64,000 nucleotides of DNA from Candidatus Freyarchaeum deiterrae (lineage in GTDB: Archaea; Asgardarchaeota; Jordiarchaeia; Jordiarchaeales; Jordiarchaeaceae), in assembly GCA_037305845.1 (NCBI GenBank), contig CP147778.1:3360001-3424000 (forward strand). Direction: 5' to 3'. This document shows positions 1 through 64,000 of this stretch, in pieces. A program made the translations under genes and the position numbers. The notes under the pieces are model-generated. The model did not search any database, was not told the DNA's origin, and saw nothing but the letters and a program-made list of their open reading frames with translations. Each line of letters opens with the position of its first letter. Position 1 is the stretch's first letter.

Positions 1-170
1 GCATGAGTCAAAATAACCGCATCCACAGCGTCAATCTTGTCCAGACTCGGATACTCCGTAGTCTCACCCAGCTTTAAGCCGCAATCCACTAGAATCTTCG
101 TTTCATCCAATTCCAGCAAGATGCCACTACGTCCAATCTCGCGAACCCCGCCTAGAAAACGGATTTCCAA
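1..170 (-). CDS. MBL/beta-CASP ribonuclease, N-terminal part (runs off window start; absent from ORF track)
   Basis: Manual translation from TTG at 170: MEIRFLGGVREIGRSGILLELDETKILVDCGLK...DAVILTHA, matching the GGxxEIGRS, DCG and THAH motifs. GGTGA SD upstream. Confidence 0.85.
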   Translation of the reverse strand, partial: MEIRFLGGVREIGRSGILLELDETKILVDCGLKLGETTEYPSLDKIDAVDAVILTH

Positions 171-569
171 ACAGTTCACCAACCGCATTTACCAGATTAT
201 TACATTAAAATTAACACCGATGAGATTTTACTTAAAAAAGATTCCCACCGAAGGCATAAAAAAATTTTTCCAGCAACATATTTAACAAATCACTCTACCA
301 TTAGCCTACTTTTGTAATAAATTTTCACTTCAAATAATGATTCCATTTATTTATTCTTTACTAGTAAGTAAAAATTAAGGCAGAGAATGAAGCCGAAACA
401 ACAACACGCTTGGGGGGGGAATAAATTAAGATTCATAGGTCTGGTTTTTCATCAATGAGTTGTGAACAGAATAGGGTTAACAAAGGTTTATCAGACAATA
501 ATCCAACTTCATATCCTACAATAATAGACATTTTCTATAATTCCAGTCGCTCTATGAGGTATAAACTAA

Positions 570-1505
570 ATGGTGAGAATGATTTATGATGGGGATCCCG
601 GAATAGACGATGCATTAGCTATCCTTCTTGCAATCAAATCCGAGGTTCTGGATTTAGAAGCAGTGACCACGGTTGCTGGTAATACCACTCTGGAGAAGAC
701 GACAAAGAACGCATTGAGAATTCTGGGACTTGCTGGTCGGCTGGATATTCCCGTAGCAGCCGGTATACCTTCTCCAATGGTTAGAGAACTGCAGACCGCT
801 GAGTACGTTCATGGTGAGGATGGACTGGGCGGAACCTATCTTCCCTTACCCGCTGAGCAGGACAAGTGCATGGGAGCCGTAGATCTTATAATAGCAAAGA
901 TAATGAAGAAGAAAGAAGAAATCACACTGGTTGCCTGTGGTCCACTAACTAACTTGGCAGAAGTTTATGGGAAGGAACCCAAAATTAGCGAGTATGTAAG
1001 GGATATAATAATTATGGGGGGAGCGATTTACGTTCCTGGTAATATTACGCCGCACGCCGAGTTCAACATTCACACCGACCCCGAATCCGCCAAAATAATT
1101 TTTCAATCGGATTTGCCAATAACGCTGGTTCCACTGGATGTGACTCTGAAAGCCCTTCTCACAAGTGATAATGTTGAAGAAATTCGCGAAGCAGGTACAC
1201 CGGTGACGGAATTTGCTTATCGCGCACTGAGATACAGCCTCAATTTTTCTGGACACAAGAAACTGGGTGGTTGTCCCATGCACGACCCTTTAGCCGTAGG
1301 GGTGGCAATCGATAAAGGATTTGTGGAAACCAAGAAGCTTTACGTGAATGTGGTCACCGACAATATTGTGACCTTGGGTAAAACCTTGGCGAGTGAGAAT
1401 AAGACGGGGCAGTTTGAGGAATGTGAATCCAAACTTAACGTCTGCCTTGGTGTGGATGCCCGAAGATTCATAAGATTCTTCATAGATACGATAACACTCA
1501 AATAA
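570..1505 (+). CDS. Inosine-uridine preferring nucleoside hydrolase
   Basis: DGDPGIDDA, VHGEDGLG, GPLTNLA, AEFNIHTDPE and HDPLA motifs. Confidence 0.95.
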   Translation: MVRMIYDGDPGIDDALAILLAIKSEVLDLEAVTTVAGNTTLEKTTKNALRILGLAGRLDIPVAAGIPSPMVRELQTAEYVHGEDGLGGTYLPLPAEQDKCMGAVDLIIAKIMKKKEEITLVACGPLTNLAEVYGKEPKISEYVRDIIIMGGAIYVPGNITPHAEFNIHTDPESAKIIFQSDLPITLVPLDVTLKALLTSDNVEEIREAGTPVTEFAYRALRYSLNFSGHKKLGGCPMHDPLAVGVAIDKGFVETKKLYVNVVTDNIVTLGKTLASENKTGQFEECESKLNVCLGVDARRFIRFFIDTITLK

Positions 1506-1609
1506 ACCATACGACTCCTTTACTTATCCCCTCGTACTTAATTTGTTGCTAAAAGCTTGAAGAGGAAGGGGTCAAAAACTTACTACGTATAAAATGGAGG
1601 AAACTAAAC

Positions 1610-2011
1610 ATGCTTAACAAAGAGGTTAGAAAATTTTTCCAAAAACCACGAATAGCAAGACTGGCTACGATTGGAGCAGATGGCTATCCACATATCGTCC
1701 CTATATACTTCATGCTGGATGGGGATGACCTCATTTTCGGAACTGAACTAAGCAACCGTAAGGTCAGGAATGCTCTTCAAAACCCGAAGGGGGCAGTTCT
1801 CATTGGTGGTGAAAGAACTATAGAGGATGCCGGATACATGATACAGGGTGATTTGAGTGTTGAAAAAGATGTAGATCCTGAGGTAACTCGCCGATTGATT
1901 TATCGTTATGAGCCAACAGAGGAGGAGGCTGAAAAAAGCCTCGCTGAACTGGAAAACAGTGACATTGTTCTAATCCGCCTTAAAGCAAAATCCGTAATAA
2001 GAGTTTTATAA
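1610..2011 (+). CDS. Pyridoxamine 5'-phosphate oxidase-like (split-barrel flavin/F420-binding) protein
   Basis: ARLATIGADGYPHIVP and KVRNALQNPK motifs; GGAGG SD. Confidence 0.85.
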   Translation: MLNKEVRKFFQKPRIARLATIGADGYPHIVPIYFMLDGDDLIFGTELSNRKVRNALQNPKGAVLIGGERTIEDAGYMIQGDLSVEKDVDPEVTRRLIYRYEPTEEEAEKSLAELENSDIVLIRLKAKSVIRVL

Positions 2012-2294
2012 TTGAGTTGGAACACATGATTTTATTCCCATCTTGAATTTAACTCTCGTTTCATGTGCCCTAGTTTCTGATGATACTTGCTTATTTTAAA
2101 GAGTAAGGGTTCCGCATTCCAAGGACTGGCACTATACTTGATGGTTGTTTCCTATTCATGATGCTAAATTCCTCAAGGGAAACATTATTATAACTAAACA
2201 AAGTTTATAACTAATCAAAGTGTTCATACCTGATTTATAATGTTTGAAACACGCGATTTCGAATAAGTAATTAATCCTTGGAGGTTTTGGGAGA

Positions 2295-2768
2295 ATGTCT
2301 TCTGCTAAAGAAAAGACTTCCGAAAAGGGAAAGCCTTCTGCTAAAGAAAAGACTTCCGAAAAGGGAAAGCCTTCTGGTAAAGAAAAGCCTTCTAGTAAGG
2401 GAAGACTTTCTGGTAAACTTTTGTCTTGGGCTTGGATAATCGGTATAGCTTTGAGTTTCGTAGCGCTCACCATTCAGCAGCTCTTTTTCCCAGGTGCTAT
2501 ACTCAGCACTTCTTTAGGCCACATTCATCACTATATGTACTCTCTGCCCATAGTAGTAGTTCTCGTAATTCTAAAGTTGTGGAAGTATGATAACTTCTGG
2601 GTTAACCTCTTGCTAGGATTCTTCATAGGCTTAGTTGCAAGCGAATTCTACTGGATACTCGTATACGGTTTCCCATCAGGGTTCTTGCAAATCTTTTACT
2701 GGATTCTAATTACGGGCTCCGACTACACAGAATGGTTTTTGATACTACTAGCCGCGGGATTATTATAG
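2295..2768 (+). CDS. Membrane protein with Lys/Glu/Ser-rich repetitive N-terminus
   Basis: SAKEKTSEKGKP repeats followed by about 4 hydrophobic segments; GGAGG SD. Confidence 0.7.
   Translation: MSSAKEKTSEKGKPSAKEKTSEKGKPSGKEKPSSKGRLSGKLLSWAWIIGIALSFVALTIQQLFFPGAILSTSLGHIHHYMYSLPIVVVLVILKLWKYDNFWVNLLLGFFIGLVASEFYWILVYGFPSGFLQIFYWILITGSDYTEWFLILLAAGLL
2301..2417 (+). repeat. In-frame tandem repeat: 36-bp unit twice, then degenerate 18-bp subunits
   Basis: tctgctaaagaaaagacttccgaaaagggaaagcct occurs twice, followed by decayed copies. Confidence 0.85.
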
Positions 2769-2830
2769 AACACAGCCCCATAAAAACAAAAACCAGAACC
2801 AGTGAAATTCTTTCAATCATCATTGTATAA

Positions 2831-4747
2831 TTAGTGAGAGTTCTTGGTATAGATCTCTTCCCACTTCTTTTTTATCTCACCACCGATACTGGATTCCTCA
2901 AAGGTTTGCAGATTTTCACGTATATAATCTGGTAATAATTGCTGAAACCGGTTTTCGGAGTAGCGTTCATCACCTAAAATAAATATTCCTCTATCTTCCT
3001 TGGATCTTAAAACTCTGCCTAGCGACTGGGATGCTCTTCTAAGTGCTGGAACCACGTATGCATAGTACGTGCCCTTTTCTTTTCCATATAAATTCTCATA
3101 ATATTTGAGGTAGAGTCGGGTTTTTATGCTCATCCTATCAAACGGTATGCCCACGAGGAATAATCCCTCAAGCTCTCTTCCAGGGAAATCCGCTCCCTCA
3201 GCAAATCTCCCTGTGCAGGGGGCGCACAAAACACCCGGGGTCTCTCCATGAGCCGCGTCCTTGAAACCGTCAAGAATCTCTCGCGAGCTGTCACCACTCA
3301 TGCCCTCCCTCTCCACAAAGAAAACCCTACCTTTACTCTCAACCTTTTCTCTCAGCCCAGCTGCGAGTAGATCATTCTGAATCCGGTAGCTGCTGGTGAA
3401 AACTGCAATATTTGTATTAACCGTCCCCACGAAGCTCTCTATGGCATTCACATAAGCCTTCTCCATGTTTTCACTGAGCTCCTCTCCCTTAGTACTCAGA
3501 CCTCTAGTGACGTAGGCGGCTATTTTACTTCTGTCGAATGGGGAGTGGAAACTCTTTCCCGAATACTGTTCCAGACCGATGGTTTCTGCGAACGCGTTGA
3601 TGGGGTTCAGTGTGCCTGAGCAGAAGATGCAGCCTTGGAAGCTCTTCCACTTGTTCCTGAGAATTTCTGCGGCTCGCATGTCCCACATCTCAATAATAAT
3701 GTTTTCCCTCTCTCTGTAGGCTATGAAGACTACTCCCTGAACATCTAGGTTTTCCAGAACCGCCAGCCAGAAATTCGAAAGGTGAAACAGCGAGGATCGG
3801 GGATTCTTACCCTCATCCAGCTGACTCCGCCTAACCCTAACACCATACGCGTTCATAAGGTTCAAAACCTCCCCCAGCAAACCCATATTAGCCCCTATTT
3901 TTCCCAGTAAACTGTTAAGAAATCCTTTAGGGTTGAACTCCATCTCCTCCCTCGTCACTTCCTTAAAGACTTGATAAAGTTCATCCCTTAGACGGTTAAT
4001 GAGGTTCTCAACCCGGCGTGCCTCCAGAGATTCAAATCTCTGAATTTCCCTCAACGCATAGGTTAGGGTTCCCAGAGTTATGCGGTCGGAGTTCAGGTTT
4101 CCACAAACACTCTGGAGATTATGAGCCTCATCCACCACCAGAAAACTGGAAGCGAAGGGAACCAGACGCTTAACACTCCAACTCATACCGTCATCGATAA
4201 TGTAGTTGTAACTGAGCGAAACTACATCCGCGTAGGGCAAAAACTCCCTCTGGGCAAAGTAGGGACACACACCTCTCTCCCTGCAAAGCTTCAAAATCTC
4301 AGAGTAGAGCTTGGGTGCCCCGATGAAATCCTCCACATCAAGAGATCTTAATCCAAGATAATAATCACAACTCTTCTTACGACTCTCACAGAGAAATGAA
4401 ACGTCCTGGTAGTCCATTTCCCCCTCCAATCGAACATCCCTAGCAAGAAGGCACATATCCTTCTTACCCCTATAGGACAGACCGAAGAAATCCTTACCCA
4501 ATGCGTAGTTAATTATTTTCAATTCCTCTATCGGCCTGTCGGTCTCGTTTCCAGTACGCACCGCCCAAATAATCTTATGCTTCTTAACCCGGGGAAGAAG
4601 AGTGGCGAGAATCGCTGGAGTTTTTCCAAAACCAGTGGAAGCATTAAGGCACACGGTACCATTATCAATGTTCTCGGAAATAAACTCCATGAACTCCTCC
4701 TGTCCCTCTCTCGGACTATAAGGGAAAAGGTGCTTTAATCTTCCCAT
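2831..4747 (-). CDS. xpd: XPD/Rad3-family Fe-S SF2 DNA helicase
   Basis: Q motif (YSPREGQ), ASTGFGKT, Fe-S Cys (KKDMC...CPYF), DEAH, SGTL, EGADF and QSLGRVLR. Confidence 0.9.
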   Translation of the reverse strand: MGRLKHLFPYSPREGQEEFMEFISENIDNGTVCLNASTGFGKTPAILATLLPRVKKHKIIWAVRTGNETDRPIEELKIINYALGKDFFGLSYRGKKDMCLLARDVRLEGEMDYQDVSFLCESRKKSCDYYLGLRSLDVEDFIGAPKLYSEILKLCRERGVCPYFAQREFLPYADVVSLSYNYIIDDGMSWSVKRLVPFASSFLVVDEAHNLQSVCGNLNSDRITLGTLTYALREIQRFESLEARRVENLINRLRDELYQVFKEVTREEMEFNPKGFLNSLLGKIGANMGLLGEVLNLMNAYGVRVRRSQLDEGKNPRSSLFHLSNFWLAVLENLDVQGVVFIAYRERENIIIEMWDMRAAEILRNKWKSFQGCIFCSGTLNPINAFAETIGLEQYSGKSFHSPFDRSKIAAYVTRGLSTKGEELSENMEKAYVNAIESFVGTVNTNIAVFTSSYRIQNDLLAAGLREKVESKGRVFFVEREGMSGDSSREILDGFKDAAHGETPGVLCAPCTGRFAEGADFPGRELEGLFLVGIPFDRMSIKTRLYLKYYENLYGKEKGTYYAYVVPALRRASQSLGRVLRSKEDRGIFILGDERYSENRFQQLLPDYIRENLQTFEESSIGGEIKKKWEEIYTKNSH

Positions 4748-4982
4748 TCACTCACCCTATTAAGCTCCCTTGAACGCTCTTTTATTAATAAACTCGGACT
4801 TTTGAATCCATTTTTGATTTTCTCATACTTTTCGTTGAAAAACAGCGTAATTAAACATAGCGTCCCCAATATAAAACGAAACTGGTCAATCTAAGTGGAA
4901 TGTCTCTTAAATGAAACATTTATAATATCCTTAGAAAATAATTCATATACGAAACATTATATTTATCTGGAGGTTCAGCCAA

Positions 4983-5333
4983 ACGACCAAAACCGAGTTT
5001 GTTGCCAAAACCGTACTACTCCTCCTGAATAACGCATTTCCCGAATACCAGATAAACAGAGTAAAAGCCGAGATAAGCAACCCCACAAAGTACCGAGCCT
5101 TAAAAGAACTCGAAAAAATAGGATTCGCTCAGCAGAGCACTCCCAGAAGCAAAAAATGGATAGCCGGAAAAGAACTAATGACTTTTATGTCGAACAACTT
5201 TTCAGGCACACCGGCATTATCAGAACTAATAGTAAACATAGTGGAAACAACCGGAAAAACGGAATGGGAGAAAAGAAAGTTCATAAGATACCTCATAGAC
5301 GACCTAAAAAAATACTACCAAATCTCCGATTGA
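4983..5333 (+). CDS. Winged-HTH protein, 116 aa, probable ACG start (absent from ORF track)
   Basis: Open frame (T)TKTEFVAKTVLLLL...AEISNPTKYRALKELEKIGFAQQ...KKWIA...; GGAGGT at 4969-4974; in-frame TAG at 4932 with no ATG/GTG/TTG before the HTH. Confidence 0.65.
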   Translation, partial: TTKTEFVAKTVLLLLNNAFPEYQINRVKAEISNPTKYRALKELEKIGFAQQSTPRSKKWIAGKELMTFMSNNFSGTPALSELIVNIVETTGKTEWEKRKFIRYLIDDLKKYYQISD

Positions 5334-5468
5334 TAAACCCTCCATTGTTGCGACTAGAAACATGCCAATGGAAATACAAAGCGGGTTACTTTTCTGGTTC
5401 TCCCTCTTACATATACTGCGGCTTGTGAATCTTTATTATACAAAAAGATATTAGTATGTCGGAAAGAT

Positions 5469-6158
5469 TTATACTTCAAAACATTTTTTTGATTTCGGGA
5501 GCGTGGCAGCAATTTTAACTACAAGTTCGGCGATTCGCTCAGGAGGTATGCCTCCCCTTTCTCCCGAAAATTCAAACTGCAGATCCGTATCCACTGCGCC
5601 CGGGCATATTGAGTAAACCCTAATTCCGCGGCCAGAAACTTCTTCATTAAGGGCTTCTGAAAACCCTCGAACTCCGAATTTTGTGGCGCAGTAAGTTACC
5701 ATTCCCTCAATGCCGTACTCTCCCGCCTCTGATGACATATTGATGATGACCCCTGATTTTCGGGAAAGCATAAGGTTTATAACCGCTCGCGTCATAAACA
5801 GTACTCCTTTTAAATTAGTATCAATAAGGTTGCTAATAGAAGAATAGCTCTGTTTTGAAAAATCTCCGCCCCAAATAATTCCAGCGTTGTTTATCAAAAC
5901 ATCTATTTTTCCGTAACGCGAAAACACTTCGTCTATAAATTTTTTTACTTCTTGATCATTGCTCACATCAGCAACTTCTGCAAATATTTCTCCAAATTTC
6001 TCCAACTCTTTTTCTGCCTTTTCAACATCCTTCTGGCCGATTGCGCACATGGCGACTTTTGCCCCGCGCTCCAAAAACAGTTTTGCATCCACGAATCCGA
6101 TACCCTTTGATCCACCAGTTATAACTACTATTTTATCTCTAAAGGCATTCTTATCCAC
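5469..6158 (-). CDS. Short-chain dehydrogenase/reductase
   Basis: TGGSKGIG, NNAG and YCATK motifs. Confidence 0.95.
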   Translation of the reverse strand: MDKNAFRDKIVVITGGSKGIGFVDAKLFLERGAKVAMCAIGQKDVEKAEKELEKFGEIFAEVADVSNDQEVKKFIDEVFSRYGKIDVLINNAGIIWGGDFSKQSYSSISNLIDTNLKGVLFMTRAVINLMLSRKSGVIINMSSEAGEYGIEGMVTYCATKFGVRGFSEALNEEVSGRGIRVYSICPGAVDTDLQFEFSGERGGIPPERIAELVVKIAATLPKSKKCFEV

Positions 6159-6447
6159 ACCCTTTTCCTCCTATTATTTTAAATCTCTTTTTCGCATAAA
6201 TGAATTTAGAAGGAGTATTAAAGCTCAATACTCATCTTATTCTTTAGCTACCACTACGGATTGGAGGCATATTGATTATGCCCCGACCGTTATATATTCG
6301 CGAAGTGCTAGCAAACCGCGCGATTTAACCTTTATATATGATTATTGCAGTATCTCTTTTATTAGGTGGAGTATGTTGCCTAACAGCAGGCGGAGCCCGC
6401 CCCGACCTGAAACGTTTCGCCGATGAATTTATGCGGAAGATGCCATT

Positions 6448-7323
6448 ATGACAGAACAAAGGTTTGGACATACGGCGCTTGGCACAGCAGTGTGTCGTTT
6501 TATCGAACAATTCCAGCCCGAGGAAACCCGGCTTTTTAACGATTCGATAGTCAAAGACATGGTCGGCACATCCATCCGGGCGTTGATGCAATCCGCCAGA
6601 ATGCGCAATTTCATGATAAAACGAACAGATTCCATCATGCAAGGGATTTACGGAGCCCAGATTTGTCGTACGCGCTTTATAGATGATGCCGTTCAGACCG
6701 CCCTATCGCAGGGAATCGAACAATTGGTAATCTTGGGTGCTGGGTTTGATACGCGTCCCTATCGCTTAACTTGTATGGAGCGCGTGAAAGCGATTGAAGT
6801 TGACCTACCATCAGCGCAGGAAGACAAAAAGAAGAAGCTCCAAAAACACTTCGGCCGGTTGCCGGAAAATGTAACTTTTATCCCCATCAACTTCAATACA
6901 CAGAGCCTAGAAGCCGTCTTAACCGGAACAGACTTCGACCCTTCCAGGCCGGTGGTGTTTATTTGGGAAGGCGTTACGCAATATCTCTTGGAGGAAGCCG
7001 TCCGCCGGACACTAGACTTTGTTAGCAAATCGGCTCCTGGAAGCATCCTCGTGTTCACCTACATCTTGAAAAGCATTATCGAGCGGCGTTCAGATATTCC
7101 GGGTGCGGATAAAATGATGGATTTTTTGGCGAAAAATAATACTCCCTTCCTTTTCGGTCTGGAACCCTCTAGTGTTCCATCTTTTTTGAAGCCATTTCAT
7201 CTTAACCTGATAGCAGACGTTGGGAATGCAGATTATCAAGCAAGATGTCTCAAGCCTCTGGGACGGAACCTTGTTGTGTCCGAAGGTGAACGGGTTGTTC
7301 AAGCGACTGTTGTTCGTTCCTGA
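6448..7323 (+). CDS. SAM-dependent methyltransferase, leucine carboxyl methyltransferase (LCM/YktD)-like
   Basis: RTRFIDD, QLVILGAGFDTR, EVD and WEGVTQYL motifs. Confidence 0.9.
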   Translation: MTEQRFGHTALGTAVCRFIEQFQPEETRLFNDSIVKDMVGTSIRALMQSARMRNFMIKRTDSIMQGIYGAQICRTRFIDDAVQTALSQGIEQLVILGAGFDTRPYRLTCMERVKAIEVDLPSAQEDKKKKLQKHFGRLPENVTFIPINFNTQSLEAVLTGTDFDPSRPVVFIWEGVTQYLLEEAVRRTLDFVSKSAPGSILVFTYILKSIIERRSDIPGADKMMDFLAKNNTPFLFGLEPSSVPSFLKPFHLNLIADVGNADYQARCLKPLGRNLVVSEGERVVQATVVRS

Positions 7324-7417
7324 TACATGATTGAACGCCAACACAAAGTCGTCTGTCGGCTTTTGATTTGATGCATCCTGTATCTTTCTAATAGAGTATA
7401 TACAATATTATTTTGAG

Positions 7418-7978
7418 TCATTTCTTTCGAAAGCGTATTGGAAGAAACATGGGTACCTTTTTTCGATACTCGATGTACTTTTGACCCCAAAAGCGGACTA
7501 GGTCATCCTCTTCTGTTTTCGCTAAATACCAAAATAGTAGAATAAGCAGCGTCGATGCCGCTATAGCGTAAATGCTCAGGAATATCAGGGAAAATGCATA
7601 ATTCAGCGTAATAACTATAGAATATAATGGATGTCTCACATGACTGTAGGGACCAGTAGTCATAAGCTCGGCAAAGTCGCTCGCCTTCTCATGCCTTTTA
7701 GGAAATCTTCGGTGTATGATTACCATTAGCGCTAAGCAAACTAGTGAGAGCGATACTCCAAAAATCATAATAGCTTTGCCCAACCAGGTCCCAGCTAGTA
7801 GCGAATTAAAAGCATAGCCATTGGAACCCAAAAAGATACCCGCTAGTAGCAAATTAAGATCATAGGTAAAAGAGCCCATTAAGGTTCCAGCTAATAGTGT
7901 TGTCGAATTGAAACTATAACCACAAGTCACAATCAATACGAAATAGTTGATGAAGAAAATCAATCTGCGAACGCGCAT
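7418..7978 (-). CDS. Isoprenylcysteine carboxyl methyltransferase/PEMT-family membrane protein
   Basis: LMTTGPYSHVRHPLY, EE..L...G..Y..Y...VP motifs; three N-terminal LLAG repeats. Confidence 0.85.
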   Translation of the reverse strand: MRVRRLIFFINYFVLIVTCGYSFNSTTLLAGTLMGSFTYDLNLLLAGIFLGSNGYAFNSLLAGTWLGKAIMIFGVSLSLVCLALMVIIHRRFPKRHEKASDFAELMTTGPYSHVRHPLYSIVITLNYAFSLIFLSIYAIAASTLLILLFWYLAKTEEDDLVRFWGQKYIEYRKKVPMFLPIRFRKK

Positions 7979-8105
7979 AATTCCGCCTCATTATGAGCCA
8001 TCAGGCCATTAGTTTCAATTCCTTCCGCTACACAGCTAGTGATATATTTACCATGAGCATTTTTTAGTGTTACATCCTTTTTCAGTTAGTACCATAACGC
8101 TGCCT

Positions 8106-8612
8106 CTATCTGGTCCACACTTGCCGCGCAGCGAACCCTTTGGTTTTTAACGAAATGTCGATTAGCTCAATGGTTTGGGCTTCAATTTTTAGAAAACTGG
8201 TGTTTTCTGGGAGCTCTTTAATTCCCAGTTCTTTCACAGACTTTTCCCATTGATACACAGAAGATGCCTCTTTGAATTCTTCCAAATTTTCTTTACTGAT
8301 TATTTTTGCTTCTCCAGTTATTTGGACTCCTTTAACGCTTAGCCACCCCGTGTAAGGGGCGAAGATGCCAAGACTAACTTTTGGATTAGCTCGTATATTT
8401 TCTATCTTCCTGCCTAGTTCCCCTATCATGTACAGGGTAGTGCCCTTAGAATAGTACTCGATAGGGGTTGCTCTAGAAATATTATCTTTACAAGTCGCCA
8501 AAACACACATGTTCTGCGACTTCAAGAAGTTTGTGATATGCTTTTCTAGTTTGCTTCTAGGCATTTCACTCGTTACTTTAGCCCTTAATATCCTCCCTGT
8601 ATCAGAACTCGT
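8106..8612 (-). CDS. Pyridoxamine 5'-phosphate oxidase-like protein; start ACG 8612 or ATG 8564
   Basis: CVLATC and KIENIRANPKVSL motifs; GGAGGTG directly precedes the in-frame ACG at 8612. Confidence 0.8.
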   Translation of the reverse strand, partial: TSSDTGRILRAKVTSEMPRSKLEKHITNFLKSQNMCVLATCKDNISRATPIEYYSKGTTLYMIGELGRKIENIRANPKVSLGIFAPYTGWLSVKGVQITGEAKIISKENLEEFKEASSVYQWEKSVKELGIKELPENTSFLKIEAQTIELIDISLKTKGFAARQVWTR

Positions 8613-9265
8613 ACTCTCACCTCCAAAGAAGATTTTTGTATTTTAAGATAAAAAAACTTTCTTATTCCACCAAGAAAAAAAGAAGCAGTAAGTTATACAT
8701 TTATACTAAAAAAATTAAGATAGTAACTCCCCCCTACCCTCCCTCCTTACCCCCCTTGTTTTCTCTAACTCCTTGTCGGTGTTTTTGTCCTCGAGTTTTC
8801 ATTTTTAGTGTTTGTGTATAGTTGGAGGTGTTGGCCTTTTTTAGAAGGGGGCTAATTTTTGCTTTGGTTGTGGGTGGTGGGGGGTCAAATTCTTGGTTTA
8901 TTTGTGAATTGATTTATTTTCAAAAAAAGAGGATGAGAGTGGAACTATTTTATAAAGGATTTTATCGTGATTTTGTGTTAGGTTTAGAATTTCTAAAGTT
9001 TGGAGGTATAAGTTTGGAGAAAAATAAAGCAAAATATTTTTTAATTTAAGAAATGGATAGAAAATTTCGGGAAATACTTATCTTTGATTATGCACAAATT
9101 TTTTATATATTTAATATAATTATTTATTTAGATTCTGTAAATCCCTAGATTAAGGCTGATTATATAAAGGTTGGAGAATTCTAAAAGGGAAGGCGGATTA
9201 TAGAGTTCTCAAGAGAGAAGTCTTGGAAGTGGGAAAGAATCTATTTTAGGTGGGTGGGTTATTAA

Positions 9266-10732
9266 TTGCGTTCTTGGAATAAGTCGGGATGGAAGTATGG
9301 AAAAAAGGTGAAAGTGGGAGTTCTAGGAATCTTATTACTGGTTTCCTTCTCATCCATCGCTGTGGCACTATTATTTATGGTGCCTCAGAATAATCTGCTT
9401 TTTAGACAGGATTCTTTAACGAGTTACTCAGCCGCTTCTTTGTCCTTATCTAACAATGTTAAGAACCAAAGCGTTTCTCCTAGTTTCTTGTTCTCATCCA
9501 GCCATTCAAATACTTTCGTGTACCCGAAAGACGTTTTACTCTATTATTATCCAAATCGGAATGATAGCGATGTGGACAACAATACAGGCATTGGTTATCA
9601 CTCAAGCTTCGTAAATCAGCAAATTGGGCCCGATGGAATATACGATACACTTACCGAAGCCAATACCGTTAATTCCAGTAGCGAAATACTTTTTACAAAT
9701 GGACCGGGAAATTTCACAGAATTAAATGCCACCTCAGCCAACAATTGGCAATGTTGTAATTCTTTTGACAAAGATAAATCCTACGTTTATACGAATAGTA
9801 CCCAATACGAACAGGACTTGTACAATATGACAAAACCAACTGAAGGCGGAATTATAAACTGGGTTAGTGTGGGCATAAGTGTAAAAAACGTTCGTTCAAA
9901 CTCCAATGTAAAGGGAGATGCAAACATTGAGCTTCTCATGGACTCGAACTCCTTTGAAACGTCTTTCATCAATATTCCAACGTCTTATCAGAATCTCACT
10001 GTTGATTATCAACAAAGTCCAAATACAGGGGATTCTTGGACGTGGTCTGAATTGGAAACCCTGCAGGCCGGAGTCTCTCTGAGGCTCAGAGGTACTCCAG
10101 ATGTAAATGACTCGATAAGATGTACTTTTGTTTGGGTTGAAGTTAATTACACTATACCCAATTATGAATTGGATTTGGAGGCACAATGGACTGGTATTCC
10201 TTCAAGTACCGCCAACAGTAGTTTATGCATAATGACAGGGTCTAATTCTGGTAATGAGAATCTCAGTGTAGACTACTGGACTGGTAGCAATTATTTTATG
10301 AATGCTCCCAAGTGGGTTAATCTTATTCCTATTCTTTATCCGAATCAGTGGAATAATGTTTCATTACACATTGATAATTCTGTTTTCACTATCCGATTCA
10401 AGGATTTGAATGACACTAAGGATGGTATTCAGGACTCTTGGGATATTGATGTATCCCTAGTAGCTGTAAACTATAATCCTCAGGAGACTTATACTTCAAC
10501 TTTATCTTTACTGCTTTTAGGTAGCTTTTTGCTTGGTGGTGGTGGTCAGCCCAGTTTACCATCTACGGCGTTAGTTGTTGGTTCTGTTGCCTTAATTTCC
10601 GTTTCTGGTCTTGCTGTTAGACATTTCTATGTTTCGGGTGAGGAGGCTTCTCTTCGGAGAAGGAGAATTAAGCAGTTGGACGAGTCTAGAGGAAGGATTC
10701 AAAAAGCTTTGGAGGATGATGATAGTGATTGA
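9266..10732 (+). CDS. Membrane-anchored surface glycoprotein (putative receptor)
   Basis: N-terminal basic plus hydrophobic signal, beta-rich ectodomain with at least 15 N-x-S/T sequons, C-terminal TM helix and a short charged helical tail. Confidence 0.75.
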   Translation: MRSWNKSGWKYGKKVKVGVLGILLLVSFSSIAVALLFMVPQNNLLFRQDSLTSYSAASLSLSNNVKNQSVSPSFLFSSSHSNTFVYPKDVLLYYYPNRNDSDVDNNTGIGYHSSFVNQQIGPDGIYDTLTEANTVNSSSEILFTNGPGNFTELNATSANNWQCCNSFDKDKSYVYTNSTQYEQDLYNMTKPTEGGIINWVSVGISVKNVRSNSNVKGDANIELLMDSNSFETSFINIPTSYQNLTVDYQQSPNTGDSWTWSELETLQAGVSLRLRGTPDVNDSIRCTFVWVEVNYTIPNYELDLEAQWTGIPSSTANSSLCIMTGSNSGNENLSVDYWTGSNYFMNAPKWVNLIPILYPNQWNNVSLHIDNSVFTIRFKDLNDTKDGIQDSWDIDVSLVAVNYNPQETYTSTLSLLLLGSFLLGGGGQPSLPSTALVVGSVALISVSGLAVRHFYVSGEEASLRRRRIKQLDESRGRIQKALEDDDSD

Positions 10733-11774
10733 AAGACTTAAGGTGCTTGTGATGGGGCCGGTCAGCGCGGGTAAATCAGCAATAATCAAACAATTAGTTT
10801 ACGGATTGGTTTCAAAGGAACTCAGGGATTTGGATCCAACCATATTAATTAAAGTTCATCCGGATTATAATCATGGCAATTATCTTTGCCAGTTTTTCGA
10901 ATGCGGTGGGCAGGAAAGCATGTTTGAGGAGTATTACCGACCGGAAAGGGAGGAAATTTTATTCAGTAAGGTGAACATTTTTCTCTACGTGGTTGATTCC
11001 GGTGATGCTGAACTTCTCAAACTGGCAATTAAAGAATTCTATCGGACTATTAGAAGAGTCGCAAAATATTCTCCTCAAGCTTTGCCAGTCATATTTGCAC
11101 ACAAACAGGATCTAAAGGTACACCTGCCACCAGAAGAAGTAGCGAACATTCTACTTAAACCTAATAAATCGATATTCGAAGCTTACTTCCCAAGAGAACT
11201 TGCAGAGAGAGGCAGAGTAGAAAAGATGCTGAAGAGAACTCTAGTTTATGGTACCTCAATCGAGGAACCACCAAAAAGTTTTGAGAACCTTCAAGCTTGG
11301 ATAAGGTCTGATAACGCTGTTGTTGAGGTGCTTGAGACGTACAAAAAATTTCTCAGAGAGATGACGGTACTAGGAACTGGAGCAGGAAGAGAATACTCTA
11401 AAGAATTTTTAAATTCTCTGAAAACGCTGCTAACTGATTTAGATGGTATCCTAGGATCCAAGGGGGGTGCGGTCATTGACAAATCAAATAATTTTATTGT
11501 GGTGACCACTCTAATAGGGAGTGACATTTCAGATACAATTATTGGAAACATGATAGCAAATTCGTCAAAGATTCTAGAGGAACGCGAAAAATCCTCTCCA
11601 GAAGCCACCATCTTTAGGATAAATGCCGTAACAATGGTGATGCAAAGTATAAACAAAGAATTAGCAATCGTATCCGTACTTCCACAGTATAAACAATTTG
11701 AAGAAGAAAACCTGCGCCCAATAGTTAAAGAATTCGTAAACAAAATTAGAACAGTTACTAAATCTATAGATTGA
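10719..11774 (+). CDS. RagA/Gtr1-like small GTPase with C-terminal roadblock-like domain
   Basis: G1 GPVSAGKS, G2 LDPT, G3 ECGGQ, G4 HKQD (Rag-type HKxD), G5 TSI. Start is probably 10719 or 10725 after GGAGG, overlapping the upstream stop. Confidence 0.85.
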   Translation: MIVIERLKVLVMGPVSAGKSAIIKQLVYGLVSKELRDLDPTILIKVHPDYNHGNYLCQFFECGGQESMFEEYYRPEREEILFSKVNIFLYVVDSGDAELLKLAIKEFYRTIRRVAKYSPQALPVIFAHKQDLKVHLPPEEVANILLKPNKSIFEAYFPRELAERGRVEKMLKRTLVYGTSIEEPPKSFENLQAWIRSDNAVVEVLETYKKFLREMTVLGTGAGREYSKEFLNSLKTLLTDLDGILGSKGGAVIDKSNNFIVVTTLIGSDISDTIIGNMIANSSKILEEREKSSPEATIFRINAVTMVMQSINKELAIVSVLPQYKQFEEENLRPIVKEFVNKIRTVTKSID

Positions 11775-11791
11775 CACGTCGGGGAAAACGA

Positions 11792-12784
11792 ATGCCGAAG
11801 GGAATTTTTATCACATACTTCGATGCGATTCAGGGGGTTGTGCTCAGACCCGAATATGCATACGTGAAAGGCAAAACCCAAATAACTAACGGTCTGGCTC
11901 AGCAATTATACTTTGCACACTCTACCGGAGAAACTAAAAATTTCCTCGAAATAAAAATGGGCGACCTAAAAATTTCAAGCTACTACACGGGAATGGTTCC
12001 GAAATCGCGCAACCAAATCTGCCTAGCACTAGTACTGGAAGAAAAAGAGGTAGGAGCGGCCTACAAAGAGTTTCTAAAAATCAAAGCCAGTGAAATAATT
12101 AAAATATTAGATGACGGCGGAGAAATCAGAATAGAAGAAATCTATAGAGAGCTGGAAAAAAGAGAAAAGCCCGTTGATAAGAAACACCTCATGATACGAA
12201 TACTAGCAGACGAAGAAACCTGGAAAGCCCTCGCCGCCCTCAGAGACGGAAGAAACGTATCTCCAACATATCTCTCCCCTCTGAAAATGCTGGAACTTGT
12301 AACCAAAAAACAAAACGGAAATGCCAAGCCAAAAATCAGTAAAATAAAAATTTTCAAATCCCCCTCCAACTCAATAATAGACGCTCTAGAAAATGGAAAG
12401 ATACCCAAGAGCATAAGAAGAAAGGTCGGAGAAGCGCTCCTATATGCGGTAGACGAACTCCGAAGACAAATACAACAGGACATGGAGGAGAAACCCACAG
12501 ACATTCTAGAACCACTAGTCAACTCCACAAACTATCAGATCACTAATATTATTGATGAAGAAGGAATAATCTCAATAAAAGAGCTGTCGAAAAGACTAGG
12601 GATTGAGGAGGAAACAATTCTGTACCACATGAGGCAACTCAAAGAACACCTTCTAGCAGACTATACGAAGGAATACCTCTACCCGCTTTTAAAAGTAGAA
12701 ATAGAAATAAACCGCAAACAAAGCAGCGTCGCAAACAAAATCAAAAAAATAGTAAAATATATAAATGATAAAGATATCCAATAA
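11792..12784 (+). CDS. Longin (uDENN/NPRL2-like) domain plus C-terminal winged-helix protein
   Basis: N-terminal GIFITYFDAIQG (FDxxxG), loop KSRNQ, C-terminal ISIKELSKRLGIEEETILYHMRQL HTH; alternative TTG start 11771 overlaps the GTPase stop. Confidence 0.65.
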   Translation: MPKGIFITYFDAIQGVVLRPEYAYVKGKTQITNGLAQQLYFAHSTGETKNFLEIKMGDLKISSYYTGMVPKSRNQICLALVLEEKEVGAAYKEFLKIKASEIIKILDDGGEIRIEEIYRELEKREKPVDKKHLMIRILADEETWKALAALRDGRNVSPTYLSPLKMLELVTKKQNGNAKPKISKIKIFKSPSNSIIDALENGKIPKSIRRKVGEALLYAVDELRRQIQQDMEEKPTDILEPLVNSTNYQITNIIDEEGIISIKELSKRLGIEEETILYHMRQLKEHLLADYTKEYLYPLLKVEIEINRKQSSVANKIKKIVKYINDKDIQ

Positions 12785-13378
12785 TAATGGGGAGAAACCC
12801 CAAGGGTGAAAAAAAACCAATGTTAACAGTAAACAGAGTATATGTAAACTCAAAATTTTGTGCCTGCTCTAAGAACACAGCAAATAAAGCCAAAAACGGC
12901 AAAAAAACGAGCAAGAGTAAGGATAACAACTAAAGATAATAGAGTGTAACGATTTTCGAGATAAAGAGGTGTGGTTCGGAGAGTCGGCGAATACTAAACA
13001 GTTGTGTTCATCAAAAATCTAATAAACGCTACTTTTTTAAAACATTCTTCGAGAAAATCGGAATTTTATTTTTAAACTAGTAACTTTTTAGATTAAGGGA
13101 AAAAACAAATATTCGCACTAGAGTGAGAGTTTTCAGTCATTTAGCGAAGTTGTTTTTTTTCTTTTGTGTGGTTTTAGCCTCTGCCCTGCTTTACATTACT
13201 TGAAAGCGACTTTCTTTACCTATCCTTTATAAATTATCTCATAAAATTCAAGTGAAAAAATGAGAAATTACGAGTGTAGACACTTATTGGCAATATTTTT
13301 ATAATGGGATTTATATAGAATTATTACAGTGCTATAAATTTATAATAGCCAGATTATTCGCGAGTGAGGCCTAGGAAA

Positions 13379-14082
13379 ATGGCAGAAGAGAAAATTTCAG
13401 ATTTTAAAATGTTTGAAAAGGCACCGTATGAACTGCCTGAAATAAGACCCTTCATGGAGATATCCTTGAGAGGGACGAAAGAAATAGAAAAAACTTATGG
13501 CCCGGTATTCTGCAACATGTTCATAAAGCACGCTTTATGGTTTATTGCTCAAAAAACTTGAGAAAAAACCCCGACAACATTAAAAACTTGGATCAACTGA
13601 CAGAGTATTTAATCTCAGTAGCCGACAAATATCCCACTTCCTTTTGTGCGTTTACTTATGCTCAAGTCAAGACTGAGAACATATTGCAGGGTCAGACTGG
13701 AGCAGGAACTCGAGTTGAGTCCATGCGTATTTCTCGAAATATTGCAAAAGATGGGAACTTTAAAATAAAAGATTTTGATTTAGATGCTATAATATTAAAG
13801 ATTTGGCAGACGGGAGTCGCGATGAAAATTGTTCCCAGCGAAATGGGATACAAGAAAAACGAAGATGAGAGCATTGAACTACTTTGGCCAAAGTGCTACC
13901 TTTTGGACGGATGCACATTAGCCTTTAAAGAGGGCTTGTTAAAACGGCCAGACGGCTGAACAAGATGTGGCCTGGGCGAAGGCTTAGGTCATCTTTTCAA
14001 AATATTTACTAACAATGAATGGGACTATGACCTCTTAGAATTCAATAAACCATATTGCATACATAAAAACTACCCTCTCTAG
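13379..14082 (+). pseudogene. V4R-like family A paralog, frameshift near 13560 and nonsense codon at 13957
   Basis: Three pieces align with the 15930 and 43620 paralogs; after the TGA the frame continues TRCGLGEG...EWDYDLLEFNKPYC. Confidence 0.8.
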
Positions 14083-14224
14083 GCACTCATTCGGTGAGCC
14101 GATTTCGGAAAAGTCCTCATATTGTGGTTGAAAATGATTTACGCTCACCTTTTTTTTAAATTTGTAATCTCACAATCATCGAAGAGCTATACCAGTATTT
14201 AGCAAAACTTTGGAGGTTTTAGAT

Positions 14225-15022
14225 ACGGAGAAAAGATTGATGGATAAAGTTGCCTTAGTGACCGGAGCTGCTTCCGGAATTGGAAGGGCCATTGCCCTAC
14301 GTTTCGCAGAGGAAGGAGCAAAGGTCTCATTAGTTGACATTAACCTTGAGAGAGCTGAAGAGGTATCAAATGAAATTAATGATCTAGACGGAAAGGCTAT
14401 CGCGATTAAGTGTGATGTAGGAGATGAGATGCAAGTAAACGGGGCAGTTGAGAGTACTAAGAATGAGCTCGGAAATGTTGGCGTTCTTGTAAACAACGCG
14501 GGTATTGTTAATTCTAATCTGGTTTCTGACCTTACAACGGAGCAGTGGCATAGCCTGTTTAAAGTCAATATGGATGGCATGTTCTACTTCTCAAGAGCCA
14601 TTGTTAAATCCATGCAGGAAGGCGACCGAATAATTAACATATCCTCAATAAATGCGTTTTGCGGTAACGTCACGGCCGCACATTACGCTGCAACAAAAGC
14701 AGCGGTAGTGGGGTTTACAAAAACACTGGCACTAGAGGTAGCGTACAAAGGGATCACCGTAAACGCAATAGCCCCCGGGATAATTCAAACAGCAATGACC
14801 AAAAGCATCTCTGAACTCCCTCCAGAGTTCGTCAAGGAGTACGTCAAGGAAATACCTGCTGGCAGAATCGGAAAACCAGAAGACATAGCCGCTCTTGCAG
14901 CCTTTCTAGCATCACCAGAATCAAGCTATATCACAGGACAGACAATTATCATAGACGGAGGCATCCTCCTCGCAAACCCAACTCAGCAATTTTTGCTCAA
15001 ACTCATAAGAATGAAGCAATAA
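14225..15022 (+). CDS. FabG-like SDR; probable ACG start 14225
   Basis: TGAASGIG, NNAG and YAATK; ACG aligns with the ATG of paralog 16763. Confidence 0.9.
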   Translation, partial: TEKRLMDKVALVTGAASGIGRAIALRFAEEGAKVSLVDINLERAEEVSNEINDLDGKAIAIKCDVGDEMQVNGAVESTKNELGNVGVLVNNAGIVNSNLVSDLTTEQWHSLFKVNMDGMFYFSRAIVKSMQEGDRIINISSINAFCGNVTAAHYAATKAAVVGFTKTLALEVAYKGITVNAIAPGIIQTAMTKSISELPPEFVKEYVKEIPAGRIGKPEDIAALAAFLASPESSYITGQTIIIDGGILLANPTQQFLLKLIRMKQ

Positions 15023-15358
15023 GAAACATCAAGAAAACTCGCACCACATAACACGGGATTTTACAATTTTCAGAGCATTGGTAGAGAAAAATGTTAATTT
15101 TAAGCAATAAAAAAGAAAAGTGAATTATTTGGACAAATCGCACTCTTTTTTTTAAAACCTTCTTAGGTTTCGACGCATTCTTACCGAACTGTTTTCTATA
15201 AGAAAGTCATACCGTTTATAAGTTGACATTATTCAACTACACAAGATATCTTCACCCAAGTTGGAATCTATAGGATAAGTTATCCTTGGAAGCCAATATA
15301 AGGCGGAATTGAATTTTACTACTTAACTGCTAATGTATACGATATAGGAGGGTTTTAA

Positions 15359-15553
15359 ATGAAAGTTTGGCCGGATGTAGCTGAGTTGAAACAGGACCAG
15401 GTCAAAAAAGTTGTAGAACTGGAAAAGCAACTTGAAGTGGTTCTGGTTGCTTTTAAAAGGCCTACCACGTTCGCAATTTTATCACCAGAAGAACTGAAAA
15501 GAGTTCAAAAACTTGAGAAAGAACTCGGTTTAACCTTATTGGCTATGAAATAG
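15359..15553 (+). CDS. Small protein made of two internal repeats
   Basis: AxL..x..K.V..LEK.L.x.L.A twice; GGAGG SD. Confidence 0.7.
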   Translation: MKVWPDVAELKQDQVKKVVELEKQLEVVLVAFKRPTTFAILSPEELKRVQKLEKELGLTLLAMK

Positions 15554-15929
15554 AAATAAAAGTTACTACACCTTTTCCTTTTTTTAATCCACAATTGTAT
15601 TTGCCTTTTTCAAGTATCTCCGATATATTCTTATTCTCTTTTACTTGGGGTTAAAGGCTTACCGAATTGCATCACAGGGGAGTTACAATCAAATTGGAGA
15701 ATAAACCAAACATCGGAATTAGAAAAGACCAGACTCCCGATTTTACTGCTTCGCTATTCATTCACCGCTCCAGAAACATTAGGCTTCCCGAGTTTTTTAT
15801 AAAAAAAAACTTATTTCTAAGAATAAAATTATAATAGAAAATAGCAAAAGTATTATAACATAATTATCTGTATACTATATTAGCGAGAATTTTTTAGAGT
15901 GAGCATAAAACAAGTGAGGTCTTGGAAAA

Positions 15930-16631
15930 GTGGCAGAGTTGAAAACTTCTGATTTTAAAATGTTCAAGGCACCATATGAACTGCCGGATCCCCGGGCTGT
16001 TATTGGAATGCAAATAGTTGGAATAAAAGAACAAGAAAAATTATTCGGCACCGTATACTCCTTCCGATTAATAAAGTACGCTGTACAGTTTGAAGCTAAA
16101 AGAATTGGAGAAGACCCTCCCGAAGACATCAAAACTCTAGACCAGCTGGCAGAATATCTCGTCTCAAAATCCGATAAAAACCCTACCCCCAACTGCGTAC
16201 TTATGTATGCCCAGCTCAAGGTTGAAAACGAACTTCAGGGTCGAACTGGAGCTGCGACTAGGGTTGGGGAGATGGGTTTTCATAGAACATTTGTGAAAAA
16301 TCAAATCGATGAAGAGAAAAATGTTAATCTAGACGACGTTATATCAAATTTGGTCCAGACCGCATTTACGTTGAAAGTCGGTCCCAAAGAATTCGGATAT
16401 AAAAAGAATGAAGATGGAAGTTTAGACTTAATCTTCCCAGATTGTTACTATAAGGAAGGATGCCAACAAGCTCTCAAAGATAAACTATTAACTAGGCCAA
16501 ATGGCAAAATGCAATGTGCTGTGGGTTCAACTTTGTGTCAGTTTCTTAAACTGGTCACGGGTTATGAATGGGATTATGATTGCTCAGAATTCGATAAACC
16601 ACATTGCATAGCGCATTTAGACAAGTTCTAA
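15930..16631 (+). CDS. V4R-like family A Cys-motif protein
   Basis: PDCYYKEGC...QCAVG..LC..L...TGYEWDY......PHC; fold assignment is inference. Confidence 0.6.
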   Translation: MAELKTSDFKMFKAPYELPDPRAVIGMQIVGIKEQEKLFGTVYSFRLIKYAVQFEAKRIGEDPPEDIKTLDQLAEYLVSKSDKNPTPNCVLMYAQLKVENELQGRTGAATRVGEMGFHRTFVKNQIDEEKNVNLDDVISNLVQTAFTLKVGPKEFGYKKNEDGSLDLIFPDCYYKEGCQQALKDKLLTRPNGKMQCAVGSTLCQFLKLVTGYEWDYDCSEFDKPHCIAHLDKF

Positions 16632-16762
16632 TCATTCATTCGCAGATATGAAAAATATAATAATAACCCCCTTGTGGTTCTCTTTGTACAATCAAAAATT
16701 AATTTTATAACTTTCAAGTGCGTTAATTAAAAATTCAAAAATTTTGGAGGCATTAAATAAAT

Positions 16763-17539
16763 ATGGAACCGAGATTGTCAGGTAAGGTTGCTTTAGTAAC
16801 AGGAGCTGCTTCCGGTATTGGAAGAGCCGTTGCCCTACGTTTCGCAAATGAGGGCGCAGAGGTTGCAGCGGTAGACCTTAACCTTGAAGGCGTAAAGAAG
16901 GTAGCAAAGGAAATTAAAGACCTAGGCGGAAAAGCTGCTGCGGTTCAGTGTAACGTGTCGGATGAGGGAAATGTAAGCAATGCAATTAGAACTATCGAAA
17001 ATAAACTTGGTAGAGTCAACATTCTCGTAAACAATGCGGGTATCCTTAATATGAATCTAGTTCCCGACCTAACAACGGAACAGTGGCAAAATATATTCAA
17101 AGTAAACGTTGACGGCATGTTCTACTTCTCAAGAGCCATTGTTAAATCCATGCAGGAAGGAGACAGAATAATCAACATGTCCTCAGCAAACGCATTGTGC
17201 GGGAACGTTTCCGCTGCTCATTACGCTGCAACAAAAGGAGCAATACTGGGATTCACGAAATCTCTGGCATTAGAGGTGGCACATAAAGGAATCACCGTAA
17301 ATGCAATCGCCCCCGCCTTCATACTGACACCAATGTCAGGAGGTTTAGACCAAATGCCAGACTACGCTAAGGAGATACCTGTTAAAAGGTACGGAACACC
17401 GGAGGACGTAGCTGCGGTTGCAGCATTTCTAGCATCACAAGAAACGGGCTTCGTAACAGGACAGGTAATCGTCGTGGATGGAGGAAGCCTGCTCTTAAAT
17501 CCAACACAGCGAATTCTAGTCCAACTCCTAGGACTATGA
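16763..17539 (+). CDS. FabG-like SDR (paralog of 14225)
   Basis: TGAASGIG, NNAG and YAATK motifs. Confidence 0.95.
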   Translation: MEPRLSGKVALVTGAASGIGRAVALRFANEGAEVAAVDLNLEGVKKVAKEIKDLGGKAAAVQCNVSDEGNVSNAIRTIENKLGRVNILVNNAGILNMNLVPDLTTEQWQNIFKVNVDGMFYFSRAIVKSMQEGDRIINMSSANALCGNVSAAHYAATKGAILGFTKSLALEVAHKGITVNAIAPAFILTPMSGGLDQMPDYAKEIPVKRYGTPEDVAAVAAFLASQETGFVTGQVIVVDGGSLLLNPTQRILVQLLGL

Positions 17540-17656
17540 AATATTGCTAGAATTCCTTTCGCAAATGGAAATCTTAAATCTTTTAATTTAAATAAATTAA
17601 TGTAAAAAAACGCTTTAAGGACTTGAAACACAAACAATCATTATGGTAGGGATTAA

Positions 17657-18232
17657 ATGAAATCAGAAAAAAAAGAAACCAAAGAATTTTCTGAGGCGTT
17701 AGCTGAAAAAAAAGTAATCAGTAGAAGTGCTGTAAAGAAAAAAGAGCCCGAGTCTCACAACACGGATTTGAAATTAGTTGAGAAGTCGAAATTAGAAGAA
17801 TTAGAAGCAAGAATAAAAGTTTTAGAAGATATTGAGGCTATCAAGAGGCTCAGAGCCAAGTATTGGCGCTGCTGTGATAGGAAGCTGTGGAACGAATTAG
17901 AAGAATGCTTTACCGAAAATGTGGTCGCAGATTATTTTCCCAACCTACACTTCGATGGTAGAAAGGCGCTAATGGATTTCTTGAAGGGGAGTCTGAGTCC
18001 AGACATTATGATCACATCTCACGGAGGCCACAGCCCCGAGATTGAAATAATCAGTGATACAGAAGCTAGGGGAATATGGGTATTAAATGACTTGGTAATT
18101 TTGCAGCCAGGCATGAGAATGAGAGGTTATGGCCATTACGAAGATGAATACGTCAAAGAAAATGGCCAGTGGAAGATAAATAGATCAAAGCAAACCCGCA
18201 TCATCGAAGAGTGGCAAATGGATAAACGCTAA
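17657..18232 (+). CDS. NTF2-like SnoaL_4/BaiE-type protein
   Basis: LEDIEAIKRLRAKYWRCCDRKLW, H....PEI..ISDTEARGIW, GHYEDEYVKENGQWKI. Confidence 0.85.
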   Translation: MKSEKKETKEFSEALAEKKVISRSAVKKKEPESHNTDLKLVEKSKLEELEARIKVLEDIEAIKRLRAKYWRCCDRKLWNELEECFTENVVADYFPNLHFDGRKALMDFLKGSLSPDIMITSHGGHSPEIEIISDTEARGIWVLNDLVILQPGMRMRGYGHYEDEYVKENGQWKINRSKQTRIIEEWQMDKR

Positions 18233-18376
18233 GAAACAGGAATACCTCTTTTATTTTGAAGCTCGGAGAAGAAAGTACCTTATTAGGATAAGAAATGCTA
18301 GAATTCGCTCTTTCAATATCATCGAAATGCTAGAATTCACAATAAATTATAGTTTGGCTTATCCAATTTATCCTAG

Positions 18377-19096
18377 CTATACGGCCGGTGATTTTCTCTC
18401 TCCGTATGTAATGTATCCATTTATGCCACGCGGATAAAACTGAATGCTACTAATACCCAGCTTTCCTAATGTTTCTTTCATCATTCTCTTTGACCAGAAT
18501 AGTGGCCATCCTAACTCGGCCATTACTAGTCTTCCATTTGGCTTCATTACTCTAACCATCTCTGCTAATGCCTCTAATCTTCCGTCTCTTACGTTAGTGA
18601 TAACGTATCTACACACAACTACATCGAAATACTTATCAGGGAATGGAAGTTGCCGAACGTCCGACATCTTGAACTCAACTTTAGTGGAAACCTTCTCTAA
18701 TCTGGCATTCTGCATAGCGTTTTCAATTCTGTTTCCCGAAAGGTATCTCTGAGCCCAAATATCAACTCCGATCACCTCACATTTTTTCAAGGCTTTCGCA
18801 AAGCCTATGGCGAGCAGACCTCTCCCCGTTCCAACATCAAGTATTGCGTTATTTTCCCTTGGTTGGGCAATCCGTATAATTTTCTCCCTTAGTTTTATCT
18901 TGGCTGAATAAGTCGTGCCAAAAAGTATGCGTAACAAACCAATGAAGCTTACCGAGAGGGAGATAAAGCCGACAATTTTCCAAAAAAGCTCAGGAAGAAG
19001 CACAATATAAAATATGAAAAATACAGTCACAGCTGAAAGCATTGTTATTCCCCAAGGAGTATCGACACCGTAGTTTGGCTTTGGCTTTTTCCCCAA
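18377..19096 (-). CDS. Membrane-anchored class I SAM methyltransferase
   Basis: Two TM segments, ILDVGTGRG, GVDIW, LPFPDKYFD. Confidence 0.9.
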   Translation of the reverse strand: MGKKPKPNYGVDTPWGITMLSAVTVFFIFYIVLLPELFWKIVGFISLSVSFIGLLRILFGTTYSAKIKLREKIIRIAQPRENNAILDVGTGRGLLAIGFAKALKKCEVIGVDIWAQRYLSGNRIENAMQNARLEKVSTKVEFKMSDVRQLPFPDKYFDVVVCRYVITNVRDGRLEALAEMVRVMKPNGRLVMAELGWPLFWSKRMMKETLGKLGISSIQFYPRGINGYITYGERKSPAV

Positions 19097-19285
19097 ACCT
19101 CTCTCTCCAAGTTCGTTATAGTTTAATTCCCTGCTACTCAGATTTTAAGCCAATTTCAAATTAAGCTTATTTAAAGGTTTCCTTATAGGCAAAAAAGTCC
19201 ATTGGATTTCATGTAAGTTATAACAGTATTTTTATATAGTTAAAAAAGTATGAGATAACTAGGAATGAGTGAGAGGTGTTGAAAA

Positions 19286-19996
19286 GTAGAAGGCCCTGAA
19301 TTTCCCGGTTTTAAAATGAGTGAGAAGGCTCCATACGAAGTACCACCCGCGAGACCTTTTACGGAGTTTCTTATTAAGGGGTTAAAAGAAGTAGAAATGA
19401 TGTACGGGCATGTGTTCACAATTAGATTCATAAAGCATGCTGTAGAGTTCATCTTTCGAAAAGTCGGTGATAAACCTTCTTGTAATATCGAAAATCTGGA
19501 ACAGTTAGCCGAATATGTGATTTCAAAAGCGGACAAGTACCCCACGCCCTACGCTATGGTTCCGTATGCTCAAGCCAAGACTGAAAATGAGCTTCAGGGT
19601 TACAGCGGAGCAGGAACAACTATGGAAATGGTGGCCCTTTCTGAAGATGTGGCGCAAGGCTCGAAGATTAGTGAAAAAAGCGTGGATATGGACGACGTAT
19701 TGCAGAAGTTGGGTCAATTTTTAACTGTGTTGCAATATAGTCCAAAAGTTTGGGGATACCGGATAAACAAGGATGGAAGCATAGACATTGGTATTCTAAA
19801 ATGCTTCCAGATGGACGGATGCCGAATGGCTTACAATGAGAACGTGTTAAAACGAAGAGACGGAAAGTTGAGATGCGGCATAATCCATTTTGTATGCGGC
19901 TACTTTAAACTAGCCACAGGCCATGTATGGGATTATGATCTACTAGAATACTGCGAATCACACTGCTTAGTAAGAAGCTCCATACGCTATCGCTAA
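19286..19996 (+). CDS. V4R-like family A paralog
   Basis: Aligns with 15930 along its length; homologous start position is GTA (19286), first ATG at 19316. Confidence 0.6.
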   Translation, partial: VEGPEFPGFKMSEKAPYEVPPARPFTEFLIKGLKEVEMMYGHVFTIRFIKHAVEFIFRKVGDKPSCNIENLEQLAEYVISKADKYPTPYAMVPYAQAKTENELQGYSGAGTTMEMVALSEDVAQGSKISEKSVDMDDVLQKLGQFLTVLQYSPKVWGYRINKDGSIDIGILKCFQMDGCRMAYNENVLKRRDGKLRCGIIHFVCGYFKLATGHVWDYDLLEYCESHCLVRSSIRYR

Positions 19997-20244
19997 CTTG
20001 AGTATAAAAAGAGCACCAGCCGAAGGAAGTCGGACATAACTCTCATTCAAGAACCCATTAAAAAGATTAAACCCTTTAATCCAACCTAGCATATTGGAGG
20101 CAGTCCTATATCTTAAAATAATAATAGCGAGCTTAAGATTTGAACTCTTTTTTTCCCTCCAGCTAATAATATTTTCAGAAAAATTTCTTTTGTGAAAAAC
20201 ATTTTTAAATAGTAAACCCTTGATTCTTCGTAGGGTGATTTAAT

Positions 20245-20496
20245 TTGCAAAAAAAGGAAAAAAGGCCAACATCTGAGGATGACGAAGCTGAAGAAACTCC
20301 TTGGAAATCCAAGGAAGACACAGAGAACATTTACGACGACGAACAACGGGATAAAATGGTAGAAGACGACGAAATCACATTGGCCGAGGCAGCCTTTATG
20401 GAAGGCAGAGATGAAAAACCATGGAAAAGAAAATACAAACCGCACTTCGACACCGAATCTGTGCAAACATCTGCAGACGATTACTTCGATGATTAA
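20245..20496 (+). CDS. Small acidic hypothetical protein
   Basis: ENIYDDEQRDKMVEDDEITLAEAAFMEG core; GGTGA SD. Confidence 0.65.
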   Translation: MQKKEKRPTSEDDEAEETPWKSKEDTENIYDDEQRDKMVEDDEITLAEAAFMEGRDEKPWKRKYKPHFDTESVQTSADDYFDD

Positions 20497-20803
20497 TTCC
20501 AAAAACTACCGATATCTAAAACATGAAATGAAAATATTGCAAACAGAATTTCGAAACAAATAGCAAAGGTAGTTGACTACAAAAAAACAGTTCAAATATA
20601 ACCTCATTCCACAAAAATAACCTAATTTTTAGGGTTTATTCGATTTTTAGTAAATGTTATTCCATTTAAATAGCAGTTTAAGCTCTAAATTTTAAATGAA
20701 TTTCTTATTGGTTAGTAAATATTTATATGTTTTAAGTACAAACTTTCTTCATTAGAAGAAAAATTGGAGATAAGGCGCTCAAAGAGATGTCTAGGAGGTA
20801 AAT

Positions 20804-21757
20804 TTGTTGATAATACAAACCCCTTGGGCTACGTTCACAGATAATCCCTGGGACTGGCTATATTTCGTTTTAACCAACCGCGGCTTATGGATTTGGATAG
20901 CGCTTGTTGTGGTTCTAGTTTTTGCAGAGCGAATAATCACTTGGTCGGCAAGGCGGGCGGTCAAACAGGTGAACTTACCAAAGACGGCTGCAAACAGCCT
21001 GTTAGTGGTGGTCAGGCTAATTATAGTTCTTTCAATTGTCGTGACGGCTTTGCCTTTGTTAGGCGTTATAATTCCTGCCGAGGTAGCCACGGCGCTTGCT
21101 GCTTCAGTGTCTACGGCTATTGCTCTCTTCGCATCCTTTTCACTCTCCAACGTTATTGCAGGAATATACATTTTCTTCACCAGACCATTTGCGGTAGGAG
21201 ATTATGTGACCATAGGACTATACGAAGGAATAATTGAAGAGATATCGATTAACTATACCACACTGTTCTCACCCAGCAAAATGTTTGTAACCCTGCCAAA
21301 CCAAACAGTAATCAACAGTTCAATAATAAACTATAGACTGAAAGAACGCGTGCACGAAGGAGAATACTTAAAGTCGATCAAGCAAGAAGCTTTAGAAAAA
21401 GAAAAAGCAGCTCGAAAAAAAGAAAAAAGCACTATAAAGAAGGGATTTTTAAGAAGGCATGAAGTGGAAACAATTGCTACGATTTTCAAAGAGATGAAAA
21501 TCTACGGTTACAACTTGGACATTGGAGTAAGAACCGATGATTACATCAGTGGAAAAATTGAAGCGAATTTCAACAGAGTCATTAAGAAATGGAAACCAGA
21601 GTTCGGATACACACCAAGCTTTCTGGTCTGGAAAGTAGACGCCGGCTCAATAATTTTCCGCTTCATAATAACTGTAGACGACCCAACCAAAATAATAGAT
21701 AACCGTGACGAGTTAATAAAAGACCTTTTGGAAGCCGTTACTCCCAAAAAAAGCTAA
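20804..21757 (+). CDS. mscS: Small-conductance mechanosensitive channel
   Basis: LSNVIAGIYIFFTRPFAVGDYV...EGIIEEISINYT...PN. Confidence 0.9.
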   Translation: MLIIQTPWATFTDNPWDWLYFVLTNRGLWIWIALVVVLVFAERIITWSARRAVKQVNLPKTAANSLLVVVRLIIVLSIVVTALPLLGVIIPAEVATALAASVSTAIALFASFSLSNVIAGIYIFFTRPFAVGDYVTIGLYEGIIEEISINYTTLFSPSKMFVTLPNQTVINSSIINYRLKERVHEGEYLKSIKQEALEKEKAARKKEKSTIKKGFLRRHEVETIATIFKEMKIYGYNLDIGVRTDDYISGKIEANFNRVIKKWKPEFGYTPSFLVWKVDAGSIIFRFIITVDDPTKIIDNRDELIKDLLEAVTPKKS

Positions 21758-22007
21758 AGTAACTCTCTGAATCATCTCATCAAAAAACATGTGAACGTGT
21801 AAATAGAAAGTCCTATCACAAATCTGTTTCCAATCTACATTCCCTTTTTCTCTTATAATATTTTTTAAAAAAACTTGATTTTTGAAAGGTAATTTCAAAA
21901 AGACAAAGAAATCAATCTACAATCAATTTTTGGAAATGTAACCGTTTTATTTTGCAAATCTTTTTCTTATTTTATTGGCCAAGGTATTTTCTGCTCACCT
22001 ATTCTGT

Positions 22008-22919
22008 TCATGAATTTTTCACTTCTTCAAGTCTTTTTTCGACATAGTCCACTATCGGACTTAATTTTTGACTGAGGCTGTCTGTATCCTTTTTTTCTTC
22101 TGAAACCAGAGAAGGCACTTGAATAGTTTTGATATCCTTAGCGTATTCCAGTACGTTTTCAGCTCTTAAACCCAGAGGATCTCTCCCCGAGTCTTTCATA
22201 AATTTAATAATTTGGGCGAACCTCTCAGGATCATAGAAGATAACAAGACCGGGAGCAACACCAATAACCAAATCGTAAATGAGGTCGGGGTTAGGGCAAA
22301 CCGCATCATTGTATCCCTCGATTAGCACATTTCTATGTTCTTCGCAGACTTTTTTGTAACAGCTCGGTATAGCCTGGGATGAGAGTTCCTCGTATACTTG
22401 GTTCCATTTTTCCACAGAACCGATTTGAATCGCTTCAGAGGCTTTGCTTATAACATCCTTCACGAAAGTTTCCTCTTGAAACAGCACATCTTTGGCACTG
22501 GCTGAATTTATGCAGATAATATTATTGATAATACCCGAATTGTAAATGGTGTATCTTTCCAGTACCAGATGTGAGAAGGATTGATACTCATCAATATAAA
22601 ACTGGTTCCATTCCTTTCCAAGTAGGTAGCCTTCTACTCTAAGAGGACTCATAAGAGCATCAACCGGGTTCGTTAAAACGTAGGGCAGGGTATCCCCACC
22701 TCGAGCCTCCCTGAGCTCAATAATGTCCTGACAGAATAATTGCCCCTCCTCCCTGCAATTCCGAAACGCGTCATACTGATACCAGTAGTTGTGACCGGAA
22801 CGGGGCTTAAAAACACCTACATCCATGCCCCTGTTAATCAAGCCCCGCACAATAGCCCTACTAACGAGCGTTTTTCCCGGAGAATCGGGCAACAGACCAA
22901 ACACAAAAACAGAGGCCAA
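22008..22919 (-). CDS. Predicted archaeal P-loop ATPase (BioD-like fold)
   Basis: GLLPDSPGKT, FKPRSGHNYWYQYD, NPVD and IEGYND. Confidence 0.75.
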   Translation of the reverse strand: MASVFVFGLLPDSPGKTLVSRAIVRGLINRGMDVGVFKPRSGHNYWYQYDAFRNCREEGQLFCQDIIELREARGGDTLPYVLTNPVDALMSPLRVEGYLLGKEWNQFYIDEYQSFSHLVLERYTIYNSGIINNIICINSASAKDVLFQEETFVKDVISKASEAIQIGSVEKWNQVYEELSSQAIPSCYKKVCEEHRNVLIEGYNDAVCPNPDLIYDLVIGVAPGLVIFYDPERFAQIIKFMKDSGRDPLGLRAENVLEYAKDIKTIQVPSLVSEEKKDTDSLSQKLSPIVDYVEKRLEEVKNS

Positions 22920-23197
22920 GAAATCACCCTCAACCAGAAACTAATAGTGCAATCTCTTTTTAAAAAAAACCTAGCGAAATTATTAATTTTTTCCTCATTA
23001 AAATCTGAGTGATGTAGGGGACCCAAATAAAACCTCCCAATGCAGGTACGTTAAAAAATATTTCAAATTTAAAAAAAGGCTTGGGCAAGTATATTTTCCA
23101 ATGCGAGAACTACCATTTTACTGTTATGAGAAAATCCTAAAAAAATATGAAGCCAGAGAGAAATTATTCTAGAAGCTAGTCTTATTCTCTACTTTTG

Positions 23198-23464
23198 TTA
23201 CTTTTTACTGGCGGGCTTTATTTTTCCGAATTTTTTTTCGAATTTTTTCAAGCTTTCCTCGAAATTTTTAAAGAAAGCTTTTGCATCTGCAGGATTCATG
23301 ACCAAAGCTGCTACAACGCGTGCTGTTTCCTCATCTCCGGCTCGAAGGGCGAAATCGAAGTTTACAGTAAAGTTAGAAAACGCAATTGCGACAACATTCG
23401 AGAACAGACCCAATTTTTGATTATCACTTTCGTAAACAAACTTGGGTACACTTTTAGAATCCAT
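23198..23464 (-). CDS. DUF3467-like small protein
   Basis: GLFSN...F..DF...VMNPADAK.F...E++FG pattern. Confidence 0.6.
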   Translation of the reverse strand: MDSKSVPKFVYESDNQKLGLFSNVVAIAFSNFTVNFDFALRAGDEETARVVAALVMNPADAKAFFKNFEESLKKFEKKFGKIKPASKK

Positions 23465-23716
23465 CAGGATCACCTTCCATCAACAACGATGACCAATTTT
23501 CAATCTTTTTAAAATCGCAGAGTTTGATAATAAAATAATTTAATTTATTTTTTTAGAGGTGTTAACTGCTATGCTTTCCCTTAAGATACTCACCTTAAGA
23601 TATATTAATGCTGTTAAAAGATTATATATTTTTCCAAACGAAAAGACACTTCAGAATCCCCAAAATTTCTCGAAAAATGAAAAATAGAAAGTTTGTTAGT
23701 CTCGTTTAGGAGGGTA

Positions 23717-24181
23717 CTATTTTTCTTGGATTACCAATTTGAGGTAACAAACTTTGTCCTTGTTTTCTACTTTAATATCTAAAACATCTCCTAAATCGAT
23801 GCTAATGAGAGCCGTCGTAAAAATGCTGACGCCGCATAAAGCGCAGGCCCCGTATCCCTGGGATTTTCCGAAGTTAGCTAGGTCGAGCCACATACAGTCA
23901 GGCACCTTCATGCTGAGAACACCTTTCGAGTAATCGATTTCGAAATTTTCTATGTCTACAATATTGAGGTTTTTCATAGCCGCTTTGTAACCTATTATAA
24001 ACTTGTCCATGGTTTTTGCATGTTCGTCTCCTGCAAATTGTTTGGAAATGCCGTTAACCATTGGAGTCAATACTCTGGCTGTCTGGCGTCCAATCAGTGT
24101 GGGCTTTATTCCTATCTTATCCAAGGCACTCAGCACCGATCCGTAGAGTAGAACATTTGCTATGGGGTTCCATCTTGCCAT
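23717..24181 (-). CDS. V4R-like family B paralog 4
   Basis: MARWNP...IGRQTARVL...PDCMWLD...CALCG...C. Confidence 0.65.
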   Translation of the reverse strand: MARWNPIANVLLYGSVLSALDKIGIKPTLIGRQTARVLTPMVNGISKQFAGDEHAKTMDKFIIGYKAAMKNLNIVDIENFEIDYSKGVLSMKVPDCMWLDLANFGKSQGYGACALCGVSIFTTALISIDLGDVLDIKVENKDKVCYLKLVIQEK

Positions 24182-24205
24182 GCATATTCGCCTCTTCATT
24201 TAATG

Positions 24206-24227
24206 GTTCCAGCCTAAAAGCTGGAAC
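24206..24227. promoter_or_regulatory. Inverted repeat upstream of family B genes
   Basis: GTTCCAGC-ctaaaa-GCTGGAAC; near-identical copy at about 26586 and a variant at about 24897. Confidence 0.5.
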
Positions 24228-24400
24228 AAATACATTACATTACGTTAGTTATCTTCTTGATATTTATTTGATTATATTCTGTATTAATACAACACAATAG
24301 AGATTATAAACTTTTTTATAGAATTCTTTATTGTATCGTATATAATAATATTTAATCTGATATACTTTATAAAAAAAATAGCAATTTTTTGGGGTGTATA

Positions 24401-24871
24401 TTATTGTTCAGAAATCGCCAATTTAAGGTTACAAACCTTTTCCTTGTTTTCTACCTTGATGTCTGAAACTTCACCTAAATCCAGGGTGCTAATGAGAGCC
24501 GTTGTAAAAATACCGGCGCCACAAAACGCGCAAGTCTTGTACCCCTGAGATTTTCCGAAGTTAAGCATGTCGAGCCACATACAGTCAGTTACCTTCATGC
24601 TAAGAACACCTTTCGAGTAATTCATTTCAAAACTTTCTCTATCAAAAACATTGAGGTGCTTTAAAGCCGTTTTGAAATCTATTATAAACTGGTCCATGGT
24701 TTTTGCAGGTTGCTCTGCTTCTGCATATTTTTGGGCAATATCTTTAATCATCGGAGCCAATACTCTGGCTGTCTGGCGTCCGATCAGTGTGGGCTTTATT
24801 CCTATCTTATCCAAGGCACTCAGTAACGATCCACAAAGTAAGACATTGGCTATAGGATCCCATCTTGACAT
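24401..24871 (-). CDS. V4R-like family B paralog 3
   Basis: Same motifs as 23717. Confidence 0.65.
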   Translation of the reverse strand: MSRWDPIANVLLCGSLLSALDKIGIKPTLIGRQTARVLAPMIKDIAQKYAEAEQPAKTMDQFIIDFKTALKHLNVFDRESFEMNYSKGVLSMKVTDCMWLDMLNFGKSQGYKTCAFCGAGIFTTALISTLDLGEVSDIKVENKEKVCNLKLAISEQ

Positions 24872-25225
24872 GACTATTTCACCTCTTCATTTTATGGTTC
24901 TTTTGTCTAAAAATTAGAACAAATATACAGTCTTTCAACTCAGTTCGTGAGGCTTGAAAATTTCACGTTTTCGCTTTCCCTTTAGAACCTCACATTAAAT
25001 CAATTTATAAAGATGAATCACGAGATATAATTCTTTCTATCTTGGAAATGTTAAATTTGTTCCGTTGCTACTTGTTTCTCACTGATTTTTTCTTTTGCGT
25101 GGGGAAAAGCGGCCTTTTCCGCTACTTTTTAGTAACGCCAAAAACGGAAATCAGCTTAATTTAACATTGTCGAGTTAATTTTTAGAAAAAAATAGGAAGT
25201 TTATTAGTTTTCTTTCAGAAGGGCA

Positions 25226-25693
25226 CTATTTTTCTTGGATTACCAATTTGAGGAAGCAAACTCTTTCATTATTATCTACTTGAATGTCTAAAACATCGCC
25301 TAAATTCTCAGTGCTAATGAATGCTGTTAAGAAAACACTAACGCCGCATAGTGCGCAGGCACTGTATCCCTGGGATTTTCCGTGGTTAGCTAGGTCGAGC
25401 CACATACAGTCAGGTACCTTAACACTGAGAACGCCGTTCGAGTAATCAGTCTCAAAATTTTCTTGGTCCCAAATATTAAATTTTTTCATAGCCGTTTTTG
25501 AATCTTTTAAAAACTGTTCCATGGTTTTTACAGAGCCTGCTTTTGCATATTTTTGTGAAAAATTTTTGAACATGGGAGCTAATACTCTTGCTATCTGGCG
25601 TCCTATTAAAGCGGGCTTTACTCCCACCTCATCCAAGACATGCAGTAACGAACCGTAAACTAGAACATTAGCCATAGGGTCCCATCTTGACAT
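25226..25693 (-). CDS. V4R-like family B paralog 2
   Basis: Same motifs as 23717. Confidence 0.65.
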   Translation of the reverse strand: MSRWDPMANVLVYGSLLHVLDEVGVKPALIGRQIARVLAPMFKNFSQKYAKAGSVKTMEQFLKDSKTAMKKFNIWDQENFETDYSNGVLSVKVPDCMWLDLANHGKSQGYSACALCGVSVFLTAFISTENLGDVLDIQVDNNERVCFLKLVIQEK

Positions 25694-26093
25694 GATTATT
25701 CACCTCTCAATTAAATGGTTACCGTCTAAATAAAAAAATAATAAAGCCTTTCGACTTGTTCATAATCCTTGGAAATTTCTCTCTCCCTTTCCCTTTTTCA
25801 ATAATCGCTATAATAAAATTGTTTATACTTTTTATATATATTTTTTCTGTTCTTGAAAAATCAAAAAAAACAAAAGCACTTTTCATATGAAAATAATTCG
25901 AGTGAAAAAACGAATAATTTGCAAACTTTAGTGCTAAGTAATAATGTGAATGCCAGTGTGATTTAATCTCCAATTTGTCGTTAAATTATGAAAGATTTGT
26001 TAGAATTTCAACTTACAGTTTTAAGAGAAATCCAAAGAATTAGGGAAAAATAATAAAAATAAGAAGTTTTAATTTATTTTTTTCAGATTTGCT

Positions 26094-26561
26094 TTACTTT
26101 TCTTGGATTGCAAATTTGAGGTAACAGATCTTTTCCTTGTTTTCTACTTTGATATCTAAAACCTCACCTATATCCATTGTGCTAATCATAGCCGCTGCAA
26201 AAATACTGTGACTACATAACGCGCAAGTCTTGTACCCCTGGGATTTTCCGAAGTTAAGTATGTCGAGCCACATACAGTCAGGTACCTTAACGCTGAGCAC
26301 ATCTTTCGAGTAATCAACTTCAAAACTTTCCCTGTCTAAAAGATTGAGGTTTTTCATAGCCGCTTTGTAATCAATTATAAACTGGTCCATTGTTTTTGCA
26401 GACTCGTTTCCTGAAAATTTTTGGTAAATGTCTTTAAGTGTCGGAGCCAATACTCTGGCTGTTTGGCGTCCGATCAATGTGGGCTTTATTCCTATCTTAT
26501 CCAAGGCATTCAGTAACGATCCATAAACTAGAAAATTGCCTACAGGATCCCATCTTGACAA
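26094..26561 (-). CDS. V4R-like family B paralog 1
   Basis: Same motifs as 23717; TTG start. Confidence 0.65.
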   Translation of the reverse strand: MSRWDPVGNFLVYGSLLNALDKIGIKPTLIGRQTARVLAPTLKDIYQKFSGNESAKTMDQFIIDYKAAMKNLNLLDRESFEVDYSKDVLSVKVPDCMWLDILNFGKSQGYKTCALCSHSIFAAAMISTMDIGEVLDIKVENKEKICYLKFAIQEK

Positions 26562-27015
26562 GCATATTCACCTCTTCATTTAATGGTTCCAGCCTAAAAG
26601 CTGAAACAAATAATACAGTAATTTCTACTTGGTTATGAGATTCGTAAATTTTACGCTTTCCCTTTCAGGTGCTTATAACAATATATAATAAAGTTATATA
26701 ACAGGTTTATATATTTTTCTGCTTTATTCTCAAAAAATAATGATTACTCCTTTGTTTAGAATACTAAACAAAAGTTGAAAGCAAAAATAATACAAAAATC
26801 ATATCTTCGAAAGCGTCAAAAGGCAGATGCCTGAACCGTGACCCTCTCAATTAGGAACACTTGAAAGACAGAAAAATAAGGCCCAGAGCTTGGAAATAAA
26901 AAACAACAAAAAATTCAGTAAACCAAATGAAGAGATAAACCTTCAAGGAAACCAATTCGTTAAACTTGAATGCTTTGAAATCAGAAAACTATCACCTTAT
27001 CCGCTACAATCGGCG

Positions 27016-27657
27016 CTAGACTTTAAAGGCAGAGGGACATAACTTGTTCACTACACATTCTCCGCATTTCGCTTTTTTAGCAGTGCATATCCTCCTACCG
27101 TGGGTAACTAAGAGGTTGGTCAATTCGAACCAATCGCCCTTTGGAAACAAGTTCATCAAATCTATCTCAATCTTGTCTCTGTTTTTTTCCTCCTTAGTAA
27201 ATCCCAGTCGCTGGGCCAGTCTCATAACGTGCGTATCGACAGCAATTCCCTCATTAACGCCGTAAGCGTTTGAAAGCACTAGATTAGCTGTTTTTCTAGC
27301 AACGCCGGGAAGCCTAACCATTTCCTCCATGGTCTTAGGAACCTGCGAGTTAAACTCCTCCACAAGCATCCTGGAAGCGCTTTTTATAGACTTCGACTTA
27401 TTCCTGTAAAATCCGGTGGATTTAACCTCCTGCTCCAGTTCCTCAAGATCCGCATTGGCGTAATCTCCCGCAGTTTTATATTTTTTAAAAAGATGTTCGG
27501 TTACCTGATTAACTTTTTCATCGGTGCACTGTGCAGCGAGTATGGTTGCCACGAGCAGGTCTAGCGGGGTCTTAAAATTGAGCGCGGTGCCCCCCACGTT
27601 TGTGTACTCCTTTCTCAGGAGTTCAAATACTTTTAACGCCCTTTCCTTATCACTCAT
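27016..27657 (-). CDS. nth: Endonuclease III
   Basis: ILAAQCTD, Hh[16 protein letters not shown] and CxxxxxxCxxCxxxxxC Fe-S motif. Confidence 0.95.
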
Positions 27658-28102
27658 TTTTGTCGCACCTGAAGAATAGCCATCCGTTTTCAACTTTATT
27701 GAATCGTATTAGGCAGTAGCGTCCATTCAGGAGTTTGCCCTTCAATTGAACGATTATGTCCTTTTCAGACCACTTTTCCTCATCATACGTGCCCTGATCC
27801 CATATCTCCACTTTGCCCGCACCGTACTCTCCCTCCGCTATCTCTCCCTCAAAATTCGCATAGTCAATCGGGTGATCCTCAGTACTTATAACAAGCCTTC
27901 TGACCCCCTTCTTGGTTGGGGGCTCTTTGGGAACCGCCCAGCTCTTAAGAACACCCTCCCTTTCCAGTCTCAGATCCCAGTGGAGGTGACTCGCAAAATG
28001 CTTCTGTATAACGTAAATCTTACCGTTACCCTTTTTCACTTCTCCCGGGGGTTCCTTGGTTTTGCTGAAATCCCTCTTCTTCTTATACTCCTCCAGACTC
28101 AT
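27650..28102 (-). CDS. Stand-alone LigD-type 3'-phosphoesterase (PE) domain
   Basis: [52 protein letters not shown]. Confidence 0.9.
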
Positions 28103-28213
28103 AATTATGAAAATCCAGAAGTTCCCTTATAAAACTTGTTGAAAACTGAACCAAATTGCGGGAAAATTTAAGTCTTATGCGATACGACAATCTTACAGCT
28201 AAAATCATGAGTA

Positions 28214-28588
28214 ATGGGTTTGTGGAGAGTGATAATATTGCCAGAAAAAGAAAATAAAAAAAGTCAGACCAAAGACGTGGATAAAAGTGTGGAGCTTCTC
28301 AAAATTCAAGTCTGCTCAGACCGTATCCACGTAAGATTGTCTTATTTGACAACTATTAGTTGGGCCATTTGGATTGGTTTTGCGGTGCTTTTCTACACGT
28401 TATATTCTCAAAATGTGCTTCCACTAGTAGCGATAGGCCTCGGTGTGCTAACACTTACCCTGGGCACAATTTATCAGGTTTTTCATTATCGTAGGAGCTA
28501 CCAAAAAGAACTGGTAAGGATTTCGGAATTGATAGAAAAAGTTAAGCAGGGAAATGAATTGCCCAGACTGGAGGAGCTAATGAAATAG
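28214..28588 (+). CDS. Two-TM hypothetical membrane protein
   Basis: ORF with two hydrophobic segments. Confidence 0.6.
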   Translation: MGLWRVIILPEKENKKSQTKDVDKSVELLKIQVCSDRIHVRLSYLTTISWAIWIGFAVLFYTLYSQNVLPLVAIGLGVLTLTLGTIYQVFHYRRSYQKELVRISELIEKVKQGNELPRLEELMK

Positions 28589-28735
28589 AGAAAAGAGGGT
28601 AGAAGAGAAAAACTAGCTGCTTAGAGTTAGTTTACGTCATTTAGCGAAAGCCACAACAGAGCCGCTAAAAATATTTATATCCAATTTGGGGGAAAAATAA
28701 GAAAAAAGTCCTATTATAATTAAGTTGGTGAAAAA

Positions 28736-29098
28736 ATGGCTAGAGCTGGCGTAGTAGTTAGTGGTGTAATTGCAATTTTTGGTGTAGCTTTTGGGGCCCT
28801 TTACGGATTGGATAAGATGTCTGGAGCCCTGACAGGATTAACTCTTAGTAATTTACTTAGTAATTTATTTAACCCGCAGACATTTGTGGGGTTAGTCATT
28901 TTGGCAGCTTCGGCGGTTGCACTTGTCTGCAGCATATTATTAATAGTAGACAGATTGGCCGTAGTGGCCGCGTTAATTGTACTCATCTGGGGTATCCTGC
29001 TGCTCTTTATCTTCGGTGGCTCCCCATTTGCAGTTATTGGAGGAATCCTTTTAGTTATCGGTGGATTCATCGGACTAATCACCTCGATTGCAAGCTAA
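28736..29098 (+). CDS. Four-TM hypothetical membrane protein
   Basis: Almost entirely hydrophobic ORF; GGTGA SD. Confidence 0.7.
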   Translation: MARAGVVVSGVIAIFGVAFGALYGLDKMSGALTGLTLSNLLSNLFNPQTFVGLVILAASAVALVCSILLIVDRLAVVAALIVLIWGILLLFIFGGSPFAVIGGILLVIGGFIGLITSIAS

Positions 29099-29246
29099 AA
29101 AAAGTTATTTTTTCATTCATCTCTATTCTTTTTTAGATAGTTAAGAACTTTTAAGTCCAAGTAAGTAAAAGCATTCAAACAATTTTAAAGGATTGAGTTG
29201 AGTATTATTTTTAATACTGGTTGACTAATTATTTATTGGAAGTGGG

Positions 29247-29792
29247 ATGGAGTTGAGCTCGGATGAAGAGTTTCTTAAAAGGTTTGAAACAGTGTACAAG
29301 TTGAATGACGGGCGTGAAGTGTTATTCCGTCCTTTGAAGCCCAAAGAAGATGTGGATATGCTGTACCAGTTTTACAGTACCCTTTCGAAGGAGAAAAACT
29401 ATTTCCGGTTTTTGAGTTATCGCAGGGTCACTCGATGGATTGTGGAGGAGTGGTCCAACGTAAATTACGATATAAGTATGATTCTGGTGGCGGTGGTGAA
29501 TGAGGGGGGAGCGAGTAGGATTGTTGCTGATTCCCGGTACTATCTGGACAAGAGCACCGGGGCGGCTGAGATCGCCATTGTGGTTTACAACGATTGGCAG
29601 CACAAGGGCATAGGGACTAATTTACTCTTGCACATGATAAAAGTGGCAAAGGAAATGGGTGTAAAAAAACTGTACGCTTATGTATCCTCAGAGAATAGAA
29701 AAATAGCCAGCATAGGGATAAAAATCGGCTTCACCGTGAAATGGTACCCAGACGTGGGTGAATATGGAGGAGAACTGATTCTGAACGAGTGA
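29247..29792 (+). CDS. GNAT acetyltransferase (Pat-type stand-alone domain)
   Basis: DGREVLFRPL, YFRF, AEIAIVV..DWQHKGIGT, EN motifs. Confidence 0.9.
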   Translation: MELSSDEEFLKRFETVYKLNDGREVLFRPLKPKEDVDMLYQFYSTLSKEKNYFRFLSYRRVTRWIVEEWSNVNYDISMILVAVVNEGGASRIVADSRYYLDKSTGAAEIAIVVYNDWQHKGIGTNLLLHMIKVAKEMGVKKLYAYVSSENRKIASIGIKIGFTVKWYPDVGEYGGELILNE

Positions 29793-29866
29793 ATCATGAA
29801 GAGGTTTCGAATCGCAAAAAACTGGGGAATAATGAAAGTTTCATTTTAAATATTGTCATCTACTTT

Positions 29867-30184
29867 TTAAAATGCAACCCATTCAACTTTACATTTTTCC
29901 CTTAGGCTTCTATCAACAATACTTTTTATCTGTGAGTACATTTCGTTTGTTTCATTACGGATTCTGTAATAATCATCTTGAGTTATGAGATGTAGACTGA
30001 GGCAGTCGATGTTTAGACTCCTTATTTTACTGCTTAAATCATGGAAGCATTCTATGCTCTGCAATAAATTGTCCAATTCGCACTGATTAGTTAAACTTTC
30101 AATTTTTGAAACCAATGCTTTTCTATCATCAATGTACTTAAAGAGTTCAGATTTATCAATCACAGAGATCACTTCCATATTCAA
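29867..30184 (-). CDS. Hypothetical helical protein
   Basis: ORF only. Confidence 0.5.
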   Translation of the reverse strand: MNMEVISVIDKSELFKYIDDRKALVSKIESLTNQCELDNLLQSIECFHDLSSKIRSLNIDCLSLHLITQDDYYRIRNETNEMYSQIKSIVDRSLREKCKVEWVAF

Positions 30185-30289
30185 GCCTTTACCATAATTC
30201 TCTTAGGTTAAGGAGGGGGAATGGAAATTTTGAGCCTTTTAAACATCTATTTTATTTTTGGGTGAGAAACTATTCAAGTTACTTCTTGC

Positions 30290-31054
30290 TTATAAAGCTG
30301 ACGCATTGCCAATTTTTTCCTTTTTTGACACAAAAAACCATCTTTTAGAATCCTTCACTATTTCATTGAACTTGAAATCTGAAAATTTTACAAGTATTCC
30401 AAATTGCACTTTTTTCAATAACTTCTCAATTGCGGCTAACGTATACCCTCTTTCAACATGCTTCTCGTAAAACCTCTGATACAGTCCATCCTCCTTCCTT
30501 TCAAACAAAATCAGCTCACCAATCCAAGTGTTTCGATGGTGCGAATTTAACCATATCAGCTCAGTATCCCCAATCCTATGGTAATCGTTCTTGTATGTGG
30601 GAAGAACCTCATTTATTTTGTAGTCTGAATTCATATCAAAAATGAACAAACCATCCCGATTGAGATGCCTACTCACGGATTTGAAACATTTTTGTAAATC
30701 GGATTGTTTAAGAACGTAGTTCAGCGAATCGAAAACACAAATTACTAGGTCATACTTCTTTCCGAGTTCAAAACTAATCATATTCCCATGATGAACTTTC
30801 AAACCCCTGCCCCTAGCAATATTTAACATGCTCTGAGATGAATCTAAACCCTCAACCTCATAACCAGCATCAAGAAAAAGCTTAGTTAATCTCCCCGTTC
30901 CACAAGCAAGATCCAAAATACTTTTCGGTTTGAACCTTAATTTTTTAAGAACCTTAATAATGAATCTATAGTAATCCTTGTGAAACTCGCCAGGTACAAA
31001 TGAATCAAAAACTTCGGCAAATTTTTCGTAAGGATTCTTAGCTACCACAATCAT
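30290..31054 (-). CDS. Class I SAM-dependent methyltransferase
   Basis: ILDLACGTG, GLDSS..ML, FDSLNY, GLFIFD, EKHVERGY. Confidence 0.9.
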   Translation of the reverse strand: MIVVAKNPYEKFAEVFDSFVPGEFHKDYYRFIIKVLKKLRFKPKSILDLACGTGRLTKLFLDAGYEVEGLDSSQSMLNIARGRGLKVHHGNMISFELGKKYDLVICVFDSLNYVLKQSDLQKCFKSVSRHLNRDGLFIFDMNSDYKINEVLPTYKNDYHRIGDTELIWLNSHHRNTWIGELILFERKEDGLYQRFYEKHVERGYTLAAIEKLLKKVQFGILVKFSDFKFNEIVKDSKRWFFVSKKEKIGNASAL

Positions 31055-31124
31055 AACCTAGTAAAACTATGTTTATTAAACCTCCTAAAATTAGACAAGC
31101 CCAGCAAATAAGAACTAAAATTAA

Positions 31125-31218
31125 CCCTCCCCATCCCCTTTGCATCTCCTGCCCCCTCCCCCTCCCCTTGCATTTCCATTCCTACCCTCTACCCCTATGA
31201 TTTTTTTAGGAGGGGAGT
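31125..31218 (+). repeat. C-rich dispersed repeat, copy A
   Basis: CTCCCCTTGCATTTCCATTCCTACCCTCTACCC...TTTTAGGAGGGGAGT, shared with copies at 33508, 38224 and 41492. Confidence 0.85.
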
Positions 31219-31320
31219 ATAATCTCGTAACCTGCATCAATAAAATGTTGCTTTTGCTCTCGGCTATTTTTACGACCTATGGTTCAATAAAATAAAAATT
31301 ACTGTATAATTAAATAATTG

Positions 31321-32154
31321 TTATAGTTTTAAGGCGTCAAAATTGGCAGGAGGTTCGATTCCTAAATACTCACGATATATTCTAATCTTGTATTTGACAC
31401 CAATTTCATTCACAGCGTTAATGAATGCGTTATAAGTTCCCGCTCCACCAATTTTATCCCAAAAATCATTTCCAATTAATACTACCTTGTCTTTTTGCAT
31501 GTTAAACCACCGTGCTGGAAAACTCCATGAATAATTCTCTCTTGTCCCATAGGGATTGTATGGTAATGCGTAATATGCGCCGTCAATCTGTGACGGTTCC
31601 ATACAATAGAGTTTCAAGATTTTCTCCTTGCTCACTTTTGTTTGGTCACTATTTGGTAAAGGAGCTTTTAATTCGAAAGCGTATTTCTTTCCGCTTATTC
31701 TATCCTCAGCGTAAACATCGCATATGACCGATGTTGGAATTAACTCCCCTTTTCCTTTTGAGATATATTTCAATTCAGCATTCCAATCAGGTTTAATTTT
31801 CTCTTGACCTTTTTCGGAATGTTCCAATCTATTCAGAATTTCTTGAATCCGATGAAGACGTTCTTCTCTAACCATCCCGTCGATGCGATGTTCCATGTCA
31901 CCGTATCCCAACCCATAGGTTGCAGCAACAACGGCTAATTTTTCCCATACTTTTCCAAAAGGAGTAACAAAACGTCTTTCAAAGTGTGACCCTTTAAAAA
32001 TCTCGTCGGGAACTAAAGCGGCATACAATGGCTTATTTGAATGGTGTTCTTCCTTAACAAAAGGGTCGGTATATAAAACATTATTCATTACGCTATCCAT
32101 CATCTCTTTTATTACATCTTGAATTGCCAATTTTTTTTGGTCAGTATCAACCAT
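31321..32154 (-). CDS. Type II restriction endonuclease, TdeIII/MjaII-like
   Basis: FERRFVTPFGKVWE, D-x-ELKAPLPNSDQ PD-(D/E)xK core, ALPYNPYG; adjacent to an MTase. Confidence 0.85.
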   Translation of the reverse strand: MVDTDQKKLAIQDVIKEMMDSVMNNVLYTDPFVKEEHHSNKPLYAALVPDEIFKGSHFERRFVTPFGKVWEKLAVVAATYGLGYGDMEHRIDGMVREERLHRIQEILNRLEHSEKGQEKIKPDWNAELKYISKGKGELIPTSVICDVYAEDRISGKKYAFELKAPLPNSDQTKVSKEKILKLYCMEPSQIDGAYYALPYNPYGTRENYSWSFPARWFNMQKDKVVLIGNDFWDKIGGAGTYNAFINAVNEIGVKYKIRIYREYLGIEPPANFDALKL

Positions 32155-32170
32155 TATCTCATTACCTCAA

Positions 32171-33400
32171 TCATGGTTTTTGCCAAACGAATATTGATTC
32201 ATAAAATTCGCTTGCTCGTCTGCCAGTTCTACGGTTTACATGACGATTAATGATGCATTCGCATTTTACTCCAGCTAATTCTGCAATTCTTTCATACAGT
32301 CCTTTGCTGTCATTTGCTACAACTATCATTCGTCCGCCTGATGCCATTGATTTAGCTGCGTTGAGAAATACGAGAGCGATGTCTTTCTGGTATGTTTCTT
32401 GTGAACTCTTACTTGACCCATTCACAGCAGCTCCAATTTCTGATTCGCGTCTATCTTCAAGCCCTAATAAGTGGTATGCATAAGCATGTTGTTCATGATA
32501 ATCAATCAGACCGACGTATGGTGGGCTGGTCATTACTCCATCAATTTTTGGAAAATTAATTTTACGCGAATCATCATTATATATCGATATTTTAGCTTTT
32601 GTTCGTAATTTATCAAATTCTTTAATTCTTTTTATTGTGTCTAAACTATACCTGCGAATAAATTTGAATGCCTCTATTGTTGGAGAGCATTGACGATTAT
32701 GTTTATAACAATGATAAGAAACCAATTGAGGTTTTTTAGGAAAATCCAAATCAAAATGTGTGGTCAAACGTGCTGACCGTGCAGACCTTGAAAGGATTAT
32801 TTTTAGTAAATCTTGATATTCATAACCGCCCGTTTCAATAAAGTATCGATATGTCAACAATTCTCTTAAGGCAATTGGAGCAAACCACGTCCGTAAATAT
32901 TCGTTATCAGTGTCTGATAAATCCAATTGACTAAGTTGTTTACCCTGTAGATCGACTTGAGCTGGATTGATTTGTGTTGAATCATGAACCTTACTTAAGA
33001 TATTTTTAATCTCTTTTTCCATTTTTTTCAAATTATACTCAGCTGTTTTAGCTCGGCTCAAAAGAACGTTAAAAGCGGAAATATCATACCCAATGGCATT
33101 GATACCTAACTCGTTTGCTTGAACGAGTGTTGTCCCTGAACCCGAAAATGGGTCAAGTACGGTCTGTCCTTTAACAAAATATTTCCTTAAGAAAATTTCC
33201 GCTAATTGAGGAATAAATTTTCCAAGATATGGATGTAATCTATGAACATGTTTTGTCCTTTCACGTTCAGGTAAGTCCTTCTCCGTCCAATTCAAATTTA
33301 AATCTTCTAAGGGTGTTTCCGATGTTACTGTTGAAGGCAACGTGGGTGTACTTTTTTGGGCAATATATACTGGACAACGAAGTTCTTCATTTGTTCTCAT
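32171..33400 (-). CDS. N4-cytosine-type DNA methyltransferase of the type II R-M pair
   Basis: HRLHPYLGKFIPQL, DPFSGSGTT (motif I) before TSPPY (motif IV). Confidence 0.9.
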   Translation of the reverse strand: MRTNEELRCPVYIAQKSTPTLPSTVTSETPLEDLNLNWTEKDLPERERTKHVHRLHPYLGKFIPQLAEIFLRKYFVKGQTVLDPFSGSGTTLVQANELGINAIGYDISAFNVLLSRAKTAEYNLKKMEKEIKNILSKVHDSTQINPAQVDLQGKQLSQLDLSDTDNEYLRTWFAPIALRELLTYRYFIETGGYEYQDLLKIILSRSARSARLTTHFDLDFPKKPQLVSYHCYKHNRQCSPTIEAFKFIRRYSLDTIKRIKEFDKLRTKAKISIYNDDSRKINFPKIDGVMTSPPYVGLIDYHEQHAYAYHLLGLEDRRESEIGAAVNGSSKSSQETYQKDIALVFLNAAKSMASGGRMIVVANDSKGLYERIAELAGVKCECIINRHVNRRTGRRASEFYESIFVWQKP

Positions 33401-33507
33401 AGTTTACTATCCCAAATCTCTTTGATTGCTTTCAATTCTTAGCCATTATCTTTTTTAGGTATTGTTATTATTTATCCTTAACTGTTTTTCTTTTGCTTTT
33501 ACCCCTA

Positions 33508-33577
33508 TGCCCCTCCTCCTCCTCCCCTTGCATTCCCACCCCTACCCTCTACCCAATAGAATTTTAGGAGGGGCGCT
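33508..33577 (+). repeat. C-rich dispersed repeat, copy B
   Basis: CTCCCCTTGCATTCCCACCCCTACCCTCTACCCAATAGAATTTTAGGAGGGG. Confidence 0.85.
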
Positions 33578-33718
33578 GTGGAGCGCTTCTGTTTATTTAT
33601 TTTGAAGAGAATTGGGAACTGGTGATATTTGGACAATAGAGGGACTGGTGGGGCTTTAAAACGGTGTCTGAAAATGAGTCTTGAATGACTAAATTCGGTC
33701 TTGATTGTAAAAGGTAAT

Positions 33719-33795
33719 AATAATATGATGATGGGCAAAGGCAGGTAGGCCTGCCTGGTTCGAGCGTATTTTGCCAGTTGATACGCTATATTATT
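33719..33795. ncRNA. Candidate pseudoknotted structured RNA/DNA element
   Basis: Four perfect helices: AATAATAT/ATATTATT, GGCAAA/TTTGCC, GGCAGG/CCTGCC and AGCGTAT/ATACGCT. Confidence 0.4.
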
Positions 33796-33897
33796 GTGTT
33801 AATTTTTTTAATATCTTCTAATCTGTTTTTTTATGGGTAAACTGCCTTGTTGTGGCTTCTGTGGGTTTTAATCTGTCCTTTGGCTGATTGGTTTTTA

Positions 33898-34278
33898 TCA
33901 GTTTTCAACGTGACTTCCACAGTTGGAACAGTAAACTGCATTGGGAGCCAGTTTGGCACCACAGTAGGTACAGAATGGACCGTTTTCCATTTCATGGGTA
34001 GCAACCGCTTCATGATCCTCGGGAGTTATTTCCAATTTTTGGATGCCCAATCTTTTCATCTCTGCTTTTAGATCCTCCTCGGTCAAGTTCTGGGCAGATT
34101 TTCCAGTTGCCATCTCTATTCTTCTCACATCATCCATGTGTAACTTGTACATCAATGTTCCAAAGAAGAAGAGCATCCACGTCCTTCTCGTTATTATCCA
34201 AGGTAATCGAAACAACAGGTATCTTCTAAATCGAGCCCTTCTCACAGCTCGCCTCATAACTCTTCGCGGTCTCATCAT
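33898..34278 (-). CDS. Arg-rich N-terminus plus C-terminal zinc-ribbon protein
   Basis: CTYCG......AVYCSNCG; GAGGTGA SD. Confidence 0.75.
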   Translation of the reverse strand: MMRPRRVMRRAVRRARFRRYLLFRLPWIITRRTWMLFFFGTLMYKLHMDDVRRIEMATGKSAQNLTEEDLKAEMKRLGIQKLEITPEDHEAVATHEMENGPFCTYCGAKLAPNAVYCSNCGSHVEN

Positions 34279-34430
34279 TTCACCTCATCATCTATTCTCT
34301 CTACTTTCCTCTTTTAATTAAGGTGCAATTAAAAAAAAGCGGGGATAAAAACTTTATGGATTGTGCAGTTAATGTTAAGTCCACCTATTTTTGGGCATTC
34401 TAGAAACTTTTGGAGCGCTAAAATGGCATA

Positions 34431-34991
34431 CTAAAAAAATAAACCTCCTATGAGAATTTCTAGTCCTATACCGATTAAAATGAGACCTCCTATTATTTCG
34501 ACTTTTCTCTTCAAAGCTTGTCCGAATCTGCACCCAACAAAAACTCCCAGGAAAGTTAGGAGAAACGTCACAGTTCCAATCACTATTATTGGGGTTAGAA
34601 TAAAAACGCCTAAAATCCCAAAGCTCACCCCAACGGCGAAGGCATCGATACTTGTAGCAATCGAAAGTATCAACAAAACATGAACACTCAGAGGGTTGAT
34701 TTTTTTCTCGCTTTTTTCTTTTTTAATTGATTCGTAAATCATCCTACCACCGACAAAACCAAGGAGCCCGAAAGCAATCCAGTGGTCTACCCCCGAAACC
34801 AAATCTGACAAACCGTTTCCCGCTAACCACCCTAACACTGGAAAACCCGCCTGAAATAATCCGAAAAACAGAGCAATCTTTGCAGCGTCCCTGATTCTTG
34901 CCTGTTTAACGGTTACTCCACAAGTAACAGACGCAGCAAAAGAATCCATGGATAATCCAACTGCTATCAATAAAATCGAAATAATGTCCGT
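34431..34991 (-). CDS. mntP: Manganese efflux pump MntP; start uncertain (ACG at the homologous Met)
   Basis: LLIAVGLSMDSFA, FGLFQ, DHWIAFGLL, SIATSIDAFAVG and EIIGGLILIGIG. Confidence 0.9.
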   Translation of the reverse strand, partial: TDIISILLIAVGLSMDSFAASVTCGVTVKQARIRDAAKIALFFGLFQAGFPVLGWLAGNGLSDLVSGVDHWIAFGLLGFVGGRMIYESIKKEKSEKKINPLSVHVLLILSIATSIDAFAVGVSFGILGVFILTPIIVIGTVTFLLTFLGVFVGCRFGQALKRKVEIIGGLILIGIGLEILIGGLFF

Positions 34992-35219
34992 TTGATTGTT
35001 ACTGGGTAGCCAGTTTAATCCGCCTAAATTCCCTAGCGCATACTCCTTGACTGAAAGAAGTAACATTATAAAAGGCCAGTACAATATCCTAGTTTTCTCG
35101 TAATTTATCCTACGACTAGTCATCATTATAACAATCCATTTACTAATTTTTAATTATTTGTAGTAGAATAAACGTTCAGCCTAGGAAGCCTCTTATAAAT
35201 GAATCTACAAAATTTAGTT

Positions 35220-36053
35220 CTAATTTTCCGGATAATCACTTCTCTTATGAATCCTTTTCTTGTACCGGTATTCATCCACTTTTAAAAGATTCATCACTTT
35301 GACCGGTTCCTTTTTTACCAAGTTTCTACAAGCCCGATACGCTATCCAGTAGGAGTTTTTATCCCCGCTCTCGACCAGCTCTTTAACTAAATCATAAACG
35401 AGATCCGGGAGCTTCCTTGCCAAGTCGCTGAGATTGTTCCCCACAGCAGTGCGAGGATAGGCTGCTTTCTCCTTAAACAGGTGTTTCAGTACGGATAACG
35501 GGTAATCCGGATTCTGGTAGAACCATCTGTTCTCCTGCACTGGTCTTAGAGTTTCGGCAACGAACCGCCTTATTTTAGCATCTTCTGAATTCACCAGTTG
35601 CAGTAAATATTCCTTCGCTTCGTCGGGATACTTTTTTATAAGTTTGCGGAAAAACATTTGGGCCATTTCACGCATATCGAACTCGGGAGAAACGGCTGCG
35701 GCTTCAAAAAAGGGAAGCACTTTCCTATAATCACCAAGCCCGTAGAAGGATAATACTCCCAAGGAAACACCTTTGCTTTTGTAATCATCGCCTCTTTCGA
35801 AGATACTTGAAGCAATTTGGTATATCGGTGCATCCATTTCAACAAAACGAATGTAAAGGTATTCACTTAGAACTTTTATTGTATGAACTCTTCCGTATGA
35901 AATGCGTTTATTATCCGGAATGTTTGCATAGAGTTCATCTAGTGTATTAGTAACATTTTTTATTGCTGAATCATAATCGCTGTTCAAGACAAGTTTTATG
36001 ATGTCATTTTGTATCTTTTTCCCCAATTCTTCGGTCAATATTTTCATAAGCAA
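35220..36053 (-). CDS. HEAT-repeat DNA alkylation repair-like protein
   Basis: IRRFVAETLRP and YPRTAVGNNLSDLAR HEAT-type pattern. Confidence 0.65.
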   Translation of the reverse strand: MLMKILTEELGKKIQNDIIKLVLNSDYDSAIKNVTNTLDELYANIPDNKRISYGRVHTIKVLSEYLYIRFVEMDAPIYQIASSIFERGDDYKSKGVSLGVLSFYGLGDYRKVLPFFEAAAVSPEFDMREMAQMFFRKLIKKYPDEAKEYLLQLVNSEDAKIRRFVAETLRPVQENRWFYQNPDYPLSVLKHLFKEKAAYPRTAVGNNLSDLARKLPDLVYDLVKELVESGDKNSYWIAYRACRNLVKKEPVKVMNLLKVDEYRYKKRIHKRSDYPEN

Positions 36054-36142
36054 TCTCCATTCATTATTTATGTTCGTGTTAGAAGATCGTTACGAAAAGG
36101 ATTACGCTTTTCTCGGAATTCGATAAATTTTATTACATCATA

Positions 36143-36787
36143 CTAAAGTCTTTTCGTCAAGGACTGTACAAATATGGTCACCATTACGGCTAAAAACTCA
36201 AAATCGATTATTTGAGTCGCGTTAAGATCGAACAACAGGGTTGCCCTCGCAGGAAATTCATCATCCCGATCGTAAAAAATAATCTGTAGTAAAATGTGTG
36301 GAAGCATTTCAAAAATTAGACTCACTGAGTCCAAGCCTGCTTCACCTCCTTGGCGGCCCCCATAACGAGCCGCGGATAATAACAATTCAGGAACGCGTCC
36401 TTGGAATCGCTTTATAATTGGACGCTCTAAGGCGCTACTGGAATAACTACCTAGTTTGAAAAAAGGTCCTGCAAGTTCCGCAAAAGTTACAAATTTTCCT
36501 GCTGGCCGGCAACAACTACCTTTCAAAATATAGTGGATTACGACACTTCCAGTATTATCCGTGAATTCTTTGCCATCAGATCTTCGTACGCCCTCATTAG
36601 ATACTAGGAAAGTCGTACCCAAAAACGGGATAATGGCTTCTCCAGCATCGTTCAATGCAAGACCTAGATTCCCTGCTGAAGTGGCAATATCCTTATTTTT
36701 AAGTTGCTCGATAAGATCTTCATAAATCTTCCTATAACCATCATTTGGTCCGTTCTTTTTCAACATATGAATTCTATTCCTTCGCAT
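36143..36787 (-). CDS. DUF3786 family protein
   Basis: ILHY-like motif, FVTFAEL, LP.I..QI....D.DDEFPARATLLFD. Confidence 0.75.
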   Translation of the reverse strand: MRRNRIHMLKKNGPNDGYRKIYEDLIEQLKNKDIATSAGNLGLALNDAGEAIIPFLGTTFLVSNEGVRRSDGKEFTDNTGSVVIHYILKGSCCRPAGKFVTFAELAGPFFKLGSYSSSALERPIIKRFQGRVPELLLSAARYGGRQGGEAGLDSVSLIFEMLPHILLQIIFYDRDDEFPARATLLFDLNATQIIDFEFLAVMVTIFVQSLTKRL

Positions 36788-36790
36788 ATT

Positions 36791-36937
36791 TCATAATGTA
36801 TTGTACCTATAACTACGTCTTTCACTAAACTTGTTGGTTCTACCCTTGGCGGCGGAACCGAATAGGTATGCAAATTTAACCTCTTTAAAACCATCCAGAA
36901 TCGTCCTCAACTTATTGAGCAAGTCATCAGTCACCAT
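36791..36937 (-). pseudogene. Truncated minimal nucleotidyltransferase (MNT) fragment
   Basis: MVTDDLLNKLRTILDGFKEVKFAYLFGSAAKGRTNKFS, then diverges before the DxD; GAGGT SD. Confidence 0.7.
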
Positions 36938-37008
36938 AACTTTACCTCATAGAAAAGTAATTACAATATAATACCTAAATGTTTTAACACAAATGAAGTT
37001 TTAAAAAC

Positions 37009-37902
37009 TTATTTTTTTCCTTTTTTCCTATAAGAATACATTTTGTCGTAATTATCAACATTATACTCTTTGACTAATCTATTAGTGTATTTTCTTTTCA
37101 CGCTCGCATAGTTCTTGTCGCAGTAATTTGTTTGATAGAGTTGCTCATATTTGGGCACCAAGTCTTCGTCATAATCCTTTAGAAACTCCATAAATCTCTC
37201 CCTCGCCTCTCCACGAAAATTAAGCACATCCAAGATCACATAATCTGCCCCCACATCCGATGCCGCTTTTACAAGTTCTTCTATATCTTTTTCGCTATCC
37301 GTAATGTATGGTAATAAGGGAATCGCTGTAACTCCCACAGTAATTCCCGCTTCATGAAGTTTCTGAATTACTTCAAGCCTCTTTTCCACGCTAGTAATAT
37401 TCAGCTCTATTTTTTTCCTTAAATCTTCGTTCAAAGTGGGTAAGGTAATATCCACGTTAAGAAAACCGGTTGAAGCAATCTCCGTGAGAATATCTAGATC
37501 TCTTAATACCAAATCCGATTTGGTGGTGAGCAACAAGGAATTATGATGCTTTAAGAAAACATTCAACACCTCTCTAGTAATTTTGAACTTTGCCTCCGCC
37601 GGCTGATAGGGGTCAGTGACAGTGGCGAGGTTAACCGTCAATTTTTTGTTCCATTTCTCTCTTGAAAACTCCTTATCTAGAACTTCTGCCGCATTATCCT
37701 TAACGATAATTCTGTATGAAAATTCGCCTGTGGGAAGTCCAAGATATTCATGGGTGTATCTTGCATTACAGTAAACACAGTTGTGCTCACACCCTCTATA
37801 CGTGTTAACCACCCACCTGAAAGGCAAAAACCAAACATTAACGTAATGAAGCATCTTTTTAACCAGAGTGTGCTCGTAAACCACGTCTTTGAATTTCTCC
37901 AT
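37009..37902 (-). CDS. Radical SAM protein, SplB/Rv2578c-like
   Basis: NTYRGCEHNCVYCNAR, TDPYQPAE, TKSDLVLRDLD. Confidence 0.9.
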   Translation of the reverse strand: MEKFKDVVYEHTLVKKMLHYVNVWFLPFRWVVNTYRGCEHNCVYCNARYTHEYLGLPTGEFSYRIIVKDNAAEVLDKEFSREKWNKKLTVNLATVTDPYQPAEAKFKITREVLNVFLKHHNSLLLTTKSDLVLRDLDILTEIASTGFLNVDITLPTLNEDLRKKIELNITSVEKRLEVIQKLHEAGITVGVTAIPLLPYITDSEKDIEELVKAASDVGADYVILDVLNFRGEARERFMEFLKDYDEDLVPKYEQLYQTNYCDKNYASVKRKYTNRLVKEYNVDNYDKMYSYRKKGKK

Positions 37903-38019
37903 ATTTTTGCAACCTGCTTAACATTTAGGCTAAAGGCGGTTAACATCTTGAAATAAAAAAAGGTTCGCTGATATTCAGCTTCATCTAGATAGATACTTTT
38001 ACATCGTGAGTGATTTCTT

Positions 38020-38213
38020 ATAATTCTTACCCTTGGAGATGCAGGTTAATTTTTGAGGAAGGCTTGTTGAAGCGTCCAGACAGCAGAATGAGAAGCACTG
38101 TCGTTGGAGGTTTTCGTCAGTATTTTAAAATATTTAGCAGTTCGAATGGTTTTACGACCTTTTGGAATTCGATAAACCGTATTGCATCTGTAGCTGGTAT
38201 ATCTTCCAATTGA
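38020..38213 (+). pseudogene. C-terminal remnant of V4R-like family A
   Basis: C...FEEGLLKRPDSRMR...QYFKIF, then a shifted frame reads FEWFYDLLEFDKPYCI. Confidence 0.75.
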
Positions 38214-38223
38214 ATTCAACTTC

Positions 38224-38289
38224 TGCCCCCTTCCCTTGCATTCCCACCCTTACCCCTCACCCTTTTCAGGAGTTTTAGGAGGGGAGTTG
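38224..38289 (+). repeat. C-rich dispersed repeat, copy C
   Basis: TTCCCTTGCATTCCCACCCTTACCCCTCACCC...TTTTAGGAGGGGAGTTG. Confidence 0.85.
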
Positions 38290-38394
38290 CTGGGAATAAT
38301 TTTTTGTTCCTTAAAACGAATTTTGCCGTTTTACAAATACTTATATATAAACAATTACTATAAAGTATTAAAAAAATATATAGGTAAGATTTTT

Positions 38395-39261
38395 ATGCCT
38401 TCTAGACCGGGTGGGATCATAGATCTAGCAGTTCAAGAATTGCTGTACTTTACTGCTCGTTGGCTTCCTCTGAGGCTTGTTTACCTTGCCATGGATTTCT
38501 ACGCCCGACTCAAATTTCTTCTAGGCGGTTATGCGGAATATATGCGAAATGTTCTCTACTTTTTCCCAGGGCTCAGTGATGATGCGGCTCGCCACTTGGC
38601 GAGAGGTCTTCTTATTAGTCAATATAAATTTTCTGTAGACTTTTTATTTTGTGGTAGGCTGCCTGAGAAAAAACTTGCGGTAATGTCTATCCCCGAAGGG
38701 TTGGATAAGCTGGATAAGGGACTCTCCTTAGGGCATGGAGTTATCCTTTTTTCTATGCATTCGGAAAATGTACCGGTATCGTTCTACCTTGCAGGTAGAG
38801 GCTATCCTATCAATGTTTCTATTTGGGGAAGGACCGCTAGTATTACTAAGCATGTTTATGGGAATCATTGTAGCACGGTTTCCTCCTTTGAAGAAATGAA
38901 GCAGTGCCTAAATAGAAATGAAGTTCTAGAAATCTTAATTGACGGTATGCAGGGTAAGCATCCTATCGAAGTTAATTTTTTGGGGAAAAAAGTTCTCTTC
39001 TCTCCCGGCATTGTACTGCTTGCCAAGGAAACTGGGGCAAAAGTTTACCCCGTTGTTGCATGGCGTCAGAAGGATGGTAAAATAAGGTTCTCTGTCCATA
39101 GAAATATTGACTTGGATCACTTGAATCTTGAGAATTCTGATGGAGTAAGGGAAGAGATGCAGAAGTGTGTTGACTTCTTTGAACCTTACGTAGTCGAGAA
39201 TCCTGCTGGATACTTCTACGTGTTCCGAATAGAAAGGAAAATCAAGTATTTCAGTAATTAA
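38395..39261 (+). CDS. Lysophospholipid acyltransferase superfamily protein (LpxL/HtrB-like)
   Basis: EGLDKLD.....GHGVILFS.H, L..NE...ILID, V.FLG....FSPG..LLAKETGA.V.P, E..V..NP..Y; start at ATG 38395. Confidence 0.75.
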   Translation: MPSRPGGIIDLAVQELLYFTARWLPLRLVYLAMDFYARLKFLLGGYAEYMRNVLYFFPGLSDDAARHLARGLLISQYKFSVDFLFCGRLPEKKLAVMSIPEGLDKLDKGLSLGHGVILFSMHSENVPVSFYLAGRGYPINVSIWGRTASITKHVYGNHCSTVSSFEEMKQCLNRNEVLEILIDGMQGKHPIEVNFLGKKVLFSPGIVLLAKETGAKVYPVVAWRQKDGKIRFSVHRNIDLDHLNLENSDGVREEMQKCVDFFEPYVVENPAGYFYVFRIERKIKYFSN

Positions 39262-39392
39262 AGGAATAACCAGCAGCTCATATTTTGTTGAATTAATCAT
39301 TTTCTGTTGAATAAATCCTGTTTTTGTTGAAGTAATAGTTAACGCTACTACTTTTATAACAAAAACTTATCTTGAAGACGCTAGCGGTCAGC

Positions 39393-41444
39393 TCAAACCG
39401 CATGTTGGACGGCGGAAATAATTTCCACAAGCCCCTTTCCACCATCTACGCGTACCCAATCACCAGTCTTTAGACGCATCGTTGCATCGCCGCAACCGAC
39501 GACAGCCGGAATTCCAAACTCTCGCGCAACGATAGCGGCGTGCGATAACGGCGCGCCGACATCGGTCACAACAGCAGCCGCGCACGGGAACAGCGGCGTC
39601 CACCCGACATTGGTCACGGTTGTCACAAGAATCTCGCCGGCCTGCAACTGATCGCCATCCTCAGCCGTGGCAATCACCCGCACCTTACCCTCCACGACGC
39701 CAGCCGCGCCCGGGAAGCCGGTGATCGCACCCTTGACAGGCATGCTGCCCCGTGAAGCGTTGAACATATCGCTGCGCCGCTCAGGATTTGTGGCCCACTG
39801 AAATGGGTCGAATCGCCCGCGGATTAGCACCGGATACGGTGGCAGGGCGCAGTACCGCTTATAGGCGGCGCGTCGGGCTGGGATATAGGTAAGGGAAGTC
39901 TGGTCACCTCCAAGAACGGATAAGATCTCGTCAATCGACAGGAAGAATATGTTCTCACCCTGTCCGGTGAGCATACCGGCGCGCTGGACAAAGGAGCGCA
40001 ACACCCAGACGGTCCGAATCACCTCGGATCGCGCCGCTTCGCGGTCTCTGGTAATCGCAGCCCAGCGGTCAATCTTGCGGCGAATTGATGTTTCCTTTCG
40101 CGGGTAACGCTGGCATAACCGGTCCCATGCGGACTTGCGTTTGGTCTCCTGTCGGGCGAGCAGCGCTGTGGCGTCGTCCTGCGCCTGGCGCAAACCGGCG
40201 AGCTGCTTGTCGATCCAGTTCGATTGCTCACCTGGGCGCGGGATGGAAACCTCCATTTCGTGCGGGCCGCGGTGACCGAACTTCCGTGCAAAGGTCTCTC
40301 GATCGATTTTGCCTTGGGCTAACCGCGTCAGGCCCAACAGCGGTCCGAGGCTAGCCAGCGGGCCTGAACTGGTGCTCAGTCCTGTGAGTAAGACGTTGGT
40401 GTCGTCTTCACCCACCAGCTTCTGCAGATCGCGTCGGATCGAGAGGATAGCGTCCCCACCCGAGTTGACCGCGGTCTCCAGCATGTGGCAGGCCTCATAG
40501 AAGAACGGTGCCACATCAGTGTGCCACAGAGTGACCAGTTCTTCCGAGCTAGGGGCGGCTTGGATCCGGGCGCGTAGTGCCTCGCAGCGCCCTGGCGCCG
40601 CCTGAAGGAATGCAGGTAGCTTCTTATGGTTGGCCCACATGCGGAACAAACCGCGGACGACAACCGGCAAAGCCACGCGTAACAAGTGCCCGCGTGACAA
40701 GCGGACAATCGGAATCTCCAGGCCTTTCGGAAGCCGCCCGAAGCCATGTTCGATCATCCTAGCGACGCGCCTTTGGTTTATTCCGAACACTGCGGCAAAT
40801 GACGCATCCATACTCAGGTTTTTATAGAGACATCCGCCGATATTGCCGTACGTGCGGTACAGGCCAAAGGACAGGTCCATATTCTCCAGCAGGATCTGGA
40901 CTAGCGACCAGGTGCAGGGCGTCATCACGTCGGGCACAGCTTCACCGTAATTCGCTCTAGTCCAGAGGTAATCGCCAGCCAGACTGTCGTTCCACTCCCC
41001 GGCCGCCGGATTGTGGCCGCGCAGGACGGTAATTGGGCGGGCTTCCTCATACAGTTTCTTATTCTCCTTTCCATACACAGCTGTGTCTTCCCCTTTCGCG
41101 TATAGATAAAGAACTCTGATTTTATCATCCATCCTGAAAGTGATTCTTAAAGGCTTTATGACCGCTCTCGTATCCTCCAACCTTCTGACGGCGTCATCCC
41201 ATCCTAGGTAAAGCTCAGAAATATTTTGACGAGGGATAATAAATTCTACAGTTTGTTGCGTATCTTTGTCTTTGCCAGATAATGCTATTTTATTTTCATC
41301 CAGAGTTACTTTTCCTTCATATTTATGGAGGGGTATGCCCATAGGCTGAGAGAGATGTGCCAACAATACTTGTTCTTTGAATCTACCCCGTACCTCTAAG
41401 ATGTCCTCTTTAAAGCCCCAAATCGCATCATAAACTATTGGCAT
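39393..41444 (-). CDS. Chimeric PEP-utiliser (rifampin phosphotransferase/PPS-like) protein lacking the ATP-grasp domain
   Basis: ARPIT, WTRANYGEAVPDVMTP, FGHRG..E.E, T.VGWTPLF and LSHAAIVAREFGIPAVVG; GC-rich from 39393 to about 41043, AT-rich beyond. Confidence 0.8.
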   Translation of the reverse strand: MPIVYDAIWGFKEDILEVRGRFKEQVLLAHLSQPMGIPLHKYEGKVTLDENKIALSGKDKDTQQTVEFIIPRQNISELYLGWDDAVRRLEDTRAVIKPLRITFRMDDKIRVLYLYAKGEDTAVYGKENKKLYEEARPITVLRGHNPAAGEWNDSLAGDYLWTRANYGEAVPDVMTPCTWSLVQILLENMDLSFGLYRTYGNIGGCLYKNLSMDASFAAVFGINQRRVARMIEHGFGRLPKGLEIPIVRLSRGHLLRVALPVVVRGLFRMWANHKKLPAFLQAAPGRCEALRARIQAAPSSEELVTLWHTDVAPFFYEACHMLETAVNSGGDAILSIRRDLQKLVGEDDTNVLLTGLSTSSGPLASLGPLLGLTRLAQGKIDRETFARKFGHRGPHEMEVSIPRPGEQSNWIDKQLAGLRQAQDDATALLARQETKRKSAWDRLCQRYPRKETSIRRKIDRWAAITRDREAARSEVIRTVWVLRSFVQRAGMLTGQGENIFFLSIDEILSVLGGDQTSLTYIPARRAAYKRYCALPPYPVLIRGRFDPFQWATNPERRSDMFNASRGSMPVKGAITGFPGAAGVVEGKVRVIATAEDGDQLQAGEILVTTVTNVGWTPLFPCAAAVVTDVGAPLSHAAIVAREFGIPAVVGCGDATMRLKTGDWVRVDGGKGLVEIISAVQHAV

Positions 41445-41491
41445 AAATGAAATTATATATTTCCAAGATATAAATTTATACCTGTACCCCC

Positions 41492-41560
41492 TGCCTCCTC
41501 TCCCTCCCATTGTATTCTCACCCCTACCTCTCGCCCCCAAGAATTCAAGGAGGAGGTTGT
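41492..41560 (+). repeat. C-rich dispersed repeat, copy D (diverged)
   Basis: CTCCCATTGTATTCTCACCCCTACCTCTCGCCCCCAAGAATTCAAGGAGGAGGTTG. Confidence 0.7.
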
Positions 41561-41643
41561 AGTGAAATCTAAACACTTAATCTTTCTTCGAGACCACTTT
41601 TTTATTTTGCATATTTTTATCAGATAAATGGAATACCAAATTC

Positions 41644-42834
41644 TTAAAAATCCTTAAGGGGTGTCATGACTCCTCCGGCGGGTCTATTTATCAGGGGAAT
41701 CATAGTGTTGCATTCTTTTATTTTAACTTCTTTATCCGTTATGAATTTTCCAATTTTCTTTGCTTCCGAATATATCTTGCTGAGCACTCTTTCTTCAACC
41801 TCGTCAAAGAGGAATAGCTTAATCATTGGTTCTGGAGCTTCGGAGAGGTCCCAAACTCCCAGGACTCTTCCCTCATGTATTATCGTTGTTGTAGAATTAC
41901 CGGAGCGGTCAAAGACCTCATTATAGTGTTTATAATCTAGATATCTCTCACGTTCTTTATAACCCATGAGATAAGGGTCTAGACTCGGCAACAGACACAC
42001 ACTGCGACCTTTGGAAAAGGTTGAGCTTGCTAAGAGCCTCTCTTCCGATTTAAGCATAATGAACTCGTTTTTAAAATTCGGAATCTCCACCTGAACTAAT
42101 TGATCCTGAAGAACGTCTAAAGATTCTCTTATTTTGTTTTTACTTAAACCAGTCCACCAAGAAATATCTTTTTCAGTCAAGGGACCAAATGATTTCAAAT
42201 AACAGTGCAGCAGCTGTGTTATTGCCTCCGTCTCACTAATTTTGGAAAGGTCTATTTCGGGAAAGTATTCTCGGAAGAGAGTATATTTGTGTCTACGATC
42301 CTTCCAGCCCTTTTCCGGCTTACTTCTTATCAATAGTCCTTGATCACACATTTGATTTAGTATTGAAGAGACATCTAGCTCTGTTTTTAGTGCCCTTTTA
42401 ATTTCTAAAGTGCTCATCTCTTTTCCCTGCAAAATATTCAAAATTATTTTTGAAAACTTCTCATACTGCTCTGCTGAAACTCCCCTGTATTCTAAAAATC
42501 GCGTGGAGTTCTTTTCCACAATTTCTCGGGTAGCTGTAAACGTAATAGGAATCATTTCCTTTGTAAGAATATACATGGTACCGCGCACACAACGAATCTT
42601 ACCAAGACTTCTCTTTACATAAAGCTCTTCATCTAAGCTCATTCTCTCAAAATTACTGGCTCTAGCAAAAAGAGACAAGTAAGGCCCCATTGGATTAGTG
42701 GCATGCAGACCACCAATATCCCTAACTATTTGGACAATATCATTAATTCTCGAATCCTCAGATAGGTGTTGCTTGCTCAAAACAAAATGATTAATTCTAG
42801 CTAAGCTAAAATTATTCGCCAATTTTTTATTCAC
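41644..42834 (-). CDS. AlkZ/HTH_42-family DNA glycosylase
   Basis: GGLHAT...YLSLFAR, CVRGTMY, YLKSFGP.T..D..WWTGL, LLPSLDPYLMGY, G.V.G.W. Confidence 0.85.
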   Translation of the reverse strand: MNKKLANNFSLARINHFVLSKQHLSEDSRINDIVQIVRDIGGLHATNPMGPYLSLFARASNFERMSLDEELYVKRSLGKIRCVRGTMYILTKEMIPITFTATREIVEKNSTRFLEYRGVSAEQYEKFSKIILNILQGKEMSTLEIKRALKTELDVSSILNQMCDQGLLIRSKPEKGWKDRRHKYTLFREYFPEIDLSKISETEAITQLLHCYLKSFGPLTEKDISWWTGLSKNKIRESLDVLQDQLVQVEIPNFKNEFIMLKSEERLLASSTFSKGRSVCLLPSLDPYLMGYKERERYLDYKHYNEVFDRSGNSTTTIIHEGRVLGVWDLSEAPEPMIKLFLFDEVEERVLSKIYSEAKKIGKFITDKEVKIKECNTMIPLINRPAGGVMTPLKDF

Positions 42835-43330
42835 CTATCGAGTCTAAAATTTCTTTAACTTCTTTTGGCTGAGATTCTTTAAGCTTTCGCAAGCCATCCT
42901 TAATGATCCAATTTGTGTTTGGATTTTTGAGGGTTGCCCATTTCGTGCATAAAGTTAAAACAAATTCCGGATTCTTCTTGCTTGCGTTTCTCAGTACGTT
43001 TGCCACTGATTTTTTTACATAGAGATTGTTGTCCATCCTTAGTTTCTCTATAACTGCTAACACTTTAGCAGGATTTTTTCGGGCAATGTCTCTCAAACCC
43101 TCGCTTGAGGTTCTCCTGACATTAGGATCGTGAGCTTCAGCCCAGTCTATCATTTCTTGAATGACTTCATCTGGTTTCTTTTTGCTGATTTCAACTAATG
43201 CAGTTGCTGCCACTTCCCTCACCTGCCAATCTTCGCTTTCCGCCATCTTTCTAATTTCGGATAAAACGGCTTCGGGATTCACTTTACCCCTTTCGACAAT
43301 TTCTTTTACTTCAGACACTTTTGTAACCAT
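42827..43330 (-). CDS. HEAT-repeat DNA alkylation repair-like protein
   Basis: DWQVREVAA, DPNVRRTSSEGLR, D..LYVKKSVANVLR. Confidence 0.75.
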   Translation of the reverse strand: MVTKVSEVKEIVERGKVNPEAVLSEIRKMAESEDWQVREVAATALVEISKKKPDEVIQEMIDWAEAHDPNVRRTSSEGLRDIARKNPAKVLAVIEKLRMDNNLYVKKSVANVLRNASKKNPEFVLTLCTKWATLKNPNTNWIIKDGLRKLKESQPKEVKEILDSIGE

Positions 43331-43619
43331 GCTTAAACCTCAATTTTTTCAGTAGAATTATAACTTTTGTGGATAGAATAATGAAGCTGTTTCTCGGTCA
43401 TTATAGGTTTTTATCCGAGTTTTACTAATAATAATCTCGAAATAGTATCATAATTCAAATGCGATATATACAAAAGTTCAATTTTTTTCGCAAATTTTTA
43501 TACTAAATACTGGAAATAGTCCAATAAAAACATTTTTATATTGCGAAAATTATAAGTATATTATTCTATGGTATATAGATACTATACCATTAAAGGATAA
43601 ATCGAGGCGAGAGAGAGAA

Positions 43620-44318
43620 ATGGAAACAAAGATATCTGATTTTAAAATGTGTGAACCAGCCCCCTACGAAATACCTGACCCGAAAGCCCTCACACCACTA
43701 ATCATGAAAATGCAAAAAGAAGTAGAAAAAACCTACGGTCCCGTATATTCTGCCAGACTCATAAAATACACCCTACAATGCGCAGCTCAGAAGACTGGAA
43801 AAGAACCTCCTCAAAACATTAAAACCTTGGACCAGTTAGAAGAATATCTAATCTCGATATCCGATAAATACTCCACTTGCTACAGTTGGCTCACCTTCGC
43901 CGGATGCCAGACCGAAAGCGATTTACAGGGCGCAGTCGGAGCGGGCACACAAGTTGTAATGCTAAACGTATCTAGAAAGTTATCAGGAAGCCCAAACATC
44001 AAAGAAAGAAAAATCGATTTAGACGATGCCATATCGAAATTTCGTCAAACCATAGTTGCGCTAAAACTTAGCCCCCGAGAAATGGGATACAAGAAAAACG
44101 AGGAAAGCGTAGACATATACTGGCCAAATTGCAACTTTAGAGAGGGATGCAAACTAGCTTTCGACGCCAAGGTGTTAAAGCGGGCAGGTGGAAGACTATC
44201 CTGCGCAAGCGGGGCATTTCTATGCCAGTACTTAAAACTAGCTACGGGTTATGATTGGGACTATGACCTGCTAGAAGCTTTCAAACCGCACTGCGTACAC
44301 ACGTGCTACATGTTCTAA
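43620..44318 (+). CDS. V4R-like family A paralog
   Basis: Aligns with 15930; WPNCNFREGC...C...LC...GYDWDYDLLE..KPHC. Confidence 0.6.
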   Translation: METKISDFKMCEPAPYEIPDPKALTPLIMKMQKEVEKTYGPVYSARLIKYTLQCAAQKTGKEPPQNIKTLDQLEEYLISISDKYSTCYSWLTFAGCQTESDLQGAVGAGTQVVMLNVSRKLSGSPNIKERKIDLDDAISKFRQTIVALKLSPREMGYKKNEESVDIYWPNCNFREGCKLAFDAKVLKRAGGRLSCASGAFLCQYLKLATGYDWDYDLLEAFKPHCVHTCYMF

Positions 44319-44451
44319 ACAATTATCATTTCTACCTGTGGTGGGAGTAAAACAAGTTTCTACAAAAAACCTAAAAAATGAGGCATTACCTCAAATAACA
44401 CTTTTTTTTACATGTTATCCCTCAGAAACTTTTATTTACGCATTGTCGATG

Positions 44452-44901
44452 CTACCTATGCCCTTTTGTTCCTTTGCCACACTTTTCGCAAATGCCGTAT
44501 ATATCGAGTCGTTGTCCCGTTGCAGTGAATTTTGTCACAGAAGCGACCCTTTCGACAATTTCTTGTGCAATATGATCGTCCAGATCCTGAATGTTGCCAC
44601 ATTTCATGCAAACCAAGTTTATGTGAGGTTTCATATTTGGATCGAATCTCGACTCCCCATGTGGGAAACCCAGCTCCTGTATTTGACCGAGCTCTTTTAG
44701 GATTTGAAGAGTCTTGTAAACTGTCGCGAGGCTAACTGTTGGATGAATTGCCTTGACTTCATCATAGATTCTCTTCACACTTGGGTGCTCTCGACTGCCA
44801 AGGACGAACCGACAAATCGCTATCCTCTGCGGAGTAGCTTTGTATCCTTTCCTGCGGAAAGCTTCGATTATCGCTACGTCAGATTTCTGGTAATTGTTCA
44901 T
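44452..44901 (-). CDS. perR: Fur/PerR-family regulator
   Basis: TPQRIAI, HPS, SLATVYKTL, HINLVCMKCG and GICEKC; divergent from the catalase locus. Confidence 0.85.
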   Translation of the reverse strand: MNNYQKSDVAIIEAFRRKGYKATPQRIAICRFVLGSREHPSVKRIYDEVKAIHPTVSLATVYKTLQILKELGQIQELGFPHGESRFDPNMKPHINLVCMKCGNIQDLDDHIAQEIVERVASVTKFTATGQRLDIYGICEKCGKGTKGHR

Positions 44902-44978
44902 AATTATTAGGTAATAACAAGTCTTAAATAAATTTTCATATACTATTTTAAGCAAAAATGTACCAGGAGAGGAGGATA

Positions 44979-45221
44979 TTGAAAAGTACGAAAGAAAAAC
45001 AGATATCGACTAAACAGAAAGCATCTGTCAGCGGCCAGCTCACTACCAATCAAGGGATTCCTGTCAGCGACAATCAGGATTCACTTACCGTCGGTGAGCG
45101 TGGACCGGTTCTGCTGCAAGATTTTCACCTGATTGAGAAGCTTGCGCACTTCGACCGTGAACGCATTCCGGAGCGCGTAGTACACGCCAAGGGTGCCGGG
45201 GCCCACGGCTACTTCCAAGTA
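44979..45221 (+). pseudogene. katA: Monofunctional haem catalase, N-terminal remnant
   Basis: [57 protein letters not shown], then homology stops. Confidence 0.9.
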
Positions 45222-45247
45222 AAAATTAAAAGCACCACCGTGGATAA

Positions 45248-47470
<2,223 letters not shown>

Positions 47471-47533
47471 TCGGAGCATAAACGTCTTCAATGGTGGAGA
47501 ACCTCACGAAGGCGGATAAGAACGCCGGACAGT

Positions 47534-47741
47534 GTGTGGCAAAGGGCTGAAGTTGTGAATGGCATATCCAGCGGGCCGCCACGAATCATCTCGTGGAACA
47601 TTACCCTGCGGTGTCCGCTGAAATGTGCCCACTGCTACGTGGACGCCGGGGATCGTGAAGCGGAGCAGGCTCTCTCCACGGAGGAAGCCTTTGATGTCAT
47701 TGACCAGATCAGGGCTGCCGGAAAGTCGGTTGTCGTCCTCA
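47534..47741 (+). pseudogene. Truncated radical SAM (AhbC/AhbD/NirJ-like) N-terminus
   Basis: PRIISWNITLRCPLKCAHCY...LSTEEA...IDQI, cut at VVVL. Confidence 0.8.
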
Positions 47742-47742
47742 C

Positions 47743-47967
47743 ATCGAAGGTGACATAGTGCGTAAGAAGATCAGTCTCACCAACGACTTCAAGCAGGCTG
47801 GTGAACGCTACCGTTCACTCAGTAAAGTAGACCAAGACCATTTAGTAGATAACATTGTTGATTCTCTAGGAAAGGCGAACAGGCAAATTCAACAGCGTGA
47901 GGTTGAGCATCTTACTAAAGCTGACCCTGAATTTGGCAAGCGTGTAGCAAAAGGGCTGAAACTCTAG
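47743..47967 (+). pseudogene. katA: Monofunctional catalase, C-terminal remnant
   Basis: IEGDIVRKKISLTNDFKQAGERYRSLS..DQDHLVDNIV.SL......IQ.R....L.KADPEFGKRVAKGL. Confidence 0.85.
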
Positions 47968-48209
47968 CTGACAACCAAAAAAACTTAATCTTCCTAATAT
48001 TCCACTCCTTTTTTTTATTAATACCAAGACCAGTACACTAGATAGTGTTATCACGAAACCAAACCACCATTATTCCGTGTTTTGTCATGTAGATTCTGGA
48101 CTATTTGATATGGTTTTAGCTAGCCCTAAAAAAAGGAGAACCTTTTATACCTCAGTGTTTTCTGTTATAAAGACATACCATACCATACCATGGCACAGCA
48201 CGTGATTTT

Positions 48210-48899
48210 ATGAAAGTTGGTATACTCACTGATGGAAAATACGGTGACCGAGCATTTGAAAACATAAGCAAGGTTTTCCCCTGCGAATGGATTCAATTAG
48301 AAGAAGCTCCACGAACTGCCGTTCTAGATGATTATGATTTGAACATCCCTGAGTGCGACATGTACATATCCTACCTGAGACACCCCGACCAGGTTCTCGC
48401 AGCAGCCGACCTCGGAAAACCCATACTTTTGGGAATCAGTTTTGGAGAAGGATTCCTACGACAGGTACGCAAAATAAATCCCAAAGTGTTTGCCTTCCCC
48501 ACAATGTGCTCCACTGAACCTAAAACCGGCGTCCCCGAAATTGATGAATTCGCCCGCCATTTCGGCAGCCCGGTCTTCGAAGCATACTTGGATAACGAAA
48601 AAATCGAAAAACTAGAAGTCCTGCGAAGCTCCCCCTGCGGATCATCGGAAGCCGGCTCAAAATTCATCAAAGGCAAACCGATTTCAATCCCGGTTCTTCA
48701 AGAATTCGCCCTCAACGTATGCTATGAGTGCAGAGCACCCAGATTTGGAAAAACATGCGATAAAGAATTGTCCGGAATCATCCATCTCAAAGCTTTAGTC
48801 TCAAGCTTGGAAAAGGCTGGCGCAACTTTGGACCCCAGTATATCAGAATTCATAGATAATCTCGAAAGAGAGTACCAAAATAGGTCGAAAAAAACTTAA
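48210..48899 (+). CDS. DUF166-like archaeal conserved protein
   Basis: DGKYGDRA, HPD, P.MCS, F...FG.P, VLRSSPCGS, CRAP. Confidence 0.7.
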   Translation: MKVGILTDGKYGDRAFENISKVFPCEWIQLEEAPRTAVLDDYDLNIPECDMYISYLRHPDQVLAAADLGKPILLGISFGEGFLRQVRKINPKVFAFPTMCSTEPKTGVPEIDEFARHFGSPVFEAYLDNEKIEKLEVLRSSPCGSSEAGSKFIKGKPISIPVLQEFALNVCYECRAPRFGKTCDKELSGIIHLKALVSSLEKAGATLDPSISEFIDNLEREYQNRSKKT

Positions 48900-49048
48900 C
48901 CATCATACAAAACGACTAATAACTCACCGAAAAATGAATGCAATTTTATGTAAAATCGATAAGTAATGTTTTTAGATAAATATATATGGTGCGGTACACG
49001 CGTTCTATTAAATAGAATTGCGCTAATGATTCTCCTCTCCTTTAGAGG

Positions 49049-51433
49049 GTGAGTGTTTTGAAGGGTGTTGAAAAAAAGGAGAAGCCGAATATTGAGTTGG
49101 CTGTAGCGATCCAAAATCGCACAGCAGAACTGACCAGAGCCAACGAGGCGTTGAAGGCAGAGATTGAAGAACTCAAACAGGCAGAGAAAAAATTACATGA
49201 AGCCTCGCTTTATCCCAGAAGCTTGATTGAGGCAAGCCTCGACCCTCTAGTCACGATTAGCGTGGAAGGTAAGATAACTGATGTGAACAGGGCCACAGAA
49301 CTGGTTACAGGCTTATCCCGCGACCAGCTGATTGGCCAAGACTTTTCTGATTACTTCACTGAACCTGATAAGGCGAGAGCTGGATACCAGCAAGTCTTCA
49401 CAGAAGGCTTTGTGAGAGATTACCCTCTCGCGATACGTCATATATCAGGGAGAATCACCGAAGTCCTCTATAACGCCACCGTTTACAAGAACGAGGCTGG
49501 TGAGATTCAGGGAGTATTCGCCGCCGCTAGGGACATCACTGAACGAAAGCAGGCGGAAGAGAAGTTGCATGCTGCGTCACTCTATGCGAGAAGCCTCATT
49601 GAAGCTAGCCTTGATCCTTTAGTTACTATTAATGCTGAGGGGAAGATAACTGATGTGAATAAAGCTACTGAAGAGGTGACCGGAGTTCCTCGTGAACAAC
49701 TGATAGGCAGCGATTTCTCTGATTATTTTACAGAACCAAAGAAGGCGGAGGAAGGTTACCTGAAAGTCTTCACGGAAGGCTTAGTTAGAGATTATCCCTT
49801 AGCGATAAGACACAAATCTGGAAAGATTACCGATGTCTTGTATAATGCAACTGTATATAGGAATGACGCAGGAGAGATTCAGGGTGTGTTTGCAGCTGCA
49901 AGAGATATTACAGAGCGTAAACAGGCAGAAGAGAGGGTACGGGAGCAAGCTGAACTTTTGGACGAGGCGCATGACGCTATTACTGTGCGAAACCTAGAGA
50001 ATTGCATAATATACTGGAATAAGGGCGCTGAGCAGATGTACGGTTGGACAGCAGAGGAGGTGATAGGCAGGAAGGCAAATGAGTTCCTCTACAAGGAGGA
50101 CGCTCCACCGTCGGCTGGGGCGCTGAAAACTGTAATTGAGAGAGGGGAATGGAGCGGAGAGCTGCATCAGGTAACGAAGGATGGAAAGGAAATCATAGTT
50201 GATAGCCACTGGACGCTGATGCGTGACAGCGAGGGAAACCTAAAATCAATAATGGCCATTAACACTGACATTACCGATAAGAAAAATCTTGAAACACAGA
50301 TGCTCAGGGCTCAGAGGATGGAGAGTATAGGCACCCTCGCAGGCGGAATCGCCCACGACCTGAACAATGTACTCACCCCGATAACGCTGTCATTGCAATT
50401 GTTACAGGAGAAGCTCACGGACAATAAAGATAAGGAAATACTTGAAATCCTACAGAATAGTGCACAACGCGGATCCGACTTAGTGAGGCAGGTTCTACTT
50501 TTTACAAGAGGAATCGAAAGCGAGAGAAAACCTATCCAACCCAGATCCCTCATCACGGAAGTTGAGAAGATCATGGAAGAAACATTTCCAAAATCCATTG
50601 AGATCAGAAGAAGAATACCCTCTGATCTTTCAATCATTTCCGGAGATGCAACACAGCTACATCAGGTTCTGATGAACCTGTGCGTAAATGCTCGTGACGC
50701 TATGCCCGACGGAGGCATCCTGGAAATCTCTGCCGATAACGATTACATTGATGAAGAATATGCTCGTCTGCATCTCGAGGCAAAAGTGGGCAACTACGTC
50801 GTCATCTCTGTATCGGACACTGGTACGGGTATGCCCTTGGAGGTTCGCAACAGGCTTTTCGAACCATTCTTCACCACGAAAGAGCGGGGCAAAGGAACAG
50901 GGCTGGGTCTATCTACAGCTCTAGCGATTGTGAAAAACCACGGCGGCTTCATAAACGTGTACAGCGAAGTTAGAAAGGGCTCCGTATTCAAAGTCTACCT
51001 GCCCGCCATAATAGAAACCGAACCTATGAGAGCAGAAAAACTCCAGCCTAAACGTGTCAAGGGACATGGCGAATTAATTCTTGTTGTGGATGACGAATCC
51101 CCAATTTGTAATGTGACCTGCTCTATCCTTGAATCTAATGGGTATAAAGCGATTTCAGCTAAAGATGGGGCGGAAGCAGTAGCGGTCTTCGTGGAAAACA
51201 AAAATGCGGTCAAGATCATCCTCATGGATATGGCGATGCCCATTATGGACGGAGCGATGGGCATAAAAGCAATACGAAAAGTGGACCCCAAAGCTAAGAT
51301 CATCGCGGTCAGTGGATTGCCTGCAAACGGGAAGCTTGCTAGCGTTTCGGAATCGGTGAATGCTTTCCTAGCCAAGCCCTACACGACTGAGAGACTACTG
51401 AAAACCATAGATGATATTCTAAACGTTGAATAA
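49049..51433 (+). CDS. PAS-PAS-PAS hybrid sensor histidine kinase with receiver domain
   Basis: Two near-identical PAS repeats, AHDLNN H-box, NARDAM, GTGLGL, LVVDDE/MD..MP/KP receiver. Confidence 0.95.
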   Translation: MSVLKGVEKKEKPNIELAVAIQNRTAELTRANEALKAEIEELKQAEKKLHEASLYPRSLIEASLDPLVTISVEGKITDVNRATELVTGLSRDQLIGQDFSDYFTEPDKARAGYQQVFTEGFVRDYPLAIRHISGRITEVLYNATVYKNEAGEIQGVFAAARDITERKQAEEKLHAASLYARSLIEASLDPLVTINAEGKITDVNKATEEVTGVPREQLIGSDFSDYFTEPKKAEEGYLKVFTEGLVRDYPLAIRHKSGKITDVLYNATVYRNDAGEIQGVFAAARDITERKQAEERVREQAELLDEAHDAITVRNLENCIIYWNKGAEQMYGWTAEEVIGRKANEFLYKEDAPPSAGALKTVIERGEWSGELHQVTKDGKEIIVDSHWTLMRDSEGNLKSIMAINTDITDKKNLETQMLRAQRMESIGTLAGGIAHDLNNVLTPITLSLQLLQEKLTDNKDKEILEILQNSAQRGSDLVRQVLLFTRGIESERKPIQPRSLITEVEKIMEETFPKSIEIRRRIPSDLSIISGDATQLHQVLMNLCVNARDAMPDGGILEISADNDYIDEEYARLHLEAKVGNYVVISVSDTGTGMPLEVRNRLFEPFFTTKERGKGTGLGLSTALAIVKNHGGFINVYSEVRKGSVFKVYLPAIIETEPMRAEKLQPKRVKGHGELILVVDDESPICNVTCSILESNGYKAISAKDGAEAVAVFVENKNAVKIILMDMAMPIMDGAMGIKAIRKVDPKAKIIAVSGLPANGKLASVSESVNAFLAKPYTTERLLKTIDDILNVE

Positions 51434-51694
51434 AAACATGATAGCTTCCGAGGTAGAAGAATACGGGGAAAGCGAAAAGACCTTGATATCTAATGATACG
51501 TAGAAAACTACCTTTAAATAACAAGGATTTCAGAGAACTTTAGGGCAGCTTTGGAAGAGTATTTTTAAAAAATCTTACATTTAAGAACTTGTGTAAATTT
51601 TTCTTAATTTATTGCAGGATTATTCAGTAAATTCTGATTTTTCAGAAAAGTTTAAATATTCTGTTTATTACTACTTTTCAATGAGGTTACCAAA

Positions 51695-51973
51695 ATGGTC
51701 AAAGAAGAAGATGCAAATGAAGCGTGTTGTACGCCAAAAGATATGGAATCAGGCTGCTGCAAAGTTGAGTCAGTAATAAGCATAGATGAAAGAGGACAGA
51801 TGATTCTCCCCAAAGATGTACGCGAAAAAGCAAACATTAAAGCCTTAGACAAATTAGCCGTAGTAAGTTTCGAAAAAAAGGGCAAAGTTAACTGTATTTG
51901 CTTAATTAAAGTTGAAAACCTCACAGAGATGGTAAAGAACATGCTCGGACCAGTGATGAAAGAGGTCCTATAA
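51695..51973 (+). CDS. Cys-rich AbrB-like protein (HgcAB-associated type) upstream of arsM
   Basis: CC...GCCKVESVISIDERGQMILPKDVREKA. Confidence 0.75.
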   Translation: MVKEEDANEACCTPKDMESGCCKVESVISIDERGQMILPKDVREKANIKALDKLAVVSFEKKGKVNCICLIKVENLTEMVKNMLGPVMKEVL

Positions 51974-52001
51974 AAAATAAAAACAAGAGGAATGCATCAA
52001 A

Positions 52002-52853
52002 ATGAAAGAAGAGGAAGTAAAGAAAGTCGTAAGAAAAAGCTACGCCAAAGTAGCCAAACAAGACAACTCTCGCCATGCTCCTACGAGTTCAAGCTCCTGC
52101 TGTGGAGGAAGCGGAAGTACTGATGATGCTGTTTCTGATTTTAGTAAACAGATAGGTTACACTGACGCAGAACTCAAATCGGTTCCAAAGGGAGCGAACT
52201 TAGGTCTCGGTTGCGGAAACCCTGTCGCACTCGCCTCCTTGAAAGAGGGCGAAACTGTCCTAGACCTTGGATCCGGTGCTGGCTTCGACAGTTTCCTCGC
52301 AGCGAATAAAGTCGGTGAGAAGGGAAAAGTTATCGGCGTGGACATGACACCAGAGATGCTTGAAAAAGCAAGAGAAAACGCTAGGAAAGCAAACTACACA
52401 AACGTAGAGTTCCGACTAGGCGAGATAGAGAATCTGCCAGCTGCAGACAACTCCGTTGACGTCATTATTTCAAACTGCGTAATCAACCTAGCACCAGACA
52501 AAGCAAGAGTTTTCGGAGAAGCATTCAGAGTACTTAGACCCGGAGGAAGGCTGATGGTCTCAGACATGGTGCTACTGAAAAACCTGCCAGACGAGATTAA
52601 GAATAGTATCGAAGCGTACACTTGCTGCATTGCCGGCGCAATCCTGAAGAACGACTACATAGAACTCATCAAAGATGCGGGATTTAAGGACGTTAAAATC
52701 ATGGATGAAACCGTTTTAACACCAGACGCAGTAGCTTGCAATCCATCAGGAGAAGAGACGTTTAAAATACCAAACACCTCCTCCCAAGAGGAATTAGAAG
52801 AAGCCGCCGTTTCCGTCAGCAGTATAAAAGTTAAAGGAGTAAAACCCAAATAG
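52002..52853 (+). CDS. arsM: Arsenite S-adenosylmethyltransferase
   Basis: [36 protein letters not shown]. Confidence 0.95.
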
Positions 52854-53075
52854 AAAATAGTTTCTGGGGCCAATGTAAGGCAAATATTATGTCACCCATT
52901 CATAAAATGGAACTTTTTTTCTTTTCTTCATTTTTTCATTAGATACTTTTCTGAAGAGCCAGACAAGGTCTTACTTTTTTTCAAAGATTTCTAGCCGTTA
53001 GACTAGTGTTTGTTCAATTGCCCTTAAATATCCTTGCAAAAAGGAAAAAAATTTTTATTTTAAAAAAGGATGATT

Positions 53076-53693
53076 TTAGGCGATGTCTTTTTCTTTTAGT
53101 ATCTGCTTGCAGTTTGGACAGTATTTCTTCTCTTTTTTCCCTTTCGGCAGGTGGTTTCTGTGGCTCAGGGCTCCGCAGTAGGGGCACTTAACATGCAGGT
53201 CACCTAGAACAATGTCCTTGTTGCACACTGAGCACCGTGCTCTGGTCTCTCCGCAGTGTGGGCAGTATTCCGCGTTTTCGGGAATCTCGGAGCCGCAGAA
53301 CAAGCACTCTAATTTTGTCTTTATGTAACCAGAACCCTTGCTTATTGTTCTCGCGATATCTGTTGCGAGAGGTCTATACCTCTTAAAATGTTTATACCCG
53401 AAGTAAACCCGCAGACCGAGCAGAAAGTAAATCATAATAAAAATAGTACCTCCCAGAACAATCAGAACAGTAGCCAAGTTATCCGGTTGCATAGCCATGT
53501 AACCGAAAATAACTAGGGATTGAACAAAGGCATCTGGTCCAAATAAACTGCCAATGTATGGCGTAGCCACTTCAATAATACCAGTGTTAAACGAAAATTG
53601 TAGGCGTATGATAAAGATTATAGGAAATGCTACAGAAAGAAGAATGATTGCCATACCTACTACTCTTATGACTATCTTCTCTCTATCCTCCAT
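53076..53693 (-). CDS. Membrane protein with zinc ribbon and RING-type finger (Trp lost)
   Basis: TM segments; CLFC..CPHC; CSVC-x12-CPYC-x4-H-x2-H-x10-CPNC. Confidence 0.75.
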   Translation of the reverse strand: MEDREKIVIRVVGMAIILLSVAFPIIFIIRLQFSFNTGIIEVATPYIGSLFGPDAFVQSLVIFGYMAMQPDNLATVLIVLGGTIFIMIYFLLGLRVYFGYKHFKRYRPLATDIARTISKGSGYIKTKLECLFCGSEIPENAEYCPHCGETRARCSVCNKDIVLGDLHVKCPYCGALSHRNHLPKGKKEKKYCPNCKQILKEKDIA

Positions 53694-53987
53694 GTTTGCT
53701 CCCCGCTTTTGCAGCTTGGCTAATATTTGGTTAGGTTAACGTTATTAGCAATCCTCACGTTTTTCAACACTTTTTATAAGTATGTTATATTTTTTGTAAT
53801 CGATATTCAGTTTAAATGAAAGTATTTAGAAACTTATTAATAATTTTAATGTTTGAGGAAATATATCCGGCTTGGGTCTTATTCCAGATACTACCAGCTG
53901 TCAGCTAGAGTAATGTGTTTAATCCATTTACTTAAAAAAATTAAAATAAGGGAGAAAAAATTTTGTTCGTTTAAAGAAGAGGAAGTT

Positions 53988-55961
53988 CTAAGCGAGGTCT
54001 TCTTCTTTTAGTCTTTGCCTGCAGTTTGGGCAGTATCCCTTCACTTTTATCCACTCGAGTAGGTGGTCTCTGTGGCTCAAGGCTCCGCAGTAGGGACATT
54101 TAGTATACTGTTCCCCTGAAACGATGTCCATCTGGCACACCGGGCACTTGAGTCTGACTCCCCCGCAGTTGGGGCAGTGCTTCGCGTCCCCCGAAATCTC
54201 GGAGCCGCAGAACAGGCAACACCTCTTCCCGAGAGCGGGAGCGCATGAATCCAACCGACCCAGCTTCTTATCAATGGAAGCCAGCTTGGCGCTGTACTTG
54301 GTGTAAATCTCCGTGTACTCCCCGTGGGTAAGCTTTCCAGCATTAAAACGGGCGTTCGCCTCATCCATGAGGTCTCTGAGAGCCGCCCTCCGCGCCTCAA
54401 GTTCCCCCACCCGAACCTTGGTCTTGGGGAGCTTAACGCGCTTGGAAAAAATTAACGGCTGCGTTTCATAGTGAGGCATCGCCCCCCTAACCTCGGGCAC
54501 CCCCTCCTGCTCAGGGGCCTCCTCTCCAACTCTCCCAGAAGCAGCCGCCCGCTCATACGTGGTTGGACGCCGGGGAGCAGTTCCCCCATATCTGGTTCGG
54601 GCTTCCACCTCAGGAACCCGTTCTTCCCTACTGAGGTACTTCCTCCACTCATAAATGGCGTAGGCTGAGCCTGCCAATACGATCGTAAGCAATAAAACGG
54701 TTCCCCGACTAACTAAAGAATTTTGTGAATTCTGCAGAGAGTTGTAAAAGTTATACAACAGAAAAATAAACAAAGCTAGACCGTTTATAATGACTGTGTT
54801 ATTCTCAAGAGTGTTATTGTATGAATTAGAATCTATGGCGAAGCCGCTGACACAGAACCAGAAGTCTAAGGTCAAAGTGTTATCAGTAATCGTATTATAG
54901 GAGCTATAGTATAATCTGATGCCTATGCTGTTGTTGTTTGCGGTGTTACCAGAAAGAGTGTTGTACGAACTATTGTACAGTTGGAAGCCTAGCGAGTATA
55001 TGGCCGAAGTATACTCGCCGTTGTTGTTTGCGGTGTTACCCGAAAGGGTGCTGTATGAACTATCCCGCAGGTAGAAGTCAACGATACTGTGATTTGCAGT
55101 ATTGCCCGAAAGATTATTATTATTCGAGCTGGATCCTAGAAAGAAGCCTCCATTGACGTTGTTTGTGGCATTGTTTCCAGTAAGAGTATTATTGCTCGAA
55201 TTATATAGGTAGAAGCCAGCAATGGGGTTATTTGTTGCGGTGTTACCAGAAAGAGTGTTTAATGTGCTTTGGTCCATTAGGAAGCCGTTATTGTTGCTGT
55301 TTAGAGTGTTATTTGTAAAATTATTGTTAAAGCTATTAAACAGGCATAAGCCTTCGCGCCAGTTGTTGTTTGCGATGTTGTTTGAAAGATTGTTGTACGA
55401 GCAGCTGTCTAGGTAGAAACCGTAGTTGCCGTTGTTGTTTACAGTGTTTCCCGAAAGAGTGTTGTACGTGCCATTGTAAATGTAAAAGCCGTTGAACCTA
55501 TTCCAGACGGGGAAAGGTGTGCCGTTGTTGTTTGCGGTATTATTTGTAAGATTGTTGTTCGAGCAATTGTACAGGAAGAAGCCGCAGTCCCACCCTGTGA
55601 CTGTGACGTTAAAGATGGTTACATTTCTTCTGCCATTCAAAGAAAAGCCGTACCCACAATATAAAGTTCCAGGGCCTTGCACAGTGTATCCATTTCCGTC
55701 TATAACTATGTTGTCCGCTACTACATTTATTGTTTCAGAATAGTTTTGACTAAATGTAGTGTTTCCGTTGATGTCTAACTTTGGTCGAATGACCGTATTG
55801 GGATTCTGGGAGAAGCCCTGGATGTATGCGTTGATGAACGGGGCTGAGTTTTGGTTTTGGTTCTGGATTGAGGTGACCGCTGCGGTTGTTGTTGCTGTGA
55901 GGAGAATGGCTGCTATGATTAGTATTTTTAGGGTTTTCTTCCTTATCTTTACGCCTTTCAT
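53988..55961 (-). CDS. Receptor-like protein: NosD/parallel beta-helix ectodomain, TM, coiled coil, zinc ribbon, RING-type finger
   Basis: Signal peptide, many GFxL..S..NxL.GNxA.NN repeats, TM helix, CPVC-x12-CPYC-x4-HRDH-LLEW...CPNC. Confidence 0.85.
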   Translation of the reverse strand: MKGVKIRKKTLKILIIAAILLTATTTAAVTSIQNQNQNSAPFINAYIQGFSQNPNTVIRPKLDINGNTTFSQNYSETINVVADNIVIDGNGYTVQGPGTLYCGYGFSLNGRRNVTIFNVTVTGWDCGFFLYNCSNNNLTNNTANNNGTPFPVWNRFNGFYIYNGTYNTLSGNTVNNNGNYGFYLDSCSYNNLSNNIANNNWREGLCLFNSFNNNFTNNTLNSNNNGFLMDQSTLNTLSGNTATNNPIAGFYLYNSSNNTLTGNNATNNVNGGFFLGSSSNNNNLSGNTANHSIVDFYLRDSSYSTLSGNTANNNGEYTSAIYSLGFQLYNSSYNTLSGNTANNNSIGIRLYYSSYNTITDNTLTLDFWFCVSGFAIDSNSYNNTLENNTVIINGLALFIFLLYNFYNSLQNSQNSLVSRGTVLLLTIVLAGSAYAIYEWRKYLSREERVPEVEARTRYGGTAPRRPTTYERAAASGRVGEEAPEQEGVPEVRGAMPHYETQPLIFSKRVKLPKTKVRVGELEARRAALRDLMDEANARFNAGKLTHGEYTEIYTKYSAKLASIDKKLGRLDSCAPALGKRCCLFCGSEISGDAKHCPNCGGVRLKCPVCQMDIVSGEQYTKCPYCGALSHRDHLLEWIKVKGYCPNCRQRLKEEDLA

Positions 55962-56326
55962 GTTTTGCCCCCTTCTCTCATAGCGCGGTTAATATTTCGG
56001 CTCGGTTTGCGTTATTACTCATCAAGAGTGCTTCAACGTTTCTTATAAATGTGCTTTATGTTTTTGTGATTAATGTTAGTATTAATTGAAAATGATTTGG
56101 AACTTATTAATAACTTTAGTGTTTGAGGAAAGAGAGCCAGCGGAGTCTTATTTTATTTTGAGAAATTTCCAGTGTCAATGTAATGCATTAGAATTTAACA
56201 TAACTCAAGAAGCATAACTATTTTTTCTAGGTTTTAGTGATTGGTTCAGAAATTTAAATTAAATGAGAAATCCATTAAGATGAGTGATGAATAAAAAAAG
56301 AATAGTGGTTAAGAGGTGTTTCGGTA

Positions 56327-57067
56327 TTGGAGTTTTCGATTGCTCATGTTTCTGATTTTCATGTGGGTTCACCTGAGTTTATGCCCGAAAAGATTGTAAC
56401 CTGTATTGATGAAGTGAACGATTTATCCCCGGATTTAGTCGCTTTAACTGGGGATCTTACTATGTCTGGTTTTGAGAGAGAGTATAAGAAGGCTAAGGAG
56501 TACGTCGATGAGTTCAAAGCCAAGACCATTGTGATTCCCGGAAACCATGATGTCAGAGAAACTGGTTACACTTATTATGAGGAGTATTTTGGAGAAGCAA
56601 ACCAATTCGTGGACTTGGGTCCGGTAACTGTAATAGGAGTGGACAGCACTCTTCCAGACAATGATGAGGGCTGGCTGGGAAGGGAAAGAATCCAGTGGCT
56701 TAACGAGAATTTGGGGAAGGTGAAAGAGAAGGAGTTCCGAGTGGTCTTGGTCCATCACCATCTGATTCCGGTTCCGGGAACAGGCATGGAGAGAAACGAG
56801 TTAATAGACGCTGGGGATGTTTTATCCAGTCTGATTGCAAACAAAGTAAACCTTGCACTCTGCGGTCACAGGCATGTGCCCTACACTTGGAAATTGGAGA
56901 ACCTGATGGTGGTAACCTCGGGAACCGCCTGCACTGGATACGTGAGAGCCAGAGTACCGCAAGCCTATTTTATAATAAGCGTGAAGGAAAAATCCATGAA
57001 AATCTCCCTAAAGGAAGTAGGTGGCAAAGAAACAGTAGTGAGAAAAGTTCAATACAAGGAGGCCTAA
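56327..57067 (+). CDS. Calcineurin-like metallophosphoesterase (CpdA/Icc-like)
   Basis: SDFH, TGDLT, PGNHD, HHH, GHRH. Confidence 0.9.
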   Translation: MEFSIAHVSDFHVGSPEFMPEKIVTCIDEVNDLSPDLVALTGDLTMSGFEREYKKAKEYVDEFKAKTIVIPGNHDVRETGYTYYEEYFGEANQFVDLGPVTVIGVDSTLPDNDEGWLGRERIQWLNENLGKVKEKEFRVVLVHHHLIPVPGTGMERNELIDAGDVLSSLIANKVNLALCGHRHVPYTWKLENLMVVTSGTACTGYVRARVPQAYFIISVKEKSMKISLKEVGGKETVVRKVQYKEA

Positions 57068-57169
57068 GCGCTACAAGGAAGCAATGAATGCATATTTGAA
57101 AAAAATTGTTTGTAAAAATTTTTATTGTTACCTGCAGGTTTTCGTTTCCTCTGATCTCGTAGCCCTATT

Positions 57170-58006
57170 CTATCCAATTTTTAGGCATCTCATCGAAATT
57201 GAAGCGTAGTGGAATCCTTCATACGTGAATGTTAGCGGTTCATCCTTCTCCTGCAAAGCGATCACATATATCAACGGTAAATAGTGGTCAAGCGTTGGCA
57301 CCGCCATGTGAGCACTTCTACCCATGCTATTATAATTAATTAACTTCTCATGATTTCCGTCGATTAGATTCCTTTTCACTTTTTCATCGAACTCGACCGC
57401 CCAGTCATAAGGCGCCGCATCTATGTTCCGGAAATCAATTATTCCTAGGTTATGCACAATGTTGCCGCTCCCAATGATTAGAACCCCTCTTTCCCTCAGC
57501 TCAGCAAGCTCTTTTCCAATGTTGTAATAGTACTGTAAGGGCCTTGGGTGCCATTCATTGAAAGAGTAGTTGAGGCTCATCTCGAAAACCGGGATATCCG
57601 CTTTGGGATACATGTGGTGTAGGACAGTCCAGGAAGCGTGATCCAGCCCCCAATCGCTGTTACATTTAACCTGCACTGTTTTAACTGATTTCTCAAGAGG
57701 TTTGGCATACTGGGGCGCGCCGGGACTCGGGTACTTCATTTCGTATAATTCTTCTGGGAATCCGCCGAAGTCATGAATCGTCCTGGGCTTCTCCATGCAG
57801 GTAACATAGGTTCCATCAGTTAACCAGTGAGCGGAGACAACCATTATCGCTTCAGGCTGCGGCAGGCTCTTTCCCAGATTTCTCAAAGATTCAGTGAAAT
57901 CATTCTCCAAAATTACATTCATAGGTGAGCCGTGACCGATAAATAATGCAGGCATCCTTTCTGTTCTTGGAGATTTGTTTACATTCTTCCCCATCTTGTG
58001 AGTCAT
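57170..58006 (-). CDS. ygiD: Extradiol dioxygenase, LigB/YgiD (4,5-DOPA dioxygenase) family
   Basis: FIGHGSPMN, SAHW, IHDFGGFP, GLDHASW, GSGNIVHNL, PTLDHYLPL. Confidence 0.92.
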   Translation of the reverse strand: MTHKMGKNVNKSPRTERMPALFIGHGSPMNVILENDFTESLRNLGKSLPQPEAIMVVSAHWLTDGTYVTCMEKPRTIHDFGGFPEELYEMKYPSPGAPQYAKPLEKSVKTVQVKCNSDWGLDHASWTVLHHMYPKADIPVFEMSLNYSFNEWHPRPLQYYYNIGKELAELRERGVLIIGSGNIVHNLGIIDFRNIDAAPYDWAVEFDEKVKRNLIDGNHEKLINYNSMGRSAHMAVPTLDHYLPLIYVIALQEKDEPLTFTYEGFHYASISMRCLKIG

Positions 58007-58278
58007 TTCATCTCACCCTGCAGACCATAACATGGTACTTGCACACTTATGGAAATCCTAAACAAGTCAAGAACTCGATATTACTAATAATCACTTTTTA
58101 TTAGTTTTTAACTCTAACCCGATTTTTCACAGTAGCCTTTTTCCGTCGTTAGTAAATTATTATATTCATTTTTGGTATGTGATCCCGTTTTAGAAAAATA
58201 TTTAAGAGATAAAATAGGATAAGATAAAAAAAGAGCCTCTTATGAGAATGATGAGAATGGAAAATAGGAGGAGCTGAT

Positions 58279-58704
58279 TTGCCTCATAGACCTTCGGGAG
58301 TGACAGTTCTAGGCACTTTTATGATTATTTTAGGAGTTATCACCATTATTTGTGAATTTCTTTTTGTGTGGCCGGGTTTGCCTTATATACCCGTTATTAT
58401 TTATGAAATTCCTGTTTTAGTGGGGGAGAATTTACAATCCAATATTCCGATATTTATTCTCGGTAGTACGCTTTTGGCCGGTGCAGTGGGTCTGCTCAGC
58501 ATGACTGGTTGGGGCTACTATCTAGCTTTGACTTCTTCAATTATTCTGATTGCAGACTCTGCCATTTCATTCTTACTCTTTATCGCATCACATTTCTTGA
58601 TCCCTATACTTAGCATAATATTTCCATGTGGCCTGATTCTTGGAATAGTAACTCTCGCTTACCTTCTCAGTAAAGCAAAGTACGAGTACCCCATAGAATC
58701 CTAA
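58279..58704 (+). CDS. Four-TM 'RPSGV' membrane protein (RING-less paralog of 58922)
   Basis: RPSGVT...GLLSM..WGYY...YL...KYEYPI, stopping where the paralog continues. Confidence 0.75.
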   Translation: MPHRPSGVTVLGTFMIILGVITIICEFLFVWPGLPYIPVIIYEIPVLVGENLQSNIPIFILGSTLLAGAVGLLSMTGWGYYLALTSSIILIADSAISFLLFIASHFLIPILSIIFPCGLILGIVTLAYLLSKAKYEYPIES

Positions 58705-58921
58705 TTAGCAGGTACTCAAAATAGTTTCTTTAATTTGTTACTGATTAGCAGGGTTTCTGAAAGATTTCTGTTTGTGTTACAGCGTTTCCCTCTTTCGGTG
58801 TAAGTATTGACCTTTTATTTTTTGTGTATTTAATGCCTTTTTAGAAAATTATTTAAGAGATAAAATAAAATAAGAAGGAAGAAAGAACCCTCTTATGAGG
58901 ATGAATATGGGAGGAATGGAT

Positions 58922-59659
58922 TTGAGTTATAGACCTTCCGGAGTAGTAGTTATAGGGGTTTTCATGATTATTTTCGCAGTTTTAAACATTTTTTGGGCAA
59001 TTTTAATGATGCCTTTATCGGGTACAAGTTTGATTACGCTTTTTTCACCATTTACTTTAGGGGGATTATTGTCCTTTGGTTTGATGCTTACTACTAGTGT
59101 GATGCTCGTGGTTGGTGCGACTGGTCTGTTAAGCATGGCGCGTTGGGGCTACTATACCGGTTTAGCTGCTTCAATTGTTCTGATTGTATCCGCTGTTTTC
59201 TCTTTCTTTGTTGGGTTCGGATTCTTCTTAATTTCTATTGGTGGCTTAATTCTCGGAATAATAACTCTTACCTATCTCCTTACTGATGTAAAGTACGAGT
59301 ACCCAATAGACTTAAGGAGGGAGTACCCTGCAAGGTATGAATACCCCGAAAGGAGGAGGACGATGCCTGCCGCCAAGATTGTCAGCGTGCCAGAACCCAT
59401 TCCCGTCGCCATAAAGCCAAAACCAGATTGCCTGTACTGCGGCACCGAGATCCCCGAGGACGCCGAATTCTGCCCCCACTGCGGAGAGGCCAGGGTGAGA
59501 TGCCCAGTATGCAGCAAGGACATCGTTTCAGGAGACCGATTTGTAAAGTGCCCCTACTGCGGAGCCCTGAACCACAGAGAACACCTGCTAGAATGGATAA
59601 AGGTGAAAGGATACTGCCCAAATTGTAAGCGGAAATTAAAAGAAACAGACATCGCTTAA
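58922..59659 (+). CDS. Four-TM 'RPSGV' membrane protein with zinc ribbon and RING-type finger
   Basis: CLYC..CPHC; CPVC-x12-CPYC-x4-HREH-LLEWIKVKGY-CPNC; start TTG 58922 or ATG 58895. Confidence 0.85.
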   Translation: MSYRPSGVVVIGVFMIIFAVLNIFWAILMMPLSGTSLITLFSPFTLGGLLSFGLMLTTSVMLVVGATGLLSMARWGYYTGLAASIVLIVSAVFSFFVGFGFFLISIGGLILGIITLTYLLTDVKYEYPIDLRREYPARYEYPERRRTMPAAKIVSVPEPIPVAIKPKPDCLYCGTEIPEDAEFCPHCGEARVRCPVCSKDIVSGDRFVKCPYCGALNHREHLLEWIKVKGYCPNCKRKLKETDIA

Positions 59660-59931
59660 AATCCCTTTCTATAACGAACAATTTTTTTCTCTGTTTGGGT
59701 TTTTAAAGGAAATCAATCAAACATATCACTCTAGTCCAACGGCTGGAAATATCCCAAAAATAAGATAAAACTCTAGCTGTATATATGAAACTAATCAGCG
59801 GTTTCTCCAAAATAATTTCTTAAATTAGGTTTCATTTTCTAAACCTTTTCTCACCTGTTTTGCCACTAATGAAATATTTTTATACTTAACAAAACTTAGC
59901 AAGGATAAAGAAATGTTGGGTGAGGATATAG

Positions 59932-60369
59932 ATGACTTCTAGACCGGGTGGTGTCACTGCATTAGCTGTGGTCTTATTCATTATTGGTGTGCTTTTGTTT
60001 AGCTTAGCGACATACATGGGGTTTTCGCTTGCCCTTTCAACGATTCTAACGGAGAATATACAAGCTATTGCACCCTTTTTATTTGGTGTGTTTTACATAC
60101 CATCAGGGCTTCCAGCAAACATTTTTTTTCTCTATGTTTATACATTTTTATATGTTGAATTTCAATTGAATTTTGGTGTCTATCAAATGCAGACTGTGGG
60201 AATAGATATTGTGGCGATGATATATGTCTTTGCGGCTATAGGTTTATTCCGAATGAAGAGGTGGGGACGTTACCTTGCATTGATATTTGGAGTTGTTATG
60301 ATTCCTGCATTATTCGGAATAGTGGTAGTAGTTTACCTTATGGGCAGTGTAAAATACGATTTCGAATAG
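59932..60369 (+). CDS. 'RPGGV' membrane protein (RING-less paralog)
   Basis: SRPGGVT...GLFRMKRWG...YL..SVKYDFE. Confidence 0.75.
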   Translation: MTSRPGGVTALAVVLFIIGVLLFSLATYMGFSLALSTILTENIQAIAPFLFGVFYIPSGLPANIFFLYVYTFLYVEFQLNFGVYQMQTVGIDIVAMIYVFAAIGLFRMKRWGRYLALIFGVVMIPALFGIVVVVYLMGSVKYDFE

Positions 60370-60564
60370 CTTAAGGCACCACCCCTTATTTTTTCCGAAC
60401 GTTTTGAAGAATTTCGTACTACGCTTTTTACTGGCGATGGTCACTTAAAAGTTGTAAATCGCCCTCAACAATAAACCGTATGCCAATTGGCATGTTCTAT
60501 GTATACTATTCATTGAATCAAAATAGAATTTCTCCTAACTTGGGTGTGTTTTGCTTTCTTTGAT

Positions 60565-61467
60565 TTATTTTTTTGTTGCTTTGAATCCCTTTGGGGTTTC
60601 TTCTACCATTTCTTTCGCGTTGAGTCTTTCCAGTTGTTTTCGCATGGATATTCTTTCCATAAGTTTGAAAGCCTCAACTGGTTCTGGAAACTTTCTGTAT
60701 ATTATCGCCTGGTTCACAATATCTTCAAGAGTGTGCTCCTCTTTTAGAAATTTTAACAGCTTTTCCTCTCTCTGATATATGATGTTCAGGTACCAGTCGA
60801 GTTTACTTCTTATAGCGTCTTCTCCTCGGAAAATGTCTCCCTTATGGCTTGTGACCGCTGTTTCAAACTTCATTTTTTTAAGCTTCTCAATTGATGCTAT
60901 GAAATCGTCTACGTTGCAGTCTAGAGCCCCGTACCATGGGCCGAAGGAGGTTAAATCAATGTCCGAAAGGAAAATTAGTTTCTCCTCGGGTATCAGGAAG
61001 CAGCAGTGTCCGTAGGAGTGCCCTGGAGTGTGAATGACCTTAAGCCTGTTTTCACCCAGGTCGAAGATGTACCCGTCCTCAAATTCAAAGTCTACTCTAT
61101 CGTTGCGAATGTGAAGAACATCGTAAACGATGTAGTCTTGATACGCCTCTACACTCGAACCCTTAACACCGTATATTTCTTTTAATAGTTCGATGTTTCT
61201 TATAGCGGGAGCTTCCAGTTTATGGGCACAAATCTTACTTTCCTCAAAGTAACGGTTGCCGGCTACGTGATCCTCGTGACTATGAGAATTAATGACTAGG
61301 TTTATTTTGTACTCCTTGGCGGTTCTTTCGGCTAGGTTGGACTCAATGCCGGTGTCGATTAACGCTTTCACTTCGTCGTTGATAAGAAGAGAATTGGAGT
61401 AAGGGTACTTGCCCTTGGACTCCGCTTGTATAAAAATAATGTTGTCATTTAGAGGAATGTAAGACAA
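60565..61467 (-). CDS. Metallo-beta-lactamase fold hydrolase
   Basis: SHSHEDH, HTPGHS.GH, SDIDL..FGPWYG, SH. Confidence 0.9.
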   Translation of the reverse strand: MSYIPLNDNIIFIQAESKGKYPYSNSLLINDEVKALIDTGIESNLAERTAKEYKINLVINSHSHEDHVAGNRYFEESKICAHKLEAPAIRNIELLKEIYGVKGSSVEAYQDYIVYDVLHIRNDRVDFEFEDGYIFDLGENRLKVIHTPGHSYGHCCFLIPEEKLIFLSDIDLTSFGPWYGALDCNVDDFIASIEKLKKMKFETAVTSHKGDIFRGEDAIRSKLDWYLNIIYQREEKLLKFLKEEHTLEDIVNQAIIYRKFPEPVEAFKLMERISMRKQLERLNAKEMVEETPKGFKATKK

Positions 61468-61834
61468 GCCAGTTGTCTCCCTTTAGAGGTTCAGTGGTTT
61501 TCTGGAAATATGGATTGAAACCTAATAAATAATACGCCCAAACAAAAATAGGGTAACGCTGGCTAATTATATGAATCTCTACGATAAATGAAAAATCTTA
61601 CACTTGCTCTCAAAAACTGCCGGAATACTCGGCTTACTTATCAACTCACGAAGTTGCAAGTCTAGCGAAAACTTGTGGATCGGAAATAAGTTAAACTACG
61701 GAGCAGACAAAAAAGACACAAAATATGAAAGTGCGTTTAAACTAATTCAGAGAGGCTGCTTGGAACATCATATATAACGTCTGATGAAAAAAATCCTCGC
61801 GAAATACCTTATGACAAAGGGGACTAAACATGAT

Positions 61835-62404
61835 TTAACCAAATACGTGTGTTGCCTGTGATGTAATTAGGGCGTTCTTCTTTTGGTAATCCCTAATTTT
61901 TGTTTTACACTTTACCATAGAAACAAGGTTACAATCGAGGCCTTTCAACTGCTCACCATCGCATTCGCAAACTTGTTTAAGCAATCTTTTACCCATGTAA
62001 GGGCAGGGCATTTTGGACAGCTCATTAATTATTGAATCGCCTACAGTCGTGTTAATATCCTCGGGATCCACAAAAAACTTTGGAAATAACTCCTTGTTCT
62101 TTTCCACAATATTCATTATGGAATCCTCAACTTTTCCCACAAGCTCCGGCTTCTCCGCGTCTGTTACTAGAACCAGATACCAGTCACTTTTCTTAATGGT
62201 GAAAGGCTTAATGTAAACGTTCATGTCTTTTAGCGAAATATGTCTGGGTGCTTCTCCGGTAACCTCTTTCCAGAACATCTGGGAGGCTGCGAAAACTCCT
62301 GAGACTAGGTCTGGATCCGCTTCAATGGAGCCCAGTTTTACGCTTATTGGGCAGAGTCCGTTGCTGTTTATTATGTATATGTTGTGTATGACCATCTCAC
62401 TCAT
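61835..62404 (-). CDS. Longin-like domain protein with Cys-rich C-terminus
   Basis: IHNIYIINSNGLC...DPDLVSGVFAA...F.KEV pattern; C-terminal CPY...C.C...C....C. Confidence 0.65.
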   Translation of the reverse strand: MSEMVIHNIYIINSNGLCPISVKLGSIEADPDLVSGVFAASQMFWKEVTGEAPRHISLKDMNVYIKPFTIKKSDWYLVLVTDAEKPELVGKVEDSIMNIVEKNKELFPKFFVDPEDINTTVGDSIINELSKMPCPYMGKRLLKQVCECDGEQLKGLDCNLVSMVKCKTKIRDYQKKNALITSQATHVFG

Positions 62405-62745
62405 CTCGGTTTATTTACGTTACCAGTTTTTTGTGGGTTTATGAGGCGTTCTCATATTGTTTCAATTAAAGCAAATCTATTTAATAAAATTACCCAATAT
62501 ATTTTATTTCATTATTAGCAAATTAGGCTATAAATTATGTGATTTAATGGAAATTACTCAATATTCTAACAGTCGTGAAGATGCCCAAAAACGGGAAAAA
62601 TTTAGGATAAAAGGTGAATATTTGCGTTGAGAGACGCCTAACTTGAAAATTGCAATGGTTCAAGTGAATCAACCGTTGGAACGATTTGGAATCCCATTTC
62701 CATGTGTAATTTTTCCTTCCTTCAGTGCCTTAACAAAAGGTTAGT

Positions 62746-64000
62746 CTAGGTTACTTTACAGTATGGTTGCTTTATCCCTCGGATTCTACAATACAATCGT
62801 TTTATTTGTCTAACCAGGTTAGCGAGGAATACCTGTTCTGCTTCCCTGGCTCGCCTCAGTATTTGCTGTCGTGAGAGGTATGCTCTTAGTTCGGAGAGTT
62901 CCTTCTTTGGACTAAAGACTAGGTATATGGGAATGCCAACCGCTAAAAGTATGAGCCCGATAATTATTTCCAAGAGTTTAATCTGTGTGAGGAGGTATAT
63001 GCAGCAAGCGGCTCCAGCTATCGCTAAGATTAAACTTCTACGAAATCCTTTAGCAGCTTTGGGACTTGAGCTCTTTTTATGGAGAATCGGTGAGGAAATG
63101 CAGGTTACTAGATAAGCTAATGCTAAGAAGAAAACCGCTGAGGAGATCAACAAGTCTAGGTTTCCTAAAATAGAAGCTACGAGAGCTGTTGCACTCTGGA
63201 TAATTAACACAATGTAGGGAGTTTTAAACCGGCGGTGGAGCTTAGCGAAAATCTTGGGAAAGAGTCCATCAAGAGCCATAGCGTAGCCAAGGCGGGATGT
63301 GCCCAGCATTCCCGTTTCGTCTGCACCTGAGATAGCAAGCAGCGCTCCCACACCTACAATCAACGTTAATAAGGCGACCGTCCATGAAGCTGGGATAATT
63401 TGCGGTTGTGATAGGTAGGGGGTGTTTCCAGCTAGGATTGAGTTTAGGTAGGGGTTGTATCCCGCTATGACTTGAGTTGAGGCTGTTAGGGGTGTTGATA
63501 TACTCCCAAGCTGGGACCAGGAAACCGTGCTAAAAATTATGAAGTTTATAGCGAAATAAAATATCGAAACTATGAGCACACCTGAAATGATTGCTCGGGG
63601 AATAGTTTTTTCAGGCTTCTCTATTTCATTCGCGGGAATGGTCGAATGCTCAAAACCGGCGAAGGCCCAAATAATTAGAATCAAAGCTCCTCCGAATTGG
63701 GAGTATCCCTGAGGAGCGAAAGGGGTTAGGTTATAAATGGTTTGAGAAGAATTCGATACGACATAAACTAGTCCCAGCACTATAAAGATTAATAAGGGGC
63801 CCAGTCTCCCAATAGTCAGAATATCATTAACTTTTCCGGCAACCTTTGTCCCCAAAATATTGGTAAGAGTTAAAAACGTTACAAAGGCTACTTTTACTAT
63901 TATTTGTTCAGTGTCTGTTAAAGGGATGAAGTATTGCAGGTATTTTACGAAAGCCACTGGAAAAACTGCCATCGAGAACCATTCCGCAATCCAAAATGAC
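62746..64000 (-). CDS. APC-family amino acid permease (5' end outside window)
   Basis: WAFAGFE, E...P.KTIPRAI, SRLGYAMALDGLFPKIFAKLH....TP. Confidence 0.92.
   Translation of the reverse strand, partial: SFWIAEWFSMAVFPVAFVKYLQYFIPLTDTEQIIVKVAFVTFLTLTNILGTKVAGKVNDILTIGRLGPLLIFIVLGLVYVVSNSSQTIYNLTPFAPQGYSQFGGALILIIWAFAGFEHSTIPANEIEKPEKTIPRAIISGVLIVSIFYFAINFIIFSTVSWSQLGSISTPLTASTQVIAGYNPYLNSILAGNTPYLSQPQIIPASWTVALLTLIVGVGALLAISGADETGMLGTSRLGYAMALDGLFPKIFAKLHRRFKTPYIVLIIQSATALVASILGNLDLLISSAVFFLALAYLVTCISSPILHKKSSSPKAAKGFRRSLILAIAGAACCIYLLTQIKLLEIIIGLILLAVGIPIYLVFSPKKELSELRAYLSRQQILRRAREAEQVFLANLVRQIKRLYCRIRGIKQPYCKVT

Follow-up and report, generated by a model that had tools for sequence, protein, structure and literature searches.

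Predicted membrane-tethered zinc ribbon-RING proteins at one Asgard archaeal locus: candidate ubiquitin ligases and a Trp-less variant

Asgard archaea, close prokaryotic relatives of eukaryotes, are known to possess ubiquitin, E1, E2, a small soluble RING E3 and a ubiquitin-binding ESCRT-I. Among archaeal enzymes of this kind, the experimentally active srfp of C. subterraneum has been characterised as a RING-H2-like finger in which a ligand is shifted, the comparison made with it here being positional, and mutation of its I30, W58 and R69 impairs or abolishes activity (PMC5654768); in the E1-E2-RING cascade of Helarchaeia, the steadiness box of UEV-Vps23 is ubiquitylated (10.1101/2023.07.25.550441). 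The literature on the Asgard ubiquitin system, as surveyed, names no membrane cargo or membrane ligase, and within the papers searched none was found that describes Asgard RING proteins fused to ectodomains or transmembrane (TM) helices. The Pfam text for Prok-RING_1 reportedly mentions TM helices in bacterial members, and a prokaryotic TM-RING fusion may therefore not be new in principle.

In the window analysed here, the whole 64,000-nucleotide stretch of Candidatus Freyarchaeum deiterrae DNA, three proteins of 205, 657 and 254 aa (Table 1) end in a C-x2-C-x10-C-x2-C zinc ribbon, followed after six residues by a C-x2-C-x12-C-x2-C-x4-H-x2-H-x10-C-x2-C (C4H2C2) finger. The window holds exactly 3 instances of the strict pattern of this module, and a looser one was absent from 100 base shuffles; the three copies share 57-68% protein and 73-76% DNA identity, and each retains 12/12 zinc ligands. 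When the N-terminal parts were compared by BLASTP, nothing significant emerged (best E 0.4). The shared module and unrelated N-termini proposed by the sequence-only reading were thus borne out, as was the Trp of an LLEW motif in two of the proteins (W637 in 657-aa, W234 in 254-aa; G185 stands in its place in 205-aa). As to the TM helices it had counted, hydropathy likewise gave four in the 254-aa protein, and the "2-3" of the 205-aa protein became two (11-29 and about 76-98). The AT-rich element upstream of two of the genes extends by blastn to 74% over 169 nt and is present also 5' of two RING-less surface genes; promoter and terminator scans stayed at chance level, and no link between the module and the intervening metallophosphoesterase and LigB genes was seen. 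Sequence, predicted fold, paralogy with an operon-borne RING, presence of the cascade and co-occurrence with E2 are established by computation. We consider it likely that the three proteins comprise membrane-tethered E3s plus one E2-blind variant, two of the three probably tagging membrane proteins with ubiquitin; prediction makes it likely that they are anchored in the membrane with the C-terminus facing the cytoplasm.

Table 1. Coordinates of the features of the locus within the window.
Feature	Position	Strand	Description
205-aa ORF	53076..53693	-	2 TM helices, zinc ribbon, Trp-less (probably E2-blind) RING; ORF, Pfam, hydropathy
RING, 205-aa protein	53109..53234	-	Residues 154-195; 8/8 zinc ligands retained
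Altered E2-binding helix, 205-aa protein	53124..53147	-	Residues 183-190; L>P, E>K, W>G, I>K, V>E, G>K; no indel (DNA alignment)
Zinc ribbon, 205-aa protein	53253..53306	-	Residues 130-147; Pfam Zn_Ribbon_1 above cut-off
AT-rich element upstream of 205-aa gene	53791..53871	-	Second copy 56061-56141, upstream of 657-aa gene; 75% over 81 nt
657-aa ORF	53988..55961	-	Signal/anchor, beta-helix ectodomain, TM, disordered linker, steadiness-box-like hairpin, zinc ribbon, RING
Zinc ribbon (582-599) and RING (606-647), 657-aa protein	54021..54218	-	With V608, W637, R648
Steadiness-box-like (Vps23) helical hairpin, 657-aa protein	54264..54410	-	Residues 518-566
TM helix, 657-aa protein	54651..54707	-	Residues 419-437, then basic cluster (hydropathy)
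Hydrophobic segment preceding TM, 657-aa protein	54744..54800	-	Residues 388-406
Right-handed beta-helix ectodomain, 657-aa protein	54807..55784	-	About residues 60-385; Pfam Beta_helix E 5e-37, NosD E 3e-35; DNA repeats D1/D3
Signal peptide or signal anchor, 657-aa protein	55875..55931	-	Residues 11-29, after Lys/Arg-rich start (hydropathy)
RING-less 141-aa paralogue of 4-TM domain	58279..58704	+	Tandem duplicate with duplicated upstream DNA; 43% identity, E 3e-22; repeats D4, D5, D7, D8
254-aa ORF	58895..59659	+	Start possibly Met10; 4-TM domain, linker with three EYP repeats, zinc ribbon, RING
Zinc ribbon (179-196) and RING (203-244), 254-aa protein	59429..59626	+	With V205, W234, K245; AF2 pLDDT 86; Prok-RING_1 at or over cut-off
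RING-less 145-aa, more distant member of 4-TM family	59932..60369	+	Pairwise E 7e-6

The ubiquitin, E1 and E2 genes on which a ligase role depends in the sequence-only reading are present, as the genome encodes two Ub-E2-E1 operons, whose E2s both retain the HPN motif and active Cys, together with JAMM proteases and ESCRT. The finger is 53% identical over 47 aa to the product of an 86-aa RING gene adjoining ubiquitin, E2 and E1 (E 1e-18 pairwise, 1.2e-16 in a genome search), and in 15 loci of relatives the genes occupying this position next to E2 show the C4H2C2 order as well; its sequence makes the finger a near paralogue of the small RING protein encoded in the operon. The counterparts of I30, W58 and R69, matched by position rather than by direct alignment, are V608/W637/R648 in the 657-aa and V205/W234/K245 in the 254-aa protein, and the Trp-to-Lys/Arg spacing is 11 in both, as in C. 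subterraneum srfp. Among 121 Asgard genomes, module and E2 matches fall in the same 90, with identical family tallies, and a profile search found no module in the 31 genomes without E2, which belong to 7 families of non-independent kin; part of this co-occurrence comes from the method itself, since the operon RING is detected by the profile too. A predicted complex of the finger with the operon E2 scored 0.47 against 0.00 for the best control (contact agreement 91% or more, partner pLDDT 82 or more), and this lends weak support, RING-E2 being a textbook pair whose likeness may therefore explain the score. The mark for such scores was reached by 58/80 solved and 2/110 mismatched pairs; only 7/80 solved pairs, but both mismatches, reached it with a score of 0.60 or below.

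Structure and profile searches, by which RING and PHD were to be told apart, placed the finger with the RINGs. In the AF2 module model (pLDDT 86), eight zinc ligands in four pairs, a central hairpin (strands 46-48 and 55-57) and a helix (58-67) between ligands 6 and 7, before the last pair, make up a RING/U-box fold. The top 50 matches of the finger in VIA were all RING/U-box-containing chains, among them Prp19 (Z 8.7, rmsd 1.5, 51 aligned) and RNF4 (Z 7.5, rmsd 2.1, 53 aligned); superposition on RINGs gave rmsd 1.1-2.2 A, and it is by superposition only that the zinc-less model implies a cross-brace. The module profile matched RNF4, RNF24 and RNF126 at E 1e-8 to 1e-7, and zf-RING_2 matches 80 of the 92 full-module homologues, in 91 of which ligand 6 is His and in 57 of which TM helices are predicted. 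Against the Prok-RING_1 cut-off of 29.1 bits, below which the operon RING itself falls (26.6), the 254-aa protein scores 29.1 whole and 35.9 as module, the 205-aa protein 24.7 and the 657-aa protein 17.1. An Atlas feature search returned scores of 0.77 only.

The module could, on the other hand, be chiefly a structural dimerisation device, comparable to the C-termini of SEAC/GATOR2 and IFT-A, that joins membrane proteins as homo- or heterodimers with ubiquitin transfer absent or secondary. Foldseek ranks 1-35 are IFT-A, GATOR2 and SEAC chains with about 80 columns aligned, the best whole-module match being IFT144/WDR19 (TM 0.63); the profile matches WDR19 over positions 4-81 (E 8e-7) and MIOS, WDR24 and WDR59 at 2e-5 to 2e-4; WDR19/IFT121 clusters are found among the Atlas structure neighbours, none of which reaches TM 0.5; and copies without the Trp survive with every ligand in place. 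In SEAC, the RINGs are indeed structural, as RING-RING heterodimers (PMC9646525). However, Cys-rich tandem fingers match readily through composition, the E2-contact Trp is kept in 77/92 homologues with Tyr in 9 more, and the kinship with the operon E3 gene and the lack of module matches in all 31 E2-less genomes likewise count against this alternative, which is held to be unlikely.

The 657-aa protein is the only one of the three with the ectodomain that the sequence-only reading had ascribed to "ectodomain-TM-RING receptors", and RING is absent from 13/16 proteins of the genome with its type of N-terminus; most relatives of its ectodomain have no cytoplasmic domain. Surface sensing accordingly stays a candidate role only, because one ectodomain occurs among three proteins and its family is mostly RING-less. 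The 21 N-x-S/T sequons of the 657-aa protein end at residue 387. The topology is a predicted one, since two hydrophobic segments precede the tail: segment 388-406, whose placement the AF2 model left undecided, would be interfacial rather than membrane-crossing, and RING-less paralogues have a comparable segment ahead of their only TM. Some 170 residues separate the RING from the membrane, and in front of it lie the zinc ribbon and a hairpin (518-566; AF2 pLDDT about 90) that is 30% identical over 64 aa to the C-terminus of this genome's UEV-Vps23 (pairwise E 2e-9; genome-wide phmmer E 6e-5). In VIA, yeast ESCRT-I took hairpin ranks 1-3 (Z 8.7, rmsd 3.2, 59 aligned), tied with generic hairpins, and Pfam Vps23_core (PF09454) gave no direct match to it. 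This hairpin and the two RING-less 4-TM paralogues flanking the 254-aa gene had been overlooked in the sequence-only reading.

In the 205-aa protein, the conserved columns of the RING are changed at 6/9 positions in the helix and 0/25 elsewhere (hypergeometric p about 6e-5, by hand, for a region picked after inspection). Compensating frameshifts are excluded as its source by the gap-free DNA alignment, and assembly error is rejected because the identical protein is present in at least 8 further short-read assemblies and the Trp-less variant recurs in metagenome P0161, there on a different membrane domain; a metagenome scan for additional Trp-less copies gave weak distant matches only. From its sequence, the 205-aa protein has probably lost its E2-binding surface and is not an active E3; with zinc ligands retained and that surface gone, it may therefore serve as an inactive partner or decoy.

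Alternatively, the fusions might reflect rapid birth-and-death shuffling of a small cassette, with many copies, including the Trp-less one, neutral or decaying and of little function. Genomes of this genus carry 5-14 matches with varied N-termini, this one having about a dozen copies, and copies do turn over, because two interrupted ones exist in this genome; DNA similarity among copies runs beyond the stop codon, and an orthologue of the 254-aa protein bears the other RING variant. Such shuffling without function is improbable when set against the intact zinc ligands of all three proteins, the confinement of the 205-aa changes to one helix and their recurrence in a second metagenome, and the Trp retained in 21/21 large ectodomain-TM-RING proteins. 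A PHD-type or generic zinc reader of peptides or nucleic acids, without ubiquitin role, is a highly improbable identity for the finger: its C-x2-C-x4-H ligand spacing resembles PHD/RING-CH and Pfam DZR outscores the RING models on it, but PHDs are missing from the 50 best structural matches and from the 25 commonest Pfam families listed, though such silence falls short of proof, the Trp lies in the RING position (+4 from ligand 6, inside a 10-residue helix) and not, as in PHD, 2 before ligand 7 without a long helix, and operon-RING paralogy and co-occurrence with E2 stand against it.

For topology, E2 binding, catalysis, substrates and the ESCRT link, we infer the following scheme under the preferred reading of membrane-tethered ligases. 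A mobile cytoplasmic cassette of zinc ribbon and operon-family RING would have been grafted onto different membrane proteins, the membrane part setting place and substrate. The RINGs of the 657- and 254-aa proteins would bind ubiquitin-loaded E2 via the Val between ligands 1 and 2, the Trp of the helix and the Pro that follows ligand 7, and the Lys/Arg after ligand 8 would prime transfer to their own tail or to neighbouring membrane proteins. Proteins marked in this way could then enter the UEV-Vps23/Vps28 and ESCRT-III route or undergo degradation. The 657-aa hairpin may act as ubiquitin acceptor or ESCRT-I dock. A bolder version, which we regard as rather unlikely, makes the 657-aa protein a ubiquitin-signalling receptor whose RING is activated by binding or clustering of the beta-helix and whose hairpin joins ESCRT-I in the place of eukaryotic Vps37, with Trp-less copies as heterodimeric regulators via the zinc ribbon-RING, a module that would also be the Asgard antecedent of the IFT-A/GATOR2 protocoatomer ZnF-RING.

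Membrane-tethered RING proteins are direct candidates for the missing membrane step of the Asgard ubiquitin system, and the locus offers a ready test set from one complete genome: two intact tails, a natural Trp-less tail, RING-less paralogues, cognate E1/E2/Ub and Vps23/Vps28. If active, they would indicate that Asgard archaea came to expand their E3s by joining a RING to diverse membrane domains, either in parallel with the eukaryotic expansion or before it.

Overall, comparison with known systems begins with the PA-TM-RING ligases (RNF13, RNF43/ZNRF3, plant RMR), with which the 657-aa protein alone shares signal, ectodomain, one TM and cytoplasmic RING, and whose ZNRF3 and RNF13 RINGs the profile matches weakly. 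The sequence-only parallel is an analogy and not orthology: no PA family was found in the three proteins at E 0.1 (Pfam), the ectodomain is a beta-helix, the ligand order is C4H2C2 and not C3H2C3, and the RING lies far from the membrane. MARCH proteins carry an N-terminal C4HC3 RING-CH ahead of their TM helices and HRD1/gp78-type ligases a C-terminal RING; the MARCH analogy fits poorly, the RING here being C-terminal with His as ligand 6. Several TM helices and a cytoplasmic RING are shared with HRD1/synoviolin, gp78/AMFR and MARCH, and the profile matches the synoviolin and AMFR RINGs, whereas the TM domains here are small archaeal families with RING-less paralogues and no homology to eukaryotic ligase TM domains was found. 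The ZnF-RING of IFT144/WDR19 and GATOR2/SEAC (MIOS, WDR24, WDR59) shares the C-terminal tandem of four-Cys finger then RING, with full-module profile matches and TM up to 0.63; the present proteins differ in lacking beta-propeller and alpha-solenoid, in their membrane anchor and in conserved E2-contact residues, the likeness falling short of establishing common ancestry. With the Vps23/Vps28 steadiness box (PMC9192718, PMC10936438) the two-helix hairpin is shared, in the 657-aa case within a surface protein, directly before zinc ribbon-RING and under the Pfam threshold. Archaeal srfp E3s (C. subterraneum, Helarchaeia, Prok-RING_1 PF14446) share the RING fold, E2-contact hydrophobic residue, Trp and linchpin Lys/Arg, and this genome's own operon RING also the ligand order and E1/E2/Ub context; from these the fusions differ in lying outside the operon, behind TM helices and a zinc ribbon, in about a dozen copies, one of them without the E2 helix.

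Three window proteins of 205, 657 and 254 aa are quite probably candidate RING E3s of the Asgard srfp family, tethered to the membrane; one of the three is a probable pseudo-ligase. A shared module, some 80 residues long, forms the C-terminal end of all three, in which a four-Cys zinc ribbon is followed, after six residues, by C-x2-C-x12-C-x2-C-x4-H-x2-H-x10-C-x2-C. In its strict form the pattern has three occurrences in the window, a looser form turned up in none of 100 shuffles, and pairwise comparison of the N-termini gave no alignment; the common ribbon and finger and the unrelated N-termini described in the sequence-only reading were thus borne out. Hydropathy agreed with the four TMs proposed for the 254-aa protein and narrowed the two to three of the 205-aa protein to two, while the 657-aa protein presents a signal/anchor, an ectodomain and a C-terminal anchor. 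In each, three to five Lys/Arg within 15 residues after the last TM point to a cytoplasmic tail. The window covers positions 3,360,001-3,424,000 of a single contig of 3,576,204 bases (a complete Freyarchaeia genome of 3.58 Mbp is on record; PMC11291895), and the loci nearest to it lie in Freyarchaeota and Jordarchaeum genomes, which marks the host as an Asgard archaeon of Freya/Jordarchaeia type. No link was seen between the genes adjoining the 205-aa gene and that gene itself.

Coordinates of the module-bearing genes and associated loci (window positions, or host genome G000:C1)
Feature	Coordinates	Description
205-aa protein	window 53076-53693 (-)	2 TMs, module
657-aa protein	window 53988-55961 (-)	ectodomain, module
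254-aa protein	window 58895-59659 (+)	4 TMs, module
EYP repeats	window 59291-59344	three, between 4-TM domain and tail of 254-aa protein
Genes adjoining 205-aa gene	window 49049-52853	PAS hybrid histidine kinase; small regulator-like gene; Cys-rich methyltransferase, arsenite-methyltransferase-like by eye
189-aa protein	window 61835-62404	no Pfam match; N-terminus longin-like by eye, several Cys C-terminally
Large surface proteins with RING tail (L011-L014)	G000:C1:141999-145109, 345941-351013, 364676-368650, 3009707-3013444	1036-1690 aa
Interrupted module copies	G000:C1:312779-313012, 125136-125318	in-frame stops
Shared upstream element copy	G000:C1:124504-124707	second interrupted copy lies just downstream
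First ubiquitin operon	G000:C1:1985076-1987569	small RING, ubiquitin, E2, E1
Second ubiquitin operon		ubiquitin, E2, E1; JAMM protease adjoining
RING-like genes near second operon (L017)	G000:C1:1912021-1914578, 1922891-1923454	four; one a soluble zinc ribbon-RING, helix shortened and Trp-less
Soluble protein	G000:C1:2740814-2741584	256 aa, ends in another steadiness-box-like hairpin
Surface proteins with other tails	G000:C1:3320053-3323268, 3520939-3522984	similar pre-TM segment, different cytoplasmic tails

The ligand spacing of the finger is PHD-like in appearance, and HMM and structure searches decided for a RING. The module model (92-row alignment, pLDDT 86) places a 10-residue Trp-bearing helix between zinc ligands 6 and 7. 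With a VIA structure search of 48,161 chains, the best 50 matches were all RING- or U-box-containing chains, headed by Prp19 (Z 8.7, rmsd 1.5, 51 aligned) and RNF4 (Z 7.5), the Z values being middling taken singly and the match list uniform. Run against the PDB, the module profile picked up RNF4, RNF24, RNF126 and Arkadia (E 1e-8 to 7e-7), and zf-RING_2 was matched by 80 of the 92 family members.

Ubiquitin, E1 and E2, the partners implied by the proposed ligase role, were all found in the host genome, in two operons (UQ_con three matches, ubiquitin three, ThiF four); the third UQ_con match is UEV-Vps23, adjoining Vps28 (G000:C1:1894254-1894928), and the genome also has Snf7 and JAB genes. Identity between the window RING and that of the first operon is 53%, and the C4H2C2 order is common to RING genes adjoining E2 in 15 loci of relatives. 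The operon RING of C. subterraneum is a proven E3 requiring I30, W58 and R69 (PMC5654768), to which V608/W637/R648 of the 657-aa protein and V205/W234/K245 of the 254-aa protein correspond by position. When the 254-aa module was modelled together with the operon E2, the predicted complex scored 0.47 against 0.00 for the best control (contacts agreed to 91% or more, partner pLDDT 82 or higher) and was graded as weak support: the mark was reached by 58/80 solved and 2/110 mismatched pairs, but at 0.60 or below by just seven of the former and both of the latter, and likeness may let a RING-E2 pair pass.

Among 121 Asgard genomes the module was matched in 90 and E2 in the same 90, with identical family tallies. 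Since the operon RING is itself detected by the profile, this positive agreement is to some extent guaranteed; more informative are the 31 E2-less genomes (7 families), not one of which had a module match. When the best 150 library matches were examined, 92 had the full pattern (a large ectodomain and TM in 21, small TM domains in 36, no TM in 35), and the Trp was kept in 77 of them, including all 21 of the first group. The main rival, a structural role in which the RINGs of the module dimerise as in SEAC, could explain the Trp-less copies: Foldseek with the whole module gave IFT144/WDR19 (TM 0.63) and GATOR2/SEAC C-termini as best matches, the sequence profile also matches these, and in SEAC such RINGs heterodimerise and have a structural function (PMC9646525). 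What speaks for ligase use here is that the Trp is conserved and that module and E2 occur in the same genomes.

The probable pseudo-ligase is the 205-aa protein, whose RING is probably E2-blind. Of nine conserved helix positions, six differ there through point substitutions (G185 for Trp), against 0/25 positions elsewhere, and the Trp is present in its closest full-length relatives. The same LPKG variant recurs in P0161, a 72% identical orthologue of the 254-aa protein from another metagenome, and is thus a recurring allele that has shifted between membrane domains; with these two examples, a retained E2-blind form is favoured over random decay. An assembly error was ruled out by the identical protein in at least eight further short-read assemblies. 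Four relatives of the 205-aa protein (P0001, P0002, P0158, P0159) carry two tandem zinc ribbon-RING modules each, the first RING being Trp-less and the second with Trp in P0002 and P0158.

The module profile has 14 matches in the host genome, including soluble forms, the two interrupted copies and the tails of four further large surface proteins with DUF2341, beta-helix or Ig ectodomains. The zinc ribbon-RING cassette is mobile, as DNA similarity between the window copies continues beyond the stop codon. RING-less paralogues of the 4-TM domain number about nine in the genome, and the 254-aa gene has such paralogues on both sides; one stops just past the first EYP repeat. In P0018, from another organism, seemingly the same TM family (by eye) is joined to hairpin and module. 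Our literature search found no description of these module-membrane fusions.

The N-terminus of the 657-aa protein recurs in 16 genome proteins, only three with a RING, and most of the RING-less relatives stop a few residues past one TM, so that its ectodomain seems to be a glycosylated surface module in general use, and ligand sensing by it is hypothetical. Its short hydrophobic pre-TM segment is also found in RING-less relatives, which favours a single membrane pass; AF2 draws the two hydrophobic segments as a helical pair, which does not decide the number of passes. Such anchors have also been given different tails by swapping; the pair listed in the table are related to each other, about 280 residues long and longin-like by eye. 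The four larger paralogues carry HL[S/T]xF, resembling a GPS autoproteolysis site, about 25-40 residues ahead of the TM; the motif is absent from the 657-aa protein.

Residues 518-566 of the 657-aa protein are predicted confidently as a two-helix hairpin, which shares 30% identity with the host UEV-Vps23 steadiness box and is placed ahead of the module in at least five further library proteins, the window's own record not counted. Structure search ranked yeast ESCRT-I cores 1-3, tied with generic hairpins, and Pfam Vps23_core gave no match. The Vps23 steadiness box is ubiquitylated in the Helarchaeia operon cascade (10.1101/2023.07.25.550441), and Odinarchaeota have such boxes on both Vps23 and Vps28, one Vps28 being bound by a Vps23 dimer (PMC9192718); by analogy, the hairpin may be a ubiquitin acceptor or an ESCRT-I dock. 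The hairpin of the 256-aa soluble protein matches it at phmmer E 0.002.

With respect to the eukaryotic systems proposed as analogues, membership of the window proteins in PA-TM-RING and MARCH failed, and what stands of the analogy is the layout, which is alike to that of eukaryotic TM-RING ligases.
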